This document shows, one piece after another, positions 1-64,000 of a stretch of DNA of 64,000 nucleotides. Origin of the DNA: an uncultured Candidatus Saccharibacteria bacterium (lineage in GTDB: Bacteria > Patescibacteriota > Minisyncoccia > Phycocordibacterales > JACOZG01); the NCBI GenBank assembly GCA_964651115.1, contig CAZYXJ010000001.1, positions 213,077-277,076 of the forward strand. Reading direction: 5' to 3'. How positions within the stretch are numbered: the first letter of the stretch is position 1; each line of letters begins with the position of its first letter. Made by a program: the position numbers and the translations under genes. The notes beneath the pieces were generated by a model, which was given only the letters and a program-made list of their open reading frames with translations, had not been told where the DNA came from and did not search any database.

Positions 1-143
1 ACTCCATTACTGCCGCTATCAAACTTCAGCCAACCCATATTAGGTGTCCAAGCCCAACCCTTAACCTCTTGAGTGGTTTGCGCAAAACCAATTCCCCACC
101 AACCAAAAAACAAAAGCACGGCGATCAGCCAGAAAGTTTTCAT
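1..143 (-). CDS. Secreted/anchored protein, N-terminal part only (gene runs off window start)
   Basis: ATG at 141-143(-), then signal-like MKTFWLIAVLLFFGWWGIGFAQ and an open frame to position 1. Below the ORF-track length cutoff. Confidence 0.45.
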   Translation of the reverse strand, partial: MKTFWLIAVLLFFGWWGIGFAQTTQEVKGWAWTPNMGWLKFDSGSNG

Positions 144-168
144 AGATGATTTAATTGTACACCCTTGC

Positions 169-1161
169 TTAGTCTTCTGCTTCGTCCTTATCCACAACCA
201 CCTGACGCGTACCCGCCGCGGTCTGCTTCAACGCTTCGATCAGTGGGTCTAACTCACCCGCTAAAACTTTTTCAATATTATGCCAAGACTCTTTTAAACG
301 ATGATCCGTAATCCGATCTTGAGCGAAATTATAGGTCCGGATCTTTTCGGAGCGATCGCCCGTACCAATCTGACTGCGACGCTCGCTCGAGAGCGCCGAG
401 GCGGCCGCTTCCGCCTCGGCGGCTTCGATCTTGCTTAACAAAATAGCCAAGGCCTTCTCTTTATTGCGCGCCTGACTCCGCTCACTTTGACAGCGCACCA
501 CTAAACCGGTGGGCTTATGCAAAATTCGAACCGCCGTTTCCACCTTGTTGACGTTTTGGCCGCCAGCGCCACCCGCTCGCGAAGTAATAATTTCCAACTG
601 GGATGGATCAATCGTCACCTTTTGCATCTCTCTAAAGGGCACGACGACCACCGACGCGGTGGAAGTGTGGATCCGACCCTGCTTTTCCGTCGCGGGTACG
701 CGCTGGACGCGATGGACGCCCGTCTCCCAACGCAATTCTTCATAGGCGCCTTCGCCAGAAATTTCGAACGAAGCTTCTTTGTAACCCCCGACTTCGTTTT
801 TCGATTCGTCAGACACGGTAAAGTCCCAGCCGCGACGCTCAGCGTAACGACGGTACATCTCGGCCAGTTCATAGGCAAACAAAGCCGACTCATCGCCACC
901 AGCACCGGCTCGCACCTCCAAAATTATTTTACGAGGTGAAGCCTGCTCGGCCGCGACCTCCTTGGTAACGATCTCCTCCATCTGTTGCCACAAGGTGGCG
1001 GCCAGGGCGTCGAGCGTCATTAACTCCTCGCGCGCCAAATCCGCCATCGAAGGATCGGCGGCGATTAAATTCTCGGTCTCCTGACGGCGAGCTAACACTC
1101 GATCATACTCGAGCGCCAAATACAGCGTCTTGGGATTAGTGCGAAATTGTTCGATAGACAT
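169..1161 (-). CDS. prfA: Peptide chain release factor 1
   Basis: GGQ motif ([12 protein letters not shown]) and RF1-type PxT tripeptide ([14 protein letters not shown]). Sits next to rpmE. Confidence 0.9.
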
Positions 1162-1401
1162 CTACTCCGCGCGCTTCGCGGTGGTAGTGGAAGGAGACTT
1201 GGCTCGCGCGCGGCGGGCCTTAAACTTCTCTACCCGACCAGCGGCGTCCAAAACCTTTTCCATGCCGGTATAAAAAGGATGGCAGGCACTGCAAATTTCC
1301 ACTTCCAGTTTTTCCCGGGTGGATCCAACGGTAAAGGTCGCGCCACAAGCGCAAGTCACCTTAGCCGCTGGGTAATATTGGGGGTGAATCTCTTTCTGCA
1401 T
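1162..1401 (-). CDS. rpmE: 50S ribosomal protein L31
   Basis: 79 aa. [10 protein letters not shown]...CACG...[13 protein letters not shown] is the classic L31 pattern. Confidence 0.9.
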
Positions 1402-1424
1402 AGTGTCGGGATTATAGCAGTGAT

Positions 1425-2759
1425 TTATAAATTTTGCAAAGGATTAATCATATTCTCCTGAATATCGGCCGCCTTGGTCATTACCTGATTGCCATAGAAG
1501 GTGTTGGCTGGAGCCCGGTCATCGCAAGGCCGGCCAGAATAATAGCGACAAGCCGCGTTACGCTCGGCCGTAAAACCGCCCGCTCCAGCACCCAAATCCG
1601 CCAAGTACAAAGAGGAGGCCATAAAAGCGTCGGCTGGCTCCCAGGGGTCGGCCGTCTTTTTACCTAAAGCGCTGGCGATCCTCGTTTTAAACAATTCCCA
1701 GGTCGAAGGGATAAATTGCGCTGGCCCCATGGCGCCACCCCAACCGCCGCCCCACGGACACGAGAGGGGCAGACCCTCCGGGCTAATTCCTAACTCACCG
1801 ACGATCCGCAAGAACGGCGCGTGGTCGCGAGTCGGCTTCATGATGGCTTGCCACTGCTTTTCCGGTGGATCGCCAGGACGATTACAGGTCCCGACGTTCT
1901 GGCCCAGGTTGGACTCTTGAGTCAGAATGGCCAGAACTAAAGCGGCCCGGACCCCCGTCTTTTCGGCGGCGGCCGTGGCATATTCCAAAGCCTTACCAAA
2001 CGGGATCGCCGCCGAGTCTCGCAGGGCAAAGAGCGCGGCCCTAATCTGAGCGGCGCGCTTTTGGCGTTCGGCTAAAATCGTCTTGTACGCCGCCTCTTGA
2101 GTCTTGTTAACGCTGAGCAAAACTTGCTTGTCTTTCTCTTTGGCTTGGATAGTTCGCTGTTCGGCCTCAATTAACTTCTGCGCGTCGAGCTCCTTATTTT
2201 TGCGTTCTTCGAGGGCCGCCTTCTCGCGCCGAGCATCCTCTTGGGCTCCGCGCATCTCGGTAAAAGCATCGTGAATTGAACGTTGCACGAAAGCAAAATC
2301 ATCTACGTCAGTAAAAAAATCAGACAACTGACTGTTGTCGAGCAAAATTTCGACAAAAGAAGCGTTGTCAAAGTCGCGGGTCTTACGCAATAACTCGCCG
2401 AGCGAACCCTGCTCCCGTTTAATTTTTTGGGCCAAAGTTTCGATCTTACCTTCGCGCGCGACAATATCGTCCGCCAAACGCGAGACCTGAACTTGCTTGG
2501 CCTTGATACTAGTCTGCGCTCGCTGGATCTGCGACTTAAGCAAATCAATTTCGCCTTGGACGGTAGCAGTATCGCGCTGTTTGGCTTGGAGCAACTTGGT
2601 CTGTTCGGCAATCGCCCGCTCCTCGGCCTCCAGCTCGGCCTGCAACCGCGCGCGACGCGCCTCAATCTCCTCCACACTCTGCGCGCCAACTGGCCGACTA
2701 ATCGCCACCGCGCCAGTTAGCGCCAACACCAACCCAAAAAAAATAATCCCCCGTCTCAT
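1425..2759 (-). CDS. Coiled-coil protein with C-terminal lytic murein transglycosylase (SLT/MltB-like) domain
   Basis: Start moved to ATG at 2759 ([16 protein letters not shown] signal). Long heptad-like coiled coil, then ILTQESNLG and [13 protein letters not shown] motifs. The track's Arg-rich N-terminal extension overlaps the L25 gene. Confidence 0.75.
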
Positions 2760-2802
2760 GTGGGGATTATTATAACAAATTTCTCTCGGCTGGTAACGAG
2801 GA

Positions 2803-3450
2803 TTAGGCAGCCGTGGCGGCCTCCTCGCCCTCCTCCACCTTCTTACCCTTCTTCTCAACCTCGATGGCCGAGAGATCAACTGGCGCCGTCTCAATTGGCT
2901 CATCCTTCGCGACAGCAATCGAAGCCACCACCTCCTCCGGGGCACTGAGAACCGTCACATCTTTGGGTACGCTCAAGTCCGAAACCAAAATTTGGCTGTC
3001 CAAAGAAACTAATTTAGAAATATCAACCTCAATATCGTGAGGAATGTTCATTGGCAAAACTTCTACTTCCAATTCGTAAAGCACCTTAACCAAAGTACCA
3101 CCGAGATCCTTAACGGCGGAGGCCACGCCCTCGAAGCGGAGGGGCACATTAACCTTAACCGTCTTGGTCTTATCGACAGCGTAGAGATCGGCGTGCAGAG
3201 GCTCGCCGCTCACGGGATGAACCATCACGTCATGGATCAAAACGTCGGCCTTAACCTCGCCGGCATCAATCGTTACCATACTCGACTCACCAGCCGTGGC
3301 GAGCAATTTTTTGAACTCCTTAGTATTAAGAAGAAGAGAGGTGGTCTCCTGCTTAGGACCATACAAAACCGCAGGCATTTGACCAGCTAATCGGACACTC
3401 TTGAGCTTTTTGCCGAAGACAGAACGCTTTTCGGCCATAATTTTTTGCAT
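2803..3450 (-). CDS. rplY: 50S ribosomal protein L25/general stress protein Ctc
   Basis: GKKLKSVRLAGQMPAVLYGPKQ N-terminus plus an acidic C-terminal extension. The start could be ATG 3438 instead. Confidence 0.85.
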   Translation of the reverse strand: MQKIMAEKRSVFGKKLKSVRLAGQMPAVLYGPKQETTSLLLNTKEFKKLLATAGESSMVTIDAGEVKADVLIHDVMVHPVSGEPLHADLYAVDKTKTVKVNVPLRFEGVASAVKDLGGTLVKVLYELEVEVLPMNIPHDIEVDISKLVSLDSQILVSDLSVPKDVTVLSAPEEVVASIAVAKDEPIETAPVDLSAIEVEKKGKKVEEGEEAATAA

Positions 3451-3497
3451 GACAGATAGTATAGCGAAAAGCGGCCAGATGTCAAAATCAGTGGACC

Positions 3498-4475
3498 TTA
3501 AGCGGCCGTCACCAAATTGGGCGGCGTCTGGCCCGCCAGCGCCGCCAAAATATTGTCGGCCGCCAAACGAGCCATGTCGTCTCGGGTCTCAAAAGTAGCG
3601 GAGGCAATGTGTGGCGTTAAAACGACGTTAGGTAAATCCTTCAACCCCGCCGCCAGAGTGGGCTCATTTTCATAAACATCCAAGCCCGCACCGGCGATCT
3701 GGCCAGAACGCAAGGCCTCCACCAGCGCGGCCTCGTCAATCACCGGACCACGAGCCGTATTTACGATTACCGCACTCGGCTTCATTAACGCCAGCCGCTC
3801 GCGATTAATCAAATGGCGCGTCTCGGGCGTCAGATTAACGTGGAGCGAAACGTAATCCGCCACCGTCAACACCTCCTCCACCGTAGACTTAAACTCAGCG
3901 CCAAATTCTTTCTCAAATTCTTCGTTCCGCTTAACGTCAAAGTAGACCACCTTCATGCCAAAACCGCGGGACGCAAAGTGAGCCAACTTAGAACCAATCC
4001 GACCGGCGCCGACAATGCCAAGCGTCCGGCCATAAAGATCTGGGGTCAAAAAAATCATTGGCGCCCAGCCGACATACTTGCCGTCGCGGACAAATTGATC
4101 CGCCTCGACGATCCGCCGCCCCACCGCCACCAGAAGAGCCAAGGCATGCTCAGCGACGCTCTGACTGGTCGAGGGCGCGGGCGTGTTGGTGATCATCACG
4201 CCACGCTTTTTGGCCTCAACCAGATCAACGTTATCAAAACCCACCGCGTAGTTAGCAAAAATCTTCGCTGTCGGGACGGCCTCAAAAACTTCGGCATCAA
4301 TCTTGTCGGTCAAGAGCGGTAAAACGGCGTCATACGGCTTAGCCCGAAGCGCGGTTAATAACTCCTCGCGCGAGAGAAGGCCATCCTTAGGGCTCACGTC
4401 CACCTCGTGCCCCTTCTCGCGCAACATCTGTTCTGCCAAATCCGGAATTTTCCGGGTAATGTAAATTTTTCCCAT
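3498..4475 (-). CDS. D-isomer-specific 2-hydroxyacid dehydrogenase (glyoxylate/hydroxypyruvate reductase-like)
   Basis: Rossmann GIVGAGRIGSKLA, and RGPVIDEAAL...GAGLDVYENEP...PHIASAT catalytic-region pattern. Confidence 0.85.
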   Translation of the reverse strand: MGKIYITRKIPDLAEQMLREKGHEVDVSPKDGLLSREELLTALRAKPYDAVLPLLTDKIDAEVFEAVPTAKIFANYAVGFDNVDLVEAKKRGVMITNTPAPSTSQSVAEHALALLVAVGRRIVEADQFVRDGKYVGWAPMIFLTPDLYGRTLGIVGAGRIGSKLAHFASRGFGMKVVYFDVKRNEEFEKEFGAEFKSTVEEVLTVADYVSLHVNLTPETRHLINRERLALMKPSAVIVNTARGPVIDEAALVEALRSGQIAGAGLDVYENEPTLAAGLKDLPNVVLTPHIASATFETRDDMARLAADNILAALAGQTPPNLVTAA

Positions 4476-4487
4476 TTATTAATTGTA

Positions 4488-5504
4488 TCATAAGGATTCA
4501 ATTTTTCTTCTAAGTTTCCAACCATTGCCGTGATCCAATAAACCCAAATATGATTGAACTGTCTCCGACTTAACTCCTGCTTTATTTATCCGTTTAAACA
4601 TTCGTCGTCTTGTCATAGTCCGCAGAACACGATGTTTTGAAAATTGGACCCACCCTAGAAAATCAACACCAGAGGAAACTCGCTCGAGAAGAATTTTGTT
4701 GGGATGAAACTCTAACTTCAGTTTCTCTTTTAAGAATTCGGCAATTTCGGGTGCGAGCTTGACTAGACGATCTTTATCGCGACCAACAATGACAAAATCG
4801 TCCGCGTAGCGAAGATAATGCCTCGCTTTCAAGCTATGCTTCATAAACTGATCGAGCTCGTTTAGATAAACATTGGCAAAAAGTTGGGAAGTAAGATTAC
4901 CGAGAGGCAGGCCCTGGCCGGGTACGCCCGAATTAAAACTGTAAATTATTTTCTCGATCAGCCAGATAATACCCTGGTCAGGAATCTTTTTCCTCAATAA
5001 ATCGATCAGTATTGCTCGATCGATGCTAGCAAAAAATTTGCGAATGTCACACTTCAAAACCCAAACCATTTTGGTGTTGTTTCGAGAAAGCTTGGCCGTA
5101 ATTAGGGCAAATTTTTTAATTGCTTTGTGAGTACCTTTTCCGTTGCGACAAGAATAGGAGTCAGAAATAAATCTTGGATGGAAAAACCAGTAAAGCCGGC
5201 GATAAACGGCTCGATGTAAAACCCGATCACGCACGGATGCCTTATGGATCACTCGCCGCTTGGGGTCGTTAATGATGAAAACTTTGTAAGCCGAATGATG
5301 GTATGTCTTAGCCACTAAATCCTCGTGAAGTGAAATAATGTTGGCCATCAGGTTTCGTTCAAATTCCTGCACGTCTTTTCGATTCCGTTTCCCTCTCACG
5401 AATTCCTGCCAGGCCGCGAGCAGATTAGCGAGCGAGACGATATTGTCATATTTTATGGTAGGTGCTATCTTGGCCGAAAATGCTACCGGTAAGCCCCCCC
5501 CCAA
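4488..5504 (-). CDS. DGR-type reverse transcriptase
   Basis: RT motifs including YADDFVIV. Has LGNLTSQLFANVYLNELD (the [ILV]GxxxSQ variant typical of DGR RTs). Lies next to the TR/VR pair. The only in-frame start is TTG at 5504, inside a G9 run. Confidence 0.85.
   Translation of the reverse strand: MGGGLPVAFSAKIAPTIKYDNIVSLANLLAAWQEFVRGKRNRKDVQEFERNLMANIISLHEDLVAKTYHHSAYKVFIINDPKRRVIHKASVRDRVLHRAVYRRLYWFFHPRFISDSYSCRNGKGTHKAIKKFALITAKLSRNNTKMVWVLKCDIRKFFASIDRAILIDLLRKKIPDQGIIWLIEKIIYSFNSGVPGQGLPLGNLTSQLFANVYLNELDQFMKHSLKARHYLRYADDFVIVGRDKDRLVKLAPEIAEFLKEKLKLEFHPNKILLERVSSGVDFLGWVQFSKHRVLRTMTRRRMFKRINKAGVKSETVQSYLGLLDHGNGWKLRRKIESL
5494..5502. repeat. Homopolymer C9 (+) / G9 (-) tract at the RT start codon
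   Basis: Counted directly: aagCCCCCCCCCaacc. On the minus strand it reads TTG GGG GGG GGC. Confidence 0.9.
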
Positions 5505-5513
5505 CCGAAGTTA

Positions 5514-5906
5514 TTGCCTCTTTTGCAAAAGGTGAAGATTGCATACTTATTGTGGTATGAATATTACCAAATTTTGCCAAAAACACATCGACACTCACTC
5601 GGTAAGAAAATTGATACGTTGTGGATCGAGATTATCGAAGCCATTGCGATTGCAAGCTATTTAGGCAAAGGAGAGAAACAACCCTGGGTGAGATTGGCAA
5701 TAAGGAAAACTGATACACTCAAGATATTGCTCTTGGTACTTTGGGAAACTAAATCACTGGATAATAAAAAATATATCGCCCTGTCTTTACCCCTGGAGGA
5801 AATTGGCAAAATGCTTGGCGGTTGGAATGGGCAAATTTTGAGACAATTACAACAAGAACAATTAAAGAAAAACTCTCCCACCAAAGCAGGAGAGAAAATG
5901 AAGTGA
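5514..5906 (+). CDS. avd: Avd-like DGR accessory protein (four-helix-bundle, 23S rRNA-IVS protein family-like)
   Basis: 130 aa, all-helical pattern (KIAYLLWYEYYQILPKTHRHSLGKKID...IEAIAIASY...LKILLLVLWE...IGKMLGGW) with a basic tail. Wedged between RT and TR. TTG start at 5514, or GVG-type GTG at 5529. Confidence 0.7.
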   Translation: MPLLQKVKIAYLLWYEYYQILPKTHRHSLGKKIDTLWIEIIEAIAIASYLGKGEKQPWVRLAIRKTDTLKILLLVLWETKSLDNKKYIALSLPLEEIGKMLGGWNGQILRQLQQEQLKKNSPTKAGEKMK

Positions 5907-5907
5907 G

Positions 5908-6029
5908 TTGCGACGAAACGCAAACCAGTCATTGGAGTTACCGTAGTTCTCGAGCCAGTTGAGGTTCGCCTTGCGCCTCGAGTCGTTCCACCAAACGTTG
6001 CACGCCTGGCGATCGCCATCGAAGAAATA
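5908..6029 (-). repeat. DGR template repeat (TR)
   Basis: 122 bp matching 6408-6529. All 22 differences fall at its minus-strand adenines. In frame it carries seven AAY codons. Confidence 0.88.
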
Positions 6030-6275
6030 GTGTAAGGTGTCATCCGAGTCACCATCTCTTGTCGCCAACACAGGACGATTCGAGATCGAATATTATTCGG
6101 CATCTATAATGCCCTAGCACTCTACACCAAGTAGCTTCATTTTTTATTGAAGGATCTGCGTAAATCCTCCGTCGGAAATCGTAATCGCCGACGCTCTCAA
6201 TTTACAGACACTGGTTTCAGTAGCGAGCAACCCTGATCGCCCACATATTCACCTACTCCCGTCTTTAATTTTAGC

Positions 6276-6305
6276 AAAGAAAAATCCCACACGCGAAGTG
6301 TAGGA
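6276..6305 (-). terminator. Hairpin plus T-run downstream of the DGR target gene
   Basis: Minus strand: TCCTACAC-TTCGC-GTGTGGGA (8 bp, one G-U pair) followed by TTTTTCTTT. Lies 84 nt after the stop codon. Confidence 0.5.
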
Positions 6306-6388
6306 TTCCATTGTTTACGTTTTGGATTACGTTTGGCAAAAATTGCCGAAGAGCAAAATCCAAAGGATCTGAAAAATCTCCAAGGACC

Positions 6389-7048
6389 TTAGGCCTGAGG
6401 ACGAAGCTTGCGACGAAACGCAAACCAGTCACCGGAGCGACCGCAGACCTCGAGCCAGCAGAGGCGCGCCCCGCGCCCCGAGTCGCCCCACCAAACGCGG
6501 CACGCCAGGCGAACGCCAACGAAGAAACACTCCTTGGTGGCCACCACATACATCGGGTCTAATCCCAGTTCCCGATGAAGAGTGGGATAATGTTCGCCAA
6601 TAGCGAACACTTCTCGTGGGTCAGTGCGCTCGAGTCCGAACTGCTCCGCCCAAGCGATAGCCTTGCTCCAGTTGCCACCCCGTGGGAAGTTGAGAAGGAT
6701 GATTTCCTCCTCTTCTTCCACACCTTCTCCCGGCGGATACTGGTCGCCCACCTTCCGGACGTTGTAGTCCAAAGGAGTGTTGGGACCGGCGGCATTCAGC
6801 GCTTCCGACCACTTGCGTCCTTTGTTGAAGCGAACGCGGATCGTGTGGATGCGAGCGCCCGGTGGCGGGATAAGCGGTAAGCCAATGGTGATCGGTAGCC
6901 CAGCCTCGATTCCATCGAGAACACGACCCAGAGTTCCATCGTCAAGTGCCGTTTGCAGGCGGGCTCGACTCATCTTTTTGTCCCGTACCATTTGAACAAA
7001 CTGTCTTCCCTGACCATCGGTCGCGGTTACAACCTTTTCAGTGGTCAT
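6389..7048 (-). CDS. DGR variable (target) protein, C-terminal CLec/DUF1566-like variable region
   Basis: 219-aa ORF whose last ~40 codons are the VR. No N-terminal signal or TM segment. Scaffold reads ...VWWGDS...WFAFRR. Confidence 0.85.
   Translation of the reverse strand: MTTEKVVTATDGQGRQFVQMVRDKKMSRARLQTALDDGTLGRVLDGIEAGLPITIGLPLIPPPGARIHTIRVRFNKGRKWSEALNAAGPNTPLDYNVRKVGDQYPPGEGVEEEEEIILLNFPRGGNWSKAIAWAEQFGLERTDPREVFAIGEHYPTLHRELGLDPMYVVATKECFFVGVRLACRVWWGDSGRGARLCWLEVCGRSGDWFAFRRKLRPQA
6408..6529 (-). repeat. DGR variable repeat (VR)
   Basis: Copy of the TR offset by exactly 500 bp. 22 of 27 TR adenine positions are substituted and 0 of 95 other positions differ. Ends 17 nt before the stop codon. 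Confidence 0.88.
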
Positions 7049-7146
7049 AACTATACCTTTCTTAACATGCCCCCTTTAAGCCCCAGCCACAAGCTGAGAC
7101 CAGAAGCGGGCAAAATGCGTGTTTTACATCAAAGAACTACATTTAT

Positions 7147-7176
7147 AATATACACTCATTTATGCCGAGTTGTCAA
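7147..7176 (-). promoter_or_regulatory. Candidate sigma70-type promoter for the DGR target gene
   Basis: Minus strand TTGACA (7171-7176), N18, TATATT (7147-7152). About 95-nt leader. GAAAGG Shine-Dalgarno before the ATG. Confidence 0.3.
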
Positions 7177-7203
7177 GCCGGCTGAATCTGCTAGAATATG
7201 GCT

Positions 7204-8067
7204 CTAAATGTGGCTAAAAAGTTTTAATTTTTGCTCAACGAGCTTGGTCATTGCCGCCAGGGCTGGCTTTAAGAATTTGCAAGGCGCAACCTCATCAGGA
7301 TTTTCTTGCAACGATAGTTTAAGGCCGTCGCGGTAAGCCACGCGCAGCTCGGTATTGATGTGGACAACGGCAACACCACCCTCGATCGCGCCACGAAAAT
7401 CGCTCTCGCTATTACCCGAGCCGCCATGCAGAACCAGAGGCACACCCGCCGCCGCCCGGATGGCGGCAATACGCGCCAGATCGAGCTTGGGATCAGGTCG
7501 GCCGCGCAACATCCCGTGGATGTTGCCGACGGCTGGCGCCAAAAGGTCAACGCCCGTGGCCACCACAAACTCGGCGGCCTGCTCGGGCTTAGTCAGATCG
7601 TCACCGAGCGCGGCGCCAGCCGGCACCTCGTCGAGCACCTTCGACGAGGTGCCAATATAACCCAGCTCGCCCTCCACCAGCACGTCCCGACCACTAGAAT
7701 GCGCGTACTCCACCACCTTACGAGCGGTCGCCACATTCTCCTCAAACGGTAATTGCGCGCCGTCAAAAATAACCGCGTCAAAACCAGCGTCAATGGCCTC
7801 GACTGCTCGCTCGTAAGAATAAGTATGGTCGGCATTAAGAAAAATCGGGTAGGCAAATTGTTCGCGCAGACTCTTAACCAACGTCGCGATCTGCCGAACG
7901 CCAATAAAGTCTCGCTCGCCCTCCGAAACGCCGATGATCACCGGCAGAGAGAGAGCGCGCGCGGCATTAAATACTGCCCAGACCGCATTAGAATCCGAAA
8001 TATTAAAATGCCCCACCGCCACCCGACGCTCCGCCGCCTCTAGAATGTATTCTCGTAACGTTTTCAT
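7204..8067 (-). CDS. fba: Class II fructose-bisphosphate aldolase
   Basis: Start moved to ATG 8067 (MKTLREYILEA). VAVGHFN, FLNADHT, LVLHGGSG motifs. Confidence 0.9.
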   Translation of the reverse strand: MKTLREYILEAAERRVAVGHFNISDSNAVWAVFNAARALSLPVIIGVSEGERDFIGVRQIATLVKSLREQFAYPIFLNADHTYSYERAVEAIDAGFDAVIFDGAQLPFEENVATARKVVEYAHSSGRDVLVEGELGYIGTSSKVLDEVPAGAALGDDLTKPEQAAEFVVATGVDLLAPAVGNIHGMLRGRPDPKLDLARIAAIRAAAGVPLVLHGGSGNSESDFRGAIEGGVAVVHINTELRVAYRDGLKLSLQENPDEVAPCKFLKPALAAMTKLVEQKLKLFSHI

Positions 8068-8109
8068 GCCAAAAGTATACCACAGCCACTGCATGATATA
8101 CTGGAGGAC

Positions 8110-9108
8110 ATGGACACGACAGAACAATTTGACTTTATCGCCATCGGCGACATTACCACCGACGCTTTTATCCGAATTAAAGAGGCCGATATCCATTGCC
8201 AGGTCAACAAAGCGGATTGCCAGATCTGCATGCGCTTCGGCGACAAGATCCCCTATGAGTCCGTCACCGTCGTCCCGGCAGTAGGCAACTCGCCCAACGC
8301 CGCCACCAGCGCTGCTCGGCTTGGACTCAAGACCGCCCTCGTCACCAATCTAGGCGCGGATCGCGACGGCGATGAGGCGCTCGCCGAGCTAACCAAAAAC
8401 GGCATCAACGCCACCTTCGTCGCTCGCCACGCCGACAAAAAAACTAATTACCACTACGTCCTGTGGTATCACGACGACCGCACCATCCTCATCAAACACG
8501 AAGAGTATCCTTACCGCTTACCCGAGATCGGCACGCCCCGCTGGATCTATCTCAGCTCGCTGGGTGAAAATTCTCTGCCCTTCCAACACGAGATCGCTGA
8601 TTATGTGAAAAAAAATCCCTTAATCAAACTCGCCTTCCAGCCGGGCACTTTCCAGATTAAAAATAGCCGTGAGCTGGCCGACGTCTATGCCGTGACGGAA
8701 ATCTTTTTCTGTAACGTTGAGGAGGCCAAACGCATTCTCGGCACCACGGCAGGCGAAATAAAAGAGCTTCTCACTGGTCTCGCCGCCCTCGGCCCCAAGA
8801 TCGTGATCATTACTGATGGCGCGCGCGGCGCTTATGCCTACTCGGCCGAAACGGGCGCCTGGTTTATGCCACCTTATCCTGATCCCAAACCACCCCTAGA
8901 GCGCACTGGCGCCGGGGACTCTTTTGCCTCAACCGTGACGGCCGCTCTCGCGCTTGGCAAAACTCTGCCCGAAGCCCTAGCGTGGGGACCAATCAACTCG
9001 ATGTCGGTTGTCCAACACGTCGGCGCGCAAGCCGGCCTCCTGCCTCGATCGGAATTGGAACGCTACTTAGGCCAAGCGCCGACAGATTACACCGCCCGAC
9101 CGCTGTAA
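8110..9108 (+). CDS. PfkB-family carbohydrate kinase
   Basis: N-terminal GDITTD pattern and C-terminal TGAGDSFASTV anion-hole motif of the ribokinase/PfkB family. Confidence 0.85.
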   Translation: MDTTEQFDFIAIGDITTDAFIRIKEADIHCQVNKADCQICMRFGDKIPYESVTVVPAVGNSPNAATSAARLGLKTALVTNLGADRDGDEALAELTKNGINATFVARHADKKTNYHYVLWYHDDRTILIKHEEYPYRLPEIGTPRWIYLSSLGENSLPFQHEIADYVKKNPLIKLAFQPGTFQIKNSRELADVYAVTEIFFCNVEEAKRILGTTAGEIKELLTGLAALGPKIVIITDGARGAYAYSAETGAWFMPPYPDPKPPLERTGAGDSFASTVTAALALGKTLPEALAWGPINSMSVVQHVGAQAGLLPRSELERYLGQAPTDYTARPL

Positions 9109-9127
9109 AAAATTTGGCATTAAAAAA

Positions 9128-9154
9128 CCCGTCGCTCCCAAGCGACGGGTTTTG
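9128..9154 (+). terminator. Rho-independent terminator after the PfkB kinase gene
   Basis: CCCGTCGCT-CCCA-AGCGACGGG followed by TTTTGGG. Confidence 0.7.
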
Positions 9155-9234
9155 GGTTGGCGGAAGAGTGCTTCTTTCCCAACCGCCATTTCTTCTCCGG
9201 AAAGCACCTACAACGAGACGATCAGGACACCACT

Positions 9235-9660
9235 ATGTCCATCAACCTGCAAGAGACGGATCACCTCCCCCAAATCCAAAACCTCCATGACCAGCAAACC
9301 GTCGGGTTTGAACCTGACGCGCAAACCCTGCCCCGACCGATCAGTCACCCGGAGAATGTCGCAGAACGTTACTCCCGCGAACACCTCCGGAAACTGAACT
9401 CGGCACTGATGGAAATCCTCCTCGGTCGCCAGCCGGCAACCGAAGGGCTGACACATGGATTGGCCCCATTCTCCCAGACAGTGGCCCACATCAACTTGCC
9501 CATACACGCACACTTGGTAGACGCAAGTCGGTGCCAGAACGCTCCCACTCATACAGGTCTCCGTTCCTGTTACCAAAGAACAATCGCCTTACCAAAGAAC
9601 AATCGCCAGTCGACCGCCGACTGGCGCAAAAAGGAGAATAGCACACTCTCCCATCATTGA
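9235..9660 (+). CDS. Hypothetical protein (doubtful; Q/H/P/T-rich)
   Basis: ATG at 9235 with AGGA 9 nt upstream and C/G-biased third positions. A comparably long antisense ORF (9208-9576) and the odd composition leave coding status unresolved. Confidence 0.25.
   Translation: MSINLQETDHLPQIQNLHDQQTVGFEPDAQTLPRPISHPENVAERYSREHLRKLNSALMEILLGRQPATEGLTHGLAPFSQTVAHINLPIHAHLVDASRCQNAPTHTGLRSCYQRTIALPKNNRQSTADWRKKENSTLSHH
9570..9607. repeat. Perfect tandem duplication, 2 x 19 bp (TTACCAAAGAACAATCGCC)
   Basis: Read directly. Followed by a 9-bp-stem hairpin, CGCCAGTCG-ACCGC-CGACTGGCG (9604-9626). Confidence 0.9.
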
Positions 9661-9671
9661 CAAACTGTGGA

Positions 9672-10670
9672 TTACTGTCGCTTGCGAGCAATCGCCCGGC
9701 CGACCGCGGCCTTAATACTGCCCACGCCTAAACCATAATGATTAAGCAGTTCGTCGGGCGTACCAGACTGACCAAATTGATCATCAATCCCCACCCGGAC
9801 CAGCGGCACCGGGCATTGTTCGCCCAAAACCTCCGCCACCGCGCCACCCAAGCCGCCCGCGCGCTGATGCTCTTCCACCGTGATCACGGCGCCAGCGCCA
9901 GCTGCCCAGACCACCGCCTCCGTATCCAGGGGCTTAATCGTATGCATATTAATCACCGCTACTTCCGTCCCCGCCTCAGCCAGTTCCGCCGCGGCCGTCA
10001 AAGCAGAATAGACCATCTGACCACAGGCAATAATCGTTACTTGCGGCTTTTCTGGTTGGCGGAGCACATTGGCCCGACCAATTAAAAAGGGTGACTCCTC
10101 CGTTGTCACCACCGGCGACTTTTCGCGCGCGAGACGCAGATAAGCGGGGCCAACATAAGACGCCAGCGCCAGCGTCGCCTTGCGCGCCTCAATCGCGTCG
10201 GCCGGTACCACCACCGTCATCCGGGGTACGACACGCATGATCGCAATATCTTCGATCGCCTGATGCGTCCCACCATCTGGCCCCACGGAAACGCCAGCAT
10301 GCGAACCAACCACCTTAACGTTGCGATCGTTGTAACAAATCGTCGTCCGAATTTGTTCCCAATTACGACCAGGACTAAACATCGCGTACGAAGTTAAAAA
10401 AGGGATCTTGCCCATCGCCGCCATGCCGCTGGCGACGCTCGCCAAGTTCTGCTCCGCCACGCCAATCTCCACGTAACGCTCGGGAAATTTGTTTTTAAAT
10501 AAATGCATCTGCGTTGACTCTACTAAGTCGGCACACAAACCAACCACTTCGGCATTGGCCTCCGCGGCGGCGAGCAACCCTTCACCAAAGCCCTTGCGAA
10601 TCGGCACTCGCTCCACGTCGAGCTTAAAAAGTTTGGGATTTAATTTTTGACCTTCAACTAAATTATTCAT
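9672..10670 (-). CDS. Transketolase, C-terminal (pyrimidine-binding) subunit
   Basis: Start moved to ATG 10670, overlapping the upstream subunit by 8 nt. Pattern IRKGFGEGL...EIGVAEQN...GPDGGTHQAIEDIA. Confidence 0.9.
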   Translation of the reverse strand: MNNLVEGQKLNPKLFKLDVERVPIRKGFGEGLLAAAEANAEVVGLCADLVESTQMHLFKNKFPERYVEIGVAEQNLASVASGMAAMGKIPFLTSYAMFSPGRNWEQIRTTICYNDRNVKVVGSHAGVSVGPDGGTHQAIEDIAIMRVVPRMTVVVPADAIEARKATLALASYVGPAYLRLAREKSPVVTTEESPFLIGRANVLRQPEKPQVTIIACGQMVYSALTAAAELAEAGTEVAVINMHTIKPLDTEAVVWAAGAGAVITVEEHQRAGGLGGAVAEVLGEQCPVPLVRVGIDDQFGQSGTPDELLNHYGLGVGSIKAAVGRAIARKRQ

Positions 10671-11529
10671 GTTCGCCTTTGATCCGACCACTTAGACTGC
10701 GTAATTCTTTTAACGCCACCACTCCTTCCTCAGCGTTGGGCGGCTTGCCGTGCCACTCAAACTGTCGCTCAAACTGCGGTACGCCCTTAGACGGAATCGT
10801 GTGCGCGATAATGCAACTCGGCCGATTGAAAACCGCCTTGGCATGACCCACCGCTTCGGCAATTGATTCGAAGTTATGACCGTCAATATCTTGAACGTGC
10901 CAACCAAAGCTCTCCCACTTCTCCTTAAGCGGCTCCAGCGGCATCACCGTCTCAGTAAAGCCGTCGATCTGGATATTGTTGCGGTCAACGATCACAATTA
11001 AATTATGCAAAGCCTCGCGGCCGGCGAGCATCGCCGCCTCCCAGATCTGGCCGCAATTAAGTTCACCGTCGCCCGTGAGACAGTAGAAAAAGCGGTCACT
11101 CCGCCGGCCGCGATCCAGCCGGTCAGCCAAGGCCATCCCCACGGCCTGCGAGAGGCCCGAGCCCAGCGGGCCGGAGCTCGTCTCGAGCGCCGGGAGAAAC
11201 TCCCGGTGGGGATGGCCTTGCAAACGCGAACCAAACTTACGCAAAGTGACCAATTCCGAAACCGGAAAGTAACCAGCGTGGGCCATCGTCGCGTAAAGCA
11301 CTGGCGCGATGTGACCATTAGACAAAATCAAGCGATCGCGATCCTCCCAACGCGGATCCTCGGGCCGATGCTTTAACAAATGAAAATAAAGAGCGGTAAA
11401 AATGTCGGTCATGCCCAGCGGTCCTGCCGTGTGGCCAGAACCAGCCGCCAAAAGCATCTCAATAATCGACTGGCGGATCTGCTGCGCCTGCCGTTCTAAA
11501 AATTTTACTTTTTCGTCGTAAAGGATCAC
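10663..11529 (-). CDS. Transketolase, N-terminal (TPP-binding) subunit
   Basis: GSGHTAGPLG, LSNGHIAP, GDGELNCGQIWEA motifs. Confidence 0.9.
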   Translation of the reverse strand: MILYDEKVKFLERQAQQIRQSIIEMLLAAGSGHTAGPLGMTDIFTALYFHLLKHRPEDPRWEDRDRLILSNGHIAPVLYATMAHAGYFPVSELVTLRKFGSRLQGHPHREFLPALETSSGPLGSGLSQAVGMALADRLDRGRRSDRFFYCLTGDGELNCGQIWEAAMLAGREALHNLIVIVDRNNIQIDGFTETVMPLEPLKEKWESFGWHVQDIDGHNFESIAEAVGHAKAVFNRPSCIIAHTIPSKGVPQFERQFEWHGKPPNAEEGVVALKELRSLSGRIKGEHE

Positions 11530-12155
11530 AAATTTTGAAATTGCTTAATCGTCGCCGCCACATCCTCGCTCTCCCACAAGGCCGAACCCACCACCAAGCG
11601 ATCAGCACCAGCCGCTAAGAGCGCCGGGGCATTAGCCAACGTCACGCCACCGTCAATAGAAATTGTAACATCCGGAAATTGCTGTCGCAAAGATTTAATT
11701 TTTTCTTCAATCCCCGCCACCAGCGGCTGACCATGCTGACCAATGGCGGCGATACTCATCAACTGCACCAATTTAAGATTTTCGCGATAGGCTTCTAAAA
11801 CACTAAGCGACGTTGGCCACAACAGAGCTAATCCCAGCTGATTGGGGCGACCGGCGACGGCACCAAAAATCTGTCGCAGTCGATCGCTCGCTTCGTAGTG
11901 GACGATCAAACGATCGGCCCCCGCCAACCAACCAGCCAACTCTGTCTCGGGCTCCTCAATCATCAGATGGACCTCGATCTTAACCTTGCCAGGCACCAGG
12001 GCCAGATCGTCGGCGGTGCCCCACGTCTCCGGACTGGCAAAATGTCCGTCCGTCACATCAATTTGCACCCAATCAACCAAACCTTCGACTTGCGCGATCT
12101 TAGAAGTGATCTCTCGAAAATTTTTACCAATGATTGCCGGAATGATTTGCGCCAT
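11526..12155 (-). CDS. rpe: Ribulose-phosphate 3-epimerase
   Basis: Start moved to ATG 12155 (MAQIIPAII). Pattern WVQIDVTDGHF...VHLM...ISIDGGV. Confidence 0.85.
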   Translation of the reverse strand: MAQIIPAIIGKNFREITSKIAQVEGLVDWVQIDVTDGHFASPETWGTADDLALVPGKVKIEVHLMIEEPETELAGWLAGADRLIVHYEASDRLRQIFGAVAGRPNQLGLALLWPTSLSVLEAYRENLKLVQLMSIAAIGQHGQPLVAGIEEKIKSLRQQFPDVTISIDGGVTLANAPALLAAGADRLVVGSALWESEDVAATIKQFQNL

Positions 12156-12159
12156 AATT

Positions 12160-12627
12160 TTAAAACTGATACTCGGTCTGCCCCTCTTGATCAATCTTAT
12201 TAATGCGGCGGACGTGACGATCATCGCCCGGGAAATCGGTCTTGAGCCAAAGCTCGACCATCGCTAGCGCCTGATCCTCTTTAACAAAGCGGGCGCCCAG
12301 GGAGAGCACGTTGGCGTTATTGTGCACGCGCGAGAGCGTGACGATGCCCTCGTCGCCGCCGTAGTAAACGGCGGCCCGGACACCCGGATAACGATTGGCC
12401 ACCATCGCCTCGCCCTGGCCCGAACCACCAAAAATTAGTCCCCGATCTTCGTCCGGATTAACCGCGACCTGTTTGCCGACTAGGTGGATAAAATCGGGAT
12501 AATCATCATTCTCCTCCAGCGCGAACGCCCCCTCGTCGTGAACCGTGTAGCCCAAAGACTTTAGTCGGACCTTAACCGCCTCCTTGAGTGCGTACCCTGC
12601 ATGATCCGCCGCCAAAAAAATTTTCAT
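12160..12627 (-). CDS. rpiB: Ribose-5-phosphate isomerase B
   Basis: MKIFLAADHAGYALKE...GGSGQGEAMVANR is the typical RpiB/LacAB pattern. Confidence 0.9.
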   Translation of the reverse strand: MKIFLAADHAGYALKEAVKVRLKSLGYTVHDEGAFALEENDDYPDFIHLVGKQVAVNPDEDRGLIFGGSGQGEAMVANRYPGVRAAVYYGGDEGIVTLSRVHNNANVLSLGARFVKEDQALAMVELWLKTDFPGDDRHVRRINKIDQEGQTEYQF

Positions 12628-12666
12628 AAACTACAAATAAAGAATAGCAATATAAGTTCATAATAT

Positions 12667-12695
12667 CAAAATGCCCCCGCAGTGGTTGCGGGGGC
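12667..12695 (-). terminator. Rho-independent terminator after ORF 12707-13240
   Basis: Minus strand GCCCCCGCA-ACCAC-TGCGGGGGC followed by ATTTTG. Confidence 0.6.
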
Positions 12696-12706
12696 TAAGT
12701 CTACTT

Positions 12707-13240
12707 TTAACCCCGCCAACTAAAATCGGGGTCAGAATCGCCGCGGGGATCAGGTGCTTCTGGCAAATCCTCTTCCGCTCCAACTCTCTGCCGAAACTGA
12801 TCATCCATAACACTAAAACAATCTTCTAGAAAGTGGCTACAAATTCCGATCGCCCACCACGTCTCTACTTCGTTTGAATCAGTCTCACCCTCCTCAAGAG
12901 TCCTCGTTTGGGGATTAAAAATTAACCAACGCAAACGATCCACGAAAGGTTCAGGGGCAGTTTTTCGAGAAGGCAGAAAATACTTGAAGTGGTGCACAAC
13001 CTGTCCCAAGCTTGTTTTTAGGGGCAGACCGGGCAACAAAACCAACCCAAGATCTTTAACTCTTTTCAAAACTGAGGTCTCGGGAAAAGACTCCTCCAGA
13101 TTAGCAAGATGCTCTGCGTTATAAAAAACGCCACAAAAAGCAAAGATCTGCCCCGGGGAAATGAATTTTTTTCCCAAGACCTCGCCTCGAGAGACAAAAC
13201 TCGCCTGGAAACAGTTAGGCGGAACGAGCTCAATCGTCAT
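12707..13240 (-). CDS. Hypothetical protein
   Basis: 177-aa ORF with its own terminator. No motif I recognise. Confidence 0.55.
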   Translation of the reverse strand: MTIELVPPNCFQASFVSRGEVLGKKFISPGQIFAFCGVFYNAEHLANLEESFPETSVLKRVKDLGLVLLPGLPLKTSLGQVVHHFKYFLPSRKTAPEPFVDRLRWLIFNPQTRTLEEGETDSNEVETWWAIGICSHFLEDCFSVMDDQFRQRVGAEEDLPEAPDPRGDSDPDFSWRG

Positions 13241-13284
13241 GATCTAGGCTCCTTAAAAAGAACTTTTTATCGTTATACCAGAAA

Positions 13285-13590
13285 CTAATCTTTCTCACCA
13301 GTAAGGATTAAACGCTTTTCAAAACCGCCGCGCTCCTCTTTTTTTCTCTGCCGCACCGCCTCCACCCCAGCATAATCTGGAAGCTTTTTAAGCGCCTCAA
13401 TGACCTCGAGCACATCTGCCAACTCCCCCACTTCTCCCGCGAGAGAAAATTCGGTCGCCTCTTCGACTAACTTCTTTATCAATTCTTCTCGATACTCCAA
13501 ATCTGTCGCAACCCGTTGCTCGTAAGCCACACCCTTAGCATCAAGGATCTCGGGAATCTTATCGCGAACTAATTTGTGATAATGGGTCAT
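13285..13590 (-). CDS. MazG-like / phosphoribosyl-ATP pyrophosphohydrolase-like NTP pyrophosphatase
   Basis: 101 aa. KLVRDKIPEIL...EEATEF...ELADVLEVIEAL all-alpha NTP-PPase pattern. Confidence 0.65.
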   Translation of the reverse strand: MTHYHKLVRDKIPEILDAKGVAYEQRVATDLEYREELIKKLVEEATEFSLAGEVGELADVLEVIEALKKLPDYAGVEAVRQRKKEERGGFEKRLILTGEKD

Positions 13591-14619
13591 TTATTTAATC
13601 CCTGCGGTTTCGATGACGTGACGAACGAGCGTGTGGGTGTACCCCATCTCATTATCGTACCAAGACAAAACCTTGACGAGATTGCCATCCACCACCATGG
13701 TAAACTCCGCGTCCACGATGGCCGCGTAAGCCAGACCGACGATATCGCTCGAGACTAACGGCTCATTACTGACGAGCAAGAGATCGCGCCAGCGCGGCGT
13801 GGCCGCCGCATCAGTCAAAAGCTTATTGACCTCCTCGGCACTCGTGCGCCGCTTGCTGATAAAGGTCACGTCGGCGATCGAACCAGTAATCACCGGCACG
13901 CGCAAAGAGATGCCATCGAACTTACCCCTAAGACTCGGGATTACCTCCGTTACCGAGATCGCCGCGCCCGTCGTCGACGGGATCACGTTGTGGGCCGCAG
14001 CGCGGCCGCGGCGATAATCCTTGGCGTCCGGCGAGTCAACCAAGCGTTGAGTAGCTGTGTAAGCGTGCACCGTCGAGAGGATCGCCTTTTCCACACCCAG
14101 GGTCTCATTCATAATTTGGATCACTGGCGAAGCGGCATTAGTGGTGCACGAAGCGTTAGAGGTGATCTGGCAACGCGCCAACTCCGACTCATTAATACCC
14201 ATCAGCACCGTCGCCCCGCTAATCCCCGGCACTGGCGTACCCTTAACGGGCGCCGAGACCACCACCTTATGCGCGCCGGCATCAATGTGCGCCTTGGCCT
14301 TGTCGTAACTATCAAAAAAACCAGTGGACTCAACGACCACATCAATCCCTAATTGCCCCCAAGGCAACTGCGCGGGGTCCTTTTGCTGAAAAAATTTAAT
14401 AACCTGATTATTAATCACCAATTCTCCCGGACGCACCTCCACCTGCAAGCCCGAACGACCGTAAGCACTGTCGTAGCGTAATAAATAAGCCAAGTTATCT
14501 AAATCTCCCAGATCGTTGACGGCCACCACTTGCACTTCCGGCTTAGTGAGGGCGACTTTAAGAAAGGCGCGACCGATCCGCCCCAGACCATTGATCGCCA
14601 CTTTAGCTTTAGTAGACAT
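13591..14619 (-). CDS. gap: Type I glyceraldehyde-3-phosphate dehydrogenase
   Basis: INGLGRIGR Rossmann motif and active-site SNASCTTN. Confidence 0.92.
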   Translation of the reverse strand: MSTKAKVAINGLGRIGRAFLKVALTKPEVQVVAVNDLGDLDNLAYLLRYDSAYGRSGLQVEVRPGELVINNQVIKFFQQKDPAQLPWGQLGIDVVVESTGFFDSYDKAKAHIDAGAHKVVVSAPVKGTPVPGISGATVLMGINESELARCQITSNASCTTNAASPVIQIMNETLGVEKAILSTVHAYTATQRLVDSPDAKDYRRGRAAAHNVIPSTTGAAISVTEVIPSLRGKFDGISLRVPVITGSIADVTFISKRRTSAEEVNKLLTDAAATPRWRDLLLVSNEPLVSSDIVGLAYAAIVDAEFTMVVDGNLVKVLSWYDNEMGYTHTLVRHVIETAGIK

Positions 14620-14652
14620 GATGATATTATATCATCAAACATTTAACGCTCC

Positions 14653-15102
14653 ATGTTTAGATCACTTCTCCGACTGGATAGGCACGTCATCAGCTTTGCT
14701 AATCACCACGGCCTCCTCCTGGCTCGCCTGGCCTTGGCGCTCGTCTATGGTTGGTTTGGCATTTTAAAATTAGTCGGCGCCAGTCCCGCCAACCCCCTCG
14801 TCGACGCCCTGCTCGGAAAAACTTTGCCCTTTCTCACCTTTGGCCAATTTATTATTATTCTCGGCTGGTGGGAGGTGGCGATTGCTATCGCCTTTCTCAT
14901 CCCGCGACTGGAGCGCGTCGCCATCCTCTTGGTGGCGCCCCATCTCGTCGTCACAGCGATGCCCCTCTTTCTGCTCCCCTCCCTCACTTGGCAAAGTAAC
15001 TGGATCCCCACCCTCGAAGGTCAATACATCATCAAAAACGCCGTGCTCGCGGCACTGGCGCTTTCGGTTGCTGGTCACTTAGAACCGCTAAATCGTCGTT
15101 AG
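14653..15102 (+). CDS. Small integral membrane protein (DoxX/DUF417-like)
   Basis: Four predicted hydrophobic helices. YGWFGILKL pattern. Confidence 0.65.
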   Translation: MFRSLLRLDRHVISFANHHGLLLARLALALVYGWFGILKLVGASPANPLVDALLGKTLPFLTFGQFIIILGWWEVAIAIAFLIPRLERVAILLVAPHLVVTAMPLFLLPSLTWQSNWIPTLEGQYIIKNAVLAALALSVAGHLEPLNRR

Positions 15103-15605
15103 CCCTTGATCTCGGGAAGATTTTCGGTCGCCAAAAAGGTGACGCGCAAGGGATTGCCGTCCGGACCCTCAAGCAAAGCATCCTCCACCACACTAAAGCG
15201 ATCATCGCCGTTATCGGCATAAAGCTCAACGAAATAATTTTTACCCTCCTCCAACTTTTCGATCAGATCAATCGTCCCTGCTCGCGTGTTGGCGTCAAAA
15301 TAGCCCGCCCCAATCACCGAACCGACGACGCCACTATCGTTGCGGCGAACAACCACCCAACCGCCCTCAGGCAAATCAACTTGCGAAACGTAGACGCTCG
15401 CCGCTGGCAATTGCAAGCCCACCGTAATCGTCGCCGTCCGGCCAGCCCGGATCGCCGCCGCGCGGTCGAAAGCGCTACCTACCGCGGCGGAGTTATCGTT
15501 GGCGCCGTCGCGAGTCGAGAGCCAGACAATCGCCCCGATCGCAATAATAATCACCACCACAATACCAATCACCACCTTGCGTGCGCCCGTCTCATTGGGT
15601 TCCAT
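15099..15605 (-). CDS. Membrane-anchored hypothetical protein
   Basis: Single N-terminal TM segment (VVIGIVVVIIIAIGAIVWL), then a soluble domain. Confidence 0.6.
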   Translation of the reverse strand: MEPNETGARKVVIGIVVVIIIAIGAIVWLSTRDGANDNSAAVGSAFDRAAAIRAGRTATITVGLQLPAASVYVSQVDLPEGGWVVVRRNDSGVVGSVIGAGYFDANTRAGTIDLIEKLEEGKNYFVELYADNGDDRFSVVEDALLEGPDGNPLRVTFLATENLPEIKG

Positions 15606-15668
15606 ATCAATAAATTAAGTTAATAATCATTAATTATATCAAAAATCATGAACCACCAGAATGGACGT

Positions 15669-16109
15669 TTAATGAAGTAGGGCCTTAAGCGCGGCTAGTG
15701 ACTTGGGCCACAGATCCTCAAACATGGGAGCATATTCGTCCGGGACGTCAATCAGCTCCACCACCAGCTCCGTACCGTCGCCGTGCTCGCGAAAAGTATA
15801 ATTTTCGTAAGCGACGTGGCCATCGGGCCAGGGCTTTTCCTCCCCCGCTATCACCTCGCCGTAATGCTCAATCGAGATATATTCGGGCGGCCGACTTTCT
15901 TTAATCCGCGAGAGCATCCCGCCCTCCACGCCCGTCTCAGGATGAGGGCCCAAAAACAACATTTTGCTACCCTCGCTCCAATCACCGCGGTAATACGACC
16001 CCTCGCAAAACACTTTGGTCCACTGACGATAGGTGGCATCCTCGAGCATTGTCTGCCAAACCTTTTCCCGTGGCGCCTCAATCTCAATCGAATATTTTAA
16101 ATTTTTCAT
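15669..16109 (-). CDS. SRPBCC/AHSA1-family protein
   Basis: IEIEAPREKVWQTMLEDATYRQW is a typical START/AHSA1-like N-terminus. Confidence 0.8.
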   Translation of the reverse strand: MKNLKYSIEIEAPREKVWQTMLEDATYRQWTKVFCEGSYYRGDWSEGSKMLFLGPHPETGVEGGMLSRIKESRPPEYISIEHYGEVIAGEEKPWPDGHVAYENYTFREHGDGTELVVELIDVPDEYAPMFEDLWPKSLAALKALLH

Positions 16110-16130
16110 ATATTTAAGTTACGGATAATC

Positions 16131-16439
16131 TCACTTTTTCTCCCAGCGATCTTTATCTCGACTATTCAACTTAGCCATCACCCGATCAAAGCCGCGATCC
16201 ATATCGAGGCCCAGAGAATTAGATAAACAGGTTAAAGTGAAGATAACATCAGCAACCTCTTCCTCAATATCCTGGACATCCTCAGTATCTTTTTTCTTTT
16301 TAGGACCAAAACGGTGATTTATTTCCCGAGCCAACTCCCCAATCTCTTCCGTCAAACGGGCCATTATTTCTAGGGGTTTAAAATAACCGATCTTATATTG
16401 TTGCACCCACCCCTCCACCTCTTGTTGGATTCTTTTCAT
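16131..16439 (-). CDS. MazG-type nucleotide pyrophosphohydrolase
   Basis: LTEEIGELAREIN...EEEVADVIFTLTCLSNSLGLD EExxE/D metal-binding pattern. Confidence 0.8.
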   Translation of the reverse strand: MKRIQQEVEGWVQQYKIGYFKPLEIMARLTEEIGELAREINHRFGPKKKKDTEDVQDIEEEVADVIFTLTCLSNSLGLDMDRGFDRVMAKLNSRDKDRWEKK

Positions 16440-16446
16440 ACGGCCA

Positions 16447-16890
16447 TTATTCCATATATTCTATTTCCAACCCAAGCCGCAGGGCCTGATCATGCTCCCA
16501 GCGTGCACCGACCGAAGACTGCCAATCAGGGAGAAAATACAACTTATGAACCAATTTAGACTCAAATATTGGCAAGTAAAAATCGATTAACAATAAGTCA
16601 TCGTAATGCTCAAACTCGCGTCGACTCTTAATGCGTTGCATCGGTACTTCAAAAGGAACTTGATCAAAAATCTCGATCCCTCTTTGTTGCAAACTAGCGA
16701 TCGTCACTTCGAATCGCTTTAAATTTTTCTCCACCGAACCAGCGCCACCGGTCGAAATCGGACCGCACACCTGGCCAATGGGTGGGGGCATTTTCCGCAA
16801 CACTTGTTCAGCAACAATAAAAAGATCCCGATAAGTCTCCGCTCGGTCTAAGCTGTCATAATGTTCTTGATCCCAATACTTAAGTGACAT
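16447..16890 (-). CDS. Nucleoside 2-deoxyribosyltransferase-like (DUF4406-like) protein
   Basis: VCGPISTGG...LPDWQSSVGARWEHDQALRLGLEI resembles the LPGWexSxGAxxE signature. Pattern-level call only. Confidence 0.5.
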   Translation of the reverse strand: MSLKYWDQEHYDSLDRAETYRDLFIVAEQVLRKMPPPIGQVCGPISTGGAGSVEKNLKRFEVTIASLQQRGIEIFDQVPFEVPMQRIKSRREFEHYDDLLLIDFYLPIFESKLVHKLYFLPDWQSSVGARWEHDQALRLGLEIEYME

Positions 16891-16903
16891 AAAATTGTAA
16901 ATT

Positions 16904-17305
16904 TTACCTTATTTTCTTAACGACGGTGCCGTAAAAAATTGATGATCTGGTCCTGGAACCACCCGACTCAAAACCCACGAAAAGGCTGGGGTTTTTTATA
17001 ACCTTGTAATAATCTCCTCTGAAATAAAAAGTTTCTTTTAAATTGAATCTTTCAGCATTATAAATCTCTTCAAAAACATAAACTCCCCCTCCACGAGATA
17101 ATGGCTCACCCTCAAGCACCGCCACCTCATCACTCGATTGATACATTTTTTGAGAGTCAAAAAACTCTATATCGCCAAAAGGAATACGATTCTTTACTTC
17201 AGCTAAAAACGTTTTCTTTATATTAACGTCAAATGCCCAACCCAAAGCAAGAATACCAACCGCAATAAAAAACGAAAATTTATGCCTCAAGATAAAATTA
17301 ATCAC
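16904..17305 (-). CDS. Membrane-anchored hypothetical protein (third gene of the TA-like operon)
   Basis: N-terminal TM segment FSFFIAVGILALGWAF. 4-nt ATGA overlap with the upstream ORF. Confidence 0.55.
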   Translation of the reverse strand: MINFILRHKFSFFIAVGILALGWAFDVNIKKTFLAEVKNRIPFGDIEFFDSQKMYQSSDEVAVLEGEPLSRGGGVYVFEEIYNAERFNLKETFYFRGDYYKVIKNPSLFVGFESGGSRTRSSIFYGTVVKKIR

Positions 17306-17697
17306 AAAAAAGATCGATAATCGGGATAATTGGCCTTAATAATGGATCTCCATGCAGCCGTTTCATTCGTGCTGCCCAAATCACCCTTGGTATAAACTAA
17401 CAGAACGTGTACAGTGGCATTGCTTTTTTTGATAGCAATAATACACCTGTTACCCGAAGCGTGGCGCGACTTACCAGGTCCAGCAATCCGAAATTCCGTT
17501 TTACAAATCTTGACGTCGCCAGCATCACAAATTATCTCCACACGACTATTAACACCGATCAGTGATTCTATACGTTTAAATTGCTCCGCAATAGCATTCC
17601 ATGTAACATCCCAAGCATTTTTATACTTCTTCTTAAATTTTGAGATGTAGTGTCGGTCGGCAAATTTTTCGACAATAACCGCATAACTAGTAGACAT
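17302..17697 (-). CDS. Candidate toxin, RelE/ParE-fold-like
   Basis: 131 aa. C-terminal pattern CKTEFRIAGPGKSRHASGNRCIIAIKKSNATVHVLLVYTKGD resembles RelE/ParE beta-sheet cores. 11-nt overlap with the upstream HTH-DUF4065 gene. Confidence 0.5.
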   Translation of the reverse strand: MSTSYAVIVEKFADRHYISKFKKKYKNAWDVTWNAIAEQFKRIESLIGVNSRVEIICDAGDVKICKTEFRIAGPGKSRHASGNRCIIAIKKSNATVHVLLVYTKGDLGSTNETAAWRSIIKANYPDYRSFL

Positions 17698-18370
17698 GGT
17701 CCGGATTTTCCTGTGTGATTAGTTCGTAAGGAATAGCCTCGTCCGGCGCACACAGCTTGTACGGAAGCTGTTCATGAGTAAAATCAACAATTTCCTTAGT
17801 TCTTTTATCTTTCCATTTTGTGGAAATCTTTTTCATAAGTTCAACCTCTTCGCCCTGCAGAAGATCAAGCTTTTGACGGAGGGCTCCTGCACCAATTGAC
17901 ACGAGCATTGCGTCACCCTTGCGGTCTATTGTGATCTTCCCCTCATCTTCAAGTTCGTCAATCGCACGGAAATACGGATCGGGTACCGGACCGTAGGCAC
18001 GACGTAAGTACTGCATTCCGCTCATGCTTTCTAATTTTTCGTAATACCAAGCAAAATCGGCAAGGTAGAGAAGCTTTGCGAGTTTTGTTTTTGGCACCCG
18101 CCCATCAGTTGATGCAGGAAATTTAAGATACGCAATAATCATCTGCTTGTATTTTTCATACTGTGGAGCTGTTACTTTTGAAAGTTCTTCGATTGAAATA
18201 CCATACAATTCGCATAGTTTTTCTGCTTCCCGTAACGTCATTTCGCGTATTCCACGCTCTACGGCCATATAGGATTGGCGCGAGAGTCCAAGTTTTTCGG
18301 CTACTACTAACTGCGAAATACCCCTCTTTGTTCTAAGGGCTTTTATAAATGATGCGTATTTGGTGCTCAT
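17687..18370 (-). CDS. HTH-XRE plus DUF4065 (Panacea) domain antitoxin-like protein
   Basis: Start moved to ATG 18370. XRE HTH (LRTKRGISQLVVAEKLGLSRQSYMAVERG), then KTKLAKLLYLADFAWYYEK...YLRRAYGPVP, a DUF4065/SocA-like pattern. Confidence 0.78.
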   Translation of the reverse strand: MSTKYASFIKALRTKRGISQLVVAEKLGLSRQSYMAVERGIREMTLREAEKLCELYGISIEELSKVTAPQYEKYKQMIIAYLKFPASTDGRVPKTKLAKLLYLADFAWYYEKLESMSGMQYLRRAYGPVPDPYFRAIDELEDEGKITIDRKGDAMLVSIGAGALRQKLDLLQGEEVELMKKISTKWKDKRTKEIVDFTHEQLPYKLCAPDEAIPYELITQENPDHVY

Positions 18371-18387
18371 GTCTAAAGTGTACATAA

Positions 18388-18412
18388 CCTGTGTATAAAA
18401 TACAAACACAGG
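18388..18412. promoter_or_regulatory. Inverted repeat upstream of the HTH-Panacea operon (candidate operator)
   Basis: CCTGTGT-N11-ACACAGG, 18-42 nt upstream of the ATG at 18370. Confidence 0.3.
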
Positions 18413-18499
18413 GTGTTGATATTCTATACACGCTCGTGGTAAAATTGTTGCACTGGACTAGTCGAACCAGCAGAAAAATAAACTTAATACCTTAGTACT

Positions 18500-18622
18500 A
18501 TGGCAAAAACCTCAAAAAAGGCCGGTAGGGCTGCATCAAAAGTGTTGCGGAGCAAAAGTGCAGGAAAAAATCCAAAGATAGCTGCCGCTTCTGCATTGCG
18601 ACAGCGTCAAGACCGCCAATAG
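18500..18622 (+). CDS. Small basic ORF, 40 aa (doubtful)
   Basis: My own translation: MAKTSKKAGRAASKVLRSKSAGKNPKIAAASALRQRQDRQ*. Below the track cutoff and no clear Shine-Dalgarno. Confidence 0.2.
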   Translation: MAKTSKKAGRAASKVLRSKSAGKNPKIAAASALRQRQDRQ

Positions 18623-18727
18623 AGGCTAACTTGAGCAAAAGTTACTGGCTTATAGAGAGCTCGCGGAGAAAGAGAATTGATTGGGTTACAGCCATTCACT
18701 AACAGCCCTAGAAAAGTATGCCTCGCT

Positions 18728-18760
18728 CACACAAAACCGCACAATGTGCGGTTTTGTGTT
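18728..18760 (-). terminator. Terminator hairpin after the RM gene
   Basis: CACACAAAACCGCAC-AAT-GTGCGGTTTTGTGT. The stem contains A/T runs, so it could act in both directions. Confidence 0.6.
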
Positions 18761-21700
18761 ATAAGGCCACCTCATCAATTTCTCTCATAATTTTGTCTGT
18801 TTCCACCAAAGCAACAATAATTTTTTGATAGTGTTCAATATCGCCATTTGAAAGCATGCGACCCTTGCGGTCTTTCAACCACTTCTGCGCGGGTTGGTAG
18901 CCGCCGATGTAGAACGACCATGCGATCTCGGGGACGTTGCCAAAATACTGCGTTGCGTTGATGTATACACTGTCGCCCTTGCGAGTGATTTTCTCTACCT
19001 TGTTCGTGCCGACCTCGGGGTAGGTAGTGATGGGGGTGCGTACCGCCGCTGATTCGAGCAGGTGAAGTTCCCGGAGTTGTTTACCGAGCGCCGCGAGTGC
19101 GGCGAACTGCGCCTTATCTTTCGGATATGGGACGCGGGGGAAATCTATTCTAAGAAACTCCTTGTACTTCTCACGGTAGTTTGGTGAGTGCAGAACGGCG
19201 TAGACATAATCAAAGATATCCTCGGGCGTTGGTTCTTTTCCGACCAAAGAGGCAATCTGCTTCACAATGTCGCGGTTGAGGTTCGGTACACGAGTGCCGT
19301 CCCCCGCGTGTAAATAAAGTGGGACGTTCATGGCGTTTGTGGCTGTCGTTCCAGACAAGAATATTGCTTCGGAAATGGTATTTGTAACAAAGACGTGGTT
19401 GTAGTCAGCATCGCGGACGCTTTTTGTGACCAAAAGTCCGAGATTAGATCCTTGTAGGTAATGCTTCATTATTTTGTCTACCGGACGCCAAACTAGCGAT
19501 GAGTGGTAAAAGATCAGACGATCATCAAAAGGACGATATGCGATCTCTTTTACAAAGTTCGATAATTCATTTTCTTTCCGCAAAGCATCTCGAGCTTTCA
19601 ACGCATCCCAACCTTTTTTATCGCTGATACCAACCTCGGCGCACAATGCCCTTTGTGTGTTTGTTGTTGAGTTACGGAAACGTTCCGCGTTGGAAGCAAG
19701 ATTCTGGGTGTCACTGCCAATAACAAAGGCGTCTCTGGCTGTAACCACCCCATTCCCGTTTTCAATAAAGAGGTCTTTGATAGAAATGTTTTTTATGTAT
19801 TGAGCTTTTGTTTTCTCATCTCGCACTGTCCATTCGTAGTTTTGCGACTTGGGAGCGAGCTCGTGCCAGTGCATGGAGCCAAGTTCCATTTCATTGAGAC
19901 ACTCGAACTTCGTTCGCTTCGTTCCGAAACAGTCGGCGCGATAGACGTTGGCGAGAGAGCCCGAGCGTTTTCCTTTGCGGCGTACGCCAATAAGAATCGA
20001 GACGCCCTGTTTGATAGCGAACACGTTTTCATCTTTGCCACCATCGGGGGCTTTTTCTTTCTTGTTGGAATTTCCGTGGAGGTCGAGAACGTAAATCTCG
20101 CTGAACGTCTCCATGAGGTGATAGCGCATACCCCGAAACGTTGGGTTGTCGATGTACCCGTGTGCAGTAATCATTCCGACAATACCCTCACCGGTTTGTT
20201 CGATAAGACTCTCGGCGAAGCGAATGAACTTCACGTAGTCATCGTTTATCCATTTGCTGTTGCGTTCTTTGAGCTTTTGCGAAGTACCCGGCTCAACCTT
20301 GTAGACATCGTGCCCTGTGTACTCCTTGTTACTTGACTCTCCTGCGTAGGGGGGATTTCCTATCACAATCATTATCGGTGTGTCGTTCTTGATGCGAGCA
20401 GCGGCACGACTCTCCTCACTAATACTCTGTGCGAGACCGAGCATGCCAAAGAGCGAATCGTCAGGGCGCTCCGCTTTCTCAAGAGAGTTCGTGAGATACA
20501 CGCCGATACGGTCTTTGAAATCTTTTGCACCGGACTCGCGGAGGGTGGCGGCAAGTTTGAGGTGAGCGATGGTATAGGGCGCCATCATAAGCTCGAAGCC
20601 GTGGAGACGAGGGAGGAGGTCTTCATTCACGTAGCCACTGAATCGTCCTTCCTGTCCGGCGAATGTGCGACGGATGAGACGTATCGTCTCGTTAAGGAAG
20701 GTGCCAGTGCCAGTTGCTGGATCGAGCACCTGCACTTTGTGAATGGTGTCCTTCACTTTCTTGCCCTGCACCATTCGCGTGATATCTATCTTCTTCGTGT
20801 CGGCGAGACCTTGGGGTAGGTCGAAGTCGCGTTTGAGAATGGCATCAACCGAGCGCACGATGAAGTGCACGACGGCGGGTGGTGTGTAATACGCACCAAG
20901 CTTCTTTCGCTCTACTGGGTCGTATGCTTTGAGAAAGTCCTCGTAAAAGTGGATGACAGGGTCGGGCGCCGCCTGTTCTGCGCCCCATAGGTCTTGCTTG
21001 TAAATCTGTTGCATGAGTGCGCGGACATTAGCGTTGCCGAACACTTTGCAGAGGTCGTCGACGATTGGCTTCAATCGGTCGTCAAAGTCAGCACCGGCGA
21101 TGTGGTCGAAGAAGCGACGCAGGAGAGGGTTTGAGTGCGGGATAAGCTCACGCGCTTCTGCTCGTGTGAAGTCTTTGGGGGATTCATCGTGATACCTCGC
21201 GACGAAAAGACCGTACACGAGCGTCTGCGCATACATGTCGGTGAAGTCGTCGAGCGAAAGATCGTGGATGAGTTGCGATTTGAACGCCTCGTAGATGTCG
21301 AGGAGAGGTTTATTCTTGGGACTATCCGTTTTAAGAAAGCGCAGCAGATTGGCGCGGAGGCGCTTGCCGTTCTCTCCCATGATTTCGGCGAGGCGGTTCG
21401 CACGGCGCACCGGCTCCGCCGCATCTTCGAGGAAGGCTCGAATTGTGGTTTCTAAAAGGGCATATGAGTTTCCGTCCGGTGAAAGTGTCTCAAGGTCACT
21501 TATTACGATGGGGTCGCAATACGCTCCGCCATGCTTGTAGAAGCGAAACTCGAGATAATTCGTAAGGATGAGGTTAGCATAGCCAAAGTAACGTTTGAGT
21601 TGTTCCCCCTTGACGATATCGTCGAGGTTCTCCCCGAGACGCTTGGTCTCGACATAGCCGACTGGAAATCCGCCCTTGATGAGGGCAAAGTCGGGGGCAC

Positions 21701-21863
21701 CAAACTCGATCTTTCCCGGCTCATTCACCGCGTCCACGTCGGGAAGCATTGCCTCAAGTAGCACCTTAAGTGCGGGGCGGTGCTGGTGTTCTAGATCTTT
21801 GGTACCCACGCTGGAAGTCGCACTACGAGTTCGTGCAATTGCAGAAAGGTATGTTTCTAGCAT
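18759..21863 (-). CDS. Fused Type IIG-like restriction-modification enzyme (PD-ExK nuclease + gamma-class N6-adenine methyltransferase + specificity region)
   Basis: Start moved to ATG 21863 (1034 aa). N-terminal PDFALIKGGFPVGYVETK (PD...ExK). Motif I VLDPATGTGTFL. Motif IV VIGNPPYAGES. C-terminal YAVLHSPNYREKYKEFLRIDFPRVPYP (YeeA / Type ISP C-terminal-like). Confidence 0.8.
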   Translation of the reverse strand: MLETYLSAIARTRSATSSVGTKDLEHQHRPALKVLLEAMLPDVDAVNEPGKIEFGAPDFALIKGGFPVGYVETKRLGENLDDIVKGEQLKRYFGYANLILTNYLEFRFYKHGGAYCDPIVISDLETLSPDGNSYALLETTIRAFLEDAAEPVRRANRLAEIMGENGKRLRANLLRFLKTDSPKNKPLLDIYEAFKSQLIHDLSLDDFTDMYAQTLVYGLFVARYHDESPKDFTRAEARELIPHSNPLLRRFFDHIAGADFDDRLKPIVDDLCKVFGNANVRALMQQIYKQDLWGAEQAAPDPVIHFYEDFLKAYDPVERKKLGAYYTPPAVVHFIVRSVDAILKRDFDLPQGLADTKKIDITRMVQGKKVKDTIHKVQVLDPATGTGTFLNETIRLIRRTFAGQEGRFSGYVNEDLLPRLHGFELMMAPYTIAHLKLAATLRESGAKDFKDRIGVYLTNSLEKAERPDDSLFGMLGLAQSISEESRAAARIKNDTPIMIVIGNPPYAGESSNKEYTGHDVYKVEPGTSQKLKERNSKWINDDYVKFIRFAESLIEQTGEGIVGMITAHGYIDNPTFRGMRYHLMETFSEIYVLDLHGNSNKKEKAPDGGKDENVFAIKQGVSILIGVRRKGKRSGSLANVYRADCFGTKRTKFECLNEMELGSMHWHELAPKSQNYEWTVRDEKTKAQYIKNISIKDLFIENGNGVVTARDAFVIGSDTQNLASNAERFRNSTTNTQRALCAEVGISDKKGWDALKARDALRKENELSNFVKEIAYRPFDDRLIFYHSSLVWRPVDKIMKHYLQGSNLGLLVTKSVRDADYNHVFVTNTISEAIFLSGTTATNAMNVPLYLHAGDGTRVPNLNRDIVKQIASLVGKEPTPEDIFDYVYAVLHSPNYREKYKEFLRIDFPRVPYPKDKAQFAALAALGKQLRELHLLESAAVRTPITTYPEVGTNKVEKITRKGDSVYINATQYFGNVPEIAWSFYIGGYQPAQKWLKDRKGRMLSNGDIEHYQKIIVALVETDKIMREIDEVAL

Positions 21864-21950
21864 GTTTTGAATTCCTGTATAAATAGCCTTCGGCCATATT
21901 ACCACCAAGCACAGGAGTTCACCACTCCAACGGCCCGGCTCTCTAAGTAA

Positions 21951-21982
21951 CAGAAAAGACCCTTGCTTAAAAGCAAGGGTCT
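21951..21982 (-). terminator. Rho-independent terminator after the PEP-CTERM gene
   Basis: Minus strand AGACCCTTGC-TTTTAA-GCAAGGGTCT followed by TTTTCTGTT. Confidence 0.6.
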
Positions 21983-22008
21983 TGATTAGCGATTCGGGGG
22001 GGTAAGAA

Positions 22009-22584
22009 CTACGTTTTACGCCGGCGGCGAGCGCACAGTGGCGCCGCCAACCCAAGGAGCACGAGGCTCGTCGGCTCCGGCAAGCCGGAGCCCCGAAGAA
22101 AGATGAGGTTGGTACGGAACTCGTCCGCACCAAACTCTAACCAATTCCCCACGGCGCTGGGGTCTGAACTCCAACTGAGCCGCTCCAACTGCAAGGCATA
22201 ATAGCCCGACAGTCGAGGCTCTAGCATCGCACCAACATGGAAGCGCCTCTTCTCCCCCTCCGCTATTAAGTAAAAGTCTTGCCCATCACTGGGGGAAGAA
22301 CTTGTACTCAAAAACGCCATCATCGGCGATCCTACCCCCGGGGTGGCGAAGTTGAAGAACGAATACTGGAGCAGCGGTGATGGCCTGGCGGACAGCCGTG
22401 GAACATAGACATCCCCGGAGATGGCGATGATATCGAACCACATCCGGAAGTAACCGATGCTCCCCTCCTCGAAGTCTTTCTGCCAGACTTCCGCCTGACT
22501 GGAAACCAACGTCGCCACCGGCGACGCTACCGCAACGGAACACGTCACCAACGCCGCCGCCACAAAGGAAAACAGACGGTTCAT
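22009..22584 (-). CDS. Secreted protein with C-terminal PEP-CTERM-like sorting signal
   Basis: Signal peptide MNRLFSFVAAALVTCSVAVA. C-terminus GSGLPEPTSLVLLGLAAPLCARRRRKT, i.e. PEP, then a TM segment, then a basic tail. Confidence 0.7.
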   Translation of the reverse strand: MNRLFSFVAAALVTCSVAVASPVATLVSSQAEVWQKDFEEGSIGYFRMWFDIIAISGDVYVPRLSARPSPLLQYSFFNFATPGVGSPMMAFLSTSSSPSDGQDFYLIAEGEKRRFHVGAMLEPRLSGYYALQLERLSWSSDPSAVGNWLEFGADEFRTNLIFLRGSGLPEPTSLVLLGLAAPLCARRRRKT

Positions 22585-22691
22585 TTTTAGCCCCTTTTTC
22601 TTTTTAAGGTCCTAGGAAAGTTGGCCCAACGCCAACTGACTGCTCAACTATATACTATATTTTCTATATTGTCAATAGGTAGGGATTCGAG

Positions 22692-23507
22692 CTATCGTTG
22701 AGCGTGTTTTAGGATCCATTTGGTGTGTTCGTTTTTGGACTTCGACCAAGCGGCAATGAGCTTTTTAGCTTCTTTTGGGTTTACCTTGACCCAGTCTCGG
22801 ACATGATTGGCGACTGATTTTTTGACAAATTTTATCTCGTCTTCTTTGAGTAATTCGAGGATTTCAAAAATTGGCTTTGGGTTCTCGTTCCACACATCAA
22901 GCTTCGGTGCCCAGGGTAGTTTGGGGCGAAGTCCTTCGGTTGCAAGTCGGCGGAGGTGAAAATTTTTGCTTTTTGCCCATTTGTTACATATCGCAAGAGT
23001 TTTCTCAGGATACTTACGAGCATACGGACGAATAGCATATTCTCCCGTGTTTCTTTTGGTAATTTCTTCGATAGCTTTTATTGACAGCGCAAAGTGATCA
23101 AGCCCGTATTTCTCGACAAATTTTCCAACCGGCATGAGCCAATAAAAATTAGTAAACATACCAGTTTCTTCTTTGTTTTCTGGCCCGAGTATTTGCAAAA
23201 GGATATCAAGTGCTTCCGGATATTTTTCTGGTAGATACTGCTTGAGTAGATCCGCAATGATTCCGATCCGTTGCGTGTAGCTCTTACCAACAACTGCTCG
23301 TTTAGTATCGCGAACAAAACCTTTCGTATCAAAATTTTTATATACGGCCGATATTTTCTCCGCAAGCATTACTGCCAAATCTTCTCCGAACACCTCCGTG
23401 ATTGAGATTCTGTCAGTCATTGCGGTGGATTCTGAAATTAGTTCGAACGGAATTCGCTCCTCGCCGCGCACACTAACAATTTTAAGTTTTTCTTTAGCGG
23501 AATACAA
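22692..23507 (-). CDS. DNA alkylation repair protein (HEAT-like repeat, AlkC/AlkD family-like)
   Basis: Pattern NTGEYAIRPY...FHLRRLATEGLRPKLPWAPKL...KFVKKSVANHVRD. Alternative start ATG 23420 (MTDRISI). Confidence 0.75.
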   Translation of the reverse strand: MYSAKEKLKIVSVRGEERIPFELISESTAMTDRISITEVFGEDLAVMLAEKISAVYKNFDTKGFVRDTKRAVVGKSYTQRIGIIADLLKQYLPEKYPEALDILLQILGPENKEETGMFTNFYWLMPVGKFVEKYGLDHFALSIKAIEEITKRNTGEYAIRPYARKYPEKTLAICNKWAKSKNFHLRRLATEGLRPKLPWAPKLDVWNENPKPIFEILELLKEDEIKFVKKSVANHVRDWVKVNPKEAKKLIAAWSKSKNEHTKWILKHAQR

Positions 23508-23600
23508 ATTCGAGCGTGCGAAGCACGCACAATTGTTCTTTTAAAAGAAAAGTGCCCAGACCGAAGTCCAGGCACTTGCACCATCAGTTGCTGTGATGTT

Positions 23601-24446
23601 TCAACGGGAGGATGGAACGAGCCGAAGCAACCGCACCGAGACGATCTCGTAGTTGAGAACACCGAGGAGCGCTCCTGCGATTGCGCCGATGATGGCACTG
23701 CCAAATGTGTAGCCGATGGCGGCACCGATTGTGGCATCGACGAAGCAGATCGTCCGGCGTTGTGAGTGAACGTACACGAACACACCAGCGACGAACTGCG
23801 CGAGGGCGCTCGCCACGCGGCGCACACCATTGATTGTCGCGGGCACTGCACGCGCAATCGCTGACGGTGTACGAACGGCGACCCACTTCAGTCCGCGAAT
23901 GACCGCAAGGGTTGCGCCGATTGGATTGCAGTGGAGAATAAACATCCACCCTATCTCGGCGATATCGCGGAGTCCCTGTTCGCGGTCTGCCGCATCTTTC
24001 GCGCCACTCGAAATGCTAACTGTCATGAACCACCCCAGAAGTGCGCCCATGACCGAAAAGACGAGCATTGACCAGAGCGTACCGACGAGAACCGGCACGG
24101 GATTGTCGCTGAAGTAAGCGAACGCGACTCCTCCAACGCCGACGATTGACGAGTACATCATGACGACACCTCCCGACATCACCACGAGTGTTTTCCACCC
24201 GTGCAAATCGGGACGCCACGCGATCGTGCGGCGGTAGGAATGGACGACACCGGCGCAGAAGTGCCGAAAGTCGATCGCGACATAAGCGGTGATACCGCCG
24301 ACCAAAGCGCCGAAAGCGCACAGATACGAGCCGTACTCGAATCGTGTCGAGATCTCGAGTGCGGTCAGGGTGCCGACCAAAGCGCCGAAAGCGCACGCAA
24401 GGGCGATTGAAAGCCAGTCACGTGTCATGTTCATTTTTACCTCCAC
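23601..24446 (-). CDS. Polytopic membrane protein, hypothetical
   Basis: At least 6 hydrophobic segments. GC-rich. Contains an in-frame 25-bp perfect direct repeat (24297-24321 and 24372-24396) that encodes CAFGALVG twice. Confidence 0.6.
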   Translation of the reverse strand: MEVKMNMTRDWLSIALACAFGALVGTLTALEISTRFEYGSYLCAFGALVGGITAYVAIDFRHFCAGVVHSYRRTIAWRPDLHGWKTLVVMSGGVVMMYSSIVGVGGVAFAYFSDNPVPVLVGTLWSMLVFSVMGALLGWFMTVSISSGAKDAADREQGLRDIAEIGWMFILHCNPIGATLAVIRGLKWVAVRTPSAIARAVPATINGVRRVASALAQFVAGVFVYVHSQRRTICFVDATIGAAIGYTFGSAIIGAIAGALLGVLNYEIVSVRLLRLVPSSR

Positions 24447-24647
24447 TTTTCAAGGTTCAATTTATCTAAGCAACGTGCCTAGATTTCGGAGCAATCATAG
24501 CATTATTTACCTAATACGTCAAGAAGCAGCGTTTAGCTGCTTCTTGGAAAAATTCAGAATGAAAAAATTTCTTTTTCGCCAAAAATCCCATACAAATTAG
24601 CCGCCGAGCGCAGGGAGGCGGGCAACTCGCATTTACAATTTCCTTTC

Positions 24648-24737
<90 letters not shown>

Positions 24738-24749
24738 GTAAGTGCTATC

Positions 24750-25619
24750 TTACCACCGTCCGCTGGCGCCGCCACCACCACTAGATCCCCCGCCAAAGCC
24801 ACCAAAGCCGCCGCTCGAATGTCCCCCACCACCGCCTCCAAAGCCACCAATCGTCCAACCACCGCCGCCATTGATCTTACCCCCCTTTTCCACAAAGCGC
24901 GAAACAAAAAAGTCGAGTAGCAAGCCGCCCAGCGCCAGCCCGGCCACGCCGATCCACGGCAAGCTACCAAAGTAGGCCCACAGCGCTCCCACGACACCAC
25001 CCACCACGCCACCGTGCCACCAAGACTTAGAGCGACCAAAAATTTGTATCGCGATAATAAGAACAAAGTAAAACAAGGTCGGCCACAACTGACTCCAATC
25101 CGTCGGCGGTTGGGCCAAGTCAGGAGGCACCGCACCCGAAAGCGTCGTAACGAGGGCCCGCGCGCCTTCCACGGTGCCTAACGAGAGATTGTTGCCAGCA
25201 AAGAGTGGCAACATAATCTGATCAATAATCTTCCAAGCCGTCGCGTCGGGCAGGTCACCCTCGAGGCCATAGCCCACTTCGATCCGCACTTCTCGCTCAT
25301 TGGGCGCCACCAAGAGCAGGACGCCATTATCTTTCTCGCTGGTCCCAATGGCCCACTCTTCAAACAAGGCGACGGCATAAGTCTCGATTGTCTCGTCGCC
25401 GAGCGCGGGCACCGTCACCACGGCGATCTCGTTGGTCGTTTCCCGGCGATGAGCGGCCAACTCTGACTCCAGCAGGACCTCTTCGGCGTCATCAATCACG
25501 CCAGCAAAGTCATTAACCAAACCACGGGGATTGCCCGGGCTCGTGTAGGCCCACAGCAAAATCGGCATCACGAGGATGCCGAGTCCGCCGACCACTCGCG
25601 AGCGCCAGGTGGTGGTCAT
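24750..25619 (-). CDS. TPM-domain (YgcG-like) membrane protein with Gly-rich tail
   Basis: VNDFAGVI...NEIAVVTV...DNGVLLLVAPNEREVRIEVGYGLEG TPM pattern, plus TM segments and a GGGGxSSGGFGGFGGG tail. Confidence 0.85.
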   Translation of the reverse strand: MTTTWRSRVVGGLGILVMPILLWAYTSPGNPRGLVNDFAGVIDDAEEVLLESELAAHRRETTNEIAVVTVPALGDETIETYAVALFEEWAIGTSEKDNGVLLLVAPNEREVRIEVGYGLEGDLPDATAWKIIDQIMLPLFAGNNLSLGTVEGARALVTTLSGAVPPDLAQPPTDWSQLWPTLFYFVLIIAIQIFGRSKSWWHGGVVGGVVGALWAYFGSLPWIGVAGLALGGLLLDFFVSRFVEKGGKINGGGGWTIGGFGGGGGGHSSGGFGGFGGGSSGGGGASGRW

Positions 25620-25625
25620 GATTTT

Positions 25626-26180
25626 TTAGAGATTAACGGCTGGGACAGCGTCCGTGCCCTCGGCCGCTTCAAAGTAAGCCCGTTCGTCAAAGCCAGCTAG
25701 CCGAGCCACCACACTGCCCGGAAAGCGCTTCGCGATCAAGTTGTAATCCCGAATCGTGTCGTTAAAGCGCTTACGCTCCACGCTCACTCGATTTTCCGTT
25801 CCTTCCAACTGGACCATCAAGCCCTGAACGGTTTCGACCGAACGGAGAGCCGGATAATTTTCCATCACCACCAAGAGACGGGCAAGACCAGTCTCCACCG
25901 CGCTGGCGGCTGAGGCCTTGTCGTTAACCGTCGCCGCGCCGGCATAGCGCGTGCGCGCCTCGGCCAAATTCTCAAAAATAGTTTTTTCTTGCGTCATAAA
26001 GCCGCGCACACTCGCCACGAGATTAGGGATCAGATCGAAGCGTCGCTGATATTGCACTTCCACTTGCGCCCACTGACTATCGGCCACCTCATTTTTCGTA
26101 ATCAACGAATTGTAGGTCAACCAAAAGTAACCACCCACCAACAGCACCAACACCACAATGATTAGCCAGGTTTTTTTCAT
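25626..26180 (-). CDS. lemA: LemA family protein
   Basis: N-terminal TM segment, then YNSLI...QWAQVEVQYQRRFDLIPNLV...RKRFNDTIRDYN. Confidence 0.88.
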   Translation of the reverse strand: MKKTWLIIVVLVLLVGGYFWLTYNSLITKNEVADSQWAQVEVQYQRRFDLIPNLVASVRGFMTQEKTIFENLAEARTRYAGAATVNDKASAASAVETGLARLLVVMENYPALRSVETVQGLMVQLEGTENRVSVERKRFNDTIRDYNLIAKRFPGSVVARLAGFDERAYFEAAEGTDAVPAVNL

Positions 26181-26204
26181 AGTCTTTATCTTAGCACGAC
26201 GGGC

Positions 26205-27863
26205 TTAGTAATCCATCCCACCCATACCCGGATGAGCATGACCGCCGGCCGCGGCCGACTTCTCCTCCGGCTCATCAGTCACCGCCACCTCGGTGGTTAA
26301 GAGGATGGCCGCCGCACTGGCCGCGCGCTCGATGCCCGTGCGCGTCACCTTCACCGGATCAACGATGCCCGCCGCAAACATATCCGGCACAATCTCGTCA
26401 GCGTTAGCATCATAACCCTCATTGCCCTTGGCTGATTTGATCTTCTCCACAATCACTTCCCCATTATCTTTGCCCGCGTTAATGGCAATTTGTCGGAGCG
26501 GCGCCTCTAGCGCCTTAAGAACGATCTTAACGCCCGTAGCAAACTCGTCAGCAATATCGGGCGAGGTGGGCTTAAGCGTCTTACTACCAACCTTGGCTCC
26601 GGCCCGTACCAGGGCCGTGCCACCACCAGAGACAATACCCTCTTCGATGGCCGCCTTCGTCGCCTCGACGGCATCTTCGACTTTTAATTTTAAATACTTC
26701 ATCTCCGCTTCGGTCGAGGCGCCCACGCGGATCACGGCAACGCCACCCGACAACTTACCCAAGCGCTCCCGCAGCTTTTCCTTATCATAAGACGATTCGG
26801 TCGTCTCCAGCTGAGTCTTGATCTGGGCCACCCGCTCCTGGATGTCGGCCTTCTTGCCGGCCCCGCCCACGATCGTGGTGCCATCCTTAGTCGCCACCAC
26901 CTTGCGCGCTCGACCCAACTGCTTAAGCTCGACCGTTTCTAACTTCAAGCCCAAACTCTCCGAGATCAATTGACCGCCCGTCAGCGCGGCAATGTCCTCG
27001 AGCATCTCTTTGCGACGATCGCCATAACCCGGCGCCTTAATCGCGAGAGTGTGGAAGATTCCCCGGATCTTATTTAGCACCAGGGTAGGCAGCGCTTCGC
27101 CATCAACATCTTCCGCGATAATCACCAACTCTTTCTTACCGGTCTGGGCCAACTTTTCCAGCAGAGGCAAGATGTCTTTAATTGACGAGATCTTACGGTC
27201 GGTGATCAAAATTGACGCGTCATTATAGACGGCCTCCATCCGCTCCGAGTCAGTGATCATGTAGGGCGAAACGTAACCCTTATCAAACTGCATACCTTCC
27301 ACCAACTCACTCTCGACGCCAAAAGATTGAGACTCCTCCACCGTCACCACGCCGTCCTTGCCGACTTGCTCAATCGCCTCGGCAATAATGGCGCCAAACT
27401 CTTCGCTCTCCGCCGAGATGGCCGCTACTTGCCGGATCTCTTCGCTCGACTTAATCGGCTTAGCCAGTGATTTGAGCGCTTCCACTACTTCGCGCGCGGC
27501 GGCCTCAATCCCCAAGCGGACGCCCATGGCATTAGCGCCAAGCGTCGTCTTTTTAAAACCTTCTTCGATAATCGCCTGAGCCAAAACGACGGCCGTTGTC
27601 GTCCCATCACCGGCCATGTCGTTGGTCTTGCCGGCGACGTCTTTAATAATCTCCGCGCCCAAATTTTCGACGCGATTCTTGAGAGTAATTTCTTTCGCGA
27701 TCGAAACGCCGTCGTTAGTAATCGTCGGCGCGCCAAAACCTTTATCCAAAATGACGTTGCGACCCTTGGGGCCGATGGTAATTTTTACCGCGCTTGCGAC
27801 CGCGTCCACGCCCCGCTTAATCGCCTGCCGCGCCTCATCTCCGTACAGAATTTGTTTTGCCAT
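26205..27863 (-). CDS. groL: Chaperonin GroEL
   Basis: Full-length Cpn60 ([13 protein letters not shown], ...GGMGGMDY C-terminus). Confidence 0.96.
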
Positions 27864-27884
27864 AGTGTCTTTTTAGTTAGTGGA

Positions 27885-28190
27885 TTATTCGATGACGGCC
27901 AAAATATTGGCTTCGCTAATAATGAAGTATTCCTTGCCCTCGACCTTAATCTCGTCCGGTCCATATTTAGAGAAGATGATCCGATCACCCTTCTTGACGC
28001 TCGGCGCGATCCGCGAACCATCTTCGGTGAGCCGACCAGGACCAACGGCCACCACCGTCCCTTGCTCGCCCCGCTCCTTAGACACCGTCTCCGGGATGAT
28101 GATCCCGCTTTTGGTCTGCTGTAATTCGGCTGCCGAAAGAGGCAGAACCAACACCCGATCACCCAATGGCTTAATGTTGATCTTGCTCAT
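27885..28190 (-). CDS. groS: Co-chaperonin GroES
   Basis: 101 aa. IKPLGDRVLV...GIIIPET...G.VVAVGPG pattern. Confidence 0.95.
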   Translation of the reverse strand: MSKINIKPLGDRVLVLPLSAAELQQTKSGIIIPETVSKERGEQGTVVAVGPGRLTEDGSRIAPSVKKGDRIIFSKYGPDEIKVEGKEYFIISEANILAVIE

Positions 28191-28223
28191 ATTATTTTTA
28201 GATTACCTAATAATGCGGCTTTC

Positions 28224-28251
28224 ATTATAATGGCCCTGGGCGCTTCGTCAA
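28224..28251 (-). promoter_or_regulatory. Candidate groES-groEL promoter
   Basis: Minus strand TTGACG (28246-28251), N16, TATAAT (28224-28229). No CIRCE inverted repeat seen. Confidence 0.4.
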
Positions 28252-28296
28252 ATCGAGTTGCATTCTTTGTCGACCATGTTATACTCCCGGGCATAG

Positions 28297-28527
28297 ATGG
28301 AAACTCTCATCAACATCCTCCCGTGGATTCACGCGGCGGTAGCCATTCTGTTGGTAGTCGTTATTTTGATCCAACGCAGTAGCGAGGGTCTTGGTAGCGC
28401 CTTCGGCGGATCCAGCACCGGCGGCGTCTTTCACACCAAGCGCGGTCTCGAGAAACATCTATTTATCCTGACGGTAATCCTCGCCATCGGTTTTGGTCTC
28501 ACTAGTCTAGCCCAACTTCTGTTTTAA
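28297..28527 (+). CDS. secG: Preprotein translocase subunit SecG
   Basis: 76 aa, two TM segments, and LIQRSSEGLGSAFGGSS, the typical SecG loop. Confidence 0.8.
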   Translation: METLINILPWIHAAVAILLVVVILIQRSSEGLGSAFGGSSTGGVFHTKRGLEKHLFILTVILAIGFGLTSLAQLLF

Positions 28528-28571
28528 ACGATTACCTTAAGATTTAGACTTAAAACTTTCGCCATCAATCA

Positions 28572-30302
28572 ATGGCCATCCCCTTCTTCTCTCATCTTTC
28601 AACCGAGCGGCAAAATGAGCTAGCCGCCGCCCTCCAAACTCTGCCTCCGGCGCGGCGGCGATTATTGGTTGGGCTCGGGGTGGTGCTCGTCGCCGCCGTC
28701 ATCGGACTTTTGTGGCAAATCAATAATCTGGTCTCGGTTGAGGTACCCAGCGCTGGCGGTTCGCTCCACGAAGGGATTGTGGGCACGCCGCGCTTCATTA
28801 ATCCTCTACTTGCCATCTCTGACGCCGACCGCGACCTAACCGCTCTAACTTATTCCGGACTAATGCGCGCCATGCCCGAGGGGGAACTAACTCCCGACCT
28901 CGCCGCTAGCCATCAGGTATCGGAAGATGGTTTAACTCATACTTTTATCTTGCGATCCGATCTCACCTGGCACGACGGCCAACCACTCACGGCCTCCGAC
29001 GTGGCCTTTACCATTGCCAAAGCCCAAGATCCGCTTCTGAAAAGTCCCCGCCGCCCCAACTGGGAAGGGGTGCGCGTAGAAGTCGTAAATGATCACGAAA
29101 TTAAGTTCCATCTTAAGGAGCGCTACCCCGCTTTCCTCGAAGTGGCGACAATGGGTATTCTGCCCCAACATCTCTGGTCTAACTTGGCCATCGATCAGTT
29201 TTCGTTTACCGACTTAAATAATTCCCCGGTCGGCTCTGGACCTTATCGCGTCACCAAAGTCACTCGCGACGACGACGGCATTCCGCGGGAGATGGAGCTT
29301 GCCGCCTTTAACAACTTTGCTCTGGGCCGACCTTATCTCCGACGGCTGATCATCACCTTTTATCCCACCGAAACCAGCTTGATTGAGGCCTATCAGCAAT
29401 CCGAGATCGAAAGTCTTAGCGCCATCTCGGCCTCGGCCGCCGCAGCCCTAGAAGAGGGTGGGGCGAATATTAAACATCTGCCCCTGCCGCGAGTTTTCGC
29501 CGTCTTCTTTAATCAAAACAAGTCTCAAGTCTTTACCCAAAAAGAGGTCCGCCTGGCGCTTTCGCAAGCCATTGATCGCCAAGCGTTAGTAGAAAAAATT
29601 CTACACGGTTACGGTCTACCGACGGCCGAACCTCTACCGACGGCTAACGCCAGCAGTACTCTCGTAGCTAGCAGTACCGACCCGCTAGCCCAAGCCCGCG
29701 CCACGCTCACCGCCGGCGGCTGGACTTGGAACGCCTCCTCAGAATCATGGAGCAAGAAAATCAAAAACGAGACGGTGCCACTGCGCTTTAATTTGGCGAC
29801 CGCCGAGACGCCTGAGTTGCGCGAGGCCGCCGAGTTCGTTAAGACCAGTTGGGAAAAGTTGGGCGTCACCGTCGACTTAAAAATTTACGAGCTCGGCGAT
29901 CTTAATCAAGACGTGATCCGACCACGCGAGTATGAAAGTTTGCTCTTTGGCCAAGTTTTGGGACGAGTGCCCGACCTAGCTTCGTTCTGGCATTCTTCCC
30001 AGCGACTTGATCCTGGACTAAACATCGCGCTGTACACCAACATCACCGTCGACAAATTGCTCGCCGAGATGCGCGCGACGCCGGACGAAGCGGAACGCGA
30101 AGAGCTTAATGCCCGCATCGCCAAAACGATTGCCGCGGACGTGCCGGCCGCCTTCTTGTACGCTCCGGACCTGGTGTATCTAGTGCCCGCGCGAATTAAA
30201 AATGTGTCTTTCCCCCAACCCAACACCGCGTCTGACCGCTTTGCCGCCATCCATACTTGGTATAGCGCTACCGATCGGATTTGGAAAATATTTAATCAGT
30301 AA
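28572..30302 (+). CDS. ABC transporter substrate-binding protein, family 5 (Opp/Dpp-like), membrane-anchored
   Basis: N-terminal TM anchor, then a peptide/nickel SBP_bac_5-like pattern (LTYSGLMR..., WHDGQPLTASDVAFT). No cognate permease is adjacent. Confidence 0.78.
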   Translation: MAIPFFSHLSTERQNELAAALQTLPPARRRLLVGLGVVLVAAVIGLLWQINNLVSVEVPSAGGSLHEGIVGTPRFINPLLAISDADRDLTALTYSGLMRAMPEGELTPDLAASHQVSEDGLTHTFILRSDLTWHDGQPLTASDVAFTIAKAQDPLLKSPRRPNWEGVRVEVVNDHEIKFHLKERYPAFLEVATMGILPQHLWSNLAIDQFSFTDLNNSPVGSGPYRVTKVTRDDDGIPREMELAAFNNFALGRPYLRRLIITFYPTETSLIEAYQQSEIESLSAISASAAAALEEGGANIKHLPLPRVFAVFFNQNKSQVFTQKEVRLALSQAIDRQALVEKILHGYGLPTAEPLPTANASSTLVASSTDPLAQARATLTAGGWTWNASSESWSKKIKNETVPLRFNLATAETPELREAAEFVKTSWEKLGVTVDLKIYELGDLNQDVIRPREYESLLFGQVLGRVPDLASFWHSSQRLDPGLNIALYTNITVDKLLAEMRATPDEAEREELNARIAKTIAADVPAAFLYAPDLVYLVPARIKNVSFPQPNTASDRFAAIHTWYSATDRIWKIFNQ

Positions 30303-30317
30303 ATTAATTTAATTCTT

Positions 30318-32096
30318 ATGTCTACTCGCAATCGTCCTCCCCGTTCTGGCCGCAATGGTCGCGGTCCCCGCGCCCCCGAGCGTTCGCGCGCTGGCACCGG
30401 CACGGTGCCAGCGCTCATCCCCGGCAACGTCCGCATCATCACCTTGGGCGGCGTTGAGGAGATTGGCAAAAACATGACGGCCATCGAATTCGGTAACGAC
30501 ATTGTCGTCATCGACGCCGGCCTCCAATTCCCTGACGAAAATCAGCCGGGCGTTGATTACATTATTCCCGACACCACCTATCTCGAAGAAAATAAGGGTC
30601 GCATCCGCGGCATGATCGTCACTCACGGTCACCTCGATCACATCGGCGGCATTCCTTTCATCATGCCCAAGCTTGGCAATCCGACGCTTTACACCCGCAA
30701 CCTAACGGCGATCATGATTAAAAAACGGCAAGAAGAATTTGCTCACTTGCCCAAGTTCCCGATCGAGATTATCGAAAACGATAGTCGCATCCGACTCGGC
30801 GATTTGTCGATCCGCTTCTTTGGCGTCACTCACACCATCCCCGACTCAATGGGTATTATCGTCGAGACGCCCTACGGCGGCATTGTTTGCCCTGGCGACT
30901 TTAAACTCGAACACGAAGGCGGCGTGCCCAGCGAGCGCGAACTTAATTCCTACAAAATCTTTGACGACTATCCCGTCCTGGCGCTGATGGCCGACTCAAC
31001 CAACGTCGAAAACCCCGGCTTTTCCGTTCCGGAAAAAGAAGTTCACAAGGGCTTGGAAGAAATTATCAAAAACGTTTCGGGCCGCCTGGTGATCGGACTC
31101 TTTGCTTCTCAACTCGAACGCATCATCAAGGTCATCGAGATTGCGGAAAAATATGGCCGCCACATCGTCGTTGAGGGCCGCAGCATGAAGACCAATATTG
31201 AAGTGGCTCAACTGGCCGGCATGCTTAAGCCCAAGAAAGACACGATTATTCCCGCTCAAGAATCTGGCTCTTACCCCGATAACAAAATTTTAGTCCTGGC
31301 GACCGGCGCCCAAGGCGAGGAGTTTGCGGCTTTAATGCGCATGGCCACGGGCACTCACAAGGCCTTTAAGTTTAAGGCGGGCGACACTGTCGTGCTCTCC
31401 TCCTCGATCATCCCAGGCAACGAACGCACGGTAGAAAAACTCAAAGACAATATCGCCCGCCAAGGCGCCCGAATCGTCCACTACCGCAGTTCGGAAGTCT
31501 ACATCCACTCATCCGGTCACGGCAATCGCGGCGAAATTGAGTGGCTCCACAAAAAACTCAAGCCTCGCTTCCTCATCCCCGTTCACGGCAATCATTACCG
31601 TCTCCGCCTGCACGGCGAACTAGGAGTAGAAAACGGCATTCCGGAAGAGAACGTGGTCATCCCTGACGACGGCATGGTGATCGACATCGTTGATGATGGT
31701 CAGAAGATCACGCCACTTAAGCAAACCGCCTCGAGCAAGCTCGTGATGGTGGACGGCCTCGGAACCAACAACATCCAAGAAGTCGTCATCCGCGACCGCC
31801 AGATGCTCGCCCAAGATGGGATGTTTGTGATCATCGCCATCATCGATGTCAAAACTGGCAAGGTTCGCAAATCGCCCGACATCATCTCCCGCGGCTTTAT
31901 CTATCTCAAAGAATCACAAGATCTGTTGCGCCACGTCCGCATGGTCACAAAAAAGAAAATCGAGGAGGCCACCGCCCAGATGCATCCGATCAACTTTGAT
32001 TACGTTAAGAACGTCGTCCGCGAAGAAGTGGGTCGCTTCCTCTTCCAAAAAACTCATAATCGTCCAGTTATCCTCCCCGTCCTGATTGAGGTGTAG
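30318..32096 (+). CDS. rnj: Ribonuclease J
   Basis: Metallo-beta-lactamase HGHLDHIGG, a beta-CASP region, and an RNase J C-terminal domain. Has a basic N-terminal extension. Confidence 0.9.
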   Translation: MSTRNRPPRSGRNGRGPRAPERSRAGTGTVPALIPGNVRIITLGGVEEIGKNMTAIEFGNDIVVIDAGLQFPDENQPGVDYIIPDTTYLEENKGRIRGMIVTHGHLDHIGGIPFIMPKLGNPTLYTRNLTAIMIKKRQEEFAHLPKFPIEIIENDSRIRLGDLSIRFFGVTHTIPDSMGIIVETPYGGIVCPGDFKLEHEGGVPSERELNSYKIFDDYPVLALMADSTNVENPGFSVPEKEVHKGLEEIIKNVSGRLVIGLFASQLERIIKVIEIAEKYGRHIVVEGRSMKTNIEVAQLAGMLKPKKDTIIPAQESGSYPDNKILVLATGAQGEEFAALMRMATGTHKAFKFKAGDTVVLSSSIIPGNERTVEKLKDNIARQGARIVHYRSSEVYIHSSGHGNRGEIEWLHKKLKPRFLIPVHGNHYRLRLHGELGVENGIPEENVVIPDDGMVIDIVDDGQKITPLKQTASSKLVMVDGLGTNNIQEVVIRDRQMLAQDGMFVIIAIIDVKTGKVRKSPDIISRGFIYLKESQDLLRHVRMVTKKKIEEATAQMHPINFDYVKNVVREEVGRFLFQKTHNRPVILPVLIEV

Positions 32097-32119
32097 AGTA
32101 AGTGTAATATAATGAAAGG

Positions 32120-33301
32120 GTGACCTTAACACCCGCCACTAAACGACGTTTACGCTACGCGATTTATTTAGGTGGATTTTTTCTCAATGCCAGCTCGGCT
32201 CTGACGGCCTACATCAACTCCTCGTTCTTAAATCAATTCGCTCCAGAAAAATTTGTGGGGATCTTTTATGTGGTCGCCTCGCTCGTCAGTTTAATTGGCG
32301 CCATCGCGCTTACCGAGCTAGCCCACCGCCACGGACCAAGAAAAATTCTAGCCGGGCTAAGTGCCGTGGTAGCGGGGCTACTCTTGACTCTCACTCTCAC
32401 CAGCTCCGCCCTCATCTCAATTTTGGCGCTCTTGGCGTATCTGGTGACCTCCTATCTCTTGGCTATTACCCTCGACATCCAACTTGAGCAACTCTCAACC
32501 CATGCCATTACTGGACGGATCAGAGGTCTCTTTCTAACTCTCGTTAATCTGGCCTGGCTACTCTCGCCACTCTTAGCCACCTACCTAGTCGGCAAAAACG
32601 GTTTTAGCAGTGTCTATCTAATCTCTTTTGCCGCCCTGCTCCCCTTGCTCATTTGGGCCACTACCGCGACCAAAACAAAAAATCCCCGTCACGAGCGCTT
32701 TACCTTACTTAAAACTCTGCGCCGGATCAGCTTTGGCAAAACCGCCAAAGCCAGCGCTCTGCGTCGCATCCTAGTAGTGGATCTGGCACTTAACTTTTTC
32801 TACGCCACAATGGTGATCTATACTCCAATCTTTCTCAACCGCGTCCTCGGCTTTGACTGGCTGACCATCGGCAAAATTTTCACCATCATGCTCCTCCCCT
32901 TTGTCCTGATCGATTTCGTCCTGGGCCAAATTGCCGATACTACACTCGGAGAAAAAGAATTGTTGCTTATTGGTCTAGGAGTCGCGGGCGTCAGCACTGG
33001 CAGTCTCGCCTTCTTAACCACCAATTCTGCGTTTGTGTGGGCCGTCATGCTCTTTGCCACTCGAGTCGGAGCAGCCACGATTGAAATGATGAAGGAATCT
33101 TATCTCTTTAAACAAATTGACGGCGGCGACATTAACACCATCTTTCTCTCACGCGCCACCTACCCGCTGGCTTACATTATTGCTCCGGTCCTCGCCACCG
33201 CCGCTCTCTTGGTGATGCCACTTCAAAATCTTTACTTTGGTCTGGGACTAGTCCTGCTCGCAATGATCCCCGTCGCCAGCAAACTTAAGGATACGCGCTA
33301 A
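32120..33301 (+). CDS. MFS transporter
   Basis: About 12 hydrophobic helices. GTG start preceded by AAAGG. Confidence 0.78.
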   Translation: MTLTPATKRRLRYAIYLGGFFLNASSALTAYINSSFLNQFAPEKFVGIFYVVASLVSLIGAIALTELAHRHGPRKILAGLSAVVAGLLLTLTLTSSALISILALLAYLVTSYLLAITLDIQLEQLSTHAITGRIRGLFLTLVNLAWLLSPLLATYLVGKNGFSSVYLISFAALLPLLIWATTATKTKNPRHERFTLLKTLRRISFGKTAKASALRRILVVDLALNFFYATMVIYTPIFLNRVLGFDWLTIGKIFTIMLLPFVLIDFVLGQIADTTLGEKELLLIGLGVAGVSTGSLAFLTTNSAFVWAVMLFATRVGAATIEMMKESYLFKQIDGGDINTIFLSRATYPLAYIIAPVLATAALLVMPLQNLYFGLGLVLLAMIPVASKLKDTR

Positions 33302-33307
33302 TTTTTA

Positions 33308-33342
33308 CAAAAAGAAAACCCCGCCGTTAGCTACGCGCGGGG
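33308..33342 (-). terminator. Strong rho-independent terminator oriented for the minus strand
   Basis: Minus strand CCCCGCGCG-TAGCTAA-CGGCGGGG followed by TTTTCTTTTTG. Confidence 0.65.
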
Positions 33343-33753
33343 ACCTCAATTGAGGATTTCTGCGGGCCTTAACATATAAATGAGCAACGATATCCAGACC
33401 CAACGTTCTCGTCGCCCAGAGAGATTCGATTCTCGATTTGACTCACTCCTCGACTGATTCTGGTTATAATCTCTCAAATTACCCAGATAAGCCGAAGAGT
33501 AAAGATTGATTGAAATGAACTAATCCTTTTTAATGAACTGGCGCGGACAATCAACCAAACTCCACGACAGGCATCGATTCAACGATCCTCGCGCTCCTCT
33601 CTCGCTAGCTACTAATCGATCACAATCTCACTAGCGAGACTACAGGAGAAGATAACTACCGACGCGATTTGTCAGACTTACTTGGGACTAAGCCCTTCCG
33701 ATACGATGCAAGCAGTTCCGCTGACCTGAGGAACCTGCACCCCATTTCAACCT
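33343..33753 (-). ncRNA. Candidate unclassified ncRNA (~410-445 nt including terminator)
   Basis: No ORF of 60 aa or more in any frame across 33302-33821. Bounded by a near-consensus promoter and a terminator. Contains internal perfect stems, e.g. CTCGCTAG...CTAGCGAG (33601-33638) and CCTCAATTGAGG. Confidence 0.3.
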
Positions 33754-33759
33754 GCCACC

Positions 33760-33787
33760 ATCATAGCACATACAAAAATCCTGTCAA
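33760..33787 (-). promoter_or_regulatory. Near-consensus sigma70-type promoter inside the ORF-free region
   Basis: Minus strand TTGACA (33782-33787), N16, TATGAT (33760-33765). Confidence 0.45.
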
Positions 33788-33829
33788 GTATTTTTAGTAC
33801 TTTAACAATAAAACGGCCAAGTTGAGCCA

Positions 33830-36793
33830 TTATTTCATCATTCGGCTGAGGCGGCAGCCCAAACAATCCTTTTCACCACAGCCCCGCTTAACAAATTCGC
33901 CCGACACGATCTCCCCCGTCACCCGATCAAGCAGGTCACGGACCGTCGCCTCATCGGCAGGCGGAATTTCGAAAGCTTCGCGCTTAAATTTTCCACTCTC
34001 ACTCGGCTCCACAAAATCCACCATCGCGCTAGCCACCTTAAAGCGTCCGCGCTCGCACTCTTCGATCAAAATTTTATAGAACACCAACTGACGATAAATA
34101 TCTCCCGTCGAATTTTTGGTCGTACCTAAAATTTCGTTACGACTCTTGGGCGACATTGTTTTATAGTCCACGATCTGTACCGTCTCGGGACTCAGAAATT
34201 CGATCTTATCGATCTTGCCCACCAATTTGAGATCGGGCGTGAGATGACAACCCGGAACTTTATACTCGTTAAGAATCGATCGCGGCCAGCCGCCGACTGG
34301 CGAAGTAGACCAAGTTTGAAACCAGCCAGCCAGCGCTTCTCTACCCCGCACCTGCGCCGCCGCCAAATCTCTTTCCGAAAAAGCTTCATGCTGAACCAGA
34401 CGCTCAAAACTGGCCAACAACGATTCGACGGTCACCTCACCGCCCTCACGATAACGATTAAAAAAAACTTCGAGCGTCCCGTGGATCGCCGTACCATACA
34501 TGGTATGACGATTGCGGATCTGGATCACCCGCAACAAATTAGTAAATAAATAATCAAGCGGGCAGCGCAAATAATTATTTAACCCCGTCGCCGAGAGACC
34601 CTGCTCGCGAAAGCGGCCCGCCAAATAAGCCGGATCAAAAATTGACGCCCCCTGATATTGCCGCGGTGTAAAAATCAAATTGCACTCGGGACGCACCTGG
34701 CTCTCCCACTCCGCCATCGGCTCAAACACCAAGCGCTCCGGATCCAACTCCTCAATAAACTGGCTCGGCAAAAGTGGCCGCCCATCCGATCCCTCAGATG
34801 AGTAACTGAGCGCGACAGCCAAACGCGCGCGAGTGAGCGCCACGTAAAAAAGGCGGCGCTCATCCTCCACCGGATCGGCGGCCGTTGGCACGCCCGCGCG
34901 CGTCGGGATCTTAAAGTATTGCGGCGAACGACGACTCCCCCAACCATTATCCGAAACCCCGATCACGTAGACGTAATCAAACTCCAAACCCTTGGACTTG
35001 TGCGCCGTCATCAACTCCACACCGCTTTGGCCTGCCTCCTGACGAGTCTTGATCCCGCGATGATGCGTCGCCAAACGATTAAGAAATTGAATAAAGTCCG
35101 CCAACCTAAAATTATGATTACTCCGCGAGAGCGCCACCCCCTCGTCGTAGAGCGCGTGTAATTTGCTCAACACCTCCTGGGCTTCGGGCAAACCCAAAAC
35201 ATGCTCCAAATAACCCGACTCCCGCACCACCACCGCGTACAAATCCAAAAAACTCTGATTGGCGGCCAAGCGGGCCCAGCGCTCCAACTTCTGCGACCAA
35301 GATTTTAATTTTTTCTTACGGCTGGTCCGCAAGCGCTGCCAGAGCGAACCGCCGGTCGCCTCCTCCCGCAGGGCATAAATTTCTAGAATATCCACTGCCA
35401 CAAAATCGAGATGCAAAAACTCCAGCAACAAGCGATCATCACCAAAACCATTAATCGCTCGCAAGAGAACAATTAATTTTTGCACCTCAATATCTTCTAA
35501 AATATTAGAGTCGGAACGGACCACGAAAGGGACTCCCGCCCGCTCAAAATAATCAATGATCGGTAGCGAGTCGCCATTAGTGCGATAAAGCACGGCCAAC
35601 TGCTCCGGCGGCACACCGGCGGCCAGCTTTGACTTAACCTCTTCTACTAGGTACAACAATTCGTGAGCGGGTTTAGTAAAGGATCTAACTTTAATCGGCA
35701 GGGACGCTCGCTCGGAGCGCGCCACCAGGGGCGACAAACTCTCAGCCGGCAAAGCCTGACTCTTGCTGATCACACTCTGGGCCGCATCCAAAATAAGCTG
35801 GGTCGAACGATAATTATCCGTTAACGTAATTAGCGTCGCTTGAGGAAAAAGTTTTTTAAAATAATTAAAATTATCCAGCGAGGCGCCTTGAAATTGGAAG
35901 ATGGCCTGCTTCTCATCGCCGACAATAAACAAGTTGGGCTGATCGTGGAAACTAGACAGCAGTTCCAACAAACGATTTTGTGACTGATTGGCATCCTGGT
36001 GCTCGTCAGCCAGCACATATTGATATTCTTCTTGAATCTGCAGACGGAAGTCGCTGTCTTCGCCAAGAGCGCGATTAACCTCTAGCAACATATCGCCAAA
36101 ATCGTAGAGACGACGGGTGGCCAACTTGGTTTCGTAAGCCGTGTAAAGTCGGACTAGCTCCTCAGCTTTGGTAATATTGGTCCGCAAAACTTGATACTTA
36201 CCCTTAATCTGGCCCGCGTAGGCCCCTTTCTCGTGACGCAAATCCGGCACGCTCTCGAGCGCCTTCTGCTCGAGCTCAACAATCGCGCGCAGGTCGTCGG
36301 GGCTGACATTTTCGCGCTTGAGTCGATCAATTTCTTGCTGGACCGGAAAGAGATAGTGGAATTGGTCGCCATAGGGTCGGAGGAGCGAGAGATCGCTCTC
36401 CAAAATTGCCTCCTCCAAAATCTGAATCTGATCAATCGGTAAAGCATTGATCGCTCCCACAATACGTGGGAATTTTTCGGGATAACGTCTAATCAACTCG
36501 TTAGCAAAACTATGGAAGGTGTGAATGGGGATCCGGTAGGCGCGACTGCCCACCAACGACACCAGTCGCCGGCGCATCGCGTGGGCGCCGGCATTAGTAA
36601 AAGTTAGCGCCAAGATCGCGTCGGCGGGCGTGTCGGTCTGACGCAAAATGTTGGCGATCCGCAGAGTTAACACTTGAGTCTTGCCCGTGCCAGGACCAGC
36701 CACCACCATCACCGGACCCTCAATCAGATCAACGGCCCGACGTTGAGCGGGATTAAGACGTTGATAGTGTTGCTCAAATTGATCCACCGACAT
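33830..36793 (-). CDS. UvrD/PcrA-type ATP-dependent DNA helicase fused to a C-terminal PD-(D/E)XK nuclease domain
   Basis: Walker A AGPGTGKT, DEHQD, SF1 motifs. C-terminal VDYKT... nuclease-like region with a Cys cluster (CGEKDCLGC). Confidence 0.85.
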   Translation of the reverse strand: MSVDQFEQHYQRLNPAQRRAVDLIEGPVMVVAGPGTGKTQVLTLRIANILRQTDTPADAILALTFTNAGAHAMRRRLVSLVGSRAYRIPIHTFHSFANELIRRYPEKFPRIVGAINALPIDQIQILEEAILESDLSLLRPYGDQFHYLFPVQQEIDRLKRENVSPDDLRAIVELEQKALESVPDLRHEKGAYAGQIKGKYQVLRTNITKAEELVRLYTAYETKLATRRLYDFGDMLLEVNRALGEDSDFRLQIQEEYQYVLADEHQDANQSQNRLLELLSSFHDQPNLFIVGDEKQAIFQFQGASLDNFNYFKKLFPQATLITLTDNYRSTQLILDAAQSVISKSQALPAESLSPLVARSERASLPIKVRSFTKPAHELLYLVEEVKSKLAAGVPPEQLAVLYRTNGDSLPIIDYFERAGVPFVVRSDSNILEDIEVQKLIVLLRAINGFGDDRLLLEFLHLDFVAVDILEIYALREEATGGSLWQRLRTSRKKKLKSWSQKLERWARLAANQSFLDLYAVVVRESGYLEHVLGLPEAQEVLSKLHALYDEGVALSRSNHNFRLADFIQFLNRLATHHRGIKTRQEAGQSGVELMTAHKSKGLEFDYVYVIGVSDNGWGSRRSPQYFKIPTRAGVPTAADPVEDERRLFYVALTRARLAVALSYSSEGSDGRPLLPSQFIEELDPERLVFEPMAEWESQVRPECNLIFTPRQYQGASIFDPAYLAGRFREQGLSATGLNNYLRCPLDYLFTNLLRVIQIRNRHTMYGTAIHGTLEVFFNRYREGGEVTVESLLASFERLVQHEAFSERDLAAAQVRGREALAGWFQTWSTSPVGGWPRSILNEYKVPGCHLTPDLKLVGKIDKIEFLSPETVQIVDYKTMSPKSRNEILGTTKNSTGDIYRQLVFYKILIEECERGRFKVASAMVDFVEPSESGKFKREAFEIPPADEATVRDLLDRVTGEIVSGEFVKRGCGEKDCLGCRLSRMMK

Positions 36794-36827
36794 TGCCCGG
36801 ATTATACCATTTGCTATAGTCTAAGAT

Positions 36828-37280
36828 ATGACGCTACACGAAACGATTAAAAACGCCATTAAAGAGGCGATGAAGGAGAAGAACTCGGTTAAGCTCACGG
36901 TTATCCGTGGCTTGATCTCGGCCTTTATGAACGAGGCCGTCACCAAGGGTTACAAGCCCGACCAGATCCTCACTGACGAAGAGGCCATCGCCGTCATCAA
37001 GCGACTAGCCAAGCAACGCAAAGACGCCATCGCCCAATTTACCGCCGGTGGCCGAAGTGACTTAGCAGAGAGCGAACAGGCCGAACTCGCCTACGTCGAA
37101 ACCTACTTACCAGCCACCATGCCTCGCGAAGAAATTAAAAAAGTGGCCGAAGGCGTAATCGCCGCCACGGGCGCCACTAAAGCTGACCTAGGCAAGGTGA
37201 TTGGCGCCGTCGTCAAAGAGACCCGCGGCCAAGCCGACGGCGCGGACGTCAAAGCGGTGGTGGAGGAACTCTTAAAATAG
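36828..37280 (+). CDS. yqeY: GatB/YqeY domain protein
   Basis: 150 aa. IKEAMKEKNSVKLTVIRGL...DAIAQF...AELAYVETYLP pattern. Confidence 0.85.
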   Translation: MTLHETIKNAIKEAMKEKNSVKLTVIRGLISAFMNEAVTKGYKPDQILTDEEAIAVIKRLAKQRKDAIAQFTAGGRSDLAESEQAELAYVETYLPATMPREEIKKVAEGVIAATGATKADLGKVIGAVVKETRGQADGADVKAVVEELLK

Positions 37281-37291
37281 TTTTTAAAAAA

Positions 37292-37312
37292 CCTTGGCCA
37301 ATTCGGCCAAGG
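37292..37312. terminator. Bidirectional terminator between convergent genes
   Basis: AAAAA-CCTTGGCC-AATTC-GGCCAAGG-TTT. Confidence 0.6.
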
Positions 37313-37320
37313 TTTAAGGT

Positions 37321-38004
37321 CTAAGCGGTGGGAACGGGAATCGCGGTAACGTCACGAAAGCGGAGGATGCTAGAACTATGATCCCAACCACACCCGACGT
37401 CTTCAAGGTCGATACTATCCCGGCCCAGCTCGCCCGCATCAAAATGGCGAGATAGCGATGGCACCAAATGGCCCTGAACAGGATGTTGATACAGACGCTC
37501 CTTCTTATCAAAAGAGGTCCAGAATAACATCCTAGGAAAATCCCTTCGACACTTCTGCCAGATAATGGCGATCCCCTGAATGCCAGTAAGAAGACCATTC
37601 TTACCAGAAGCCAGCTCCAGGCACTCCTCAAATCCCATCACCCGACGCGGCTTAATGTCAAAAACATCCACCTCGTAGGCGTGGCCGGGAATGAGACGAT
37701 GACTCGGCTCACGGTAATGTTCGTCACCAATTACCTCTTTTGAACACAGAAACAAACTATTGGGCAACTTCGACAGAGCCGTAGCGTGTTCGTAATCGAC
37801 ATCGACAACGAAAGAGAGGGTGAGGCGTAAATAAAAAGGCGGACCGTCAAAACGCCAATCACCAATGAATTTCGCCACCACATCACCGAGTCCGGGAGCA
37901 TTGTTGACACGCTCGGCCTCGTCTTTGGACAGACGGGCCTTGTTGTAAGCCTCTGCCACCAGCTTAAGGAACTGGCGGCCTTCGGGACCGTCGGCCTGAA
38001 CCAT
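37321..38004 (-). CDS. Hypothetical protein, probable diverged non-diversified paralogue of the DGR target
   Basis: 227 aa with no signal peptide. Shares segments with ORF 6389-7048: DGxxGRQF..V at the N-terminus, V.K..GD..Y, E..(I/V)....PR, and a C-terminal ..RFR tail. AAGGAGG Shine-Dalgarno. Confidence 0.55.
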   Translation of the reverse strand: MVQADGPEGRQFLKLVAEAYNKARLSKDEAERVNNAPGLGDVVAKFIGDWRFDGPPFYLRLTLSFVVDVDYEHATALSKLPNSLFLCSKEVIGDEHYREPSHRLIPGHAYEVDVFDIKPRRVMGFEECLELASGKNGLLTGIQGIAIIWQKCRRDFPRMLFWTSFDKKERLYQHPVQGHLVPSLSRHFDAGELGRDSIDLEDVGCGWDHSSSILRFRDVTAIPVPTA

Positions 38005-38065
38005 CGAAATTACCTCCTTTTATGAAGATCTGTTTTGGTTAATTTACCTGATTTGACCCGTTAAA

Positions 38066-38094
38066 TTTATATTATATATAATCTTAACTGTCAA
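38066..38094 (-). promoter_or_regulatory. Candidate promoter for ORF 37321-38004
   Basis: Minus strand TTGACA (38089-38094), N17, TATAAA (38066-38071). Confidence 0.35.
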
Positions 38095-38217
38095 CATAAG
38101 AGCGATAGCGAACGATATATCTCTTTACGTGCGGTCAAATTCGGCAAGCTTTTTTAAGCACTGAAGAACGGCTGACTCACGTTGATAAAAGATGATTTTT
38201 AAAGTAGAGTTAGCCAC

Positions 38218-38910
38218 ATGAAGGATCCGGGAACTCAGCGGCTTAATAAACGTCTGGCCGCTGATGGCTTGGCCAGCCGTCGCGAAGCTGATGAGCTAAT
38301 CACGAAGGGTTTGGTGTGGGTCAATGGCCAGAGGGCGGCGCTCGGCCAACAGGTCGCCGCCGGCGACCAAATAGAAGTGCGCCGCCCCGACCCCACTTAC
38401 CACTACGCGCTCTACCACAAGCCGCGCGGCGAAGAAATGAAGGAGGTCTACGCCTGGCAAGGCGCCCAGCTCCAAGCGCTTGGCCGACTCGACAAAGAGT
38501 CGCGCGGTCTGCTCCTGCTCTCCGACGATCGTCGCCTCTCCGCCCGTCTACTTGATCCAGAACATGGCCACCCCCGAGAATACGTTGTTGAAGTCGACAA
38601 ACATCTCTCACCCTCCTTCGCCCGCCTCCTCTCCGCCGGCATCGACATCGAAGGTTACCACACCCAACCAGCGGAGGTGACAATCCTCGACGACCGCACT
38701 TTTAAAATCATCATGCGCGAAGGAAAAAAACATCAGATCCGCCGAATGTGTTCTGCCCTCGGCTTCCAAGTCACTGACCTACTTCGCACCCGCATCTCCA
38801 ACCTGCGACTAGGCAACCAAAAACCGGGCTCTGCGCGAGAGCTCCGGCCAGTGGAAAAAACTAAACTGTTAGAGACGTTGGGTCTTACTCAATCTCGTAG
38901 CGAAGAGTAA
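38218..38910 (+). CDS. Pseudouridine synthase, RsuA/RluB family (S4 domain + catalytic domain)
   Basis: S4 pattern RLNKRLAADGLASRREADELI..G.V.VNG. Catalytic GRLDKESRGLLLLSDD. KHQIRRM. Confidence 0.85.
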   Translation: MKDPGTQRLNKRLAADGLASRREADELITKGLVWVNGQRAALGQQVAAGDQIEVRRPDPTYHYALYHKPRGEEMKEVYAWQGAQLQALGRLDKESRGLLLLSDDRRLSARLLDPEHGHPREYVVEVDKHLSPSFARLLSAGIDIEGYHTQPAEVTILDDRTFKIIMREGKKHQIRRMCSALGFQVTDLLRTRISNLRLGNQKPGSARELRPVEKTKLLETLGLTQSRSEE

Positions 38911-39682
38911 CCGTCACCATCACCTCCTGCGAACCTGGCTCAACCGCCACGCGAGGAGCGGCACTCTGAGCCACCGACATCTCCATCATCCCACCGTAAC
39001 CATCCTTGGCGTAAGGATAAGGATAACCGTAGCCACCCTCGTCGATGCCGAGCAAACGACCAACCTTAAAGCCACCGGCCTTGGCAATCTCTTTGGCCTT
39101 CTCTTTGGCTTGAGCAATCGCCTCAGCGCGAGCTTCGCTCTGAGCCGCCGTGGGATCATCTTGCGTAAACGCTAGCTGGGAAACGCTGTTGGCGCCGTTA
39201 GTGACTACACCAGAGAGCAAGCTGCCAACTTTAGCAAAGTCACGAACCTTAACGACGACACGCAAGCTAACCGTGTAGCCCACGATCGAAGCCGGTGGAC
39301 AGGTCGTCACGCCATTGGCGTAAACAACGCCGCCACAGTAAGAATTCTGATAGCGAGGTTCCACGTTGTAACCCTCGGTGCGGATATCAGCATCGGCCAC
39401 GCCCTGACCCTTAACGAAAGCGATGGCTCGCTCTGACTTGGCGGTATTTTCCGCCTGGAGCGCCGCTAAATCTTTGCCGCCCTCGGTGATCACACTAAAA
39501 CTAAACTCCGCCACGTCTGGTACGGCAACCGCCTTACCCTCTCCCATAACGGAAAAACTCCGATAAGTGGATGGCTCAACCGTCCGCGCGTAAGTACGGG
39601 CATAAGACCAAGCCGCCACCCCCACAAGCAATACTGCGATAATCACGGCAATGCCGAGATAATTTTTTATTTTTTCGGTCAT
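38885..39682 (-). CDS. SIMPL (DUF541) domain protein, membrane-anchored
   Basis: N-terminal TM segment, then the VAVPDVAEFSFSV...AENTAK...FVK..GV...I.T..Y.V.P.Y pattern. Confidence 0.78.
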   Translation of the reverse strand: MTEKIKNYLGIAVIIAVLLVGVAAWSYARTYARTVEPSTYRSFSVMGEGKAVAVPDVAEFSFSVITEGGKDLAALQAENTAKSERAIAFVKGQGVADADIRTEGYNVEPRYQNSYCGGVVYANGVTTCPPASIVGYTVSLRVVVKVRDFAKVGSLLSGVVTNGANSVSQLAFTQDDPTAAQSEARAEAIAQAKEKAKEIAKAGGFKVGRLLGIDEGGYGYPYPYAKDGYGGMMEMSVAQSAAPRVAVEPGSQEVMVTVTLRYEIE

Positions 39683-39691
39683 GGTTGGATT

Positions 39692-40459
39692 TTACCCCAA
39701 GCGGGCCTCCAAATACAAGAACAGAGGAATTTCTTTACGGGCCAAATCCTCGGCCGCCTGCCGGGGGCCGCGCTGGCTCTCACGGTGTGACACCCACTCT
39801 TCTAAGCGCGAAATCACAAATCCTTGATTAGTCAATAGTTTGGCATACCACTGGAGCGGCCGATGGAACGAGAGAGTGGTCACGCCCGGCGCTGACCCAG
39901 GATGCATCTGGATCTCGGATCGCTGTTCCGATAAGTAGCGATCGACTCGTCGATACTGACGGCCCTCCGCCTCATCCCAGCCCCAAGCCGAAAATTTAGG
40001 GATGCGAAAAGCGGGATGATTAAGCACCAAAATCAAACGCCCGCCGGGAGCTAGCACGCGACGGACCTCGGCAAAAACCTCTTTAACTTCTGCGATGTTC
40101 TGGATCGCCAAAATGCTCATGACCACGTCTTGCGAAGCCGGCTCCACCATCCCCAATTTATGCGCCGGCGCTACAAAGTAAGAAATATTTTTTGTCTCGG
40201 CCTGCTTGGCCAGGGCAATCAGCTCGGCCGAAAGATCAACCGCGGTAATCGGGGCTAAGCCAGGGCAAGCGGCCAAAAGTTCGCGAGAGAAAAATCCCGA
40301 ACCACACGCCAAGTCGAGCACGCGCAAGCCTGCCTTGGGCGCCACTAGGCGCAAGAGATTAGGCAAAATCACCCGACGTTGAAAACTATCCTCATCCGTC
40401 GAGAGTAATTGATTGTACCAATCGGCGACCCCACCCCAAGAAGTCTCTGGCGTCTTCAT
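39692..40459 (-). CDS. Class I SAM-dependent methyltransferase
   Basis: Motif I VLDLACGSGFFS. Post-I and motif II patterns present. Confidence 0.8.
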   Translation of the reverse strand: MKTPETSWGGVADWYNQLLSTDEDSFQRRVILPNLLRLVAPKAGLRVLDLACGSGFFSRELLAACPGLAPITAVDLSAELIALAKQAETKNISYFVAPAHKLGMVEPASQDVVMSILAIQNIAEVKEVFAEVRRVLAPGGRLILVLNHPAFRIPKFSAWGWDEAEGRQYRRVDRYLSEQRSEIQMHPGSAPGVTTLSFHRPLQWYAKLLTNQGFVISRLEEWVSHRESQRGPRQAAEDLARKEIPLFLYLEARLG

Positions 40460-40461
40460 GA

Positions 40462-41193
40462 TTAGCGAACCACAAAACTGGCGCGCACCGTCACCATCAC
40501 TTCCTTAGCGATACTGCTCGTGTCGTACTCTCCGTAATCACTGACGTTGATCGAATTGGGCGACAAGACCTGCACCACCCCACTGGCGGCCGACTTAAGG
40601 GCGCCAACTCGCTGACCACTAGAAACCGCCAACTGTTCCGCCCGAGCTCGAGCATCCCTAATCGCGTCCGCCAAAAGCGAGACGCGCAACGACGCTAAAC
40701 CAGAATAATAATACTCGGGCTGACCGGGAGAGAAAAATACGCCACGATTAATCAACTCGCTAGAACGTTTAGCCAAATCCGCAATTTGATTAACGTCTTG
40801 GGAGTTAACCGTTAAATGTTGGACCAGGTCATACTCGCGAGGACCTTGATTGTTATAGTCATAACGTTCGTTAACAAAAACCGGAGAGATCACCAGTGCG
40901 CCATCAGTAACCCCGTTCTTCTTTAAAAAATCAACCACCACGGCAGAGTCCCGGGCCAATTCTAAATAGCCAGACTGAAGTTGTCCGGCCGGCACCGTCC
41001 GCGAAACGCTAGATTGCCACTTGGCCGAATCGGCCGTCACCGCCTGCTTAGCCGAGCCGACCACCGACAACGAGTTATCAAAAGAACGGACACGATAAAA
41101 GGTATAGGCTCCCACTACCGCCGAAATCATTAGCGAAACGCCCACAATCGTCGCCGGCACCGCGAAAGGAATAGACCAAAATTTATTATTCAT
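40462..41193 (-). CDS. SIMPL (DUF541) domain protein, second copy
   Basis: N-terminal TM segment and the same architecture as 38885-39682. Confidence 0.72.
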   Translation of the reverse strand: MNNKFWSIPFAVPATIVGVSLMISAVVGAYTFYRVRSFDNSLSVVGSAKQAVTADSAKWQSSVSRTVPAGQLQSGYLELARDSAVVVDFLKKNGVTDGALVISPVFVNERYDYNNQGPREYDLVQHLTVNSQDVNQIADLAKRSSELINRGVFFSPGQPEYYYSGLASLRVSLLADAIRDARARAEQLAVSSGQRVGALKSAASGVVQVLSPNSINVSDYGEYDTSSIAKEVMVTVRASFVVR

Positions 41194-41209
41194 AAACGTA
41201 GTATAGCAA

Positions 41210-41731
41210 TCATTTAATCGTTTTGAGAATCAGCTCAAAATCAGACTTAATTTGGTCGGCGGGCTCAAGCCAAGTTACCGAAGCCACCAACACCTCCGGC
41301 GACCCCGGCTTAAGCCAAGCCACGCTCTCCCCTTCGTACAGACCTGACCACCGCCAGCGATGGGCCAACTGACCCGCCACCGTCGTCGTCGCCAACTCGC
41401 CCGTTGGCGAAAGCTGGAAGTTGGCCTCGGGCGCAGCCAAAATCCAATCGCGCAGACTCAACTGCCCAGCGTTTTTAAACAAATCAATCGTGATAGCCGT
41501 TGGGCCCTCAAGCGCTGGCGTCGAGCCGACTACCTCGGGCACCAGCAACACCAGGCCAAAGAGACGACTCTCTCCCTCATTTCCCGCCAACTCCGTTACT
41601 TCGTAAGACGGTGGGTAGCCGAAGCGAATCCCTAAGCCCCCACTCACAAAGGGCGTTAACTGACGAGCAAACCACCAGCCGCCAAAGATAATCAACGCAA
41701 TTGCCAAAAAGGGTAAAATCTTTTTTATCAT
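41210..41731 (-). CDS. Membrane-anchored hypothetical protein
   Basis: N-terminal TM segment ILPFLAIALIIFGGWWF. Confidence 0.6.
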   Translation of the reverse strand: MIKKILPFLAIALIIFGGWWFARQLTPFVSGGLGIRFGYPPSYEVTELAGNEGESRLFGLVLLVPEVVGSTPALEGPTAITIDLFKNAGQLSLRDWILAAPEANFQLSPTGELATTTVAGQLAHRWRWSGLYEGESVAWLKPGSPEVLVASVTWLEPADQIKSDFELILKTIK

Positions 41732-41735
41732 TTTG

Positions 41736-42152
41736 CTATCGCCAAATGGTTAGAATTAAACCAAAAATAACGAAGACTACTAACTGGTAACCCACCTGGA
41801 TCAGGAAGCGAGCCCAGGCCACTTGCCGCGAATCATTATTCCACATCGCGGTCCCGGCAATTGTCGGGACAATAAAGCCCGCCCAGATCCACAGCGCGCT
41901 CTCCACGCCGCCAAGTCCGAGCCGGACGTAATGAGCCAAAACAAAAACCTGAAAACAGGTGAGTAAAAATTGAATGGCGTAGAGCGGCGCGGCGCGCTTC
42001 TGCATCTCGCGCCGCGCGGCCAAATCAGCGGCCGTCGCGCCGATCACCTTAAGCCAAGCTCGGCCAAAGAGTGGTCCGTACCACACTGCCCCGACCACCA
42101 TCGCCGCCACCGCACACCCGATCACCGCCCAATAATTAATGATTGAATTCAT
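41736..42152 (-). CDS. DUF1761-like membrane protein
   Basis: INYWAVIGCAVAAMVVGAVWYGPLFGRAW is the typical DUF1761 N-terminus. Confidence 0.68.
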   Translation of the reverse strand: MNSIINYWAVIGCAVAAMVVGAVWYGPLFGRAWLKVIGATAADLAARREMQKRAAPLYAIQFLLTCFQVFVLAHYVRLGLGGVESALWIWAGFIVPTIAGTAMWNNDSRQVAWARFLIQVGYQLVVFVIFGLILTIWR

Positions 42153-42169
42153 TTATAGGTTCTAAATTT

Positions 42170-42628
42170 CTAATTTCCGCCGACCAAATGCCACACAATA
42201 ATCGCCAAACCGCCCCACCAGCCAAGATCGGAAACAATCAGGCCCAGCGCAATCTGCCGCTGCCAGTGCGCAGGCAAAAGTTCGCTGGCTCTCCCCGCTC
42301 GCTCGCGAGCCAAAAGGTAGGGACTAACGCGAAAAGACAAAAACAGACCATTGAGAATCAGAACACCGGCAATCAATCCCAGCACCAGCGGCACTGGTCC
42401 GCTTGCGCCGCGGAAAAAGATCGATCCGCCCACCACCGCCAAAAAAATTCCCAACCAAATCAGCGGCTTGGTAACTTTGTGCGTCCGCGTCGTCGCCTCC
42501 GTCCAGTAGGCCGAGCGGCGCCCCAAAAAACCATGCAGGTCGATCACCGTCACGGCCCCCAAACCGATTACAATCCCGCCCAGCAAACCGAACAAACCGA
42601 TAAAATCCAACCAGTTAATTGAGAGCAT
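42170..42628 (-). CDS. Integral membrane protein, hypothetical
   Basis: Start moved to ATG 42628 (MLSINWLDF) to avoid overlapping the TspO gene. Four TM segments. Confidence 0.58.
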   Translation of the reverse strand: MLSINWLDFIGLFGLLGGIVIGLGAVTVIDLHGFLGRRSAYWTEATTRTHKVTKPLIWLGIFLAVVGGSIFFRGASGPVPLVLGLIAGVLILNGLFLSFRVSPYLLARERAGRASELLPAHWQRQIALGLIVSDLGWWGGLAIIVWHLVGGN

Positions 42629-43091
42629 AAATGGCGTAATTAAGATACCCGGCAAAAGTAACCCAGGCCAGGTAAGGGGCCAAGAGCCAGGCCGCGAGGC
42701 GAGAGACGCGAGCAAAAGATAAAATCGTTAACCCAATCGCCAGCCACAAAAAGATAATTTCCACCAAGGCCCAGCCCGGTGATTGCCAACCAAAAAAGAT
42801 GATCGACCAGAACGTGTTTAAAATCAGCTGAGCGCCAAACGCCACCAAGGCCCGACGCACCAGCGCGCGATCAGTCCCCACTCGCCAAACGACGAAAGCC
42901 GCAATGCCCATCAAAATATATAAGATCGTCCAGACGGGGCCAAAGAGCCAGTTGGGTGGGGCAAAGCTTGGTCGAACCAGCTCTGCATACCAGGAGTCGA
43001 TTGCCGGCACAGTAAACACCGAGCCAATAATGCCCGCCAACTGCGAGAGCACAATAAACCCAATTAACACCGCCCAGCGTTTTGCCGTCAT
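42615..43091 (-). CDS. tspO: TspO/MBR tryptophan-rich sensory protein
   Basis: WYAELVRPSFAPPNWLFGPVWTILYILMG, the classic TspO pattern. Confidence 0.85.
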   Translation of the reverse strand: MTAKRWAVLIGFIVLSQLAGIIGSVFTVPAIDSWYAELVRPSFAPPNWLFGPVWTILYILMGIAAFVVWRVGTDRALVRRALVAFGAQLILNTFWSIIFFGWQSPGWALVEIIFLWLAIGLTILSFARVSRLAAWLLAPYLAWVTFAGYLNYAIYALN

Positions 43092-43117
43092 GAGATTATT
43101 ATCCTACATTTTTTAAT

Positions 43118-43498
43118 TTATTTCTCCTCCGGCGAGAGATCCAGGCAGACGGAATTAAGGCAGTAGCGCCGACCCGTAGCTGTGGGGCCGTCATCAAAAA
43201 CGTGCCCGAGATGAGAACCACACTGCGCGCAAACAACTTCGGTCCTTTCTAAACCATGAGAACGATCAGAAACTTCCTTGACTGAACCAGGCATCGCCTG
43301 ATCAAAAGACGGCCAGCCAGTACCAGAGTCGAATTTGGCCTCGGAGTTAAACAGTTGGTTGCCGCAAACTTTGCAATTGTAAGTGCCCGTCCGCTCCTCG
43401 TGGAGCAGCTGGCCAGAAAAAGGCGGCTCCGTCCCCTTCTCCCTCAACACGCGATACTCCTCGGGAGTTAAACGTTTTTTGATTTCTTGTTCGTCCAT
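43118..43498 (-). CDS. msrB: Peptide-methionine (R)-S-oxide reductase
   Basis: CxxC...CxxC zinc site (CKVCGNQLF, CAQCGSHLGHVFDDGP) and RYCLNS catalytic Cys. Confidence 0.92.
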   Translation of the reverse strand: MDEQEIKKRLTPEEYRVLREKGTEPPFSGQLLHEERTGTYNCKVCGNQLFNSEAKFDSGTGWPSFDQAMPGSVKEVSDRSHGLERTEVVCAQCGSHLGHVFDDGPTATGRRYCLNSVCLDLSPEEK

Positions 43499-43552
43499 AA
43501 ATTTTCCATTGATTAATTATAGCACTGCCTACCCCTGCCGCCGCTCAGAGAA
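43439..43552. repeat. Repeat copies Y1 (43439-43499) and X1 (43499-43552)
   Basis: Y1 is 61/61 identical to 61436-61496. X1 is about 90% identical to 62032-62086, with one indel. Confidence 0.9.
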
Positions 43553-43566
43553 GCTGCAAATTAGTG

Positions 43567-44301
43567 CTAAACTTTGCCTAAGAAAACTTTTTCCAAAACA
43601 CCACTGGCAATGAGCGTAGTCGGCTGCCCCTCGGCGACCAGTAAGCCCTTATCAAGCACGTAGGCTCGGTCAGTAATTTCTAAAAGTGATTTAAGATTGT
43701 GCTCAACTACCACCACGGCGATCTGGCGTTTCTGATTAATCTCTTTAATCGTGGCAAAAATTTCCTTCACGATCTTGGGAGCAAGTCCTAGTGATGGCTC
43801 ATCGAGAAGCAGAACCTTAGGGTCGGTGACCAAGCCGCGAGCGATCGCGAGCATTTGCTGCTGGCCCCCAGAGAGCGTCCCCGATTTGGCTTTGAGTTTG
43901 GTTTTAAGCGCCGGTAAAAGGTCGAGAACTTCCGCAATCTTCTCTCTAACTAGTTTTTTGTTCTTAATCACGATCCCGCCTAATTCCAAATTTTCCTGCA
44001 CCGTCAGATGACGGAAAACCCGGCGGCCCTGCGGTACAAAAGTGATCCCCCGCAACACCATCTCGTGCGAGACTGGGGTAACCGACTCTTCGTGCCAGTA
44101 GACTTTGCCCCGCTCGATAGGCGCCAGGCCAAAGAGGGCCTTTAGAACCGTCGACTTCCCCGCCCCGTTGGGCCCCATCAAGGCCACCACCTCACCCTCA
44201 TCAATTGCTAGCGAAACACCGTCAAGCGCCTTCACGCCACCATAGTGGACATGGAGATCCTCTAGTTTTAGCAATTTTTCTGTAGCAACAGCCGTGGGCA
44301 T
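43567..44301 (-). CDS. livF: Branched-chain-amino-acid-type ABC transporter ATP-binding protein (LivF-like)
   Basis: Walker A GPNGAGKST, signature LSGGQQQML, Walker B LLLDEPS. Confidence 0.82.
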   Translation of the reverse strand: MPTAVATEKLLKLEDLHVHYGGVKALDGVSLAIDEGEVVALMGPNGAGKSTVLKALFGLAPIERGKVYWHEESVTPVSHEMVLRGITFVPQGRRVFRHLTVQENLELGGIVIKNKKLVREKIAEVLDLLPALKTKLKAKSGTLSGGQQQMLAIARGLVTDPKVLLLDEPSLGLAPKIVKEIFATIKEINQKRQIAVVVVEHNLKSLLEITDRAYVLDKGLLVAEGQPTTLIASGVLEKVFLGKV

Positions 44302-44307
44302 GGTTTA

Positions 44308-45327
44308 TTAATTACCAGTTAAGATCGTTGGCTGGCCACCTTTAATTTGCTTCATGATAATCGGGCGGGTGTAGATGCCGCTAGCGTTAAACTTGGCGCC
44401 TGAGAGAAGATTACTTTTGACACAGCTGTAATCACCCTTACACTCCGTAACAGCTTGGACCAAAACCTCGGTTGCTTGTTTGGAGAGTCCAAAAACCGCC
44501 CCCTCGCTACCCTCCAAATCGCCAGGGAACGAATAAATCACATCGGGTACTAACTCACGCACGGCCGGTAATTCCGCTACGTAAGTTGTATAGACCGGCA
44601 CCATCACTTTAAGTTGGCGGAGCTTGGGTACGCCGCTGCCAAAGAAGAAGGAGATATCAGGTGAGTAGATAGCGTCAACGCCAGCTTTGCTAATCTTTAA
44701 TACCTCCGGCGAGAGATCAACAGTCTCGTCGGTTAAAACAACGTCTTGAGCGATTGTGCCCTTAAAGTTTTTACGGAAGCTGTCGGCGTGAGTCTGAGAG
44801 AAGGCGTTTTTAAAGCTCACCAGCGCCACCTTGCGATGACCACGAGCAAACATTTGCTCAGCCACAAACTTCGACTCCTCTTGGAGAGAATACTGGATAT
44901 TGAAGAAGTTGTTGCCGCTAGCCGCATACAAATCTGAGGAAGCGGCGGCTGGTACAATGGACAGAACCTCCTTACCCTTTAAAAGCGGCACAACCGCCTC
45001 TTGAGGCGAGCCGCAGGCGGGACCAATGATGTATTTAGCTTTATCAAACTCCGCTAATTTTTGATAAGCAGTTACCGCCACCTTTGGGTCACATTGATCA
45101 TCCTCAAAAATCAAACTAACAGCCGTCGTACTCCCAACACCAGCCTGCACACCTCGGCGGACCTCCTCACCATAATCAGCCAGTGGACCAGTAAGCGGCG
45201 CGATTACTCCTATTTTGACAGGTTCGCTTGTGCCCACAGGGCCATCTTTTTTAACCGCCACGCCAATACCCCACACCACCAGAATAATGACAATGATCGC
45301 GATTATAATTTTTGCTGTGTTGGACAT
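44308..45327 (-). CDS. Type I periplasmic-binding-fold substrate-binding protein (LivJ/K-like), anchored - paralogue 1
   Basis: N-terminal uncleaved TM anchor with no lipobox Cys. VKIGVIAPLTGPLADYG pattern. Confidence 0.78.
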   Translation of the reverse strand: MSNTAKIIIAIIVIILVVWGIGVAVKKDGPVGTSEPVKIGVIAPLTGPLADYGEEVRRGVQAGVGSTTAVSLIFEDDQCDPKVAVTAYQKLAEFDKAKYIIGPACGSPQEAVVPLLKGKEVLSIVPAAASSDLYAASGNNFFNIQYSLQEESKFVAEQMFARGHRKVALVSFKNAFSQTHADSFRKNFKGTIAQDVVLTDETVDLSPEVLKISKAGVDAIYSPDISFFFGSGVPKLRQLKVMVPVYTTYVAELPAVRELVPDVIYSFPGDLEGSEGAVFGLSKQATEVLVQAVTECKGDYSCVKSNLLSGAKFNASGIYTRPIIMKQIKGGQPTILTGN

Positions 45328-45337
45328 GGTGTTTTTG

Positions 45338-46081
45338 CTATTCTCCTAAATATGCCTCAATTACTTCTGGCTTTTTTAAAACTTCTTCTGGTAAACCTTG
45401 GGCCAAGAGCTGGCCGGCGTCCATCACGATTAAGTGATCACACAACTCGCGGATTAAATCCATGTTGTGCTCGACTAAAATAATAGTTTTACCTGCCGCC
45501 CGGAGCTCTTTAATTACGCTCACCACTGTTTTAATCATCTCAGGAAAGAGTCCGGCAAATGGTTCATCAAGAAAAATGATGGAGGCCGCGTTGTCACTAG
45601 CCGAGACCATCGCGAGCACGCGCGCGATCTCCAAGAGCTTGCGCTGACCATAAGAGAGATTAGCGGCTAACTCCCCGCGCTTCTCCCACAGACCAACTTT
45701 TTTAAGGGCCGCCTCAGCCTGAGCCACATGAAAATCTTTGTGCTTCTCAAACAGTGAGGCAAAAGTGTTCCGCTCTGTTAGGACCACCAAGATGTTATCG
45801 AGCACCGGCATTTGCTCAAAGAGTCGTACGTCTTGGAAGGTGCGGGTTACGCCGTACTCGGCTGACTCATAAGCGCGCAAGCGCGAGAGCTCAACGCCAG
45901 AAATTACGATCGCCCCCGCCTCAAACGGGAACATGCCAGTGAGAGTATTGATAAGAGTCGATTTGCCCGAGCCGTTGGGACCGATCACGCCAGTGATCTT
46001 GCCGGCAGCAAATTCAACCGAGAGCCGGTCTACCGCCTTAACCCCGTCAAATTGTTTGGAGAGACCGTGGGTTTTAAGCAT
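45338..46081 (-). CDS. livG: ABC transporter ATP-binding protein (LivG-like)
   Basis: Walker A GPNGSGKST, signature LSYGQRKLLE, Walker B IFLDEPFAG. Confidence 0.82.
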   Translation of the reverse strand: MLKTHGLSKQFDGVKAVDRLSVEFAAGKITGVIGPNGSGKSTLINTLTGMFPFEAGAIVISGVELSRLRAYESAEYGVTRTFQDVRLFEQMPVLDNILVVLTERNTFASLFEKHKDFHVAQAEAALKKVGLWEKRGELAANLSYGQRKLLEIARVLAMVSASDNAASIIFLDEPFAGLFPEMIKTVVSVIKELRAAGKTIILVEHNMDLIRELCDHLIVMDAGQLLAQGLPEEVLKKPEVIEAYLGE

Positions 46082-46120
46082 CGTAGCCTAATTAAATAGG
46101 ATGTTGCCCCGACCGTCAAA

Positions 46121-46846
46121 TTACCGTTTTGGTCTAATTGAATAGCAAACCCAGGTGTAACCCAGGGCATTATTGTAGCGCCTGCCGACAACCTCACAAC
46201 CACAATCGCTAACTAAGTTCTCCAGCACCACAAAATCAGCATTGGGATCTTTAGTATTTGCGCTTTGCAGGTTAGAGTGAGTTAAGAGTATGTAGCCGCC
46301 TGGATTAATATGGTCTCTGGCCTCCTCAAATAGTCTTCGGTGCAGGACCATCCCCGGATCATAGAGCGCTGCGGTGATGCTTGTTTTTTCTGTGGGGACA
46401 GCGTTCGTAATGGGCAGATTAGCAATTATCCGATCATATTTTTTATTCCCCATTGCTGAGAAGAGATCACTTACGAATACCGATATTGTGTCTTCTAGAC
46501 CATTTAGTTGAACATTATGTTTGCTGCAAGCTACCGCCTCCGGAATAAGATCCACAGCATCAACGTGTTTGGCCCCTTTAATAACTGCCGCAATTGATTC
46601 GACACCAGTACCGCAACCGATGTCAGCAACATCCAAACCGCTCAAATCACCAAGAGCTTCATATAATGTGCGAGAGGACACGGAGTGATCAGCGGCCGGC
46701 GGAAAAATGCCAGGGAAGACATCGATTAAGATAATTTTGCCATCGATTTCGACATTCACCCGATAAGTTCCTTGGGCTTTCTTGCGCTCCAGTTCTTTGA
46801 CCATTCCCTGGGTCTGCGGGGAATCAGCTTGTGGTTTGATTTCCAT
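46121..46846 (-). CDS. SAM-dependent methyltransferase (MTS / HemK-RsmC-like small domain)
   Basis: Motif I VADIGCGTGVESI. Degenerate motif IV IIANLPIT. Confidence 0.72.
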   Translation of the reverse strand: MEIKPQADSPQTQGMVKELERKKAQGTYRVNVEIDGKIILIDVFPGIFPPAADHSVSSRTLYEALGDLSGLDVADIGCGTGVESIAAVIKGAKHVDAVDLIPEAVACSKHNVQLNGLEDTISVFVSDLFSAMGNKKYDRIIANLPITNAVPTEKTSITAALYDPGMVLHRRLFEEARDHINPGGYILLTHSNLQSANTKDPNADFVVLENLVSDCGCEVVGRRYNNALGYTWVCYSIRPKR

Positions 46847-48006
46847 TACTCAGCCTTCACGAATTTACCCTCACGAACAGTCTTCATTTCAAAGGCTTCG
46901 ACTGGAGTCTCAACAAAACCCTTGTCATCAAACTCAATGAGAGGAATAGATACACTGCCCTCAAACCTCACCTTCTCTAAACCTGATCGAACATTCTCTC
47001 GATTAATTTCTTGGCCAGACTCAACAAGGCCCTTCATCACCTCCGCCAGAACCAAAACTGCGTTGTAAGAGGTAACAGCCGATGGCGACAATGGCTTTAG
47101 ATTAAATCTAGCTTCGTACGCCTTCTCAAACTGATCATAACCATGAGACTGGCTTGGCGTTGCAAAATATAGACGGTTTTGCATCAGCTCTGGGCATTCG
47201 CTCAAAGCTTTTGGCGTTCCGGCAGACTCGGTGGAGAGAAGAGGTAAAGGCGCTCCAAGTTCCTTAGACTGAGCCAAAAAGACACATTCCAACTCGGCAA
47301 AAGCGCCAAAGAAGGCGTCTGGGGATTTGGCCTTAGCCTTGCTAATCAAAGTTCGATAATCAGTAACGGCATAGTCCGTACCCATTTCTTTAGCCACCAC
47401 AGTAATACCAAATTCTGGCGCATTTTTTTCAACCAAGTTAGCAGTAAAAAGCCAGAAGCTAAAGTTTGCTGGCTGGACAATGGCAATCTTTTTCCAGCCC
47501 TTATTTTGAGCAAACTTGAGTAATTCTCTAATCCCCACTTCGTTCTTGGGCCAAGTAACAAAGAAATAAGGTGAGTTAACTTTAGACTCAATGTAGGTTG
47601 AGACATTGGGGCTCACCACTGGAGTTTTGTCAGCTGAAGAGATGGCAGCCACTACCTCGCCGTTACCGTCCCACTGAGGACCAACAATAGCGACTACATT
47701 ATCAACTGCAATTAACTTCTTGGCCGCTGCCGCTCCGCGTTTAAGATCAAGACCAGGAGCGTCTTCTGAAACCATTTCTATTTTCTTGCCACCCACCCCA
47801 CCTTGAGCATTTACTTCTTCCACCGCTAGCAGAGCCCCGTTCTTTTCCTCTGCACCAATTTCAGCGCCTAAGCCAGATTGCCCAGACATCTGCCCGATCT
47901 TGATAACCTCCGCCGAGACTGAATTAGGATTTTTGCTCTTGCTCGCCCAAACTCCCAGCCCCACCACCACCAGAATTATGACGATCCAAATTATTGTTTT
48001 TTTCAT
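46846..48006 (-). CDS. LivJ/K-like substrate-binding protein, anchored - paralogue 2
   Basis: MKKTIIWIVIILVVVGLGVW anchor. IKIGQMSGQSGLGAEIG...AVEEVNAQGG. Confidence 0.78.
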   Translation of the reverse strand: MKKTIIWIVIILVVVGLGVWASKSKNPNSVSAEVIKIGQMSGQSGLGAEIGAEEKNGALLAVEEVNAQGGVGGKKIEMVSEDAPGLDLKRGAAAAKKLIAVDNVVAIVGPQWDGNGEVVAAISSADKTPVVSPNVSTYIESKVNSPYFFVTWPKNEVGIRELLKFAQNKGWKKIAIVQPANFSFWLFTANLVEKNAPEFGITVVAKEMGTDYAVTDYRTLISKAKAKSPDAFFGAFAELECVFLAQSKELGAPLPLLSTESAGTPKALSECPELMQNRLYFATPSQSHGYDQFEKAYEARFNLKPLSPSAVTSYNAVLVLAEVMKGLVESGQEINRENVRSGLEKVRFEGSVSIPLIEFDDKGFVETPVEAFEMKTVREGKFVKAE

Positions 48007-48009
48007 AGT

Positions 48010-48732
48010 TTATTTAATTCCCACAACAACAGCTTCCATCATTTTGCGATAAACCGTTTCCACACCCTTAAAACCAATCGAAGTCATAAACGTTTTTGCC
48101 TCCCCTTCAAAAAACACCAGATCTTCTTGTTCGTCACGTTCCATGTGTGCAAGCCACTCTTTTTTGTAATCCGACCGACCAATGGTGTCGTAAATGTCAT
48201 ATTTGGCAATTTGTTCTCTATAAATCTCTTGTCGCTTTTCTGGATCATCATGGGCATACTTATCACCATTAACAAAAATGCCACCCGGCTTTAAGACCCT
48301 GAAGATTTCTGAAATTATCTGTCGACGAAAGTTTTGTTCAAAATTATGGATCACGAAACCAGAAGCTACGGCATCAAATGATGAGTCTGGTATATTCTTC
48401 AAATATTCTCCGACCTCACTTTCAATTACCGTCACCCGATTGGAAGCTTGCCAACGATTAAGATTATCCTGGATTTGATCAATCATTTTTTTCTCATTAT
48501 CAACAGCCACAACGCGTACACGAGAATCTGAGTCAAGTAGAAACTTGGTAGTAATCCCGGTCCCACATCCGACCTCCATAGTTACAATACTCCCCACCTG
48601 AGAATCCTTGAAGTGCTCGCGGATAGCTTGCCCAACCGCCTGCTGAAGTTCATCATAGTGCGGGTAAGCCAACTTCAAAAGCTCATACTCTTCGCCCAGG
48701 ATATTATTAAATCTTTGATCGTTAGAAGTCAT
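48010..48732 (-). CDS. Class I SAM-dependent methyltransferase
   Basis: Motif I MEVGCGTGITT, plus LKPGGIFV. Confidence 0.78.
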   Translation of the reverse strand: MTSNDQRFNNILGEEYELLKLAYPHYDELQQAVGQAIREHFKDSQVGSIVTMEVGCGTGITTKFLLDSDSRVRVVAVDNEKKMIDQIQDNLNRWQASNRVTVIESEVGEYLKNIPDSSFDAVASGFVIHNFEQNFRRQIISEIFRVLKPGGIFVNGDKYAHDDPEKRQEIYREQIAKYDIYDTIGRSDYKKEWLAHMERDEQEDLVFFEGEAKTFMTSIGFKGVETVYRKMMEAVVVGIK

Positions 48733-48737
48733 TTTAT

Positions 48738-49847
48738 TTATTTCAGAGGAATAATTCTATTTTTCTCAACTTTAAAGAACAGCACTGGTTTATGAGCATT
48801 GCCGTCATCATCAAAAGTCATCGTGCCAGATGCGCCAACAAACTCTTTAATATTACTGAGAGATTTAGCAACTAGCTCTGGATCAGTCGACCCGACATCG
48901 CTGATCGCCTTGATGTATAGGTTAAATGCATCATAAGCCTGATTAGCCGGAAAACCAACCTCTCGCTGATATTTAGATTGGAATTTTTTATTAAACGCAC
49001 TATCAACTGTATCAGTAGAAACAAAGATCGTTCCTTCCAAAGAACCTTGGGCTTGATCGATCGTAGGCTGAAACAACAATACAGAGAAAAATGGGATCGT
49101 CATCCCTAAATCTCGCAGCCGCTGGGCAGAAACGGCCGTTTGTCCATAATTAGTAAAAACAACGGCCTCTGGATTAGACGTTTTTATCTTCGTTGCTTCG
49201 GTTCGCAAATCTTTGTTGTCGACGGTAGGCAGTTGAATTGAGACTACGGCTCCACCAAGCTCTTCAAATTTTTTCTTTACAAAATTAGCCTGGTCCATCT
49301 CCCACTCTTGCTGAGAGCCAAATATAGCAATCTTTCGAAATCCTCTTTGCTTATAGAGATACTCGGCCAAGGTAAAACTATCAAATTTGTTAGGCGGAAA
49401 AACATCAAAAGTTCTTGGACTCATTTCAGCAAATTTTTCTGACCCGACTGACGGAGAAATAATTACTACGTTTGCCTTTTCTGCTACAGGAGCCAACACC
49501 GTCGCTGTGGGAGTGAAATCCGGACCAATTATCAAACGCACATCACGATTTATTAGGTTATAAAGCGCCGATAATCCACCTTTGGGATTATCGCCAAGAT
49601 TATCCTCATAAACCATTTCAACCGGTCGGCCCAATACGCCTCCAGCTTGATTAACTTCTCCAACAGCCAGATCAATACCTCGTTTGGCATTCTCACCGGT
49701 ATCAGCAAAGTTACCGGTTAAATTGAGGATTGCGCCAATCTTAATTGGGCCATCAGTATTATTTGACATCTGCCCATCACGATAAAACCACGCCCCCAAC
49801 CCAACCAGCACTAGAATTATGACAACCCAAATAACGATTTTTTTCAT
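48738..49847 (-). CDS. LivJ/K-like substrate-binding protein, anchored - paralogue 3
   Basis: MKKIVIWVVIILVLVGLGAW anchor. IKIGAILNLTGNFADTGENAKRGIDLAVGEVNQAGG. Confidence 0.8.
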   Translation of the reverse strand: MKKIVIWVVIILVLVGLGAWFYRDGQMSNNTDGPIKIGAILNLTGNFADTGENAKRGIDLAVGEVNQAGGVLGRPVEMVYEDNLGDNPKGGLSALYNLINRDVRLIIGPDFTPTATVLAPVAEKANVVIISPSVGSEKFAEMSPRTFDVFPPNKFDSFTLAEYLYKQRGFRKIAIFGSQQEWEMDQANFVKKKFEELGGAVVSIQLPTVDNKDLRTEATKIKTSNPEAVVFTNYGQTAVSAQRLRDLGMTIPFFSVLLFQPTIDQAQGSLEGTIFVSTDTVDSAFNKKFQSKYQREVGFPANQAYDAFNLYIKAISDVGSTDPELVAKSLSNIKEFVGASGTMTFDDDGNAHKPVLFFKVEKNRIIPLK

Positions 49848-49850
49848 ATT

Positions 49851-50930
49851 TTATTCTAGATCTGTTAGCTGACCACCTTTTACCGCCATAATTTTAGTTT
49901 CTGGCTTGCGATTACCGGTGCCGTCAAACTCGATCTTGCCGCCCACACCCGCAAAGTTTGCAGCCTTAAGATTTTTGACCCAAGTGGCCTGATTAGCGTC
50001 ATAGGTTGCGACCAGCAAATTAAACGCATCGTAGCCGATATCAGACAAAAAGCCAGGATCAGCATTAAAGCGAGCTTTGTACTTAGCTTTAAACTCATCG
50101 GCCACGTCCGACTTTACCGTTCCGACAATCGTGCCATCAAGAACCTTCATATCACCCAAGATACGCTGGTAATCAGAGAAGCCAGATTGGAAGTTGGTGT
50201 CAAAAAAGAATTGCGGATTATTTTTCTTAATCTTCAAAAATTCTTGCATAAAGCGAGCGCCCTGCTGCGGCACAATAAAGAGACCGATCGTACTGGAGTT
50301 GCTAGCGGCCACCTTTAAAGCGTGGGGTCGGAGATCCTTTTCGTCAGCCTGGATAACAAAATCAGTAGTTGTACCCTGGAAGCCTTGTTTAAAACTTTCT
50401 ACAAAGCGGACCATGGCATCAATATTGCTGTAGACAATCGCCATCTCTTTAACACCCTTCTCTCTCATATACACTCCGTACTCATACTCAGAAGCGATAC
50501 TGTTGGGCAAAATACCAAGCACGTTATCATCAGCCGGCTCTCGTCCCTGCTCGCCCATTTGGATAACCGGTAGATCGGTTGTCGTTACCGCACCATAAAT
50601 CGCATCGATCGTCGGCGTAGAAACATTGATCAGCGCCTGGATCTGATTGCTCGTAATCAATTTTTGATAAGCACTGAGTCCCTTGCCACCATTAAAGCCA
50701 TCATCCTCCATAAAAACATTTATCTTAGCATCAGGATGCGCTTGATTATATTCCTCACTAGCCAAAACAACGCCGTTGCGGATGTTCTCGCCGACGGCCG
50801 CGTAATCTCCGCTAAGAATGGCGATGAGTCCTAGATTAAAACTTTTAGCTTGCTGATTGTTGCCAGACCAAACAACCGCCCCGATCACAATAATGGCAAT
50901 GATAACTACCCAAATAATTATTTTTTTCAT
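49851..50930 (-). CDS. LivJ/K-like substrate-binding protein, anchored - paralogue 4
   Basis: MKKIIIWVVIIAIIVIGAVVW anchor. LGLIAILSGDYAAVGENIRNG. Confidence 0.78.
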   Translation of the reverse strand: MKKIIIWVVIIAIIVIGAVVWSGNNQQAKSFNLGLIAILSGDYAAVGENIRNGVVLASEEYNQAHPDAKINVFMEDDGFNGGKGLSAYQKLITSNQIQALINVSTPTIDAIYGAVTTTDLPVIQMGEQGREPADDNVLGILPNSIASEYEYGVYMREKGVKEMAIVYSNIDAMVRFVESFKQGFQGTTTDFVIQADEKDLRPHALKVAASNSSTIGLFIVPQQGARFMQEFLKIKKNNPQFFFDTNFQSGFSDYQRILGDMKVLDGTIVGTVKSDVADEFKAKYKARFNADPGFLSDIGYDAFNLLVATYDANQATWVKNLKAANFAGVGGKIEFDGTGNRKPETKIMAVKGGQLTDLE

Positions 50931-50935
50931 ATTGG

Positions 50936-52057
50936 TTACTTTAAAGTTACAAAATCTTGACCATTAAATGTTTGTAAAATGGGCAATTTATTAACTGGAT
51001 AATTTAGCTCGGGATAGTCTATCCTACCCGATGCCCCAACAAAATCAATTTGCCGGAGCCCAGTGAGAATAGATTCGGAATCAGTTTTACCGACCTCCTC
51101 GATAGCATATTTGACTGCATACACGGCATCATAGGCCGAATCAGCCTCTGCCAATGGGGATTTGTCAAATTTCTGTTGATATTTTTCTACAAAATCTGTC
51201 TTGGGCAAAGCCGGACGAAAAATAGAAATATCTTTTAACGAACCTGCAGAAATTTTTTTGTCGTAATAAGCGTTAGCAAAATTGGCATGCGCCAACACTG
51301 GCGCAGCAATACCAAGCTCCGTTCGTCTCTTAGAAAATGTTACAACATCATTATAGTTTAGAGCACCAAGAACAACATCGGCACCAGACGCCTTAATGAG
51401 AGACAACTCTCGCTGCATGTCATTATTATCAAATTTTGGCAGCACGACCTCCTTTACCAATACTCCGCCGGAATTTTCCAGCGCCTTCTTAAACATCTCG
51501 CCGTGAGCTTTTCCCCAATAATTGTTGGCATAAATAATAACTGCCTTGGGTTGTCGAAATTTTGATAAATATTTTTCGACAACTCCCCGATTACTAGAAA
51601 TTGCCATGTAAGTCGTAAAGTGATACGAGCTGGTTGACTCGATCATATCTTGGGACGCAGACGGCGTAATCAAAATCCGTTTTTGTGAATCAATCACGGG
51701 CATAACTGCGCCGGCCAAAAAGTCCCAGGTAGCGCCGATAATTACTGGGGCGTTATCGACAGAGATTAATTTGTTAACCACCGAAACAGCCTGTTTAGCT
51801 TCGGTGCCGTCATCCTCATAGATCACTTCGAGCGGTCGCCCCAAAACTCCTCCATCATTATTTATTTCTTCCACGGCAAGCGAGATCGCATTTTTCTGAT
51901 GCTCGCCGTAAATAGCTGCGATGCCCGTCATCGGTAAATCGGCTCCAATCTTAATCGGCTCACTGCTGGTTGGAGCGCTATCTCTTCGGCCAATTAGAAC
52001 TAAAATGAGGACTAAAACTACTACAATTACCACCCAAATTATGGCTTTTTTAGACAT
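50936..52057 (-). CDS. LivJ/K-like substrate-binding protein, anchored - paralogue 5
   Basis: TM anchor. IKIGADLPMTGIAAIYGEHQKNAISLAVEEINNDGG. Confidence 0.8.
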   Translation of the reverse strand: MSKKAIIWVVIVVVLVLILVLIGRRDSAPTSSEPIKIGADLPMTGIAAIYGEHQKNAISLAVEEINNDGGVLGRPLEVIYEDDGTEAKQAVSVVNKLISVDNAPVIIGATWDFLAGAVMPVIDSQKRILITPSASQDMIESTSSYHFTTYMAISSNRGVVEKYLSKFRQPKAVIIYANNYWGKAHGEMFKKALENSGGVLVKEVVLPKFDNNDMQRELSLIKASGADVVLGALNYNDVVTFSKRRTELGIAAPVLAHANFANAYYDKKISAGSLKDISIFRPALPKTDFVEKYQQKFDKSPLAEADSAYDAVYAVKYAIEEVGKTDSESILTGLRQIDFVGASGRIDYPELNYPVNKLPILQTFNGQDFVTLK

Positions 52058-52123
52058 GACTCTAGTCTAGCAAGCTCGGGTGAACTGTAAAGCAAAAGTT
52101 GACTATACTGGTTTTATTGCCCG

Positions 52124-53239
52124 TTATGGCAAACGGTCAATCGTCTGCAACTTACCCTCAACCACTTTTTTGATTACCAGAGGCGGGATCCGGATACCAT
52201 TCTCATCAAACTGGACCTTGCCGCTCGCGCCCATCGTATTGGTCTTTTTAAGATTGGCAACCCACTTTGAGCTATCACTATCATAGGCATTGAGATAGGT
52301 CATAAAGGTGTCGTAGCCGTAATCAGCCAAAAAACCAGGCTCTTCGTTAGGATACATTTTCTTGAAGGCGTTGTAGAACTCCTTGTACTCTTGCGAATTT
52401 AAGTCACCCTCCATCCCCAAAGCAATGGCCCCATTAATTTTAGTTAGATTTTCTCCGAGTTGATCCTGATAATAGGAAGTCCCTGTCGTAAGTTGGATAT
52501 CGTAAACAAGCTGTGTTCCAGAGTTAAGAAGCGGCAACAATTCTTTTGTCAGAATCGCCCCGTTCTCCGGCGTCATAATAAAGACAACCGTTGTTGGTTT
52601 GGCTGCGGCGATCTTAGCGGCATCACTTCTTAGCGAATTTTTGTCTGACGAGGCAACAAAGGTAGTAACTGGCTTGCCGTACTCTTTTACAAAAGCTTTA
52701 GCAAAAGAGTCCTGAGCGGCATCAATAGAATGAACAACAACTACTTTAGATTCGTTAAAGCCCGCGCCCTTAATGTAGGTGCTAAAACGATCCCAGACAT
52801 TATCATTCCCTTGGGTCATCTGGAAAACGTAGTCATCGGCAACATTGTTGGCCTGGAAGGCAACCATCATGACGGGAAATCCCGCGGCCTTACCCGGCTC
52901 GTAAATAGAGTCCATCGTTGTGGTAAAGAAGTTGATTAACCCCCCAACATTGTCCTGGGTGGTAAGTTTGCGATAAGCGCTTAAGCCTTTGGCGCCATCA
53001 CCGCCATCGTCCTCCACAACAATCTCAATATTATTTCCCGTGTCTTCTTGATAAACCTGCTGCGCCACTTTTAGACCCTTTAAAGTATTTTCTCCCACTG
53101 CGCCAAAATCACCAGTTAGCGACATGACGGCACCAATCTTCAGCCCAGAGGTCTCGGGGTTCTTCGAACCTACAGTAATGATCGCCCCGACAATAATTGT
53201 CATGACAACAATCGCCAAAATTATTTTTGATTTTTTCAT
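52124..53239 (-). CDS. LivJ/K-like substrate-binding protein, anchored - paralogue 6
   Basis: TM anchor. LKIGAVMSLTGDFGAVGENTLKG. Confidence 0.78.
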   Translation of the reverse strand: MKKSKIILAIVVMTIIVGAIITVGSKNPETSGLKIGAVMSLTGDFGAVGENTLKGLKVAQQVYQEDTGNNIEIVVEDDGGDGAKGLSAYRKLTTQDNVGGLINFFTTTMDSIYEPGKAAGFPVMMVAFQANNVADDYVFQMTQGNDNVWDRFSTYIKGAGFNESKVVVVHSIDAAQDSFAKAFVKEYGKPVTTFVASSDKNSLRSDAAKIAAAKPTTVVFIMTPENGAILTKELLPLLNSGTQLVYDIQLTTGTSYYQDQLGENLTKINGAIALGMEGDLNSQEYKEFYNAFKKMYPNEEPGFLADYGYDTFMTYLNAYDSDSSKWVANLKKTNTMGASGKVQFDENGIRIPPLVIKKVVEGKLQTIDRLP

Positions 53240-53343
53240 AATAGCATTATACAGATGAGCTATTTTATTGTATATAGATGAGGCTCGGTTGGACCGTTTC
53301 TCAAAAATATGCTTATTTATAGCGCTGGAACGGTTTTTATAAT

Positions 53344-53372
53344 TTGACTAAAAATTAGTCACAAGCTATACT
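53344..53372 (+). promoter_or_regulatory. Promoter with embedded perfect palindrome (candidate TrmB-like autoregulatory operator)
   Basis: TTGACT (53344-53349), N17, TATACT (53367-53372). TGACTAA-AAA-TTAGTCA inverted repeat at 53345-53361. Confidence 0.45.
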
Positions 53373-53378
53373 CAGCTG

Positions 53379-54203
53379 ATGGGTAACAGCAACGCCATCT
53401 ATAACCTAATGGGCCTCACCGAGACCGAAAAGCGGATTCTGCGGGCACTCCAGTCAGCAAAAAACGTGCAAAACATTGCCCGCCAGACGGGTATCTCTCG
53501 AACGGGAATAAATTATTGTCTCAGTTCCCTACTTAAACGTAGTCTCGTGCGCATTATCCGTCAGGGCCGCAAAAGATTATTCATTGGCCTGACTAAGCTA
53601 GAACTTGTTAATTTGCTGCAAGAGGCCATCGACGGATCAAAAATCGAAGGGGCGGAAAAGAGGGGCGCGAGAGTCCGGTCCACCAAAGAGGACGAATTTG
53701 TTATCCATGTGGGAGCCAAAGAGATTATCCCCGCCTACACCCGCATCGCCTCCGCGAACAAAGATGAGCGCATTAAAGCCATCCAACACCATCGCTCTTA
53801 CAATGAACTATTAGAAAAAATCACCGCTACCCAGTTGGTTGCCTTCAATAAAACCATCATTAAAAATCGCCTCATTATCGAGGGGATGCTGAACGAAGGA
53901 GCTTATCAAGCCTACAAAGAAGAAGTTGGAACAAACCCGAACAAGTATAAGGACTCTATCGAAAGCCTAGAAGGACGGATGGCGGATTACACCTGCTTTC
54001 CCGACAATAAGTTTAACCATGATGCCGAGCTGTGGCTATTTAAAAATACTTCGCTTTTGATTAATTGGCACGATGAGGTGGCGATAGAAATTACTAACAA
54101 AAGTATGACCGCCTTTCTGAAAGATATGTTTGACTTCGTTAAAAAAGACGGCCACAAGATCGACCATAACCGAGCCGTGAGAAATGTTTTAACAAAAAAT
54201 TGA
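53379..54203 (+). CDS. TrmB-like winged-HTH transcriptional regulator
   Basis: LTETEKRILRALQSAKNVQNIARQTGISRTGINYCLSSLLKRSLV wHTH pattern. Divergent from an SBP operon. Confidence 0.68.
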   Translation: MGNSNAIYNLMGLTETEKRILRALQSAKNVQNIARQTGISRTGINYCLSSLLKRSLVRIIRQGRKRLFIGLTKLELVNLLQEAIDGSKIEGAEKRGARVRSTKEDEFVIHVGAKEIIPAYTRIASANKDERIKAIQHHRSYNELLEKITATQLVAFNKTIIKNRLIIEGMLNEGAYQAYKEEVGTNPNKYKDSIESLEGRMADYTCFPDNKFNHDAELWLFKNTSLLINWHDEVAIEITNKSMTAFLKDMFDFVKKDGHKIDHNRAVRNVLTKN

Positions 54204-54212
54204 TCTGGGGAT

Positions 54213-55091
54213 TTAAATCTTATACTCCCCGATCAGGCCTTGAGGGCGGTAGAGCATAAGGACGATTAGCAAGAGGCCATAGACGGCTTGGCGCATTTGC
54301 GCCGCAATATCGGTGGGAAAGCCCACAAAACGCAAGGCCTCAGGCAACAGGATCAAACAAACCGCCCCCAAAACTGAGCCGCGGAGATTGGCCAGTCCGC
54401 CGAGAATAATAATCGCCAGCAAAAAGATCGACTCATTAAGCGAGAAAGTGGAAGGATCAATAAAGGTGATATAAGAAGCAAAAAGTGAGCCTGCTAGTGC
54501 CGCCAATCCAGCACTAATTACAAAGATCAGAAGTTTGTAATTAAAGGTGTGATAACCAAACACCCGGATCGCCTCCTCGTCCTCACGAATCGCCTTTAAA
54601 ACTCGGCCAAACGAGGATTTAACAATCAAACGTGATACAAGGTAAACCAAAGCAAGCGCTACGGCGGTTAAAACCAGAAACTCAAGGTTTGAGTTAAGGT
54701 CCAATTTCCAATTACCAATTCCTAAGGAGGGGCGAGTAATCCCGGGGACACCCAAGGGGCCGCGAGTTACTGATTGCCAGTTGAGAAAGATACTATAAAT
54801 GATGATGTTGAAGCCAAAGGAGCCGAGAGCGTAAAAGTCTTCGCGGAAGCGCGAGAGCACCACGCCCACTACCACCGAGACCAACATCGCGATAATCATC
54901 CCGATCAAAGTTGCCAAGAAAAAGTTCAACCCCATTCCTGTTAGCAGCAGCGCTGTGGCGTAAGCGCCAATGCCATAAAAGGCGGCTTGAGTGATGGAAA
55001 GGAGACCAGTGTAGCCAACGATCAGATTTAAGCTGATCCCCAAGATCCCGTAGATACCGATCAGAATGGCTAAGTGGATTAAATATTCCAT
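54213..55091 (-). CDS. livM: Branched-chain-type ABC transporter permease (LivM-like)
   Basis: About 8 TM segments. GYTGLLSITQAAFYGIGAY pattern. Confidence 0.82.
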   Translation of the reverse strand: MEYLIHLAILIGIYGILGISLNLIVGYTGLLSITQAAFYGIGAYATALLLTGMGLNFFLATLIGMIIAMLVSVVVGVVLSRFREDFYALGSFGFNIIIYSIFLNWQSVTRGPLGVPGITRPSLGIGNWKLDLNSNLEFLVLTAVALALVYLVSRLIVKSSFGRVLKAIREDEEAIRVFGYHTFNYKLLIFVISAGLAALAGSLFASYITFIDPSTFSLNESIFLLAIIILGGLANLRGSVLGAVCLILLPEALRFVGFPTDIAAQMRQAVYGLLLIVLMLYRPQGLIGEYKI

Positions 55092-55093
55092 GG

Positions 55094-55972
55094 CTACTTT
55101 TTAAATAGACCCTGCGGGCGAAATAAAAGAAACAGAAGCAGGAGCACGAAGGCGATCGCATCCTTCCACTCCCCGGCCAACTTCCAAATCCCAAAATTTT
55201 CTACAAAGCCCAAAATAAAAGCCCCGATGATCCCACCCCAAATATTACCGGCGCCACCAATAATCGCCGCGATCACTCCTTTTAGGAGGAGTGATAACCC
55301 CATCGTTGGCTCGATACCGGTATCAAAGCCGATCATGATCCCCGCCAACCCAGCAATGGCCGAGCCGAGAAAGAAAACGGTGGCAATCACATTGCTGGTA
55401 TTGATCCCCACGATTTTAGAAACCTCTTCATCATCGCCCACGGCCCGGATGGCTTTACCGATCGCCGTGTATTTAAGAAAGAGTCCCAGCAGCACGCCGA
55501 TCACCAGGACCAGGGCCACAATAATAAGCTGGACCTGAGTGATTACGCCGCCGGCAATCTCGTAGACCTGACCGCTGCCGGCGGCGCGACTTAGGGTCTG
55601 GAACTGACTAGTAAAGAGCATGGCGATAATCGCCTGGAGCATGGTAAAGGCACCCAGGGAGGCAACTAGCAAAACCATGTTGGAAGCTTTGCGCTTCCGA
55701 AGCGGTCGATAAACTAGATAGTTAATCAAAAGCCCGATCAAACCAGCCACCAAGACGCCCAAAACCACCGCCCACCATAAGTCGCCACCAAGTTTTTTAT
55801 AAAAAAAGAAAACGGTATAACCACCCACTGCCGTGAGAGCACCATAACCAAGATCAAAAAACTTGACCGTACCAAAGATTAAATTAAAACCGAGCGCCAA
55901 GAGAGCATAGATGGCGCCAGCAATAATGCTATTAGCAACAAGTTGTGGCAAGATATCCATATATATTTTCAA
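55094..55972 (-). CDS. livH: Branched-chain-type ABC transporter permease (LivH-like)
   Basis: LVANSIIAGAIYALLALGFNLIFG is the typical LivH N-terminus. Confidence 0.82.
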   Translation of the reverse strand: MKIYMDILPQLVANSIIAGAIYALLALGFNLIFGTVKFFDLGYGALTAVGGYTVFFFYKKLGGDLWWAVVLGVLVAGLIGLLINYLVYRPLRKRKASNMVLLVASLGAFTMLQAIIAMLFTSQFQTLSRAAGSGQVYEIAGGVITQVQLIIVALVLVIGVLLGLFLKYTAIGKAIRAVGDDEEVSKIVGINTSNVIATVFFLGSAIAGLAGIMIGFDTGIEPTMGLSLLLKGVIAAIIGGAGNIWGGIIGAFILGFVENFGIWKLAGEWKDAIAFVLLLLFLLFRPQGLFKK

Positions 55973-56028
55973 CCAAACTATAACAGCAACCTGAGCTGAC
56001 TACAAATCAGGTCCGGAATAAAACAAGC

Positions 56029-57135
56029 CTACTCTGCCATTCTCACAAACTTACCATCCTGGATAGATTTAAAGTAAAACTCTCTTTGAATGGTGTTCTG
56101 GTCAAAAGACATGACCCCACTTACTCCTTGGTAATTATTTAGTTGTAAAATGTAATCTCTGACACAAGACGAATTATTTTTGCCACAACTCTCAAGGGCA
56201 TCAATCAATATTTTGTATATATCGTAAGCATTGTAAGCCGCCACTTGAGGCCGTCCGCTGGTTACCTTTTGAAATTCGCTGATAAACTTTTGCTGAGCAC
56301 TAGTAAGAGAGCTCTCGTTAATTGGGAAAGTGTAAACCAATCCCTCCAAGCTACTACCTCCAGCCGCCACCAAATCAGACGCCTCTGTCGCGTATTGACC
56401 AAACAGAGGTACATCTATTCCTAATTCTCTGGCCTGTTTAGCAATTTGCCCGACTCCAGCCCCATTGTAGACAATATATAGAGCATCCGGGGCGGCCTTT
56501 TTGAGTTTAAGCAGGCTGGTTCGAAAATCCTGCGACCCAACAAGGAAAGGCTCGGCCCCAACCAAAACTCCACCACGTTTTTCTGTTTCCTCTTTGAACG
56601 ATCGGTAATGAAGGAGACCAAAATCATTGTTCATATAGATAATGGCCGGTTTTTGTTTTTTAAGTTTGGTGACAATTAATTCCGCCAACACTCGTGCCTC
56701 ACTGTCTGCTTCATGGGAGCCCTTGATCACATATCCCTCGATCTTATTGGCCGCACCCCAGGGTGTGAAGGCGACGATTTGGTTTTGGCTGGCTAGAGGT
56801 TTTACCGCTTCTATTCCGGAACTATTTAGCGGACCCACAATGGCGTCGACACCATCTACCGTCACTAATTTATTGAAGGCTGATACCGCTTTTTCTGAAG
56901 TAAATCCATCATCTTCGTAGACAAGTTCAACCTTTTCGCCATAATCTTTATTGGCGATCTCCAAGGCTGCCCTGATATCCTCTCCTACCTTAGCCTGAGC
57001 CCCCGTTAAAGGAATAACCACACCAATCTTAATCGGCTCGCCCCTCACCGGGCTCGCCTCGTCTCTCCTGCTCGCCCACACTCCTAACCCCATCACTACC
57101 AGAATTATGACGATCCAAATTATTACCTTTTTCAT
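56029..57135 (-). CDS. LivJ/K-like substrate-binding protein, anchored - paralogue 7
   Basis: MKKVIIWIVIILVVMGLGVW anchor. IKIGVVIPLTGAQAKVGEDI. Confidence 0.78.
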   Translation of the reverse strand: MKKVIIWIVIILVVMGLGVWASRRDEASPVRGEPIKIGVVIPLTGAQAKVGEDIRAALEIANKDYGEKVELVYEDDGFTSEKAVSAFNKLVTVDGVDAIVGPLNSSGIEAVKPLASQNQIVAFTPWGAANKIEGYVIKGSHEADSEARVLAELIVTKLKKQKPAIIYMNNDFGLLHYRSFKEETEKRGGVLVGAEPFLVGSQDFRTSLLKLKKAAPDALYIVYNGAGVGQIAKQARELGIDVPLFGQYATEASDLVAAGGSSLEGLVYTFPINESSLTSAQQKFISEFQKVTSGRPQVAAYNAYDIYKILIDALESCGKNNSSCVRDYILQLNNYQGVSGVMSFDQNTIQREFYFKSIQDGKFVRMAE

Positions 57136-57137
57136 AT

Positions 57138-57893
57138 CTAATTATTTAATATAAGCTCGTGCATGTAAATCATCCCTCTTTGGAGGTTGTTGATTGAATT
57201 GTGTAACCAGGTCGTTTGTACCTCATAACCAAGCTTTTCCCCAACAATTCTGGGATCAGTTAAGTCACCACCCAAACTGTAGGAAGGAATCGCAATCACA
57301 CCCTGAGGGTTAAGGTGCTCTTTCGCTTCAACCAGAAATCTCTCAAACAGCTCGGGCAGCATGAGCATGCTGGCAGAAATGGTATCACCTTCTGGAGACT
57401 TACCAGCAAAAAACGGGATCATCCAAGTTATTAGATCCGCTTTTTCGTCGATCTTTTCAAATAAGTCACCCTGGACGACAGAAGCAATCGCCTCAACATT
57501 AAATCTTTTTATATTCTCCTGCGTATTTTCCACAGCCGGAAGGGAAACATCAGACATAACGACTTTCTTGGCTCCATACTTGGCCATTATTACTCCCATT
57601 AGCCCAGTACCTGATCCTATTTCAATTGCAGTTTTATTAAAAAAGAGAGCATTGTGATAAAAAAGATAACGAGCGTGATAACGACCCGAAGCAATTAGAG
57701 GATTCCACACCCCCTTTTTGATCAGAAAGTTTTTCAGAGTGTCGTCCTCCCCGCTTACGTCGTAGTTTACTTCAAAATCTTCGTGTTGGTGTTTTTCCCA
57801 TTGGGTCAAAACCAGATTTCTCTGGTCTTGATTTAGCATCTTTAAGTTATCCTCTTGGAGAGTCGCTTCCCGCTTATCCATATGCCTTTTCAA
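57138..57893 (-). CDS. SAM-dependent methyltransferase (same MTS-like family as 46121-46846)
   Basis: Motif I AIEIGSGTGLMGV, with architecture shared with 46121-46846. Confidence 0.7.
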   Translation of the reverse strand: MKRHMDKREATLQEDNLKMLNQDQRNLVLTQWEKHQHEDFEVNYDVSGEDDTLKNFLIKKGVWNPLIASGRYHARYLFYHNALFFNKTAIEIGSGTGLMGVIMAKYGAKKVVMSDVSLPAVENTQENIKRFNVEAIASVVQGDLFEKIDEKADLITWMIPFFAGKSPEGDTISASMLMLPELFERFLVEAKEHLNPQGVIAIPSYSLGGDLTDPRIVGEKLGYEVQTTWLHNSINNLQRGMIYMHELILNN

Positions 57894-57932
57894 CCAAACT
57901 ATACCTTATTCCTTGTATTGTTTCCAACGGTA

Positions 57933-59054
57933 TTAACGTAGTGATTTATAGCCGCCAGGTATACCATCTTTAGACAACACGATCTGCCACAGTTGGATAC
58001 TGCGAGCCCGAAAAGCTCCCGCACAGGCTAGCAAATAATAACGCCACATCCGTCGGAAGCGCTCAGAGTAATTTTGCTTGATCTGATCCCAACTGCGCTC
58101 AAAGTTTTGCTGCCAGGCCATTAGAGTCTTATCGTAATCAGAACCAAAATTGTGCCAATCTTCCATCACAAACAGGCCCTCAATCCCTCGGGCCATTTGG
58201 GCGACACTTGGCAAAACACCGTTAGGAAAAATGTACTTATCGATCCAAGGATCCGTTACCCTTGAGCCCACACTTTTACCGATCGTGTGGAGCAAAAAGA
58301 GTCCGCCATCTTTTAAGCAACGGCGGGCCACCTCAAAATAGCTGCGATAATTTTTATCACCCACATGCTCAAACATCCCCAACGACACAATCGCATCAAA
58401 CTGGCCGGTTAGATCACGATAGTCTTGCAATAAAATCTCGACCGGCAAACCCTGACACAACTCCATCCCAAGAGCCACCTGCTCCTTAGAAACAGTGACA
58501 CCAGTAACCCGCACCCCGTAACGCTCGGCCGCAAACTTGGCAAAGCTGCCCCAACCACAACCAATATCCAAAACGTGCATCCCGGGTTTAAGATTAAGCT
58601 TTTGGCAAACCAAATCTAATTTGGCCTCCTGCGCCTCATCGAGTGAGTTCGCCTGGCGCCAATAAGCACAAGTGTAGACCAAGCGTCGATCCAACATTTG
58701 GCGGTAAAGATCGTTGCCGGCATCGTAATGCTCCTCGCCCACCATAAAAGCCCGAGACTTTGATTGGCGGTTAAAAAGAGTGTTTATTAGATAAGAAAGG
58801 GCGAGTTGCCAACCCCCTCGAACTTGCTGGTGGAGTTTGGCGCGAAATATTTTATCGAAAAATTGATCCAGCTCCTGGGCGTCCCACCAACCATCCATAT
58901 AACTCTCTCCTAAAGCCAAGGAACCGCCGGCCAAAACCCGAGCGTAAAAACGTTCATCGTGGATCTGGATATCCCCCGGCGCGGCACCATTAATGGTAAC
59001 GCCAGCCTTGGCAAGCAGGTCAGTAATCAGCCGTTTAGCGGTTATAGTTGACAT
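57933..59054 (-). CDS. cfa: Cyclopropane-fatty-acyl-phospholipid synthase family methyltransferase
   Basis: YDAGNDLY, VLDIGCGWGSFA, GMFEHVG and YLLACAGAFR motifs of the CFA/mycolic-acid synthase family. Confidence 0.85.
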   Translation of the reverse strand: MSTITAKRLITDLLAKAGVTINGAAPGDIQIHDERFYARVLAGGSLALGESYMDGWWDAQELDQFFDKIFRAKLHQQVRGGWQLALSYLINTLFNRQSKSRAFMVGEEHYDAGNDLYRQMLDRRLVYTCAYWRQANSLDEAQEAKLDLVCQKLNLKPGMHVLDIGCGWGSFAKFAAERYGVRVTGVTVSKEQVALGMELCQGLPVEILLQDYRDLTGQFDAIVSLGMFEHVGDKNYRSYFEVARRCLKDGGLFLLHTIGKSVGSRVTDPWIDKYIFPNGVLPSVAQMARGIEGLFVMEDWHNFGSDYDKTLMAWQQNFERSWDQIKQNYSERFRRMWRYYLLACAGAFRARSIQLWQIVLSKDGIPGGYKSLR

Positions 59055-59133
59055 CGTTTTAAACTATCATGAAGTTTTTCCAAACGCCAACCACCCGCCT
59101 CTCGGCGGGTGGTTGGGAATAAACCTTAATTTT

Positions 59134-60252
59134 TTACTGACTGATCGTCACCGGCTTGCCGTCTTTAATCATGCGCACTACGGCCTTAGAATTTACAACG
59201 CCATTATCATCTATTGTTAGGTCCTTACCAAGAGCACCATCAAACTTAGGAATATCGGCGATTGCATCACGGATCTCACTTCTGCTGGGCTTAACTTCTC
59301 CGTTGCCCGCAGACTCTGTGGCCATAACAATCAGGTTAAGAACATCGTAGGCGTTAGCAGCGCCAAACTTTGGTCCTTGGTCATAGCGTTTAGTATATAA
59401 GTCAACAAACCATTGAGTTGGATCAGCGCCATTGACGTACCACATCCCCTCAAACAGTGACAACTGATCAGAAAACTCAAAAGCTTCCATCGTTGTTACC
59501 GGTGTCGTGATTCCGGCCTCACGCATTTGTTTGGCAAGAATTTCCAATTCGGGCGTGGTTGCCTCAAGAACATAGATGTCGGCACCCGAGATTTTAAAAC
59601 CCTTATCGATAAGGGTTTTAAAATCTCGGGTGCCAGTGTTAAACTTCTGAGTCGAAAGCACTTGGATATTAGTATTTTTTATATCCTTCTCGAAGCTGTT
59701 AATGATTGCTGCTACCCCTTGGTTATCTTGCTGCGCAAAAAAGACAAGCTTTTTTATGCCTCTTTTTTGTAACTCTTGAATAAAGAGCCGCGAATCCTCA
59801 TACGGTGGTGTGTAGTGAACAAAGTTATACTCACCGTCAGCCACCTGAGAAGCCGAAGCAAAGTCATTAATATGAGGCACTCCATTTTTCTCGGCAATCG
59901 GACTAATCACACTGCCCACCGGCGACCCAAAAGATACCAAAACGTCTGCCTTATCAATGGCGATAAGCTTGTTCGCCACGGTCGCACCCAGAGCTGGCTT
60001 AAACTGATCGTCTTCAAAGATAAGTTTGTAGTTATATTTGAGATTTTTTGGCAATCCCTCCTGTGCCAAGGTAATTGCGTTTTTGGCACTTTGGCCAAGC
60101 ATGGCTACGTCTCCGGTCAACGGCAAACTAACGCCAACGATAACTGTTGGTCTCATCGCCTCTGGGACTTGAGAATCTTGCCTGGTCAAAACCAGGCCTA
60201 TCAGGACGATGATGACAAGACCAATAATGGTCCAAATTATTTTTTTATTCAT
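59134..60252 (-). CDS. LivJ/K-like substrate-binding protein, anchored - paralogue 8
   Basis: TM anchor. VIVGVSLPLTGDVAMLGQSAKNAITLA. Confidence 0.78.
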   Translation of the reverse strand: MNKKIIWTIIGLVIIVLIGLVLTRQDSQVPEAMRPTVIVGVSLPLTGDVAMLGQSAKNAITLAQEGLPKNLKYNYKLIFEDDQFKPALGATVANKLIAIDKADVLVSFGSPVGSVISPIAEKNGVPHINDFASASQVADGEYNFVHYTPPYEDSRLFIQELQKRGIKKLVFFAQQDNQGVAAIINSFEKDIKNTNIQVLSTQKFNTGTRDFKTLIDKGFKISGADIYVLEATTPELEILAKQMREAGITTPVTTMEAFEFSDQLSLFEGMWYVNGADPTQWFVDLYTKRYDQGPKFGAANAYDVLNLIVMATESAGNGEVKPSRSEIRDAIADIPKFDGALGKDLTIDDNGVVNSKAVVRMIKDGKPVTISQ

Positions 60253-60421
60253 ATATGATTATAAATATATCTTATATCCACTCAAGCATAAACTAGATTT
60301 TTCTCTTGTCATTAATAATTATCTAATTGCCACAGGAAATATGGCCTTAACTAAAGGTTTTTTAACTTATTAATTTTTTTGTTCGTTAAAAGTGACAAAT
60401 GTTTAAATACGTGTTAGAGTT

Positions 60422-61222
60422 ATGGTTATGATAAATAGCCAAGTAACTAACCAGTTAAAGGACACTGGTCTAAGCGAGAAAGCAGCCTTAGTTTATACCA
60501 CCTTACTTAAACTTGGTGGGGCCTACCCTTCTAGCCTCGCAGCCGCCACCAAGCTTAACCGTAGTACCGTTTATAAACTTCTCCTAGATCTATCAATAAA
60601 AGGATTGGTCACCGAGGTTGAACGAGGCAAAAAACTTTACTACCAAGCTGAAAAACCTGAAAAATTACTTAGGTTTGCAAAAAATCAAGCCGATTTAGCC
60701 AAAGGGGCTTACGACCAGATTCGACAACTAATACCAGAGCTCGAAACGATTTTTGCTTCCAATCCCAACAAACCGGTAATCCGCTACTTCCAAGACAAGG
60801 CCGGCATTGCTTCTATCTACGAAGAAATGGTATCTGAAAAAAAATATGAAATGGTCTCTTTTTCCCACGGAGAAGCTTTTAAGAATTACCTGCCCACTGC
60901 GGCACTAAGGAAATTTGTGCGCGCAAAAGAGCGCAATGGCATCACCACCCGAGCGATTGCTCCAGACACGGAGGAAAACCGAAAATATACCACTGCCGTT
61001 TTTGAGGGTATCAAGAAAGACTTCTGGCTAGAGATCCGTTATGTTCCTAACGAATTTTTTCCTTTCGAGGCGGAAATTACGCTTTATGGAAACTCGAAGC
61101 TGGCGCTAACAAAACTGCGCGGCGACAAGTTAATCGGTGTTGTTATCGACGAAAAATTGATTCATGACATGTTCAAAATGATTTTTGAACTAGTCTGGCG
61201 CTCAGATCAAGTTAAGAAATAA
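60422..61222 (+). CDS. TrmB-family transcriptional regulator
   Basis: LKDTGLSEKAALVYTTLLKLGGAYPSSLAAATKLNRSTVYKLLLDLSIKGLV plus a C-terminal TrmB-like domain. Divergent from an SBP operon. Confidence 0.78.
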   Translation: MVMINSQVTNQLKDTGLSEKAALVYTTLLKLGGAYPSSLAAATKLNRSTVYKLLLDLSIKGLVTEVERGKKLYYQAEKPEKLLRFAKNQADLAKGAYDQIRQLIPELETIFASNPNKPVIRYFQDKAGIASIYEEMVSEKKYEMVSFSHGEAFKNYLPTAALRKFVRAKERNGITTRAIAPDTEENRKYTTAVFEGIKKDFWLEIRYVPNEFFPFEAEITLYGNSKLALTKLRGDKLIGVVIDEKLIHDMFKMIFELVWRSDQVKK

Positions 61223-61306
61223 CCGCCCATGCGGAGACTTCAGAAACAAAGTTCTGGGAATCACCAGAGATGCCAAGATTCGGCCAGACAAACTCGACGC
61301 TAGAGG

Positions 61307-61495
61307 TTATATGAAATACTTTCTTGAGAAAGGAGCAACTCGAGGGAAACAAAAACTGATACAGTAGTTTATAAGTCGATTATTACTTATCAATAAAAGA
61401 GTCACAGTCGCCGGTAATGCTCTGGAGAGTTTTCGCTCCCTCAACACGCGATACTCCTCGGGAGTTAAACGTTTTTTGATTTCTTGTTCGTCCAT
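61307..61495 (-). pseudogene. msrB: msrB 5' remnant (first 20 codons) fused to unrelated sequence
   Basis: MDEQEIKKRLTPEEYRVLRE is identical to the start of msrB at 43498. DNA identity ends abruptly at 61436. Confidence 0.75.
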
Positions 61496-61496
61496 A
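61436..61496. repeat. Repeat copy Y2
   Basis: 61/61 identical to 43439-43499. Confidence 0.9.
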
Positions 61497-61505
61497 GTGA
61501 ATAAA

Positions 61506-62042
61506 TTATTTTAGCAAAGCGGCAAAACGCGCCTGCAACTTTTCTAACTTAGGCGCGATCACGAGCCGACAATAATCCTGGTCGGAATGACGCTCGTAAT
61601 ACTCCCGATGATAATCCTCCGCTTCGTAGAATTGCTGAAGCGGAACGACCTCGGTGACGACCGGGTCAGGAAAAGCATTGGCCCGGTTAAGCTCCTGGAC
61701 TAACGTCGCCGCCTCGGACTGCTCCGTCGCGTTGCCGTAAAAAATGGCAGAGCGGTACTGCGAACCCACATCATTGCCCTGGCGATTAAGCGTTGTGGGA
61801 TCGTGAGTGTTAAAAAAGACAGCTAACAGGTCGGCGTAAGAGATCACCGCGGGATCATAACTAATCTTGATCGCCTCAGCGTGGCCAGTCTCGCCCGTGC
61901 TTACCTCGTCGTAGGTTGGATTTTCAGTCGTACCGCCAGCATAGCCCGGCACCACCGACCGCACACCATTGAGCCGCCGAAAAACCGCTTCTGTGCACCA
62001 AAAACAGCCATTAGCAAAAACCGCCGTTGCCAAATTTTCCAT
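61506..62042 (-). CDS. msrA: Peptide-methionine (S)-S-oxide reductase
   Basis: GCFWCTE active site. Start placed at ATG 62042. Confidence 0.92.
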   Translation of the reverse strand: MENLATAVFANGCFWCTEAVFRRLNGVRSVVPGYAGGTTENPTYDEVSTGETGHAEAIKISYDPAVISYADLLAVFFNTHDPTTLNRQGNDVGSQYRSAIFYGNATEQSEAATLVQELNRANAFPDPVVTEVVPLQQFYEAEDYHREYYERHSDQDYCRLVIAPKLEKLQARFAALLK

Positions 62043-62086
62043 CAAATTAATTATAACACTGGCTACCCCTGCCGCCGCTCAGAGAA
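62032..62086. repeat. Repeat copy X2 (msrA promoter region, first 11 nt of msrA, last 8 codons of the upstream gene)
   Basis: About 90% identical to 43499-43552. Contains TATAAT on the minus strand. Confidence 0.88.
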
Positions 62087-62545
62087 TTTGAGGAACAGGT
62101 TGTTTAATTTTTTCTCGATAAGTCCTATCAAAAACATAACCGCATAGATCGATAAAATAAGAAACAACAAAACGGGCAACACCATAGTGCCAACAAACCC
62201 CAACATAAATAAAATCCCATATGAGATGGGGATTAATGGTTCAAATGGCCCAGAAAGCACAACAAAAACCGGGACATAAGAAAGGATGGATAAGCAAATT
62301 ATCGTCCTCACAACATCGGCAAAATATGGCCTCATCTTGTCTTTCAAGAATTCAATGAGGAGATAGTTCATCACCAGAAAAGCAACGACCATCCCCCAAG
62401 ACATTATTTTGTAATCAACTTGAACCTGCTCGAAAGCAGTAAAAACCGCCTGAAGAGTAACGGGGAAGAATAGGGTAATGGCCGCCAAAAATTGAAATTT
62501 ATAGCGAATAGACTCTACTGCCTTAGGGGAAGCTACTGTGATCAT
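62063..62545 (-). CDS. Integral membrane protein, hypothetical
   Basis: Four or five TM segments. Its last 8 codons (FSERRQG*) lie inside repeat X2. Confidence 0.6.
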   Translation of the reverse strand: MITVASPKAVESIRYKFQFLAAITLFFPVTLQAVFTAFEQVQVDYKIMSWGMVVAFLVMNYLLIEFLKDKMRPYFADVVRTIICLSILSYVPVFVVLSGPFEPLIPISYGILFMLGFVGTMVLPVLLFLILSIYAVMFLIGLIEKKLNNLFLKFSERRQG

Positions 62546-62714
62546 GGCCCAACTATACTCTAATCCCGAAATACTACAAACGGAACTATGCGAAGTATCT
62601 ACTGACCGAAGGATCGATGTTTGAAAAGGGAGATCTGCTTAGTAATCTCAGAAGTAAAATTCGTGTTCGTAATAAGCTAGTCGAATCAAGTTCTGGCTGA
62701 AAACCTGTTACACT

Positions 62715-63055
62715 TTAATTCTCTGGAAAACAACCGCAAGTGTCTGTTAAGAGCATGGCTAGACTCTGCGAAAAAACCTCGTCAGAGCAGCATAAATACT
62801 GACCGAAGTTAAATAATTGAACCAAAGACTCATTTTCATTCTCGATAGGACCATCCTTTCGTTTTCCTTCGGTATAAAATATTCCCTTTTTTGGAGATAT
62901 GGACATGAATAGCCATATATCTTTTTGTCCAATTTCCCACCACGGCACGAAACGCAACAAATCTTGTCTCTCAAAATCCAAAAGTACAATTGGATTATCC
63001 GAGATCGCGAACTGGTCACTACTATCCTGCGGAATTTCAAGAACATGCAAATTTC
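62715..63055 (-). pseudogene. N-terminally truncated DUF4238-like gene fragment
   Basis: LHVLEIPQDSSDQFAISDNPIVLLD resembles the W..l....F.TSDNPV core of DUF4238. The sensible sequence stops near 63055. The upstream part of track ORF 62715-63203 is antisense to the recombinase fragment. Confidence 0.45.
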
Positions 63056-63069
63056 CTCTGCGATATATC

Positions 63070-63503
63070 CGCTCTGCAAGATCACCTGCGGACTGTGCGG
63101 TTCGGGAGTGACAGCGGATGAAAAATTCAAAAAGCTCAAGGACGGAACGACAAACAGATACGTCTACTACGGATGCACAAAATTCAAGGACAAGAATTGC
63201 CAATGCGGATACCTACGAGAAGAAGACTTGATCGAACAATTGGCAAACGTACTCGACACCATCTCTCTCGACGAAATCGGAATGAAAGATAGGATCAAGA
63301 CAGAGATCGAATCGCACAACGAATTCCAAGAGTCTGTGCTTGGACGAGAGATAAAAGAAAAAGTGAAGATCAAAGAAGTGGATATTAGGAACTATGCGAA
63401 ACACATTTTGAGGAAGAGACCGATGTATGAAAAGCGGGAGTTGCTGAGTCACCTAAGAAGCAAGCTGATACTGAAAGAGAAGAAAGTTACTCTGCGGGGA
63501 TAA
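63070..63503 (+). pseudogene. Large serine recombinase, C-terminal zinc-ribbon/coiled-coil fragment only
   Basis: YPLCKITCGLCGSGVTADEKF...NRYVYYGCTKFKDKNCQCGYLREEDLIEQL matches the recombinase zinc-ribbon pattern. The catalytic resolvase domain is absent. Confidence 0.6.
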
Positions 63504-64000
63504 TTTCTGGAGTAACAACTTCAGTATCCGTCGCCGACACAATTGCCTCCTGTGCAATTCTTGCCGCTTCTACCAAGTGACCATCTAGTACCTTGAACAC
63601 AGCAGGTAAATCTTCCTTATAGGTAGCTGTATAATTACCAACATGTAGAGTCTTCTCCTTCTCATGAAGGTTCAGTGCCTTTATAGTAACAGAATTTGTT
63701 TGCCAATAAGCAGCAAGCTTAACCTTATCCAAGACCTTAGTGAACTCATTAATATGTGGAATATAGTTGCGACCATCTTCTCTAGCTGACGCAAAAACAC
63801 TCGCAAAATTTCTCAGAAGATAGTTAGCAAAATGCTCAGCATTTTCTGGTATAGATAGGTCAAAGCAAACTCCAAACAAATAATCGTTAATTGCTTCTGC
63901 TATGAGATGTTTATCCTCTTTACCTGATGGGTCATAATATCCACAACCAACCCCACTACTGATAAATGAATTCCCTAATTGATAGACGGTAAATCCTGTT
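63487..64000 (-). CDS. Hypothetical protein, C-terminal part (gene runs off window end)
   Basis: I extended the frame of track ORF 63487-63879 upstream and it stays open to the window edge (…TGFTVYQLGNSFISSGVGCGYYDPSGKEDKHLIAEAINDYLFGVCFD…). Confidence 0.5.
   Translation of the reverse strand, partial: TGFTVYQLGNSFISSGVGCGYYDPSGKEDKHLIAEAINDYLFGVCFDLSIPENAEHFANYLLRNFASVFASAREDGRNYIPHINEFTKVLDKVKLAAYWQTNSVTIKALNLHEKEKTLHVGNYTATYKEDLPAVFKVLDGHLVEAARIAQEAIVSATDTEVVTPEIIPAE

Follow-up and report, generated by a model that had tools for sequence, protein, structure and literature searches.

To our knowledge, the sole mechanistic model of reverse transcription by diversity-generating retroelements (DGRs) was worked out on a single phage element, whose controlling RNA is located entirely 3′ of the template. 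Stem-loops of ~9 bp capped by a tetraloop are found just 3′ of the template repeat (TR) in many DGRs (Handa et al., bioRxiv 10.1101/2023.10.23.563531). The same study, which took in the 40 nt before and the 100 nt after the TR, reported putative Avd-binding stem-loops together with upstream and downstream duplexes in many DGRs, including those of CPR bacteria (Handa et al., 10.1101/2023.10.23.563531). Among CPR DGRs, 90% are reported to have architecture B3, a TR-(avd)-RT core in which avd runs in the reverse orientation (Wu et al., NAR 2018, PMC5758913).

The window, by which we mean the whole 64,000-nt stretch of DNA analyzed, carries a chromosomal cassette that reads, on the minus strand, target-VR / structured leader / TR / inverted avd / RT. 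Its core has the B3 layout, with the TR at 6029-5908(−), avd at 5514-5906(+) and the RT at 5504-4488(−). As the best explanation of the locus as a whole, we are highly confident that this is a genuine, complete DGR of the CPR (Patescibacteria) type. At least 583 related loci were found, nearly all from Patescibacteria MAGs, and the records that hold the nearest homologs of the RT and of the target bear the names Patescibacteria, Parcubacteria, Paceibacterota or Taylorbacteria. The TR-(avd)-RT layout with a divergent avd is present in 82 of the 84 related loci that we examined. DGRs of this kind are already known and are common in Patescibacteria; the part that is possibly undescribed is the organization of the RNA.

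The TR (5908-6029, minus strand) and the variable repeat (VR; 6408-6529, minus strand) are 122 nt long and start exactly 500 nt apart, and the repeat was also recovered by an independent search. A first-pass annotation had reported an adenine-only mismatch pattern, which ungapped realignment reproduced: the TR has 27 minus-strand adenines, and these account for all 22 mismatches (14 A>G, 5 A>T and 3 A>C), while 0 of the 95 non-A positions differ (hypergeometric P=8.6e-20 for 22 mismatches all on 27 of 122 positions). Across 64 TR/VR pairs from related loci, TR adenines are the site of 1064 of 1149 mismatches. The VR forms the last ~40 codons of ORF 6389-7048(−), and our translations agree with the earlier ones in giving seven Asn AAY codons in the TR, read in the VR frame, and 13 changed residues in the VR after the first codon. 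The TR itself is non-coding; 403 nt separate it from the start of the RT, and the only ORF overlapping it is spurious (69 aa).

At the 3′ end of the VR, 23 nt (6408-6430) are identical to TR positions 5908-5930 and keep their three adenines unchanged, an IMH-like segment as had been proposed. Two internal TR adenines, at 5983 and 5950, are also unchanged. The distance from the last mutated adenine to the 3′ end of the homology is 24 nt in the window and has a median of 22 nt in 64 related cassettes. Because the 3′ segments of VR and TR are identical, there is no IMH/IMH* sequence difference to set directionality. At the other end, the homology may reach one base further (6030/6530). The window contains no second VR-like copy.

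The RT gene (4488-5504, minus strand) encodes 338 aa from a TTG start followed by a G9 run; with the start codon beside this homopolymer, the RT may in truth start elsewhere, or the assembly may be in error there. A Pfam RVT_1 match was obtained (E=1e-23), and at least 8000 homologs were found at E<=1e-30. The closest solved relative is the Bordetella phage RT, bRT (8ub7; E=5.8e-43 over residues 20-307), and the LGNLTSQ and YADD motifs are present in the ORF, bearing out the first-pass call of a DGR-type RT. We assigned the protein to the DGR clade by sequence comparison, on the grounds that it is closest to bRT, has GxxxSQ where group II introns have their own motif and retains an intact YxDD. 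Its residues K39, F76, R84, I86, D153, L201, G202, Q207, D235 and D236 occupy template, dNTP and catalytic contact positions of bRT, whose K29, F66, R74, I76, D138, G182, Q187 and D215/216 are conserved in the window protein.

Automated names for this RT point elsewhere. The best NCBIfam name is group_II_RT_mat (TIGR04416), followed by weaker Drt and retron matches, and several sources annotate relatives of the RT as "retron-type" or "group II intron RT". These labels would fit a locus that is no DGR at all, in which an ordinary duplication happens to neighbor the RT of a group II intron, a retron or a defence system, with no relation between the two, and the mismatches arose by chance or through compositional bias. 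However, the matches fall far below their curated cut-offs (145 bits vs 300 for group_II_RT_mat, 68 vs 200 for Drt3a, 59 vs 235 for retron St85 and 44 vs 390 for Drt2), and the best match to a group II or retron-type RT (E about 1e-17, <=5.7e-17) trails the one to bRT by 85 bits. Rfam yielded no hit at E<=1 in 4000-7600 and none at gathering score anywhere in the window. With RT scores below cut-offs and no Rfam intron or retron RNA, we rejected a group II intron, retron or DRT/AbiA identity. The adenine-only pattern, improbable by chance and recurring in 64 related loci, counts further against a chance duplication, and we regard this explanation as effectively refuted.

Between the TR and the RT lies avd (5514-5906, plus strand; 130 aa), a homolog of the accessory variability determinant, which starts 9 nt from the RT start. 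An Avd-like helical protein had been proposed here; profile HMM matches uphold the homology, whereas the plus-strand orientation, opposite to that of the RT, TR and target, had been missed. The Pfam family bAvd (PF22296) matched at E=1.6e-9 (38.6 bits vs a cut-off of 40; profile positions 6-104 of 107) and NCBIfam DivGenRetAVD (NF033474) at E=1.6e-14 (54 bits vs 80). All 25 of 25 Avd members of the clade match bAvd (best E=5e-14), and from these profile comparisons the Avd homology appears well supported, although the scores lie below both curated cut-offs. A single-sequence AF2 model predicts four long helices at low confidence (pLDDT 64). A Foldseek search with this low-confidence model returned no significant match, and PDB sequence searches with the single sequence and with the 25-member profile returned none.

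The target gene (6389-7048, minus strand) encodes 219 aa, predicted to fold into three helices at the N terminus and a C-type-lectin-fold domain at the C terminus. A C-type-lectin fold, which the first-pass annotation had suggested looking for, is thus supported as a prediction, with the VR on the C-terminal strands; the DUF1566 and FGE-sulfatase sequence families gave no Pfam match. The target matched no Pfam or NCBIfam family at E<=0.1, its 106 homologs carry no precomputed Pfam domain, and a PDB sequence search gave no match. An exact-sequence lookup of the protein returned no record, and among the homologs it appears in one contig. In the alignment of the VR family, hypervariable columns alternate with an invariant scaffold, C..VWW..S.R.A.L.W..WFAFR, and targets of this type end in ...WFAFR[RK].

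Upstream of the target, a consensus scan found a promoter-like site at 7147-7176 (minus strand; TTGACA-18-TATATT, 11/12), which is a pattern match only. Downstream, a terminator scan found a terminator-like hairpin and T-tract at 6281-6309 (minus strand), and the T-tract is conserved here in the clade alignment. A flanking sugar-metabolism operon is common to the window and to one related locus, L008. In Bordetella and Legionella, a hairpin downstream of the VR is needed for efficient homing. The corresponding post-VR region of the window (6333-6407, minus strand) includes the stop codon of the target (6389-6391), several copies of the motif C-Y-T-T-N-G and a small, weak hairpin. Across 64 loci the motif averages 1.94 copies per 75 nt, vs 0.27 in shuffles, with three copies in the window. 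A post-VR stem of at least 5 bp is found in 55% of loci vs 20% of shuffles, and the hairpin covaries; the stem in the window is 4 bp. A GC-rich inverted repeat or hairpin 3′ of the VR is not universal, being present in only 34% of DGRs (Wu et al., PMC5758913), and any function of the post-VR region of the window is putative.

The interval between VR and TR went unremarked in the first-pass annotation. It is not an empty spacer: ~230 nt of it are a conserved structured RNA with strong covariation. An extended −10-like box, TGcTAAAAT (6268-6276, minus strand), is the putative promoter of the TR-containing RNA, and in nearly all related loci a TATAAT, TATACT or TAAAAT box lies 7-10 nt before the conserved leader. 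The putative start site is at ~6262-6259. From covariation over 64 loci, the structured leader spans 6030-6262 (minus strand).

Reading 5′ to 3′ on the minus strand, the leader contains helices P1 (6244-6240/6227-6223), P2a (6206-6199/6166-6159) and P2b (6193-6188/6175-6170), then the 5′ strand of P3 (6141-6134), the junction J3/4 (UACUUG, 6133-6128) that separates the 5′ strands of P3 and P4, and helix P4 (6127-6116/6041-6030). Enclosed by P4 are P4a (6113-6109/6103-6099), a conserved single strand (6098-6087) with invariant A6096, A6091, U6090 and C6088, and P4b (6086-6083/6057-6054). The 3′ strand of P4 ends exactly at the 5′ boundary of the TR, which begins immediately after it (6030). At the other end, the TR stops 3 nt before position 5904, where the 3′ strand of P3 begins (ACUUCAUU, 5897-5904, minus strand). 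This strand overlaps the avd stop codon and pairs with 6141-6134, looping out the TR. Compensatory changes support 7 of the 8 pairs of P3, with 87% of cells paired; examples are AAAUAAAC/GUUUAUUU in L031 and AACGAAGA/UCUUCGUU in L067. The P3 strands were also found as an inverted repeat (I17) in a repeat search.

Over the 64 loci, 91.7% of cells are paired, vs 70% in shuffled and 38-54% in slid alignments. As the helices were picked from the alignment used for counting, this percentage is inflated; the compensatory counts are not, with 789 double-change cells vs 225+-18 and compensatory changes in 52 of 55 pairs. RNAalifold independently recovered P4, P4a and P4b. A covariance model gave one match per cassette, including 10 held-out loci, and a single match in the 64-kb window (6024-6158, E=2.3e-17). 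The single-sequence minimum free energy fold of the 401-nt RNA (z=−1.9) recovers P1, P4a, P5 (see below) and part of P2, without P3 and P4. The leader shows no 3-nt periodicity and is absent from Rfam 15. It is not described in the DGR papers that we consulted.

Beyond P3, the tail contains P5, a hairpin of 9 pairs with a 4-nt loop (5894-5873) followed by a U-tract (5872-5864), recovered by the terminator scan (5864-5894, minus strand) and lying antisense to the last avd codons. Covariation is present at P5 (helices 10-11), and tail nucleotides are conserved even in loci where avd stops earlier. We consider P5 a candidate Avd-binding stem-loop, intrinsic terminator of the DGR RNA, or both.

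The position of P5 3′ of the TR, together with the stem-loops and duplexes that Handa et al. report flanking the TR in many DGRs, CPR included, raises the alternative that the functional RNA is Bordetella-like and lies 3′ of the TR within antisense avd, leaving the upstream leader some other role, whether in regulation as a 5′ element or, at the level of DNA, as a target or promoter signal. The conservation of avd speaks against this. Its wobble positions are unusually conserved over P5, but beyond the U-tract they are free (0.33-0.47 bits vs 1.0-1.4), so that no extra RNA constraint is visible there; past the U-tract the DNA evolves like ordinary coding sequence, whereas the tail and leader do not. 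On this pattern we rejected a hidden Sp RNA inside antisense avd. Nor do the 150 nt 3′ of the TR contain covarying helices besides P3 and P5, the latter being followed directly by the conserved U-tract. The ~50 covarying pairs of the leader indicate constraint at the level of RNA rather than DNA, and the order of leader elements agrees with that of the Bordetella Sp elements. We therefore find the Bordetella-like arrangement improbable and prefer a scaffold built largely from the leader.

Two other pairings were considered. A primer duplex between leader AAACCAGU (6216-6209) and TR ACUGGUUU (5929-5922) was set aside; as this leader segment is nearly invariant while TR 3′ regions vary by target family (CUGG/CCGG/CCAG), the match probably reflects a Trp codon. 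A local hairpin that would compete with P3 (CUUCA 6155-6151 / UGAAG 6139-6135) exists in no more than about half of the loci, and those that have it show no variation from which covariation could lend support.

We also explored whether the element is a genuine DGR that was recently silenced, its VR recording past homing. A metagenome contig scan for other VR alleles (A->N pattern) gave 0 matches, the post-VR hairpin is weak, P4 of the window carries two A.C mismatches, and the start context of the RT is unusual. Against silencing, the three ORFs (target, avd and RT) are intact, every catalytic and contact residue of bRT is conserved, and the RNA scaffold is paired as well as the clade median, its 5 non-standard pairs of 55 being typical for the clade. 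Further, the absence of differences at the 95 non-A positions of the TR/VR pair implies no drift since the last homing event, which we argue was recent relative to neutral drift. Silencing thus seems unlikely, though it retains some weight, and the cassette may be active at present.

For a working DGR, we propose the following mechanism. A minus-strand RNA of ~400 nt would be transcribed from the extended −10 promoter near 6273, made up of the folded leader (~230 nt), the TR (122 nt) and a tail of ~45 nt, and would end at the hairpin and U-tract at 5894-5864, antisense to the last avd codons. P3 and P4, as adjacent helices, would form a splint around the TR, in which a stretch of leader that precedes the 5′ strand of P4 by 6 nt pairs with sequence 3 nt past the TR end. 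The RT-Avd complex would bind this scaffold, with Avd perhaps contacting P5, and cDNA synthesis would start at the 3′ end of the TR, probably primed in cis from the RNA, as in the Bordetella element, at a site that we place there provisionally. The TR would be copied with misincorporation opposite adenines until synthesis halts at P4, the putative stop. The adenine-mutagenized cDNA would then replace the VR and so change as many as ~13 surface residues in the final beta-strands of the target's predicted C-type-lectin-fold domain.

By itself, the DGR call adds one more example to a clade abundant in CPR bacteria and changes little. The cassette is clean, complete and apparently recently active, with a very small target (219 aa), and could suit reconstitution. 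If the CPR scaffold truly lies 5′ of the template, the mechanism tolerates circular permutation of its RNA, and tools for DGR finding and RNA annotation whose search is confined to sequence downstream of the TR overlook this clade's functional RNA. TR boundaries would then be set by two scaffold helices, which would explain the unrelated TRs of closely related cassettes and suggests a way to re-target such elements.

Among known systems, the CPR B3 DGRs (PMC5758913) are closest. They share the identical gene order and orientation, a small target without a recognizable sequence domain, a C-terminal VR and a chromosomal position among housekeeping genes, and nothing essential differs. The RT falls in the same very large, Patescibacteria-dominated clade as "DGR clade 2" (Roux et al. 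2021, PMC8144416). The predicted target fold resembles that of the solved C-type-lectin-fold DGR variable proteins (Mtd, 1yu0; TvpA, 2y3c) and of the FGE/CLec superfamily.

With the DGR of Bordetella phage BPP-1 (mtd-avd-TR-brt; Handa et al., bioRxiv 10.1101/2023.10.23.563531; PDB 8ub7), the cassette shares TR-to-VR transfer specific to adenines, a homologous RT whose catalytic and template-contact residues are the same, a homolog of Avd, a target of (here predicted) C-type-lectin fold with a C-terminal VR, and an unmutated IMH-like 3′ segment. A stem-loop lies directly 3′ of the TR in both, and in both a pair of adjacent duplexes leaves the TR looped out between them, with one duplex directly against the 5′ boundary of the TR (cf. 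the cPRT Stop). Unlike BPP-1, the window cassette is cellular rather than phage-borne, its 219-aa target is not a tail-fibre protein, and avd is inverted and lies between TR and RT. It also lacks the 140-nt Sp 3′ of the TR and has the ~230-nt structured leader 5′ of the TR instead; the splint strand, which base-pairs with the flanks on either side of the TR, is upstream of the TR, not downstream.

The order in the window, P3(5′)-P4(5′)-short stem-loop-conserved single strand-stem-P4(3′)-TR-P3(3′)-P5, would be a circular permutation of the Bordetella order, with the CPR leader elements as putative equivalents of the Bordetella RNA elements. We tentatively propose that the template RNA of Patescibacteria DGRs as a whole is such a permutation of the Bordetella phage DGR RNA, in which the primer-like strand, stop-duplex strand, short stem-loop, thumb-ring-like single strand and RT-binding-like stem have moved from the 3′ spacer into the leader of ~230 nt that precedes the TR. 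The Avd-type stem-loop alone would still lie 3′, doubling as a terminator over the inverted avd end. The TR would be an exchangeable cartridge clamped by two scaffold helices, and the leader an uncatalogued RNA family present once per cassette in hundreds of genomes. Taken jointly, we place the chance that all parts of this proposal hold slightly short of even.

The first-pass annotation had read this locus as a diversity-generating retroelement (DGR), in which a template repeat (TR, 5908-6029, minus strand) diversifies a variable repeat (VR, 6408-6529, minus strand) at the C-terminal end of a 219-aa protein (the target, ORF 6389-7048, minus strand). The target is predicted to adopt a C-type-lectin fold and shows neither an obvious signal peptide nor an obvious transmembrane segment. 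We confirmed the two copies at these coordinates, on one strand and spaced exactly 500 nt apart. As it had also reported, mismatches fall only on minus-strand adenines of the 5908-6029 copy: 22 of its 27 adenines differ (14 A>G, 5 A>T, 3 A>C), compared to 0 of the 95 other positions (P = 8.6e-20 for all 22 mismatches landing on those 27 adenine positions). Rechecking bore out its translations, its counts of seven AAY codons and 13 changed residues, and the lack of change in the last 23 nt at the 3′ end. Twenty-four VR positions opposite TR adenines lie upstream of 6431. Searching both strands of the window with a TR query in which A is a wildcard revealed no TR/VR copies besides these two.

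The reverse transcriptase (RT) ORF (4488-5504, minus strand) matches Pfam RVT_1 (E=1e-23). Among solved structures, its top match is 8ub7_A (E=5.8e-43, 150 bits, residues 20-307), with group II intron and retron-type RTs ranking next (E~1e-17, at most 65 bits). We identify 8ub7_A as the RT of the Bordetella phage BPP-1 DGR (bRT) because its residue numbers in the alignment equal those named for bRT by Handa et al. (10.1101/2023.10.23.563531), namely K29, F66, R74, I76, D138, I181, G182, Q187, D215 and D216. All of these named residues are kept in the window RT, as K39, F76, R84, I86, D153, L201, G202, Q207, D235 and D236. NCBIfam, which has no DGR RT model, returned group II, retron and Drt matches that were all far under curated cut-offs, and these identities were rejected; an Rfam search found no group II intron or retron RNA. 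At least 8000 RT homologs were retrieved at E<=1e-30, with mostly Patescibacteria/Parcubacteria records among the matches listed. The start codon of the RT ORF is a TTG ahead of nine consecutive G, with no ATG nearby (5495-5535).

The ORF at 5514-5906 matches models of the accessory protein Avd over their full length (Pfam bAvd, E=1.6e-9; NCBIfam DivGenRetAVD, E=1.6e-14), with both scores below the curated cut-offs (38.6 versus 40 and 54 versus 80, respectively), and bAvd was matched by 25/25 aligned relatives. This gene lies on the plus strand, opposite to all other parts of the cassette, a point that the first-pass annotation had left unremarked. Its start (TTG 5514, alternatively GTG 5532) is 9 nt from the divergent RT start, so the promoter of each gene must sit within the coding region of the other. 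A promoter-like site for avd is present within the RT gene (5443-5471, plus strand).

Scanning one genome per species, we found at least 583 related loci, nearly all in Patescibacteria MAGs. The avd gene is directly upstream of RT and divergent from it in 82 of the 84 loci examined. Across the 64 loci with enough upstream sequence, the TR ends 2-25 nt from the avd stop codon, the VR lies 363-566 nt upstream of the TR (start to start), and TR adenines account for 1064 of the 1149 pooled TR/VR mismatches (92.6%). The layout TR-(avd)-RT is architecture B3 of Wu et al. (PMC5758913), which makes up 90% of their CPR set, and Roux et al. (PMC8144416) describe a Patescibacteria-restricted DGR clade with targets without recognisable domains. 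The DGR interpretation is thus supported, and the window element is one more typical example of the CPR B3 class already described. Only one related locus (L019, 1607-2270) differs in layout, with a plus-strand Avd match located 1.5 kb upstream of RT and a minus-strand leader RNA match; this cassette is either rearranged or a second one.

The VR and TR are separated by 378 nt. On the minus strand, this interval contains a terminator-like hairpin and T-tract after the target stop codon (6309-6281), an extended -10-like box matched by pattern (TGcTAAAAT, 6276-6268) and a conserved block of structured RNA, the leader, running from ~6262 to 6030. Nearly all related loci have a -10-like counterpart (TATAAT, TATACT or TAAAAT) 7-10 nt ahead of the conserved block. 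Just 3′ of the VR, C-Y-T-T-N-G motifs occur at 1.94 per 75 nt compared to 0.27 in shuffles (first 75 nt of loci L005-L088), and window positions 6333-6407 (minus strand) hold three. In many relatives, a small hairpin also begins 22-30 nt past the VR, and its arms covary (GGATC/GATCC, AGGTC/GACCT, GGAC/GTCC); the window version is weak, with a 4-bp stem. Judging by sequence, these motifs and the hairpin may mark the DNA target site for homing.

Covarying columns across the 64 loci placed helices P1, P2a/b, P4, P4a and P4b inside the leader. Covariation in the same loci also defined P3, a long-range minus-strand helix that pairs 6141-6134 with 5904-5897 just past the TR, and the P5 hairpin (5894-5873, minus strand). 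Standard pairs fill 91.7% of cells, compared to 70.0% when shuffled and 38-54% with partners slid, a percentage that is biased upward as the helices were picked from the same data. This choice does not explain the compensatory counts: both sides changed in 789 cells versus 225±18 in shuffles, and 52 of the 55 pairs show compensatory change (in P4, for example, GC:30/AU:25 and CG:30/UA:26). RNAalifold independently recovered P4, P4a and P4b from a separate 54-locus alignment. A covariance model built from those 54 loci detected 10/10 held-out loci, as well as cassettes outside the analysed set, including contigs of the closest target homolog. In the 64-kb window it has a single match (6024-6158, E=2.3e-17), with none elsewhere in 308 kb, and no Rfam 15 family matches at the leader. 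The window RNA is typical, carrying 5 non-standard pairs out of 55 versus a clade median of 4.5. The leader segment CUUCA (6155-6151) can pair locally with UGAAG (6139-6135), bases also used by P3, which means that the tail sequence has a mimic within the leader. This local pairing is found in about half of related loci and may represent an alternative conformation; because it is invariant where present, covariation neither supports nor refutes it.

The helices closely bracket the TR. TR/VR homology begins at 6029/6030, next to the P4 3′ strand (6041-6030), and runs to 5908, with the P3 3′ strand starting at 5904. The 5′ strands of P3 and P4 both come from the leader segment AAUGAAGC-UACUUG-GUGUAGAGUGCU (6141-6116), which thus works as one "splint" that pairs with both TR flanks and loops the TR out. 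Downstream come P5 (9 pairs, 4-nt loop) and then UUUUUCUUU, with the U-tract conserved across the clade. On this model, the minus-strand DGR RNA would have its 5′ end at ~6262-6259 and its 3′ end at ~5864. In the 45-nt tail, the avd wobble position is almost as conserved as the other two (0.88/0.93/0.74 bits at codon positions 1/2/3), and the leader shows no codon periodicity (0.94 bits). The avd frame ends 5-8 codons sooner, within the P5 loop region, in five relatives (L010, L011, L014, L044 and L060), in which the nucleotides beyond are still conserved. Wobble conservation, together with the conserved nucleotides where avd stops early, places the tail constraint at the RNA level, and in this clade the C-terminal Avd tail seems less a functional peptide than an overprint on RNA elements. 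Beyond the U-tract, wobble information is low (1.03/1.38/0.47 bits, and 0.87/1.18/0.33 further on), so the sequence there behaves as plain avd coding DNA. Given this codon-position conservation, we saw no sign of a Bordetella-like 140-nt spacer RNA inside antisense avd. Read-through of the putative P5 terminator would give an RNA that is antisense to the whole of avd and sense for RT.

Intact ORFs and catalytic residues, a well-formed RNA, zero divergence at the 95 non-A positions and the share of adenines changed inside the mutagenised zone (91% versus a clade median of 60%) all argue in favor of DGR activity. Against activity, or of uncertain bearing, are the finding of no alternative VR alleles in the metagenome contigs scanned, the weak post-VR hairpin and the odd RT start context.

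Each of the three closest RTs (64-70% identity) goes with a TR/VR sequence unrelated to the other two (L005, 3897-4575; L006, 4059-4605; window, 5908-6529), ending in ...WVFVSR, ...WWFAGRRK and ...WFAFRRK, respectively. All three lie between the same conserved RNA flanks, as if the TR were an exchangeable cartridge. L006 has just 2 TR/VR differences. Target homologs with 52-56% identity occur at two loci of other genomes (L003, 6001-6651; L004, 6001-6621), and no RT, Avd or leader RNA was found within 6 kb of them; either a distant cassette diversifies them in trans, or some members of the family live without a DGR. G+C is 0.40-0.46 across the RT-avd-TR-leader module (4400-6200) and 0.55-0.60 in the flanking housekeeping genes and the target gene, which suggests that the cassette, without the target gene, was acquired from a lower-GC lineage. 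Locus L008 (633-6622), whose RT is 69% identical, adjoins the same sugar-metabolism genes as window 4488-12224 (ribulose-phosphate epimerase, split transketolase N and C, PfkB kinase and FBP aldolase). L008 has its cassette on the epimerase side of this set and the window on the aldolase side, so the position is not syntenic. Elsewhere, a 506-aa ORF (1425-2945, minus strand) opens with ~60 residues rich in Arg, Pro and Trp, followed by a signal/TM segment of normal appearance; its listed GVG start is probably too far upstream, and by eye the remainder looks like a coiled coil and a C-terminal cell-wall-hydrolase-like domain. A tRNA (24651-24737, minus strand) is the sole Rfam family at gathering score in the whole window.

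In the BPP-1 DGR RNA, Handa et al. (10.1101/2023.10.23.563531) describe the order upstream stop strand, TR, Avd-binding stem-loop, primer strand, downstream stop strand, short stem-loop, unpaired adenosines, single-stranded thumb ring and RT-binding stem. There, a template:primer duplex launches cDNA synthesis close to the TR 3′ end, and synthesis halts just before a stop duplex abutting the TR on its 5′ side; the TR loops out between these two neighboring duplexes. The window order is P3 5′ strand, 6 nt, P4 5′ strand, the short stem-loop P4a, a conserved single strand with four invariant bases (GAAUAAUAUUCG), stem P4b, a conserved single strand, P4 3′ strand, TR, P3 3′ strand and P5 (tetraloop). 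If the Bordetella order is opened at the junction of Avd stem-loop and primer strand and its ends are joined, exactly the window order results. On this basis, we propose that P3, P4 and P5 would be equivalent to the template:primer duplex, the stop duplex and the Avd-binding stem-loop, respectively, and, from topology and covariation, that the CPR RNA may be a circular permutation of the phage RNA. On this view, cDNA priming would be expected in or beside leader positions 6141-6128, for instance at the near-invariant A6132. A permutation would also be in keeping with the inversion of avd, as the inverted gene takes up the space 3′ of the TR. Handa et al. limited their survey of other DGRs to 40 nt on the upstream and 100 nt on the downstream side of the TR, and the preprint text makes no mention of a permuted or upstream scaffold, which may have been described elsewhere. 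Our analysis adds a conserved, covariation-supported leader RNA and its apparent permuted relation to the Bordetella DGR RNA.

Follow-up and report, generated by a model that had tools for sequence, protein, structure and literature searches.

A conserved simple-sequence repeat between avd and the reverse transcriptase gene of a Patescibacteria DGR, a candidate hypermutable switch

The window, by which we mean the whole 64,000-nt stretch of DNA analysed here, contains a DGR made up of a target gene with its VR, a TR, a reversed avd gene and a reverse transcriptase (RT) gene. The features discussed below are as follows, in window coordinates.

6389..7048, - strand: target gene, 219 aa (ORF call), with the VR at its C-terminus
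6408..6529, - strand: VR, a 122-nt match to the TR
6281..6309, - strand: hairpin resembling a terminator, behind the target gene, with a 12-bp stem and a T run
6268..6276, - strand: extended -10-like box TGCTAAAAT, putative promoter of the TR RNA (sequence check and alignment)
6030..6261, - strand: structured leader of the TR RNA, ~230 nt (nucleotide-level conservation in 57 loci)
5908..6029, - strand: TR, 27 adenines, with its homology to the VR ending at 5908
5863..5894, - strand: hairpin CTCTCCTGC-TTTG-GTGGGAGAG followed by TTTTTCTTTA, terminator-like 3' end of the TR RNA, antisense to the last avd codons
5514..5906, + strand: avd (accessory variability determinant), stop TGA at 5904-5906, on the strand opposite to TR and RT
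5542..5544, - strand: out-of-frame ATG, antisense to avd codons, putative start
5494..5502, - strand: G9 homopolymer, C9 as read on the + strand, separating the avd start from the RT body
5475..5477, - strand: TCG codon at the ancestral RT start position, ATG in the closest relative and most others
5443..5471, + strand: candidate avd promoter of the sigma-70 type, TTGTCA-17-TATCTT, its second hexamer preceded by TG (consensus scan alone)
4488..5504, - strand: DGR reverse transcriptase, 338 aa from TTG 5504 (RVT_1, E 1e-23)

Read on the - strand, the TR (6029..5908) and the VR (6529..6408) align over 122 nt and differ at 22 of the 27 TR adenines, while the other 95 positions are identical. The TR adenines occupy codon positions 1 (10 adenines) and 2 (17) and never position 3, and 16 nt separate the end of the VR from the stop codon of the target gene. 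Order and geometry are the same in 59 loci, across which the TR/VR mismatches are A-biased (999 of 1252). Between samples, the VRs differ in two related elements whose RTs are identical or 99% identical, an indirect sign of possible ongoing mutagenic retrohoming. Profile searches of the target protein returned no Pfam and no NCBIfam family; the relatives L082, L100 and L101 have a similar-sized target gene upstream of the TR. The solved protein that matches the RT best (E 5.8e-43) is a reverse transcriptase of 328 aa, entries 8ub7-8ube, which we take to be the Bordetella phage bRT, with retron and group II RTs scoring behind it at ~1e-17; residue 10 of the Bordetella bRT aligns to residue 20 of the window RT. 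The RT motif LGNLTSQ fits what we understand to be the DGR motif-4 signature, [ILV]GxxxSQ. The locus thus combines an adenine-specific TR/VR pair, a DGR-clade RT beside the TR, a 3' VR in the target gene and an Avd. Because the 22 TR/VR differences fall on adenines only and the RT keeps every column that is invariant among 35 relatives, the DGR is, judged from its sequence, intact.

The avd gene matches Pfam bAvd with an E value of 1.6e-9 (38.6 bits, below the cut-off of 40) and NCBIfam DivGenRetAVD with an E value of 1.6e-14 (54 bits, against a curated cut-off of 80). The latter alignment is full-length, residues 1-104 against profile positions 1-102, and it supports TTG 5514 as the avd start. 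The initial annotation had also offered a GTG at 5529, where the codon is in fact AAG; the in-frame alternatives are TTG 5523 and GTG 5532. Precomputed Pfam matches assign PF22296 (bAvd) to the 118-aa avd call on a Logan contig of the same element and to the avd orthologues in L082, L085 and L086-L095, and a sequence search of Avd against the PDB gave 0 matches. At its 3' end, avd stops 1 nt from the end of the TR, as noted at the outset; at the other end, its promoter candidate (5443..5471) falls within the RT 5' coding region.

This arrangement was initially considered atypical and possibly new. The published catalogue does not bear out that claim of novelty: in architecture B3 of Wu et al. 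2018 (NAR 46:11, PMC5758913), TR-(avd)-RT, the avd gene runs on the reverse strand, and B3 makes up 90% of their CPR DGR set. The window has the same order, with avd reversed and no further accessory gene. A reversed avd-homologous ORF is present in 61 of 61 relatives examined, and all ~60 analysable relatives (59-61) show a B3-type layout. Thus, the locus is a standard Patescibacteria (CPR) DGR of published B3 architecture, for which a reversed avd is normal. It shares with the published B3 elements the gene order and orientation, the Patescibacteria/CPR host, the Avd-type gene and the domainless target, and we see no differences in layout. Three features described here were not found in Wu et al. 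(PMC5758913), namely the repeat at the avd/RT junction, the hairpin after the TR and the structured leader before it; that paper does not use the word promoter and screened for terminators only downstream of the IMH at the VR.

The TR appears to lie within an RNA unit with ends of its own. Between the target gene and the leader, the G-rich stem end and the T-run of the 6281..6309 hairpin are kept in the 57-locus leader consensus. The adjoining extended -10-like box, which we infer to be a promoter, is likewise shared: a TGnTA(A/T)A(A/C)T-type box aligns there (columns ~60-70) in most of the 57 loci whose extracted sequence extends far enough. In the consensus fold of the leader, 40 of 42 pairs show compensatory double changes, and a search of the leader and cassette (4300-7300) against Rfam at E<=1 found no family, with the RT-1 to RT-19 motifs included. 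The hairpin at 5894..5873 begins 13 nt after the TR; its 9-bp stem (-13.6 kcal/mol) is G+C-rich and is followed immediately by the U tract of TTTTTCTTTA, as in an intrinsic (Rho-independent) terminator. At dG <= -9, such a hairpin with a T tail follows the TR in 59 of 61 relatives, while four controls (the opposite strand, the interior of avd, the interior of the RT gene, and shuffled sequence) give 3-11 of 61, and the stem sequences differ among loci with compensatory changes. This hairpin could instead, or also, be a recognition or priming element for RT/Avd. On account of the post-TR hairpin and T tail, the promoter-like box and the covarying leader, the TR RNA is probably a separate short transcript and not a TR-RT co-transcript antisense to avd. 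An obligatory TR-RT co-transcript fully antisense to avd is not supported, given the terminator-like hairpin close behind the TR and its recurrence in the relatives.

The Bordetella phage BPP-1 DGR, ordered mtd-avd-TR-brt, has a spacer (Sp) RNA between TR and brt (Rfam: RT-10 motif), and we know of no simple repeat at its RT start. Both systems have Avd and RT and transfer sequence from TR to VR with adenine specificity. According to a preprint (bioRxiv 10.1101/2023.10.23.563531), the template requires flanking RNA on both sides. In the window, by comparison, the reversed avd occupies the place of Sp, no Rfam RT motif matches, the large structured RNA lies 5' of the TR and not 3' of it, and just ~45 nt (linker, hairpin and U tail) follow the TR. 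A covariation-supported TR leader with a terminator hairpin, absent from Rfam, would offer a second RNA architecture to set against the Bordetella Sp RNA, and it suggests that a reversed avd does not necessarily imply extensive antisense transcription.

Around the RT start, the - strand reads CTTCGG TTG GGG GGG GGC TTA, and the first base of the G9 tract is the G of TTG 5504..5502. ORF reading agreed with several initial observations: this TTG is the sole canonical in-frame RT start, an in-frame TAA lies upstream of it with two codons in between, and a G8 tract would join the frame of ATG 5544(-) to the RT. With G10, the frame brought into line with the RT would contain no ATG, GTG or TTG downstream of its stop, a reading made on L081, which is identical to the window over the stretch read. 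In most relatives, the RT starts 8-9 codons before a conserved Y, at an ATG downstream of the tract, and it is this ATG that has become TCG in the window. The window has ttG9cttaccggtagcattt and then TCG; L082 has the same 27 nt and then ATG, and this identity across G9 stands against only 68% identity between the two RTs. With the ancestral ATG lost, the G9 tract lies inside the only open reading path of the RT.

This tract (C9 at 5494 on the + strand) is the sole G or C run of at least 8 within the 64-kb window, and 65 of the 68 such runs in 547 kb of related DNA fall at the tract site. At the homologous site, 67 of 80 related loci carry G7-G14, most commonly of length 9 (26 loci), 10 (15), 11 (12) or 8 (9), and 62 of these 67 lie within 8-11. 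Another simple repeat occupies the site in 7 loci, with 2-nt, 4-nt or 7-nt units and a length of 20-91 nt: three of them have (CTGG)n, and (CGTT)n, (GT)n, (CT)n and (GATTGCT)13 each occur once. A tract of slip-capable length (a G/C run of about 8 or more) in an ORF or promoter, and conservation of the site beyond chance while the type of repeat varies, are two traits that it shares with simple-sequence-repeat contingency (phase-variable) loci. The spacing between the tract and the first conserved avd codons varies little (7-10 nt), and the tract's distance to the avd start is shorter and more constant than its distance to the RT start, so that either gene may be the one controlled. Phage-associated relatives, with RTs 45-50% identical and a divergent avd beside the RT start, have no repeat there, so the repeat is dispensable for DGR function. 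A full-text search, whose coverage stopped short of Paul et al. 2017 (Nat Microbiol), the principal survey of DGRs in CPR bacteria, found no DGR paper mentioning a homopolymer or poly-G tract.

Repeat length differs in all four close pairs of loci from different populations, compared at the DNA level only. L100 (G8) and L101/L102 (G10) are 99.2% identical, with 33 substitutions and the tract as the sole indel in 3950 nt; a cluster of substitutions in their RTs, looked at in L100 versus L101, proved to be ordinary non-synonymous divergence and not adenine-specific. The sole indel in 1342 nt between L097/L098 (G7) and L099 (G9) is again the tract, with the proviso that homopolymer length is error-prone in short-read and especially in long-read assemblies and that L097/L098 may be long-read contigs. 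The other two pairs are L031 (G6) with L063 (G9) and L005, (TGGC)8, with L006, (TGGC)6. Lengths based on N-termini within protein clusters were dropped, as the variation seen there largely reflected differing start-codon calls, with one G7 case perhaps due to a long-read assembly. One element with an identical RT protein has G10 in 10 of 11 assemblies (ten JGI/ENA metagenome assemblies and one MAG) with differing VRs, so that the consensus length can stay stable while the DGR is active. A metagenome scan with the subclade-specific 22-mer GGGGGGCTTACCGGTAGCATTT matched only the L082 contig.

The surroundings of the tract point to a promoter in some of the relatives. A consensus drawn from 21 loci reads G-run, TAgaaT TA nnn GT, ATG, and a typical member, L043, has G9, TAGAAT, 7 nt and ATG; more broadly, TAnnnT followed 5-8 nt later by a start codon, with the tract directly upstream, occurs in 22 of 67 loci against 3.1 expected. 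The same spacing is found before 20 of the 52 ORFs in the window (7.4 expected), while Shine-Dalgarno (SD)-like cores upstream of these ORFs are at chance level (4 against 3.6 expected). The -10 hexamer located 7 nt before the RT ATG in about a third of the relatives is a putative leaderless-type promoter, a kind that is the commonest gene-start pattern in this genome. However, no recognisable -10 box stands beside the tract in 30 of 67 loci, the window included, so a mechanism based on promoter spacing is not general. Other placements fared poorly. An SD role of the tract is unlikely, given SD cores at chance and seven loci in which non-G repeats replace it. The strict form of a promoter upstream of the tract (TGnTAnnnT in the first avd codons, with transcription starting within the G run) was found in 3 of 67 loci against 0.9 expected, and the relaxed form cannot be told apart from the effect of avd coding. 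A search for compensation between the lengths of tract and linker, which a constant -35/-10 spacing would produce, gave an uninformative r=-0.2 (n=17).

Our preferred reading, to which we give a probability of about 0.45, is that the tract is a conserved hypermutable switch or rheostat on the expression of RT and/or Avd. On the - strand, the target gene with its VR is followed by a terminator and a self-contained TR RNA unit (from the extended -10 box and the structured leader of ~230 nt through the TR and a 13-nt linker to the terminator-like hairpin), then by the reversed avd, the simple-sequence repeat and the RT, with G9 as the window's copy of a conserved cis-element in a very short divergent spacer between avd and RT. 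Slippage at the tract would set the amount of RT and possibly of Avd, and this level would decide whether a lineage currently hypermutates its target. We infer that changes in length alter expression, and likewise which promoter or start codon is used. Where a -10 hexamer abuts the tract, in about a third of relatives, tract length may set promoter geometry. In the window, G9 (or G6 or G12) would read through from TTG 5504, G8 would link the RT to ATG 5544, and G10 or G7 would leave it with no start. The initial proposal that RT expression is switched by slipped-strand mispairing is therefore kept in spirit, with the conserved repeat, the four differing pairs and the lost ATG in its favour; a frame switch cannot be the general role of the tract, which lies upstream of the start codon in most relatives. 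The narrow range of lengths would also fit an element of fixed length.

Phase-variable promoter repeats include the poly-C of opc and the (TA)n of Haemophilus influenzae hifA/hifB, which lies in overlapping divergent promoters. For Neisseria meningitidis porA, PMC3639595 describes phase variation through poly-G in the promoter. The tract resembles these repeats in being a homopolymer of ~8-14 nt or a short-unit repeat in a core promoter region. It lies directly upstream of a -10 box in a third of the relatives and differs in length between close strains; as in hifA/hifB, it lies between two divergent genes. Unlike in porA, opc and hif, the hosts are uncultured Patescibacteria, the genes putatively controlled encode a mutagenesis machine and not a surface antigen, the window tract lies inside a presumed ORF, and the case is known here from DNA sequence alone. 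Contingency genes with poly-G inside the ORF are described in PMC2192423 (gonococcal lgt genes) and PMC3786947 (meningococcal hmbR/hpuAB). Like them, the window has its G9 in the stretch that separates the one canonical start from the protein body, where a one-base change shifts the frame. In the window, however, this is a derived state of a single element, reached once its ATG was lost, whereas the family as a whole conserves a different arrangement.

To our knowledge, the natural regulation of DGR activity is largely unknown, and CPR bacteria have been reported to hold many DGRs. If the preferred reading is true, the repeat would represent a simple regulatory principle, a mutable switch controlling a mutator, and could account for diversification being limited to some lineages at a given moment. 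A broader possibility, which we regard as doubtful at present, is that a whole clade of chromosomal Patescibacteria DGRs uses a hypermutable repeat between avd and RT, usually G8-G14, as a heritable stochastic on/off or dimmer element for the hypermutation machinery ("phase-variable hypermutation"), combined with a discrete, structured and uncatalogued TR RNA that has a promoter of its own, a 5' scaffold of 230 nt and a terminator hairpin, and with the RT-Avd scaffold on the opposite side of the template relative to Bordetella.

Among the alternatives to a switch, the one that survives best is that the tract is a fixed cis-regulatory or structural element, whose length is held by selection and whose variants are deleterious noise. 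It could be a rigid promoter spacer, a start for reiterative transcription, a poly-C element in the avd 5'-UTR or a binding site for protein or RNA. We consider this somewhat unlikely while granting that much is in line with it: the concentration of lengths at 8-11 in 62 of 67 loci, the G10 shared by 10 of 11 assemblies of one active element, the 27 nt including G9 that the window and L082 share despite 68% RT identity, and the near-constant 7-10 nt to the first conserved avd codons. Yet seven loci carry unrelated repeat units (20-91 nt) at the same site, which an element specific in sequence or length would scarcely accommodate and which points to mutability or repetitiveness as the property being selected, and none of the four close pairs drawn from different populations agrees in repeat length. 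In its SD form, a fixed element is further disfavoured by a genome without an SD signal.

A second alternative, which we rate as unlikely, is that RT translation is turned ON or OFF purely by frame, with G9 ON from TTG 5504, G8 ON from ATG 5544 and other lengths OFF. Several observations fit: TTG 5504 is the sole canonical in-frame start now that the ancestral ATG is TCG; a start made of "tt" plus the first tract G is also in frame in L082, L083 and L101/L102 and is out of frame in the G8 variant L100; and L023, L046, L051 and L059, as assembled, are without any canonical in-frame start. But most relatives have ATG, GTG or TTG at the ancestral position, behind the tract, so that frame switching cannot be its conserved function; neither TTG 5504 nor ATG 5544 has an SD or -10 box at a fitting place, an RT made from ATG 5544 would overlap the avd start in antisense, and non-canonical initiation downstream is possible.

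We find it improbable that TR and RT are co-transcribed through avd in antisense, with sense/antisense pairing regulating the element and the tract incidental. Some read-through is likely, no terminator being fully efficient, and TR and RT do lie on one strand with only the reversed avd in the ~400 nt between them and no convincing RT promoter found in the window. Against this are the hairpin and T tail after the TR in 59 of 61 loci, with compensatory stem changes, and the -10 box that a third of the relatives have for the RT itself, 7 nt before its ATG; moreover, co-transcription would leave the conservation of the repeat unexplained, and according to Wu et al. (PMC5758913) co-transcription of TR and RT is not required.

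Decay of the element after loss of the RT start codon, which would make the G9/TTG arrangement meaningless, is quite improbable. The change from ATG to TCG and the lack of a recognisable promoter or ribosome-binding site for the TTG would agree with it, but the RT ORF is intact with every invariant residue in place, the TR and VR differ at adenines alone with no drift at the other 95 positions, and avd, leader and hairpin are all intact. That the tract or its length is a sequencing or assembly artefact, as the initial annotation had considered, is hardly credible: homopolymers are error-prone and two-colour Illumina chemistry produces poly-G artefacts, but a separate Logan assembly, of run SRR14271375, likewise reads G9, the tract lies in the interior of contigs, and 67 of 80 loci, which come from many projects and assemblers, have it at the homologous position.

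As an observation on annotation, gene callers place the RT start inconsistently around the tract, and one 90% cluster spans 290-386 aa.

Re-reading of the sequence placed the RT ORF, the G9 tract, the avd ORF, and the TR/VR pair where the initial annotation had put them; the GTG it offered at 5529 as an avd start is absent, and TTG 5523 and GTG 5532 are the other in-frame candidates. By every sequence-level criterion tested, the element belongs to the diversity-generating retroelement (DGR) family and to architecture class B3. Its core parts are:

5504..4488, − strand: RT ORF, 338 aa, TTG first codon
5502..5494, − strand: G9 tract at the avd/RT junction, its first G being the G of the RT TTG codon
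5514 to 5906, + strand: avd-like ORF, TTG 5514 to TGA 5904-5906 (Pfam bAvd, E 1.6e-9; NCBIfam DivGenRetAVD, E 1.6e-14; both scores under the curated cut-offs)
6029..5908, − strand: TR, 122 nt
6529..6408, − strand: VR, 122 nt

The avd start at 5514 is supported by the NCBIfam alignment, which pairs residue 1 with profile position 1. Upstream of the RT TTG, a TAA stands in the same frame, with two codons between them. Of the 27 TR adenines, 22 are changed in VR; the two repeats are otherwise identical, and the TR adenines fall at codon position 1 or 2 in every case. The initial annotation called this layout, with avd reversed between TR and RT, atypical, and novel unless frequent in published surveys. 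That claim falls because the layout is the published B3, defined as TR-(avd)-RT with parentheses for the reverse strand (Wu et al. 2018, PMC5758913), and is common among relatives. More than 8000 RT homologues were found, those with a named source nearly all from Patescibacteria (CPR). In our comparison set of 80 related genome loci, the Avd ORF lies reversed and directly upstream of RT in 61/61 scorable loci, and 59 loci have a TR/VR pair with adenine-biased mismatches at near-constant geometry (VR-to-TR gap 250–440 nt; end of the post-TR hairpin ~30 nt beyond the TR end). The arrangement is ordinary for CPR and already known.

The tract is under selection in this DGR clade and is specific to it. 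Runs of G7–G14 occupy the homologous position in 67 of the 80 loci (most commonly G9, 26 loci; G10, 15; G11, 12; G8, 9), and seven further loci have another simple repeat at exactly the same site: (CTGG)n in three, and (CGTT)9, (GT)16, (CT)10, and (GATTGCT)13 in one each. The related loci, 547 kb in all, contain 68 G/C runs of at least 8, of which 65 lie at this site, and the C9 run is the sole such run in the 64-kb window. RT homologues whose ORF was called too far upstream repeatedly hold GGG or GGGG in their N-termini, ~13 residues before a conserved Y-x-x-I-I-S motif. IMG/VR relatives with RTs at 54% and 59% identity carry G11 and (CT)n, respectively. No repeat was found at the avd/RT junction of L109-L115 (IMG/VR contigs, RT 45–50% identical), where avd and RT diverge from ATGs only ~4 nt apart, nor at this place in classical DGRs (RT 34–36% identical); L109-L115 form a natural repeat-less group for comparison. 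Away from the junction, the 547 kb hold only G10 runs at 3404 and 5253 of locus L019, one just past the RT gene and one ~1.8 kb further, and one G8 in locus L062; the two runs of L019 may mark other repeat-controlled genes.

Most relatives start RT at an ATG (sometimes GTG or TTG) 8–9 codons ahead of the conserved Y. The closest solved reverse transcriptase is that of entries 8ub7-8ube, taken here to be Bordetella bRT; its N-terminus agrees with this ancestral position, its residue 10 pairing with residue 20 of the RT. In most relatives the tract is upstream of this start, most commonly by 13 nt, and the 21 loci so spaced share the consensus G-run / T A g a a T T A n n n G T / ATG, that is, a TAnnnT hexamer whose end is 7 nt before the ATG. 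The hexamer directly follows the tract, with a start codon 5–8 nt later, in 22/67 loci (3.1 expected); given this enrichment, the tract of about a third of the clade sits in the spacer just 5' of a putative leaderless-type RT −10 box, a placement similar to that of known promoter repeats of phase-variable genes. No −10-type box was found beside the tract in 30/67 loci, including the window. The first conserved avd codons lie 7–10 nt from the tract and the RT start 4–40 nt, so the spacing is steadier to avd.

Among 52 long ORFs of the window, TAnnnT precedes the start by 5–8 nt in 20 (7.4 expected), while Shine-Dalgarno-like cores occur at chance level (4 vs 3.6 expected); from these upstream regions, the organism appears to depend largely on leaderless-type gene starts. 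Avd orthologues of the clade almost never start with ATG (the window's start region is 5514-5534, + strand); their conserved N-terminus, (I/L)LP(V/L)LQK, lies a few bases past the C-run, and the start candidates are TTG, ATT, or GTG only, with no SD. In repeat-free phage relatives, avd begins with ATG.

Tract length differs between closely related elements. L100 (JGI 3300025323) has G8 and L101/L102 (ENA) G10; with 33 substitutions in 3950 nt (99.2% identity), many within VR, the tract is their single indel. Likewise, L097/L098, possibly long-read contigs, have G7 vs G9 in L099, the lone indel in 1342 nt at ~96% identity. Pairs at 86% identity differ as G6 vs G9 (L031, L063) and (TGGC)8 vs (TGGC)6 (L005, L006). 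Judging from these comparisons, length changes at the tract appear to outpace every other indel. The main rival reading is a cis-element of fixed length. Eleven assemblies of one element, ten of them JGI/ENA metagenomes and one a MAG, encode the same RT protein; ten have G10 and the eleventh G8-T-G while the VR varies, which counts against rapid length change and indicates that a population's consensus length can stay stable; the close pairs bear on the other side. That the tract acts as a switch or rheostat is our favoured reading, at a confidence of about 0.45, somewhat short of even. In length, placement, site-specific conservation, and interchangeable repeat unit, it matches simple-repeat contingency loci. 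It resembles porA-type promoter tracts, lgt/hmbR-type tracts inside ORFs, and repeats of the hifA/hifB type that lie between divergent genes. No paper joining a DGR to a homopolymer or phase-variable repeat was found in the literature searched, a major CPR survey lying outside its coverage, and we provisionally consider the DGR tract undescribed.

The window's RT has lost its ancestral start. Its closest relative with context, L082 (RT identity 68%), reads ttGGGGGGGGGcttaccggtagcattt ATG CCA AAA; the window has 27 nt identical to L082, then TCG GCC AAG in place of ATG CCA AAA, and by this alignment the ancestral start codon (5477..5475) is gone. As the initial annotation had it, TTG 5504, in which 'tt' precedes the tract's first G, is the sole canonical in-frame start, so the tract is now within the RT ORF, and G8 would put the ATG at 5544(−) in line with RT; no start codon was found in the frame that G10 would fuse to RT. 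L082, L083, and L101/L102 share the TTG that overlaps the tract, also in frame; in L100, the G8 variant, it is out of frame. The proposed frame switch is reasonable for the window's element, where the tract is inside the ORF, but cannot be the tract's conserved role. The phase-variation idea survives in a broader form, as a slippage-prone repeat at the avd/RT junction across the clade, which in the window's element lies inside the sole open path to RT. Decay of the element is unlikely, since the RT is otherwise intact and keeps every residue that 35 relatives have in common, and TR/VR lack non-adenine drift. Assembly error is excluded, as an independent Logan assembly of this element also has G9.

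Further features bear on how TR is transcribed:

6309..6281, − strand: terminator-like hairpin of the target gene
6276..6268, − strand: extended −10-like box TGCTAAAAT, with a similar box aligned in most loci whose extracted sequence reaches there
6030-6276 including the box, − strand: TR leader, ~230 nt between box and TR, conserved across 57 loci
5894..5863, − strand: hairpin 13 nt past TR, CTCTCCTGC-TTTG-GTGGGAGAG, then TTTTTCTTTA, −13.6 kcal/mol
5443-5471, inside the RT 5' coding region: sigma-70-like avd promoter candidate, a consensus match only

A hairpin of −9 kcal/mol or lower with a T-rich tail occupies the post-TR site in 59/61 relatives, compared with 3/61 on the opposite strand, 10/61 inside avd, 11/61 inside RT, and 10/61 in shuffles; stem sequences vary between loci, so pairing is kept by compensatory change. 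Its position varies, in most loci from ~30 nt before the avd stop-codon end to 12 nt past it. The consensus fold of the 57 aligned leaders has six helices and 42 predicted pairs in all, with compensatory double changes in 40/42; a long-range helix closes on bases just 5' of TR, an ACTTGGT motif is nearly invariant, and an Rfam search of the leader/TR region matched no family. Most simply, TR would be part of a discrete structured RNA of ~400 nt ending within the last avd codons. This RNA and the avd mRNA would be convergent, overlapping by a few tens of bases, with RT expressed separately. The initial proposal of a TR-RT co-transcript antisense to avd is probably wrong, given the post-TR hairpin and the separate structured unit; of the divergent promoters it placed inside each other's genes, the avd candidate within RT is the part retained. 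In BPP-1, avd is not reversed, the structured RNA lies 3' of TR, and no simple repeat is known at the RT start, whereas here avd is reversed, the RNA is 5', and a repeat is present. The Avd tail 'KQNSP...GEK' of many loci is the antisense of the hairpin and U tract, so part of its 'conservation' may be RNA/DNA constraint.

The target protein (219 aa; 6389-7048, − strand) matched nothing in Pfam or NCBIfam; its VR ends in ...GDWFAFRRK, unlike the usual C-type-lectin VR signature, and it may be a member of a CPR VR class that is still unclassified. RTs that share a single 90%-identity cluster are annotated at anything between 290 and 386 aa because gene callers pick different starts near the tract (extension through GGG, or an internal Met), and public annotation of the N-termini of these RTs is unreliable.

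Follow-up and report, generated by a model that had tools for sequence, protein, structure and literature searches.

The 219-aa protein encoded next to a DGR reverse transcriptase in this Patescibacteria (CPR) genome is, on a reading that we regard as evenly balanced, a soluble, Sec-independent, probably cytoplasmic, DGR-diversified binder built on a C-type-lectin (CLec) fold. The reverse transcriptase (RT), an Avd-like gene and a template repeat (TR) lie beside this target gene and form with it a complete DGR cassette. Its parts occupy the following positions in the window, by which we mean the whole 64-kb stretch of DNA that was analysed:

4488..5504, minus strand: DGR reverse transcriptase gene, 338 aa, intact (RVT_1 E 1e-23; PHROG 1423 E 7e-107)
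5514..5906, plus strand: Avd-like accessory gene (matches to bAvd, NCBIfam DivGenRetAVD and PHROG 3206)
5873..5894, minus strand: putative GC-rich hairpin and T-run directly 3' of the TR, from sequence pattern
5908..6027, minus strand: TR, 120 nt, with 26 adenines and 16 A-bearing codons, seven of them AAY (repeat comparison)
6408..6527, minus strand: variable repeat (VR), 120 nt, codons 175-213 of the target, 13 of them unlike the TR (repeat comparison)
6389..7048, minus strand: DGR target (variable protein) gene, 219 aa, without a signal peptide (ORF translation, homologues, AlphaFold model)

Within the RT translation we saw the strings LGNLTSQ and YADD, which we take to be DGR-RT motifs. 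The Avd-like gene was matched by bAvd (E 1.6e-9; 38.6 bits, below the cutoff of 40), by NCBIfam DivGenRetAVD (E 1.6e-14; 54 bits, below the cutoff of 80) and by PHROG 3206, 'Avd protein of DGR' (E 1.7e-12). It fills the gap separating TR from RT and, unlike target, TR and RT, is encoded on the plus strand, so that a transcript running from TR to RT would be antisense to avd, and both its position and its strand are kept in nine related loci. No Rfam family was matched between positions 4400 and 7300. The genes flanking the cassette include, by Pfam, an aldolase, a PfkB kinase and a 2-hydroxyacid dehydrogenase, and, judged by eye from the translations, presumably a release factor, L31, L25 and a transketolase; the cassette is chromosomal, not phage-borne, and its surroundings in the window are housekeeping genes.

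Mechanistically, the proposal that this gene is a DGR target was borne out by the 120-nt TR/VR pair, in which all of the mismatches (21/21) fall at TR adenines, together with the adjoining RT and Avd-like gene. The changes from TR to VR comprise 13 A>G, five A>T and three A>C, altering 13 of the 16 adenine-bearing TR codons (residues 177-206 of the target), and the final ~23 nt of the repeat are the same in both copies. Differences confined to adenines are the signature of mutagenic retrohoming, in which TR RNA would be reverse-transcribed with adenine-specific errors and the resulting cDNA would replace the VR, here the C-terminal end of the target. From the TR adenine codons, the theoretical repertoire of the target is ~1e14; one of the TR codons is AAG, which can mutate to a stop. 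The TR adenine columns are conserved across nine loci. No second VR was found within the 64-kb window, where the conserved 3' end of the TR, used as a query, matched just TR and VR.

With respect to the extent of the gene, the strings quoted in the earlier note are all present in the 219-aa ORF, which starts MTTEKVVTATDGQGRQFVQMVRDKK and carries PPGEGVEEEEEIILLNF, NWSKAIAWAEQFGLERTDPREVF, VWWGDS and WFAFRR. The note had also raised a start further upstream; none was found, as an in-frame stop lies nine codons 5' of the ATG at 7048 with no other start in between. Because of this stop, and because homologues of equal length align with the target from residue 1, we conclude that the start is not mis-called. 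It is thus very improbable that the missing signal is an artefact of a mis-called start or a truncated gene, given also that the N-terminus is conserved among those homologues. The companion idea that the ORF is a phage receptor-binding protein fares no better, with no PHROG match for the target and housekeeping genes on its flanks. Two further elements around the target were picked out by consensus match only:

7147..7176, minus strand: promoter-like site 5' of the target, TTGACA-18-TATATT, 11/12 matches
6281..6309, minus strand: terminator-like hairpin ~80 nt past the target stop codon

Structurally, an AlphaFold model of the target built with a 42-sequence alignment reached a pLDDT of 92.6 and a pTM of 0.81, with a connector of lower confidence (~aa 49-62) between two parts:

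6899..7048, minus strand: N-terminal three-helix module, ~aa 1-50, with helices at 11-23, 28-36 and 39-48 (model secondary structure), swappable in the family
6389..6862, minus strand: conserved core, ~aa 63-219, a beta-alpha-beta sub-region followed by the C-type-lectin fold

The sub-region at the start of the core bears AAGPNTP...YNVRKVGDQYPP, the most conserved motif of the family, and the C-terminal part of the model is an alpha-alpha-beta4 unit. The model places the variable residues within the C-terminal strands of the C-type-lectin fold, on which other DGR variable proteins are likewise built. The acidic EGVEEEEE stretch, earlier read as a linker between two halves of the protein, is instead modelled as a confident loop (pLDDT ~94) that enters strand 111-120 inside the folded core. 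The model superposes on solved CLec domains, which supports a C-type-lectin fold for the target: the best neighbour in the structural comparison was the Bd2740 fibre tip (8oks), scoring 7.1 at 7% sequence identity, followed by PvdO (5.8), SUMF2 (5.7), the Lcl C-terminal domain (5.1) and the DGR variable proteins TvpA (4.6) and Mtd (4.5). Foldseek again placed Bd2740 at the top, with no match significant. By sequence and profile, searches of Pfam, NCBIfam, PHROGs and PDB with the target gave no significant match; neither the target nor 42 homologues matched any Pfam family at E <= 1, DUF1566 included, and the target did not match the FGE-sulfatase profile (Pfam), the usual annotation of DGR CLec domains. 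The target and these homologues are in this respect unlike DUF1566/Lcl C-terminal and FGE-sulfatase-type CLec domains, and of the earlier suggestion that the C-terminal half is DUF1566/CLec-like, the CLec fold holds by superposition and membership in DUF1566 does not. A structural match without a sequence-profile match thus supports a CLec fold that is divergent. We took as chance a weak hit, in the PDB profile search, between the N-terminal region and HU-like viral histone proteins (E ~0.5).

Compared with DGR variable proteins of solved structure, the target resembles Mtd of Bordetella phage BPP-1 and TvpA of Treponema denticola in that its VR is at the very C-terminus, its TR is rich in AAY codons and its mutagenesis is adenine-specific. 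It is unlike them in having no signal, in being less than two-thirds their size and in sharing no detectable sequence similarity with them. Mtd, a trimeric phage tail-fibre tip, and TvpA, a lipoprotein, are both extracellular. The Bd2740 tip (8oks) is a trimeric, Ca-independent CLec that was likened to Mtd by its authors; unlike the target, this C-terminal domain, from a Bdellovibrio MAT fibre tip, forms the end of a surface fibre of 627 aa and is not DGR-diversified. By analogy, that the best structural neighbours (the Bd2740 tip, Mtd and animal lectins) are extracellular adhesins would argue against a cytoplasmic reading of the target.

Evolutionarily, the family to which the target belongs is CPR-restricted and consists of stand-alone proteins, mostly of 160-230 aa. 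A word-indexed search recovered 106 homologues of the target, none with a Pfam domain, and an exhaustive profile search defined 570 representatives at 50% identity; among the best 150 of these 570, nearly all were stand-alone proteins of 134-260 aa, again without a Pfam domain. Lengths across 247 family sequences ranged from 134 to 429 aa (median 210, 5th-95th percentile 165-231 aa). All 19 loci in species-representative genomes were from Patescibacteria MAGs, including Taylorbacteria, Wildermuthbacteria, Vogelbacteria and Paceibacterota, and the RTs of related loci were 51-58% identical. The core (profile positions ~47-207) is present in every member, and the N-terminal module is of several types or missing. 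The order target-TR-avd(antisense)-RT is repeated in eight of these 19 loci, five of which have TR/VR mismatches at adenines only, with 13/14, 19/22 and 18/19 mismatches at adenines in the other three. Besides the DGR parts, no conserved neighbour gene was found across 23 loci; a DEAD-box helicase that seemed to be such a neighbour in the first two loci was present in 4/23, from two related pairs.

Neither RT nor TR was found within 6 kb on either side of the family member at nine loci (L001, L006, L007, L009, L010, L011, L013, L017 and L018). Twelve members without a TR in their locus had an A fraction of 0.17-0.65 at 23 conserved TR-adenine columns, that is, scrambled, and were 77-88% identical to the TR consensus at non-adenine columns, as are bona fide VRs. 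The footprint of adenine mutagenesis was therefore seen in all examined members, including those without a local retroelement, which indicates that the whole family is a dedicated DGR target; the orphan members are served by a DGR in trans or have lost the element.

As to localisation, we called export signals with a hydropathy heuristic that had positive controls from the same window. The best 19-residue Kyte-Doolittle stretch of the target scored 1.34, its N-terminus is polar and its first 40 residues hold no charge-free hydrophobic stretch, against 1.85-3.3 (19-residue) and 2.6-4.1 (charge-free 10-mer) for six genuine N-terminal anchors encoded in the window. By this heuristic the target has no recognisable Sec, Tat or lipoprotein signal and no transmembrane (TM) segment, in agreement with the earlier note; the accompanying remark that most accessory proteins of the window are anchored was too strong, in that many are (26/71 long ORFs) but most are not. 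With 26 of 71 long ORFs carrying anchors, Sec-type signals are nonetheless easily seen in this genome. The cytoplasm is the default location for a protein without a signal peptide, so an intracellular location of the target is plausible, and its hypervariable face would bind a changing ligand.

Homologues both with and without export signals, a contrast that had been suggested as informative, do exist: ~98% lack a signal and ~2% (5 or 6/247) carry a lipoprotein-like signal or a membrane anchor in place of the helical module. These rare members include P0192, with a lipoprotein-like signal (…LLCALGC…) where the helical module would be; P0137, whose positively flanked signal anchor predicts an outside location; P0223, with a single TM segment at the N-terminus; and P0210, a 429-aa protein with several TM segments and a coiled coil. 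Judging from these sequences, there are probably at least some relatives in which the core works on the outer side of the membrane. That the anchors stand exactly at the module position suggests that module and anchor are alternative localisation devices.

The modules themselves appear to be mobile. One type, GRKF..V..AYNKAGLS.EEAQRVNN.PGL (the P0071 type), is found on some family members, and a 227-aa ORF elsewhere in the window (37321-38004, minus strand) matches it over its first ~47 residues (57% identical over 46 aa, pairwise E 2e-14). This ORF had no Pfam match and no homologue but itself among 5.8 billion proteins, and modelling its structure from the single sequence gave nothing usable (pLDDT 34). 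The same module type is also borne by an 87-aa protein, the one match that a profile search with the module yielded. As the P0071-type module occurs on an otherwise unrelated ORF, it appears to be shuffled between proteins. In the family, the N-terminus looks like a place into which different targeting or docking devices can be fitted. Together with the N-terminal module, the invariant AAGPNTP/YNVRKVGDQYPP sub-region would, we infer, tie the binder to some partner or site that does not change.

Attachment to host or partner cells is the usual idea for CPR episymbionts, and the target could accordingly be a variable adhesin that is exported non-classically or displayed at the surface, its module docking, for example, on a pilus, an S-layer or another surface component. 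The few members with a lipoprotein signal or anchor at the module position, the swapping of N-terminal modules in the family with one type also on an unrelated ORF, the extracellular adhesin tips as closest solved folds and the fact that most cellular DGR targets are membrane-bound binders (PMC8144416) would all fit this picture. However, ~98% of family representatives, the target included, have no signal, no secretion, pilus or anchor gene was a conserved neighbour across the 23 loci, and searches with target, homologues and module profile detected no known docking domain, so that we rate surface display as possible, if somewhat doubtful.

A signal-less DGR target in CPR is an already documented property and a documented open question. 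Roux et al. 2021 described CPR DGR targets as typically without transmembrane or other domains and wrote that it 'remains to be established' if they are truly free of the membrane (PMC8144416); CPR DGR variable proteins were first surveyed by Paul et al. 2017, as papers citing that survey state. The target resembles the CPR 'clade 2' targets of Roux et al. 2021 in its Patescibacteria relatives, its chromosomal cassette and its C-terminal VR on a CLec-type scaffold, as well as in the absence of any TM segment, any signal peptide and any Pfam domain that could be recognised, and is unlike those systems in that its avd-like gene is placed antisense to TR and RT, between the two. Membership of the RT in clade 2 would have indirect support from the 19 loci, all in Patescibacteria MAGs, and from their RT identities of 51-58%. 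It is also unlike the commonest CPR architecture, a CLec fused to an AAA ATPase (PMC10907252), in being stand-alone and of ~200 aa.

Beyond the CPR, cytoplasmic DGR targets were predicted in multicellular bacteria by Doré et al. 2024, in whose survey the CPR/DPANN DGRs of clade 5 (5F) are without conflict-system domains and most CPR RTs form a separate clade (PMC10907252). One could therefore ask whether the target senses for an immune or conflict system inside the cell, as do the DGR-diversified CLec sensors that in multicellular bacteria are fused to STAND NTPases or belong to ternary conflict systems. Like those sensors, the target is diversified by a DGR, carries a CLec variable domain and is predicted to be cytoplasmic, its missing signal is as such a role would have it, and cytoplasmic DGR targets have been proposed as putative antigen sensors (PMC10907252). 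Those sensors, however, are large and multidomain with NTPase or effector partners, whereas in the target we found neither an NTPase, a protease nor any other effector domain, and no gene for one is conserved beside it across 23 loci, which makes this role improbable.

From a functional perspective, then, we return to the reading of the target as a soluble cytoplasmic binder; against it, neither an effector domain in the target nor a conserved partner gene at the 23 loci was found through which such a binder could signal. Extended to the whole family, this reading would describe a cytoplasmic, stand-alone hypervariable binder, a minimal 'intracellular antibody' of ultra-small bacteria, the module of which plugs the CLec head into differing constant partners; molecules from phage or host might be recognised by this head within the cell and not at its surface. 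We put this extension forward tentatively and consider it rather unlikely. If CPR targets are cytoplasmic, the purpose of targeted hypermutation in such reduced genomes would be recognition within the cell and not attachment. The locus described here offers a compact, confidently modelled representative (219 aa, one VR, complete cassette) suited to expression, localisation and binding work, and, with a family of ~570 representatives now defined, the rare anchored members (P0192, P0137, P0223 and P0210) provide a natural localisation contrast.

Additionally, three observations were made alongside. Between 44308 and 60252 the window holds about nine tandem paralogous ORFs of ~340-390 aa, each N-terminally anchored (MKK..IIWVVIIL...) and interleaved with ABC-transporter-like genes, which by eye look like an expanded set of substrate-binding proteins. 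At the related locus L002, RT and avd are kept with no TR detectable, and a ~130-nt leader is near-exactly duplicated (L002:4330-4470 and 4860-5000), once before a 91-aa ORF and once before the target homologue; in this leader, a TTGACA...TATA-like promoter is accompanied by a conserved stretch and by an AGGAG site. At another related locus, L019, the VR (L019:6542-6660) contains an in-frame TAG exactly at the AAG codon of the TR (the K193 equivalent), truncating the target, which looks like a DGR-made nonsense mutation; the TR in the window shares the stop-prone AAG codon that is mutated there.
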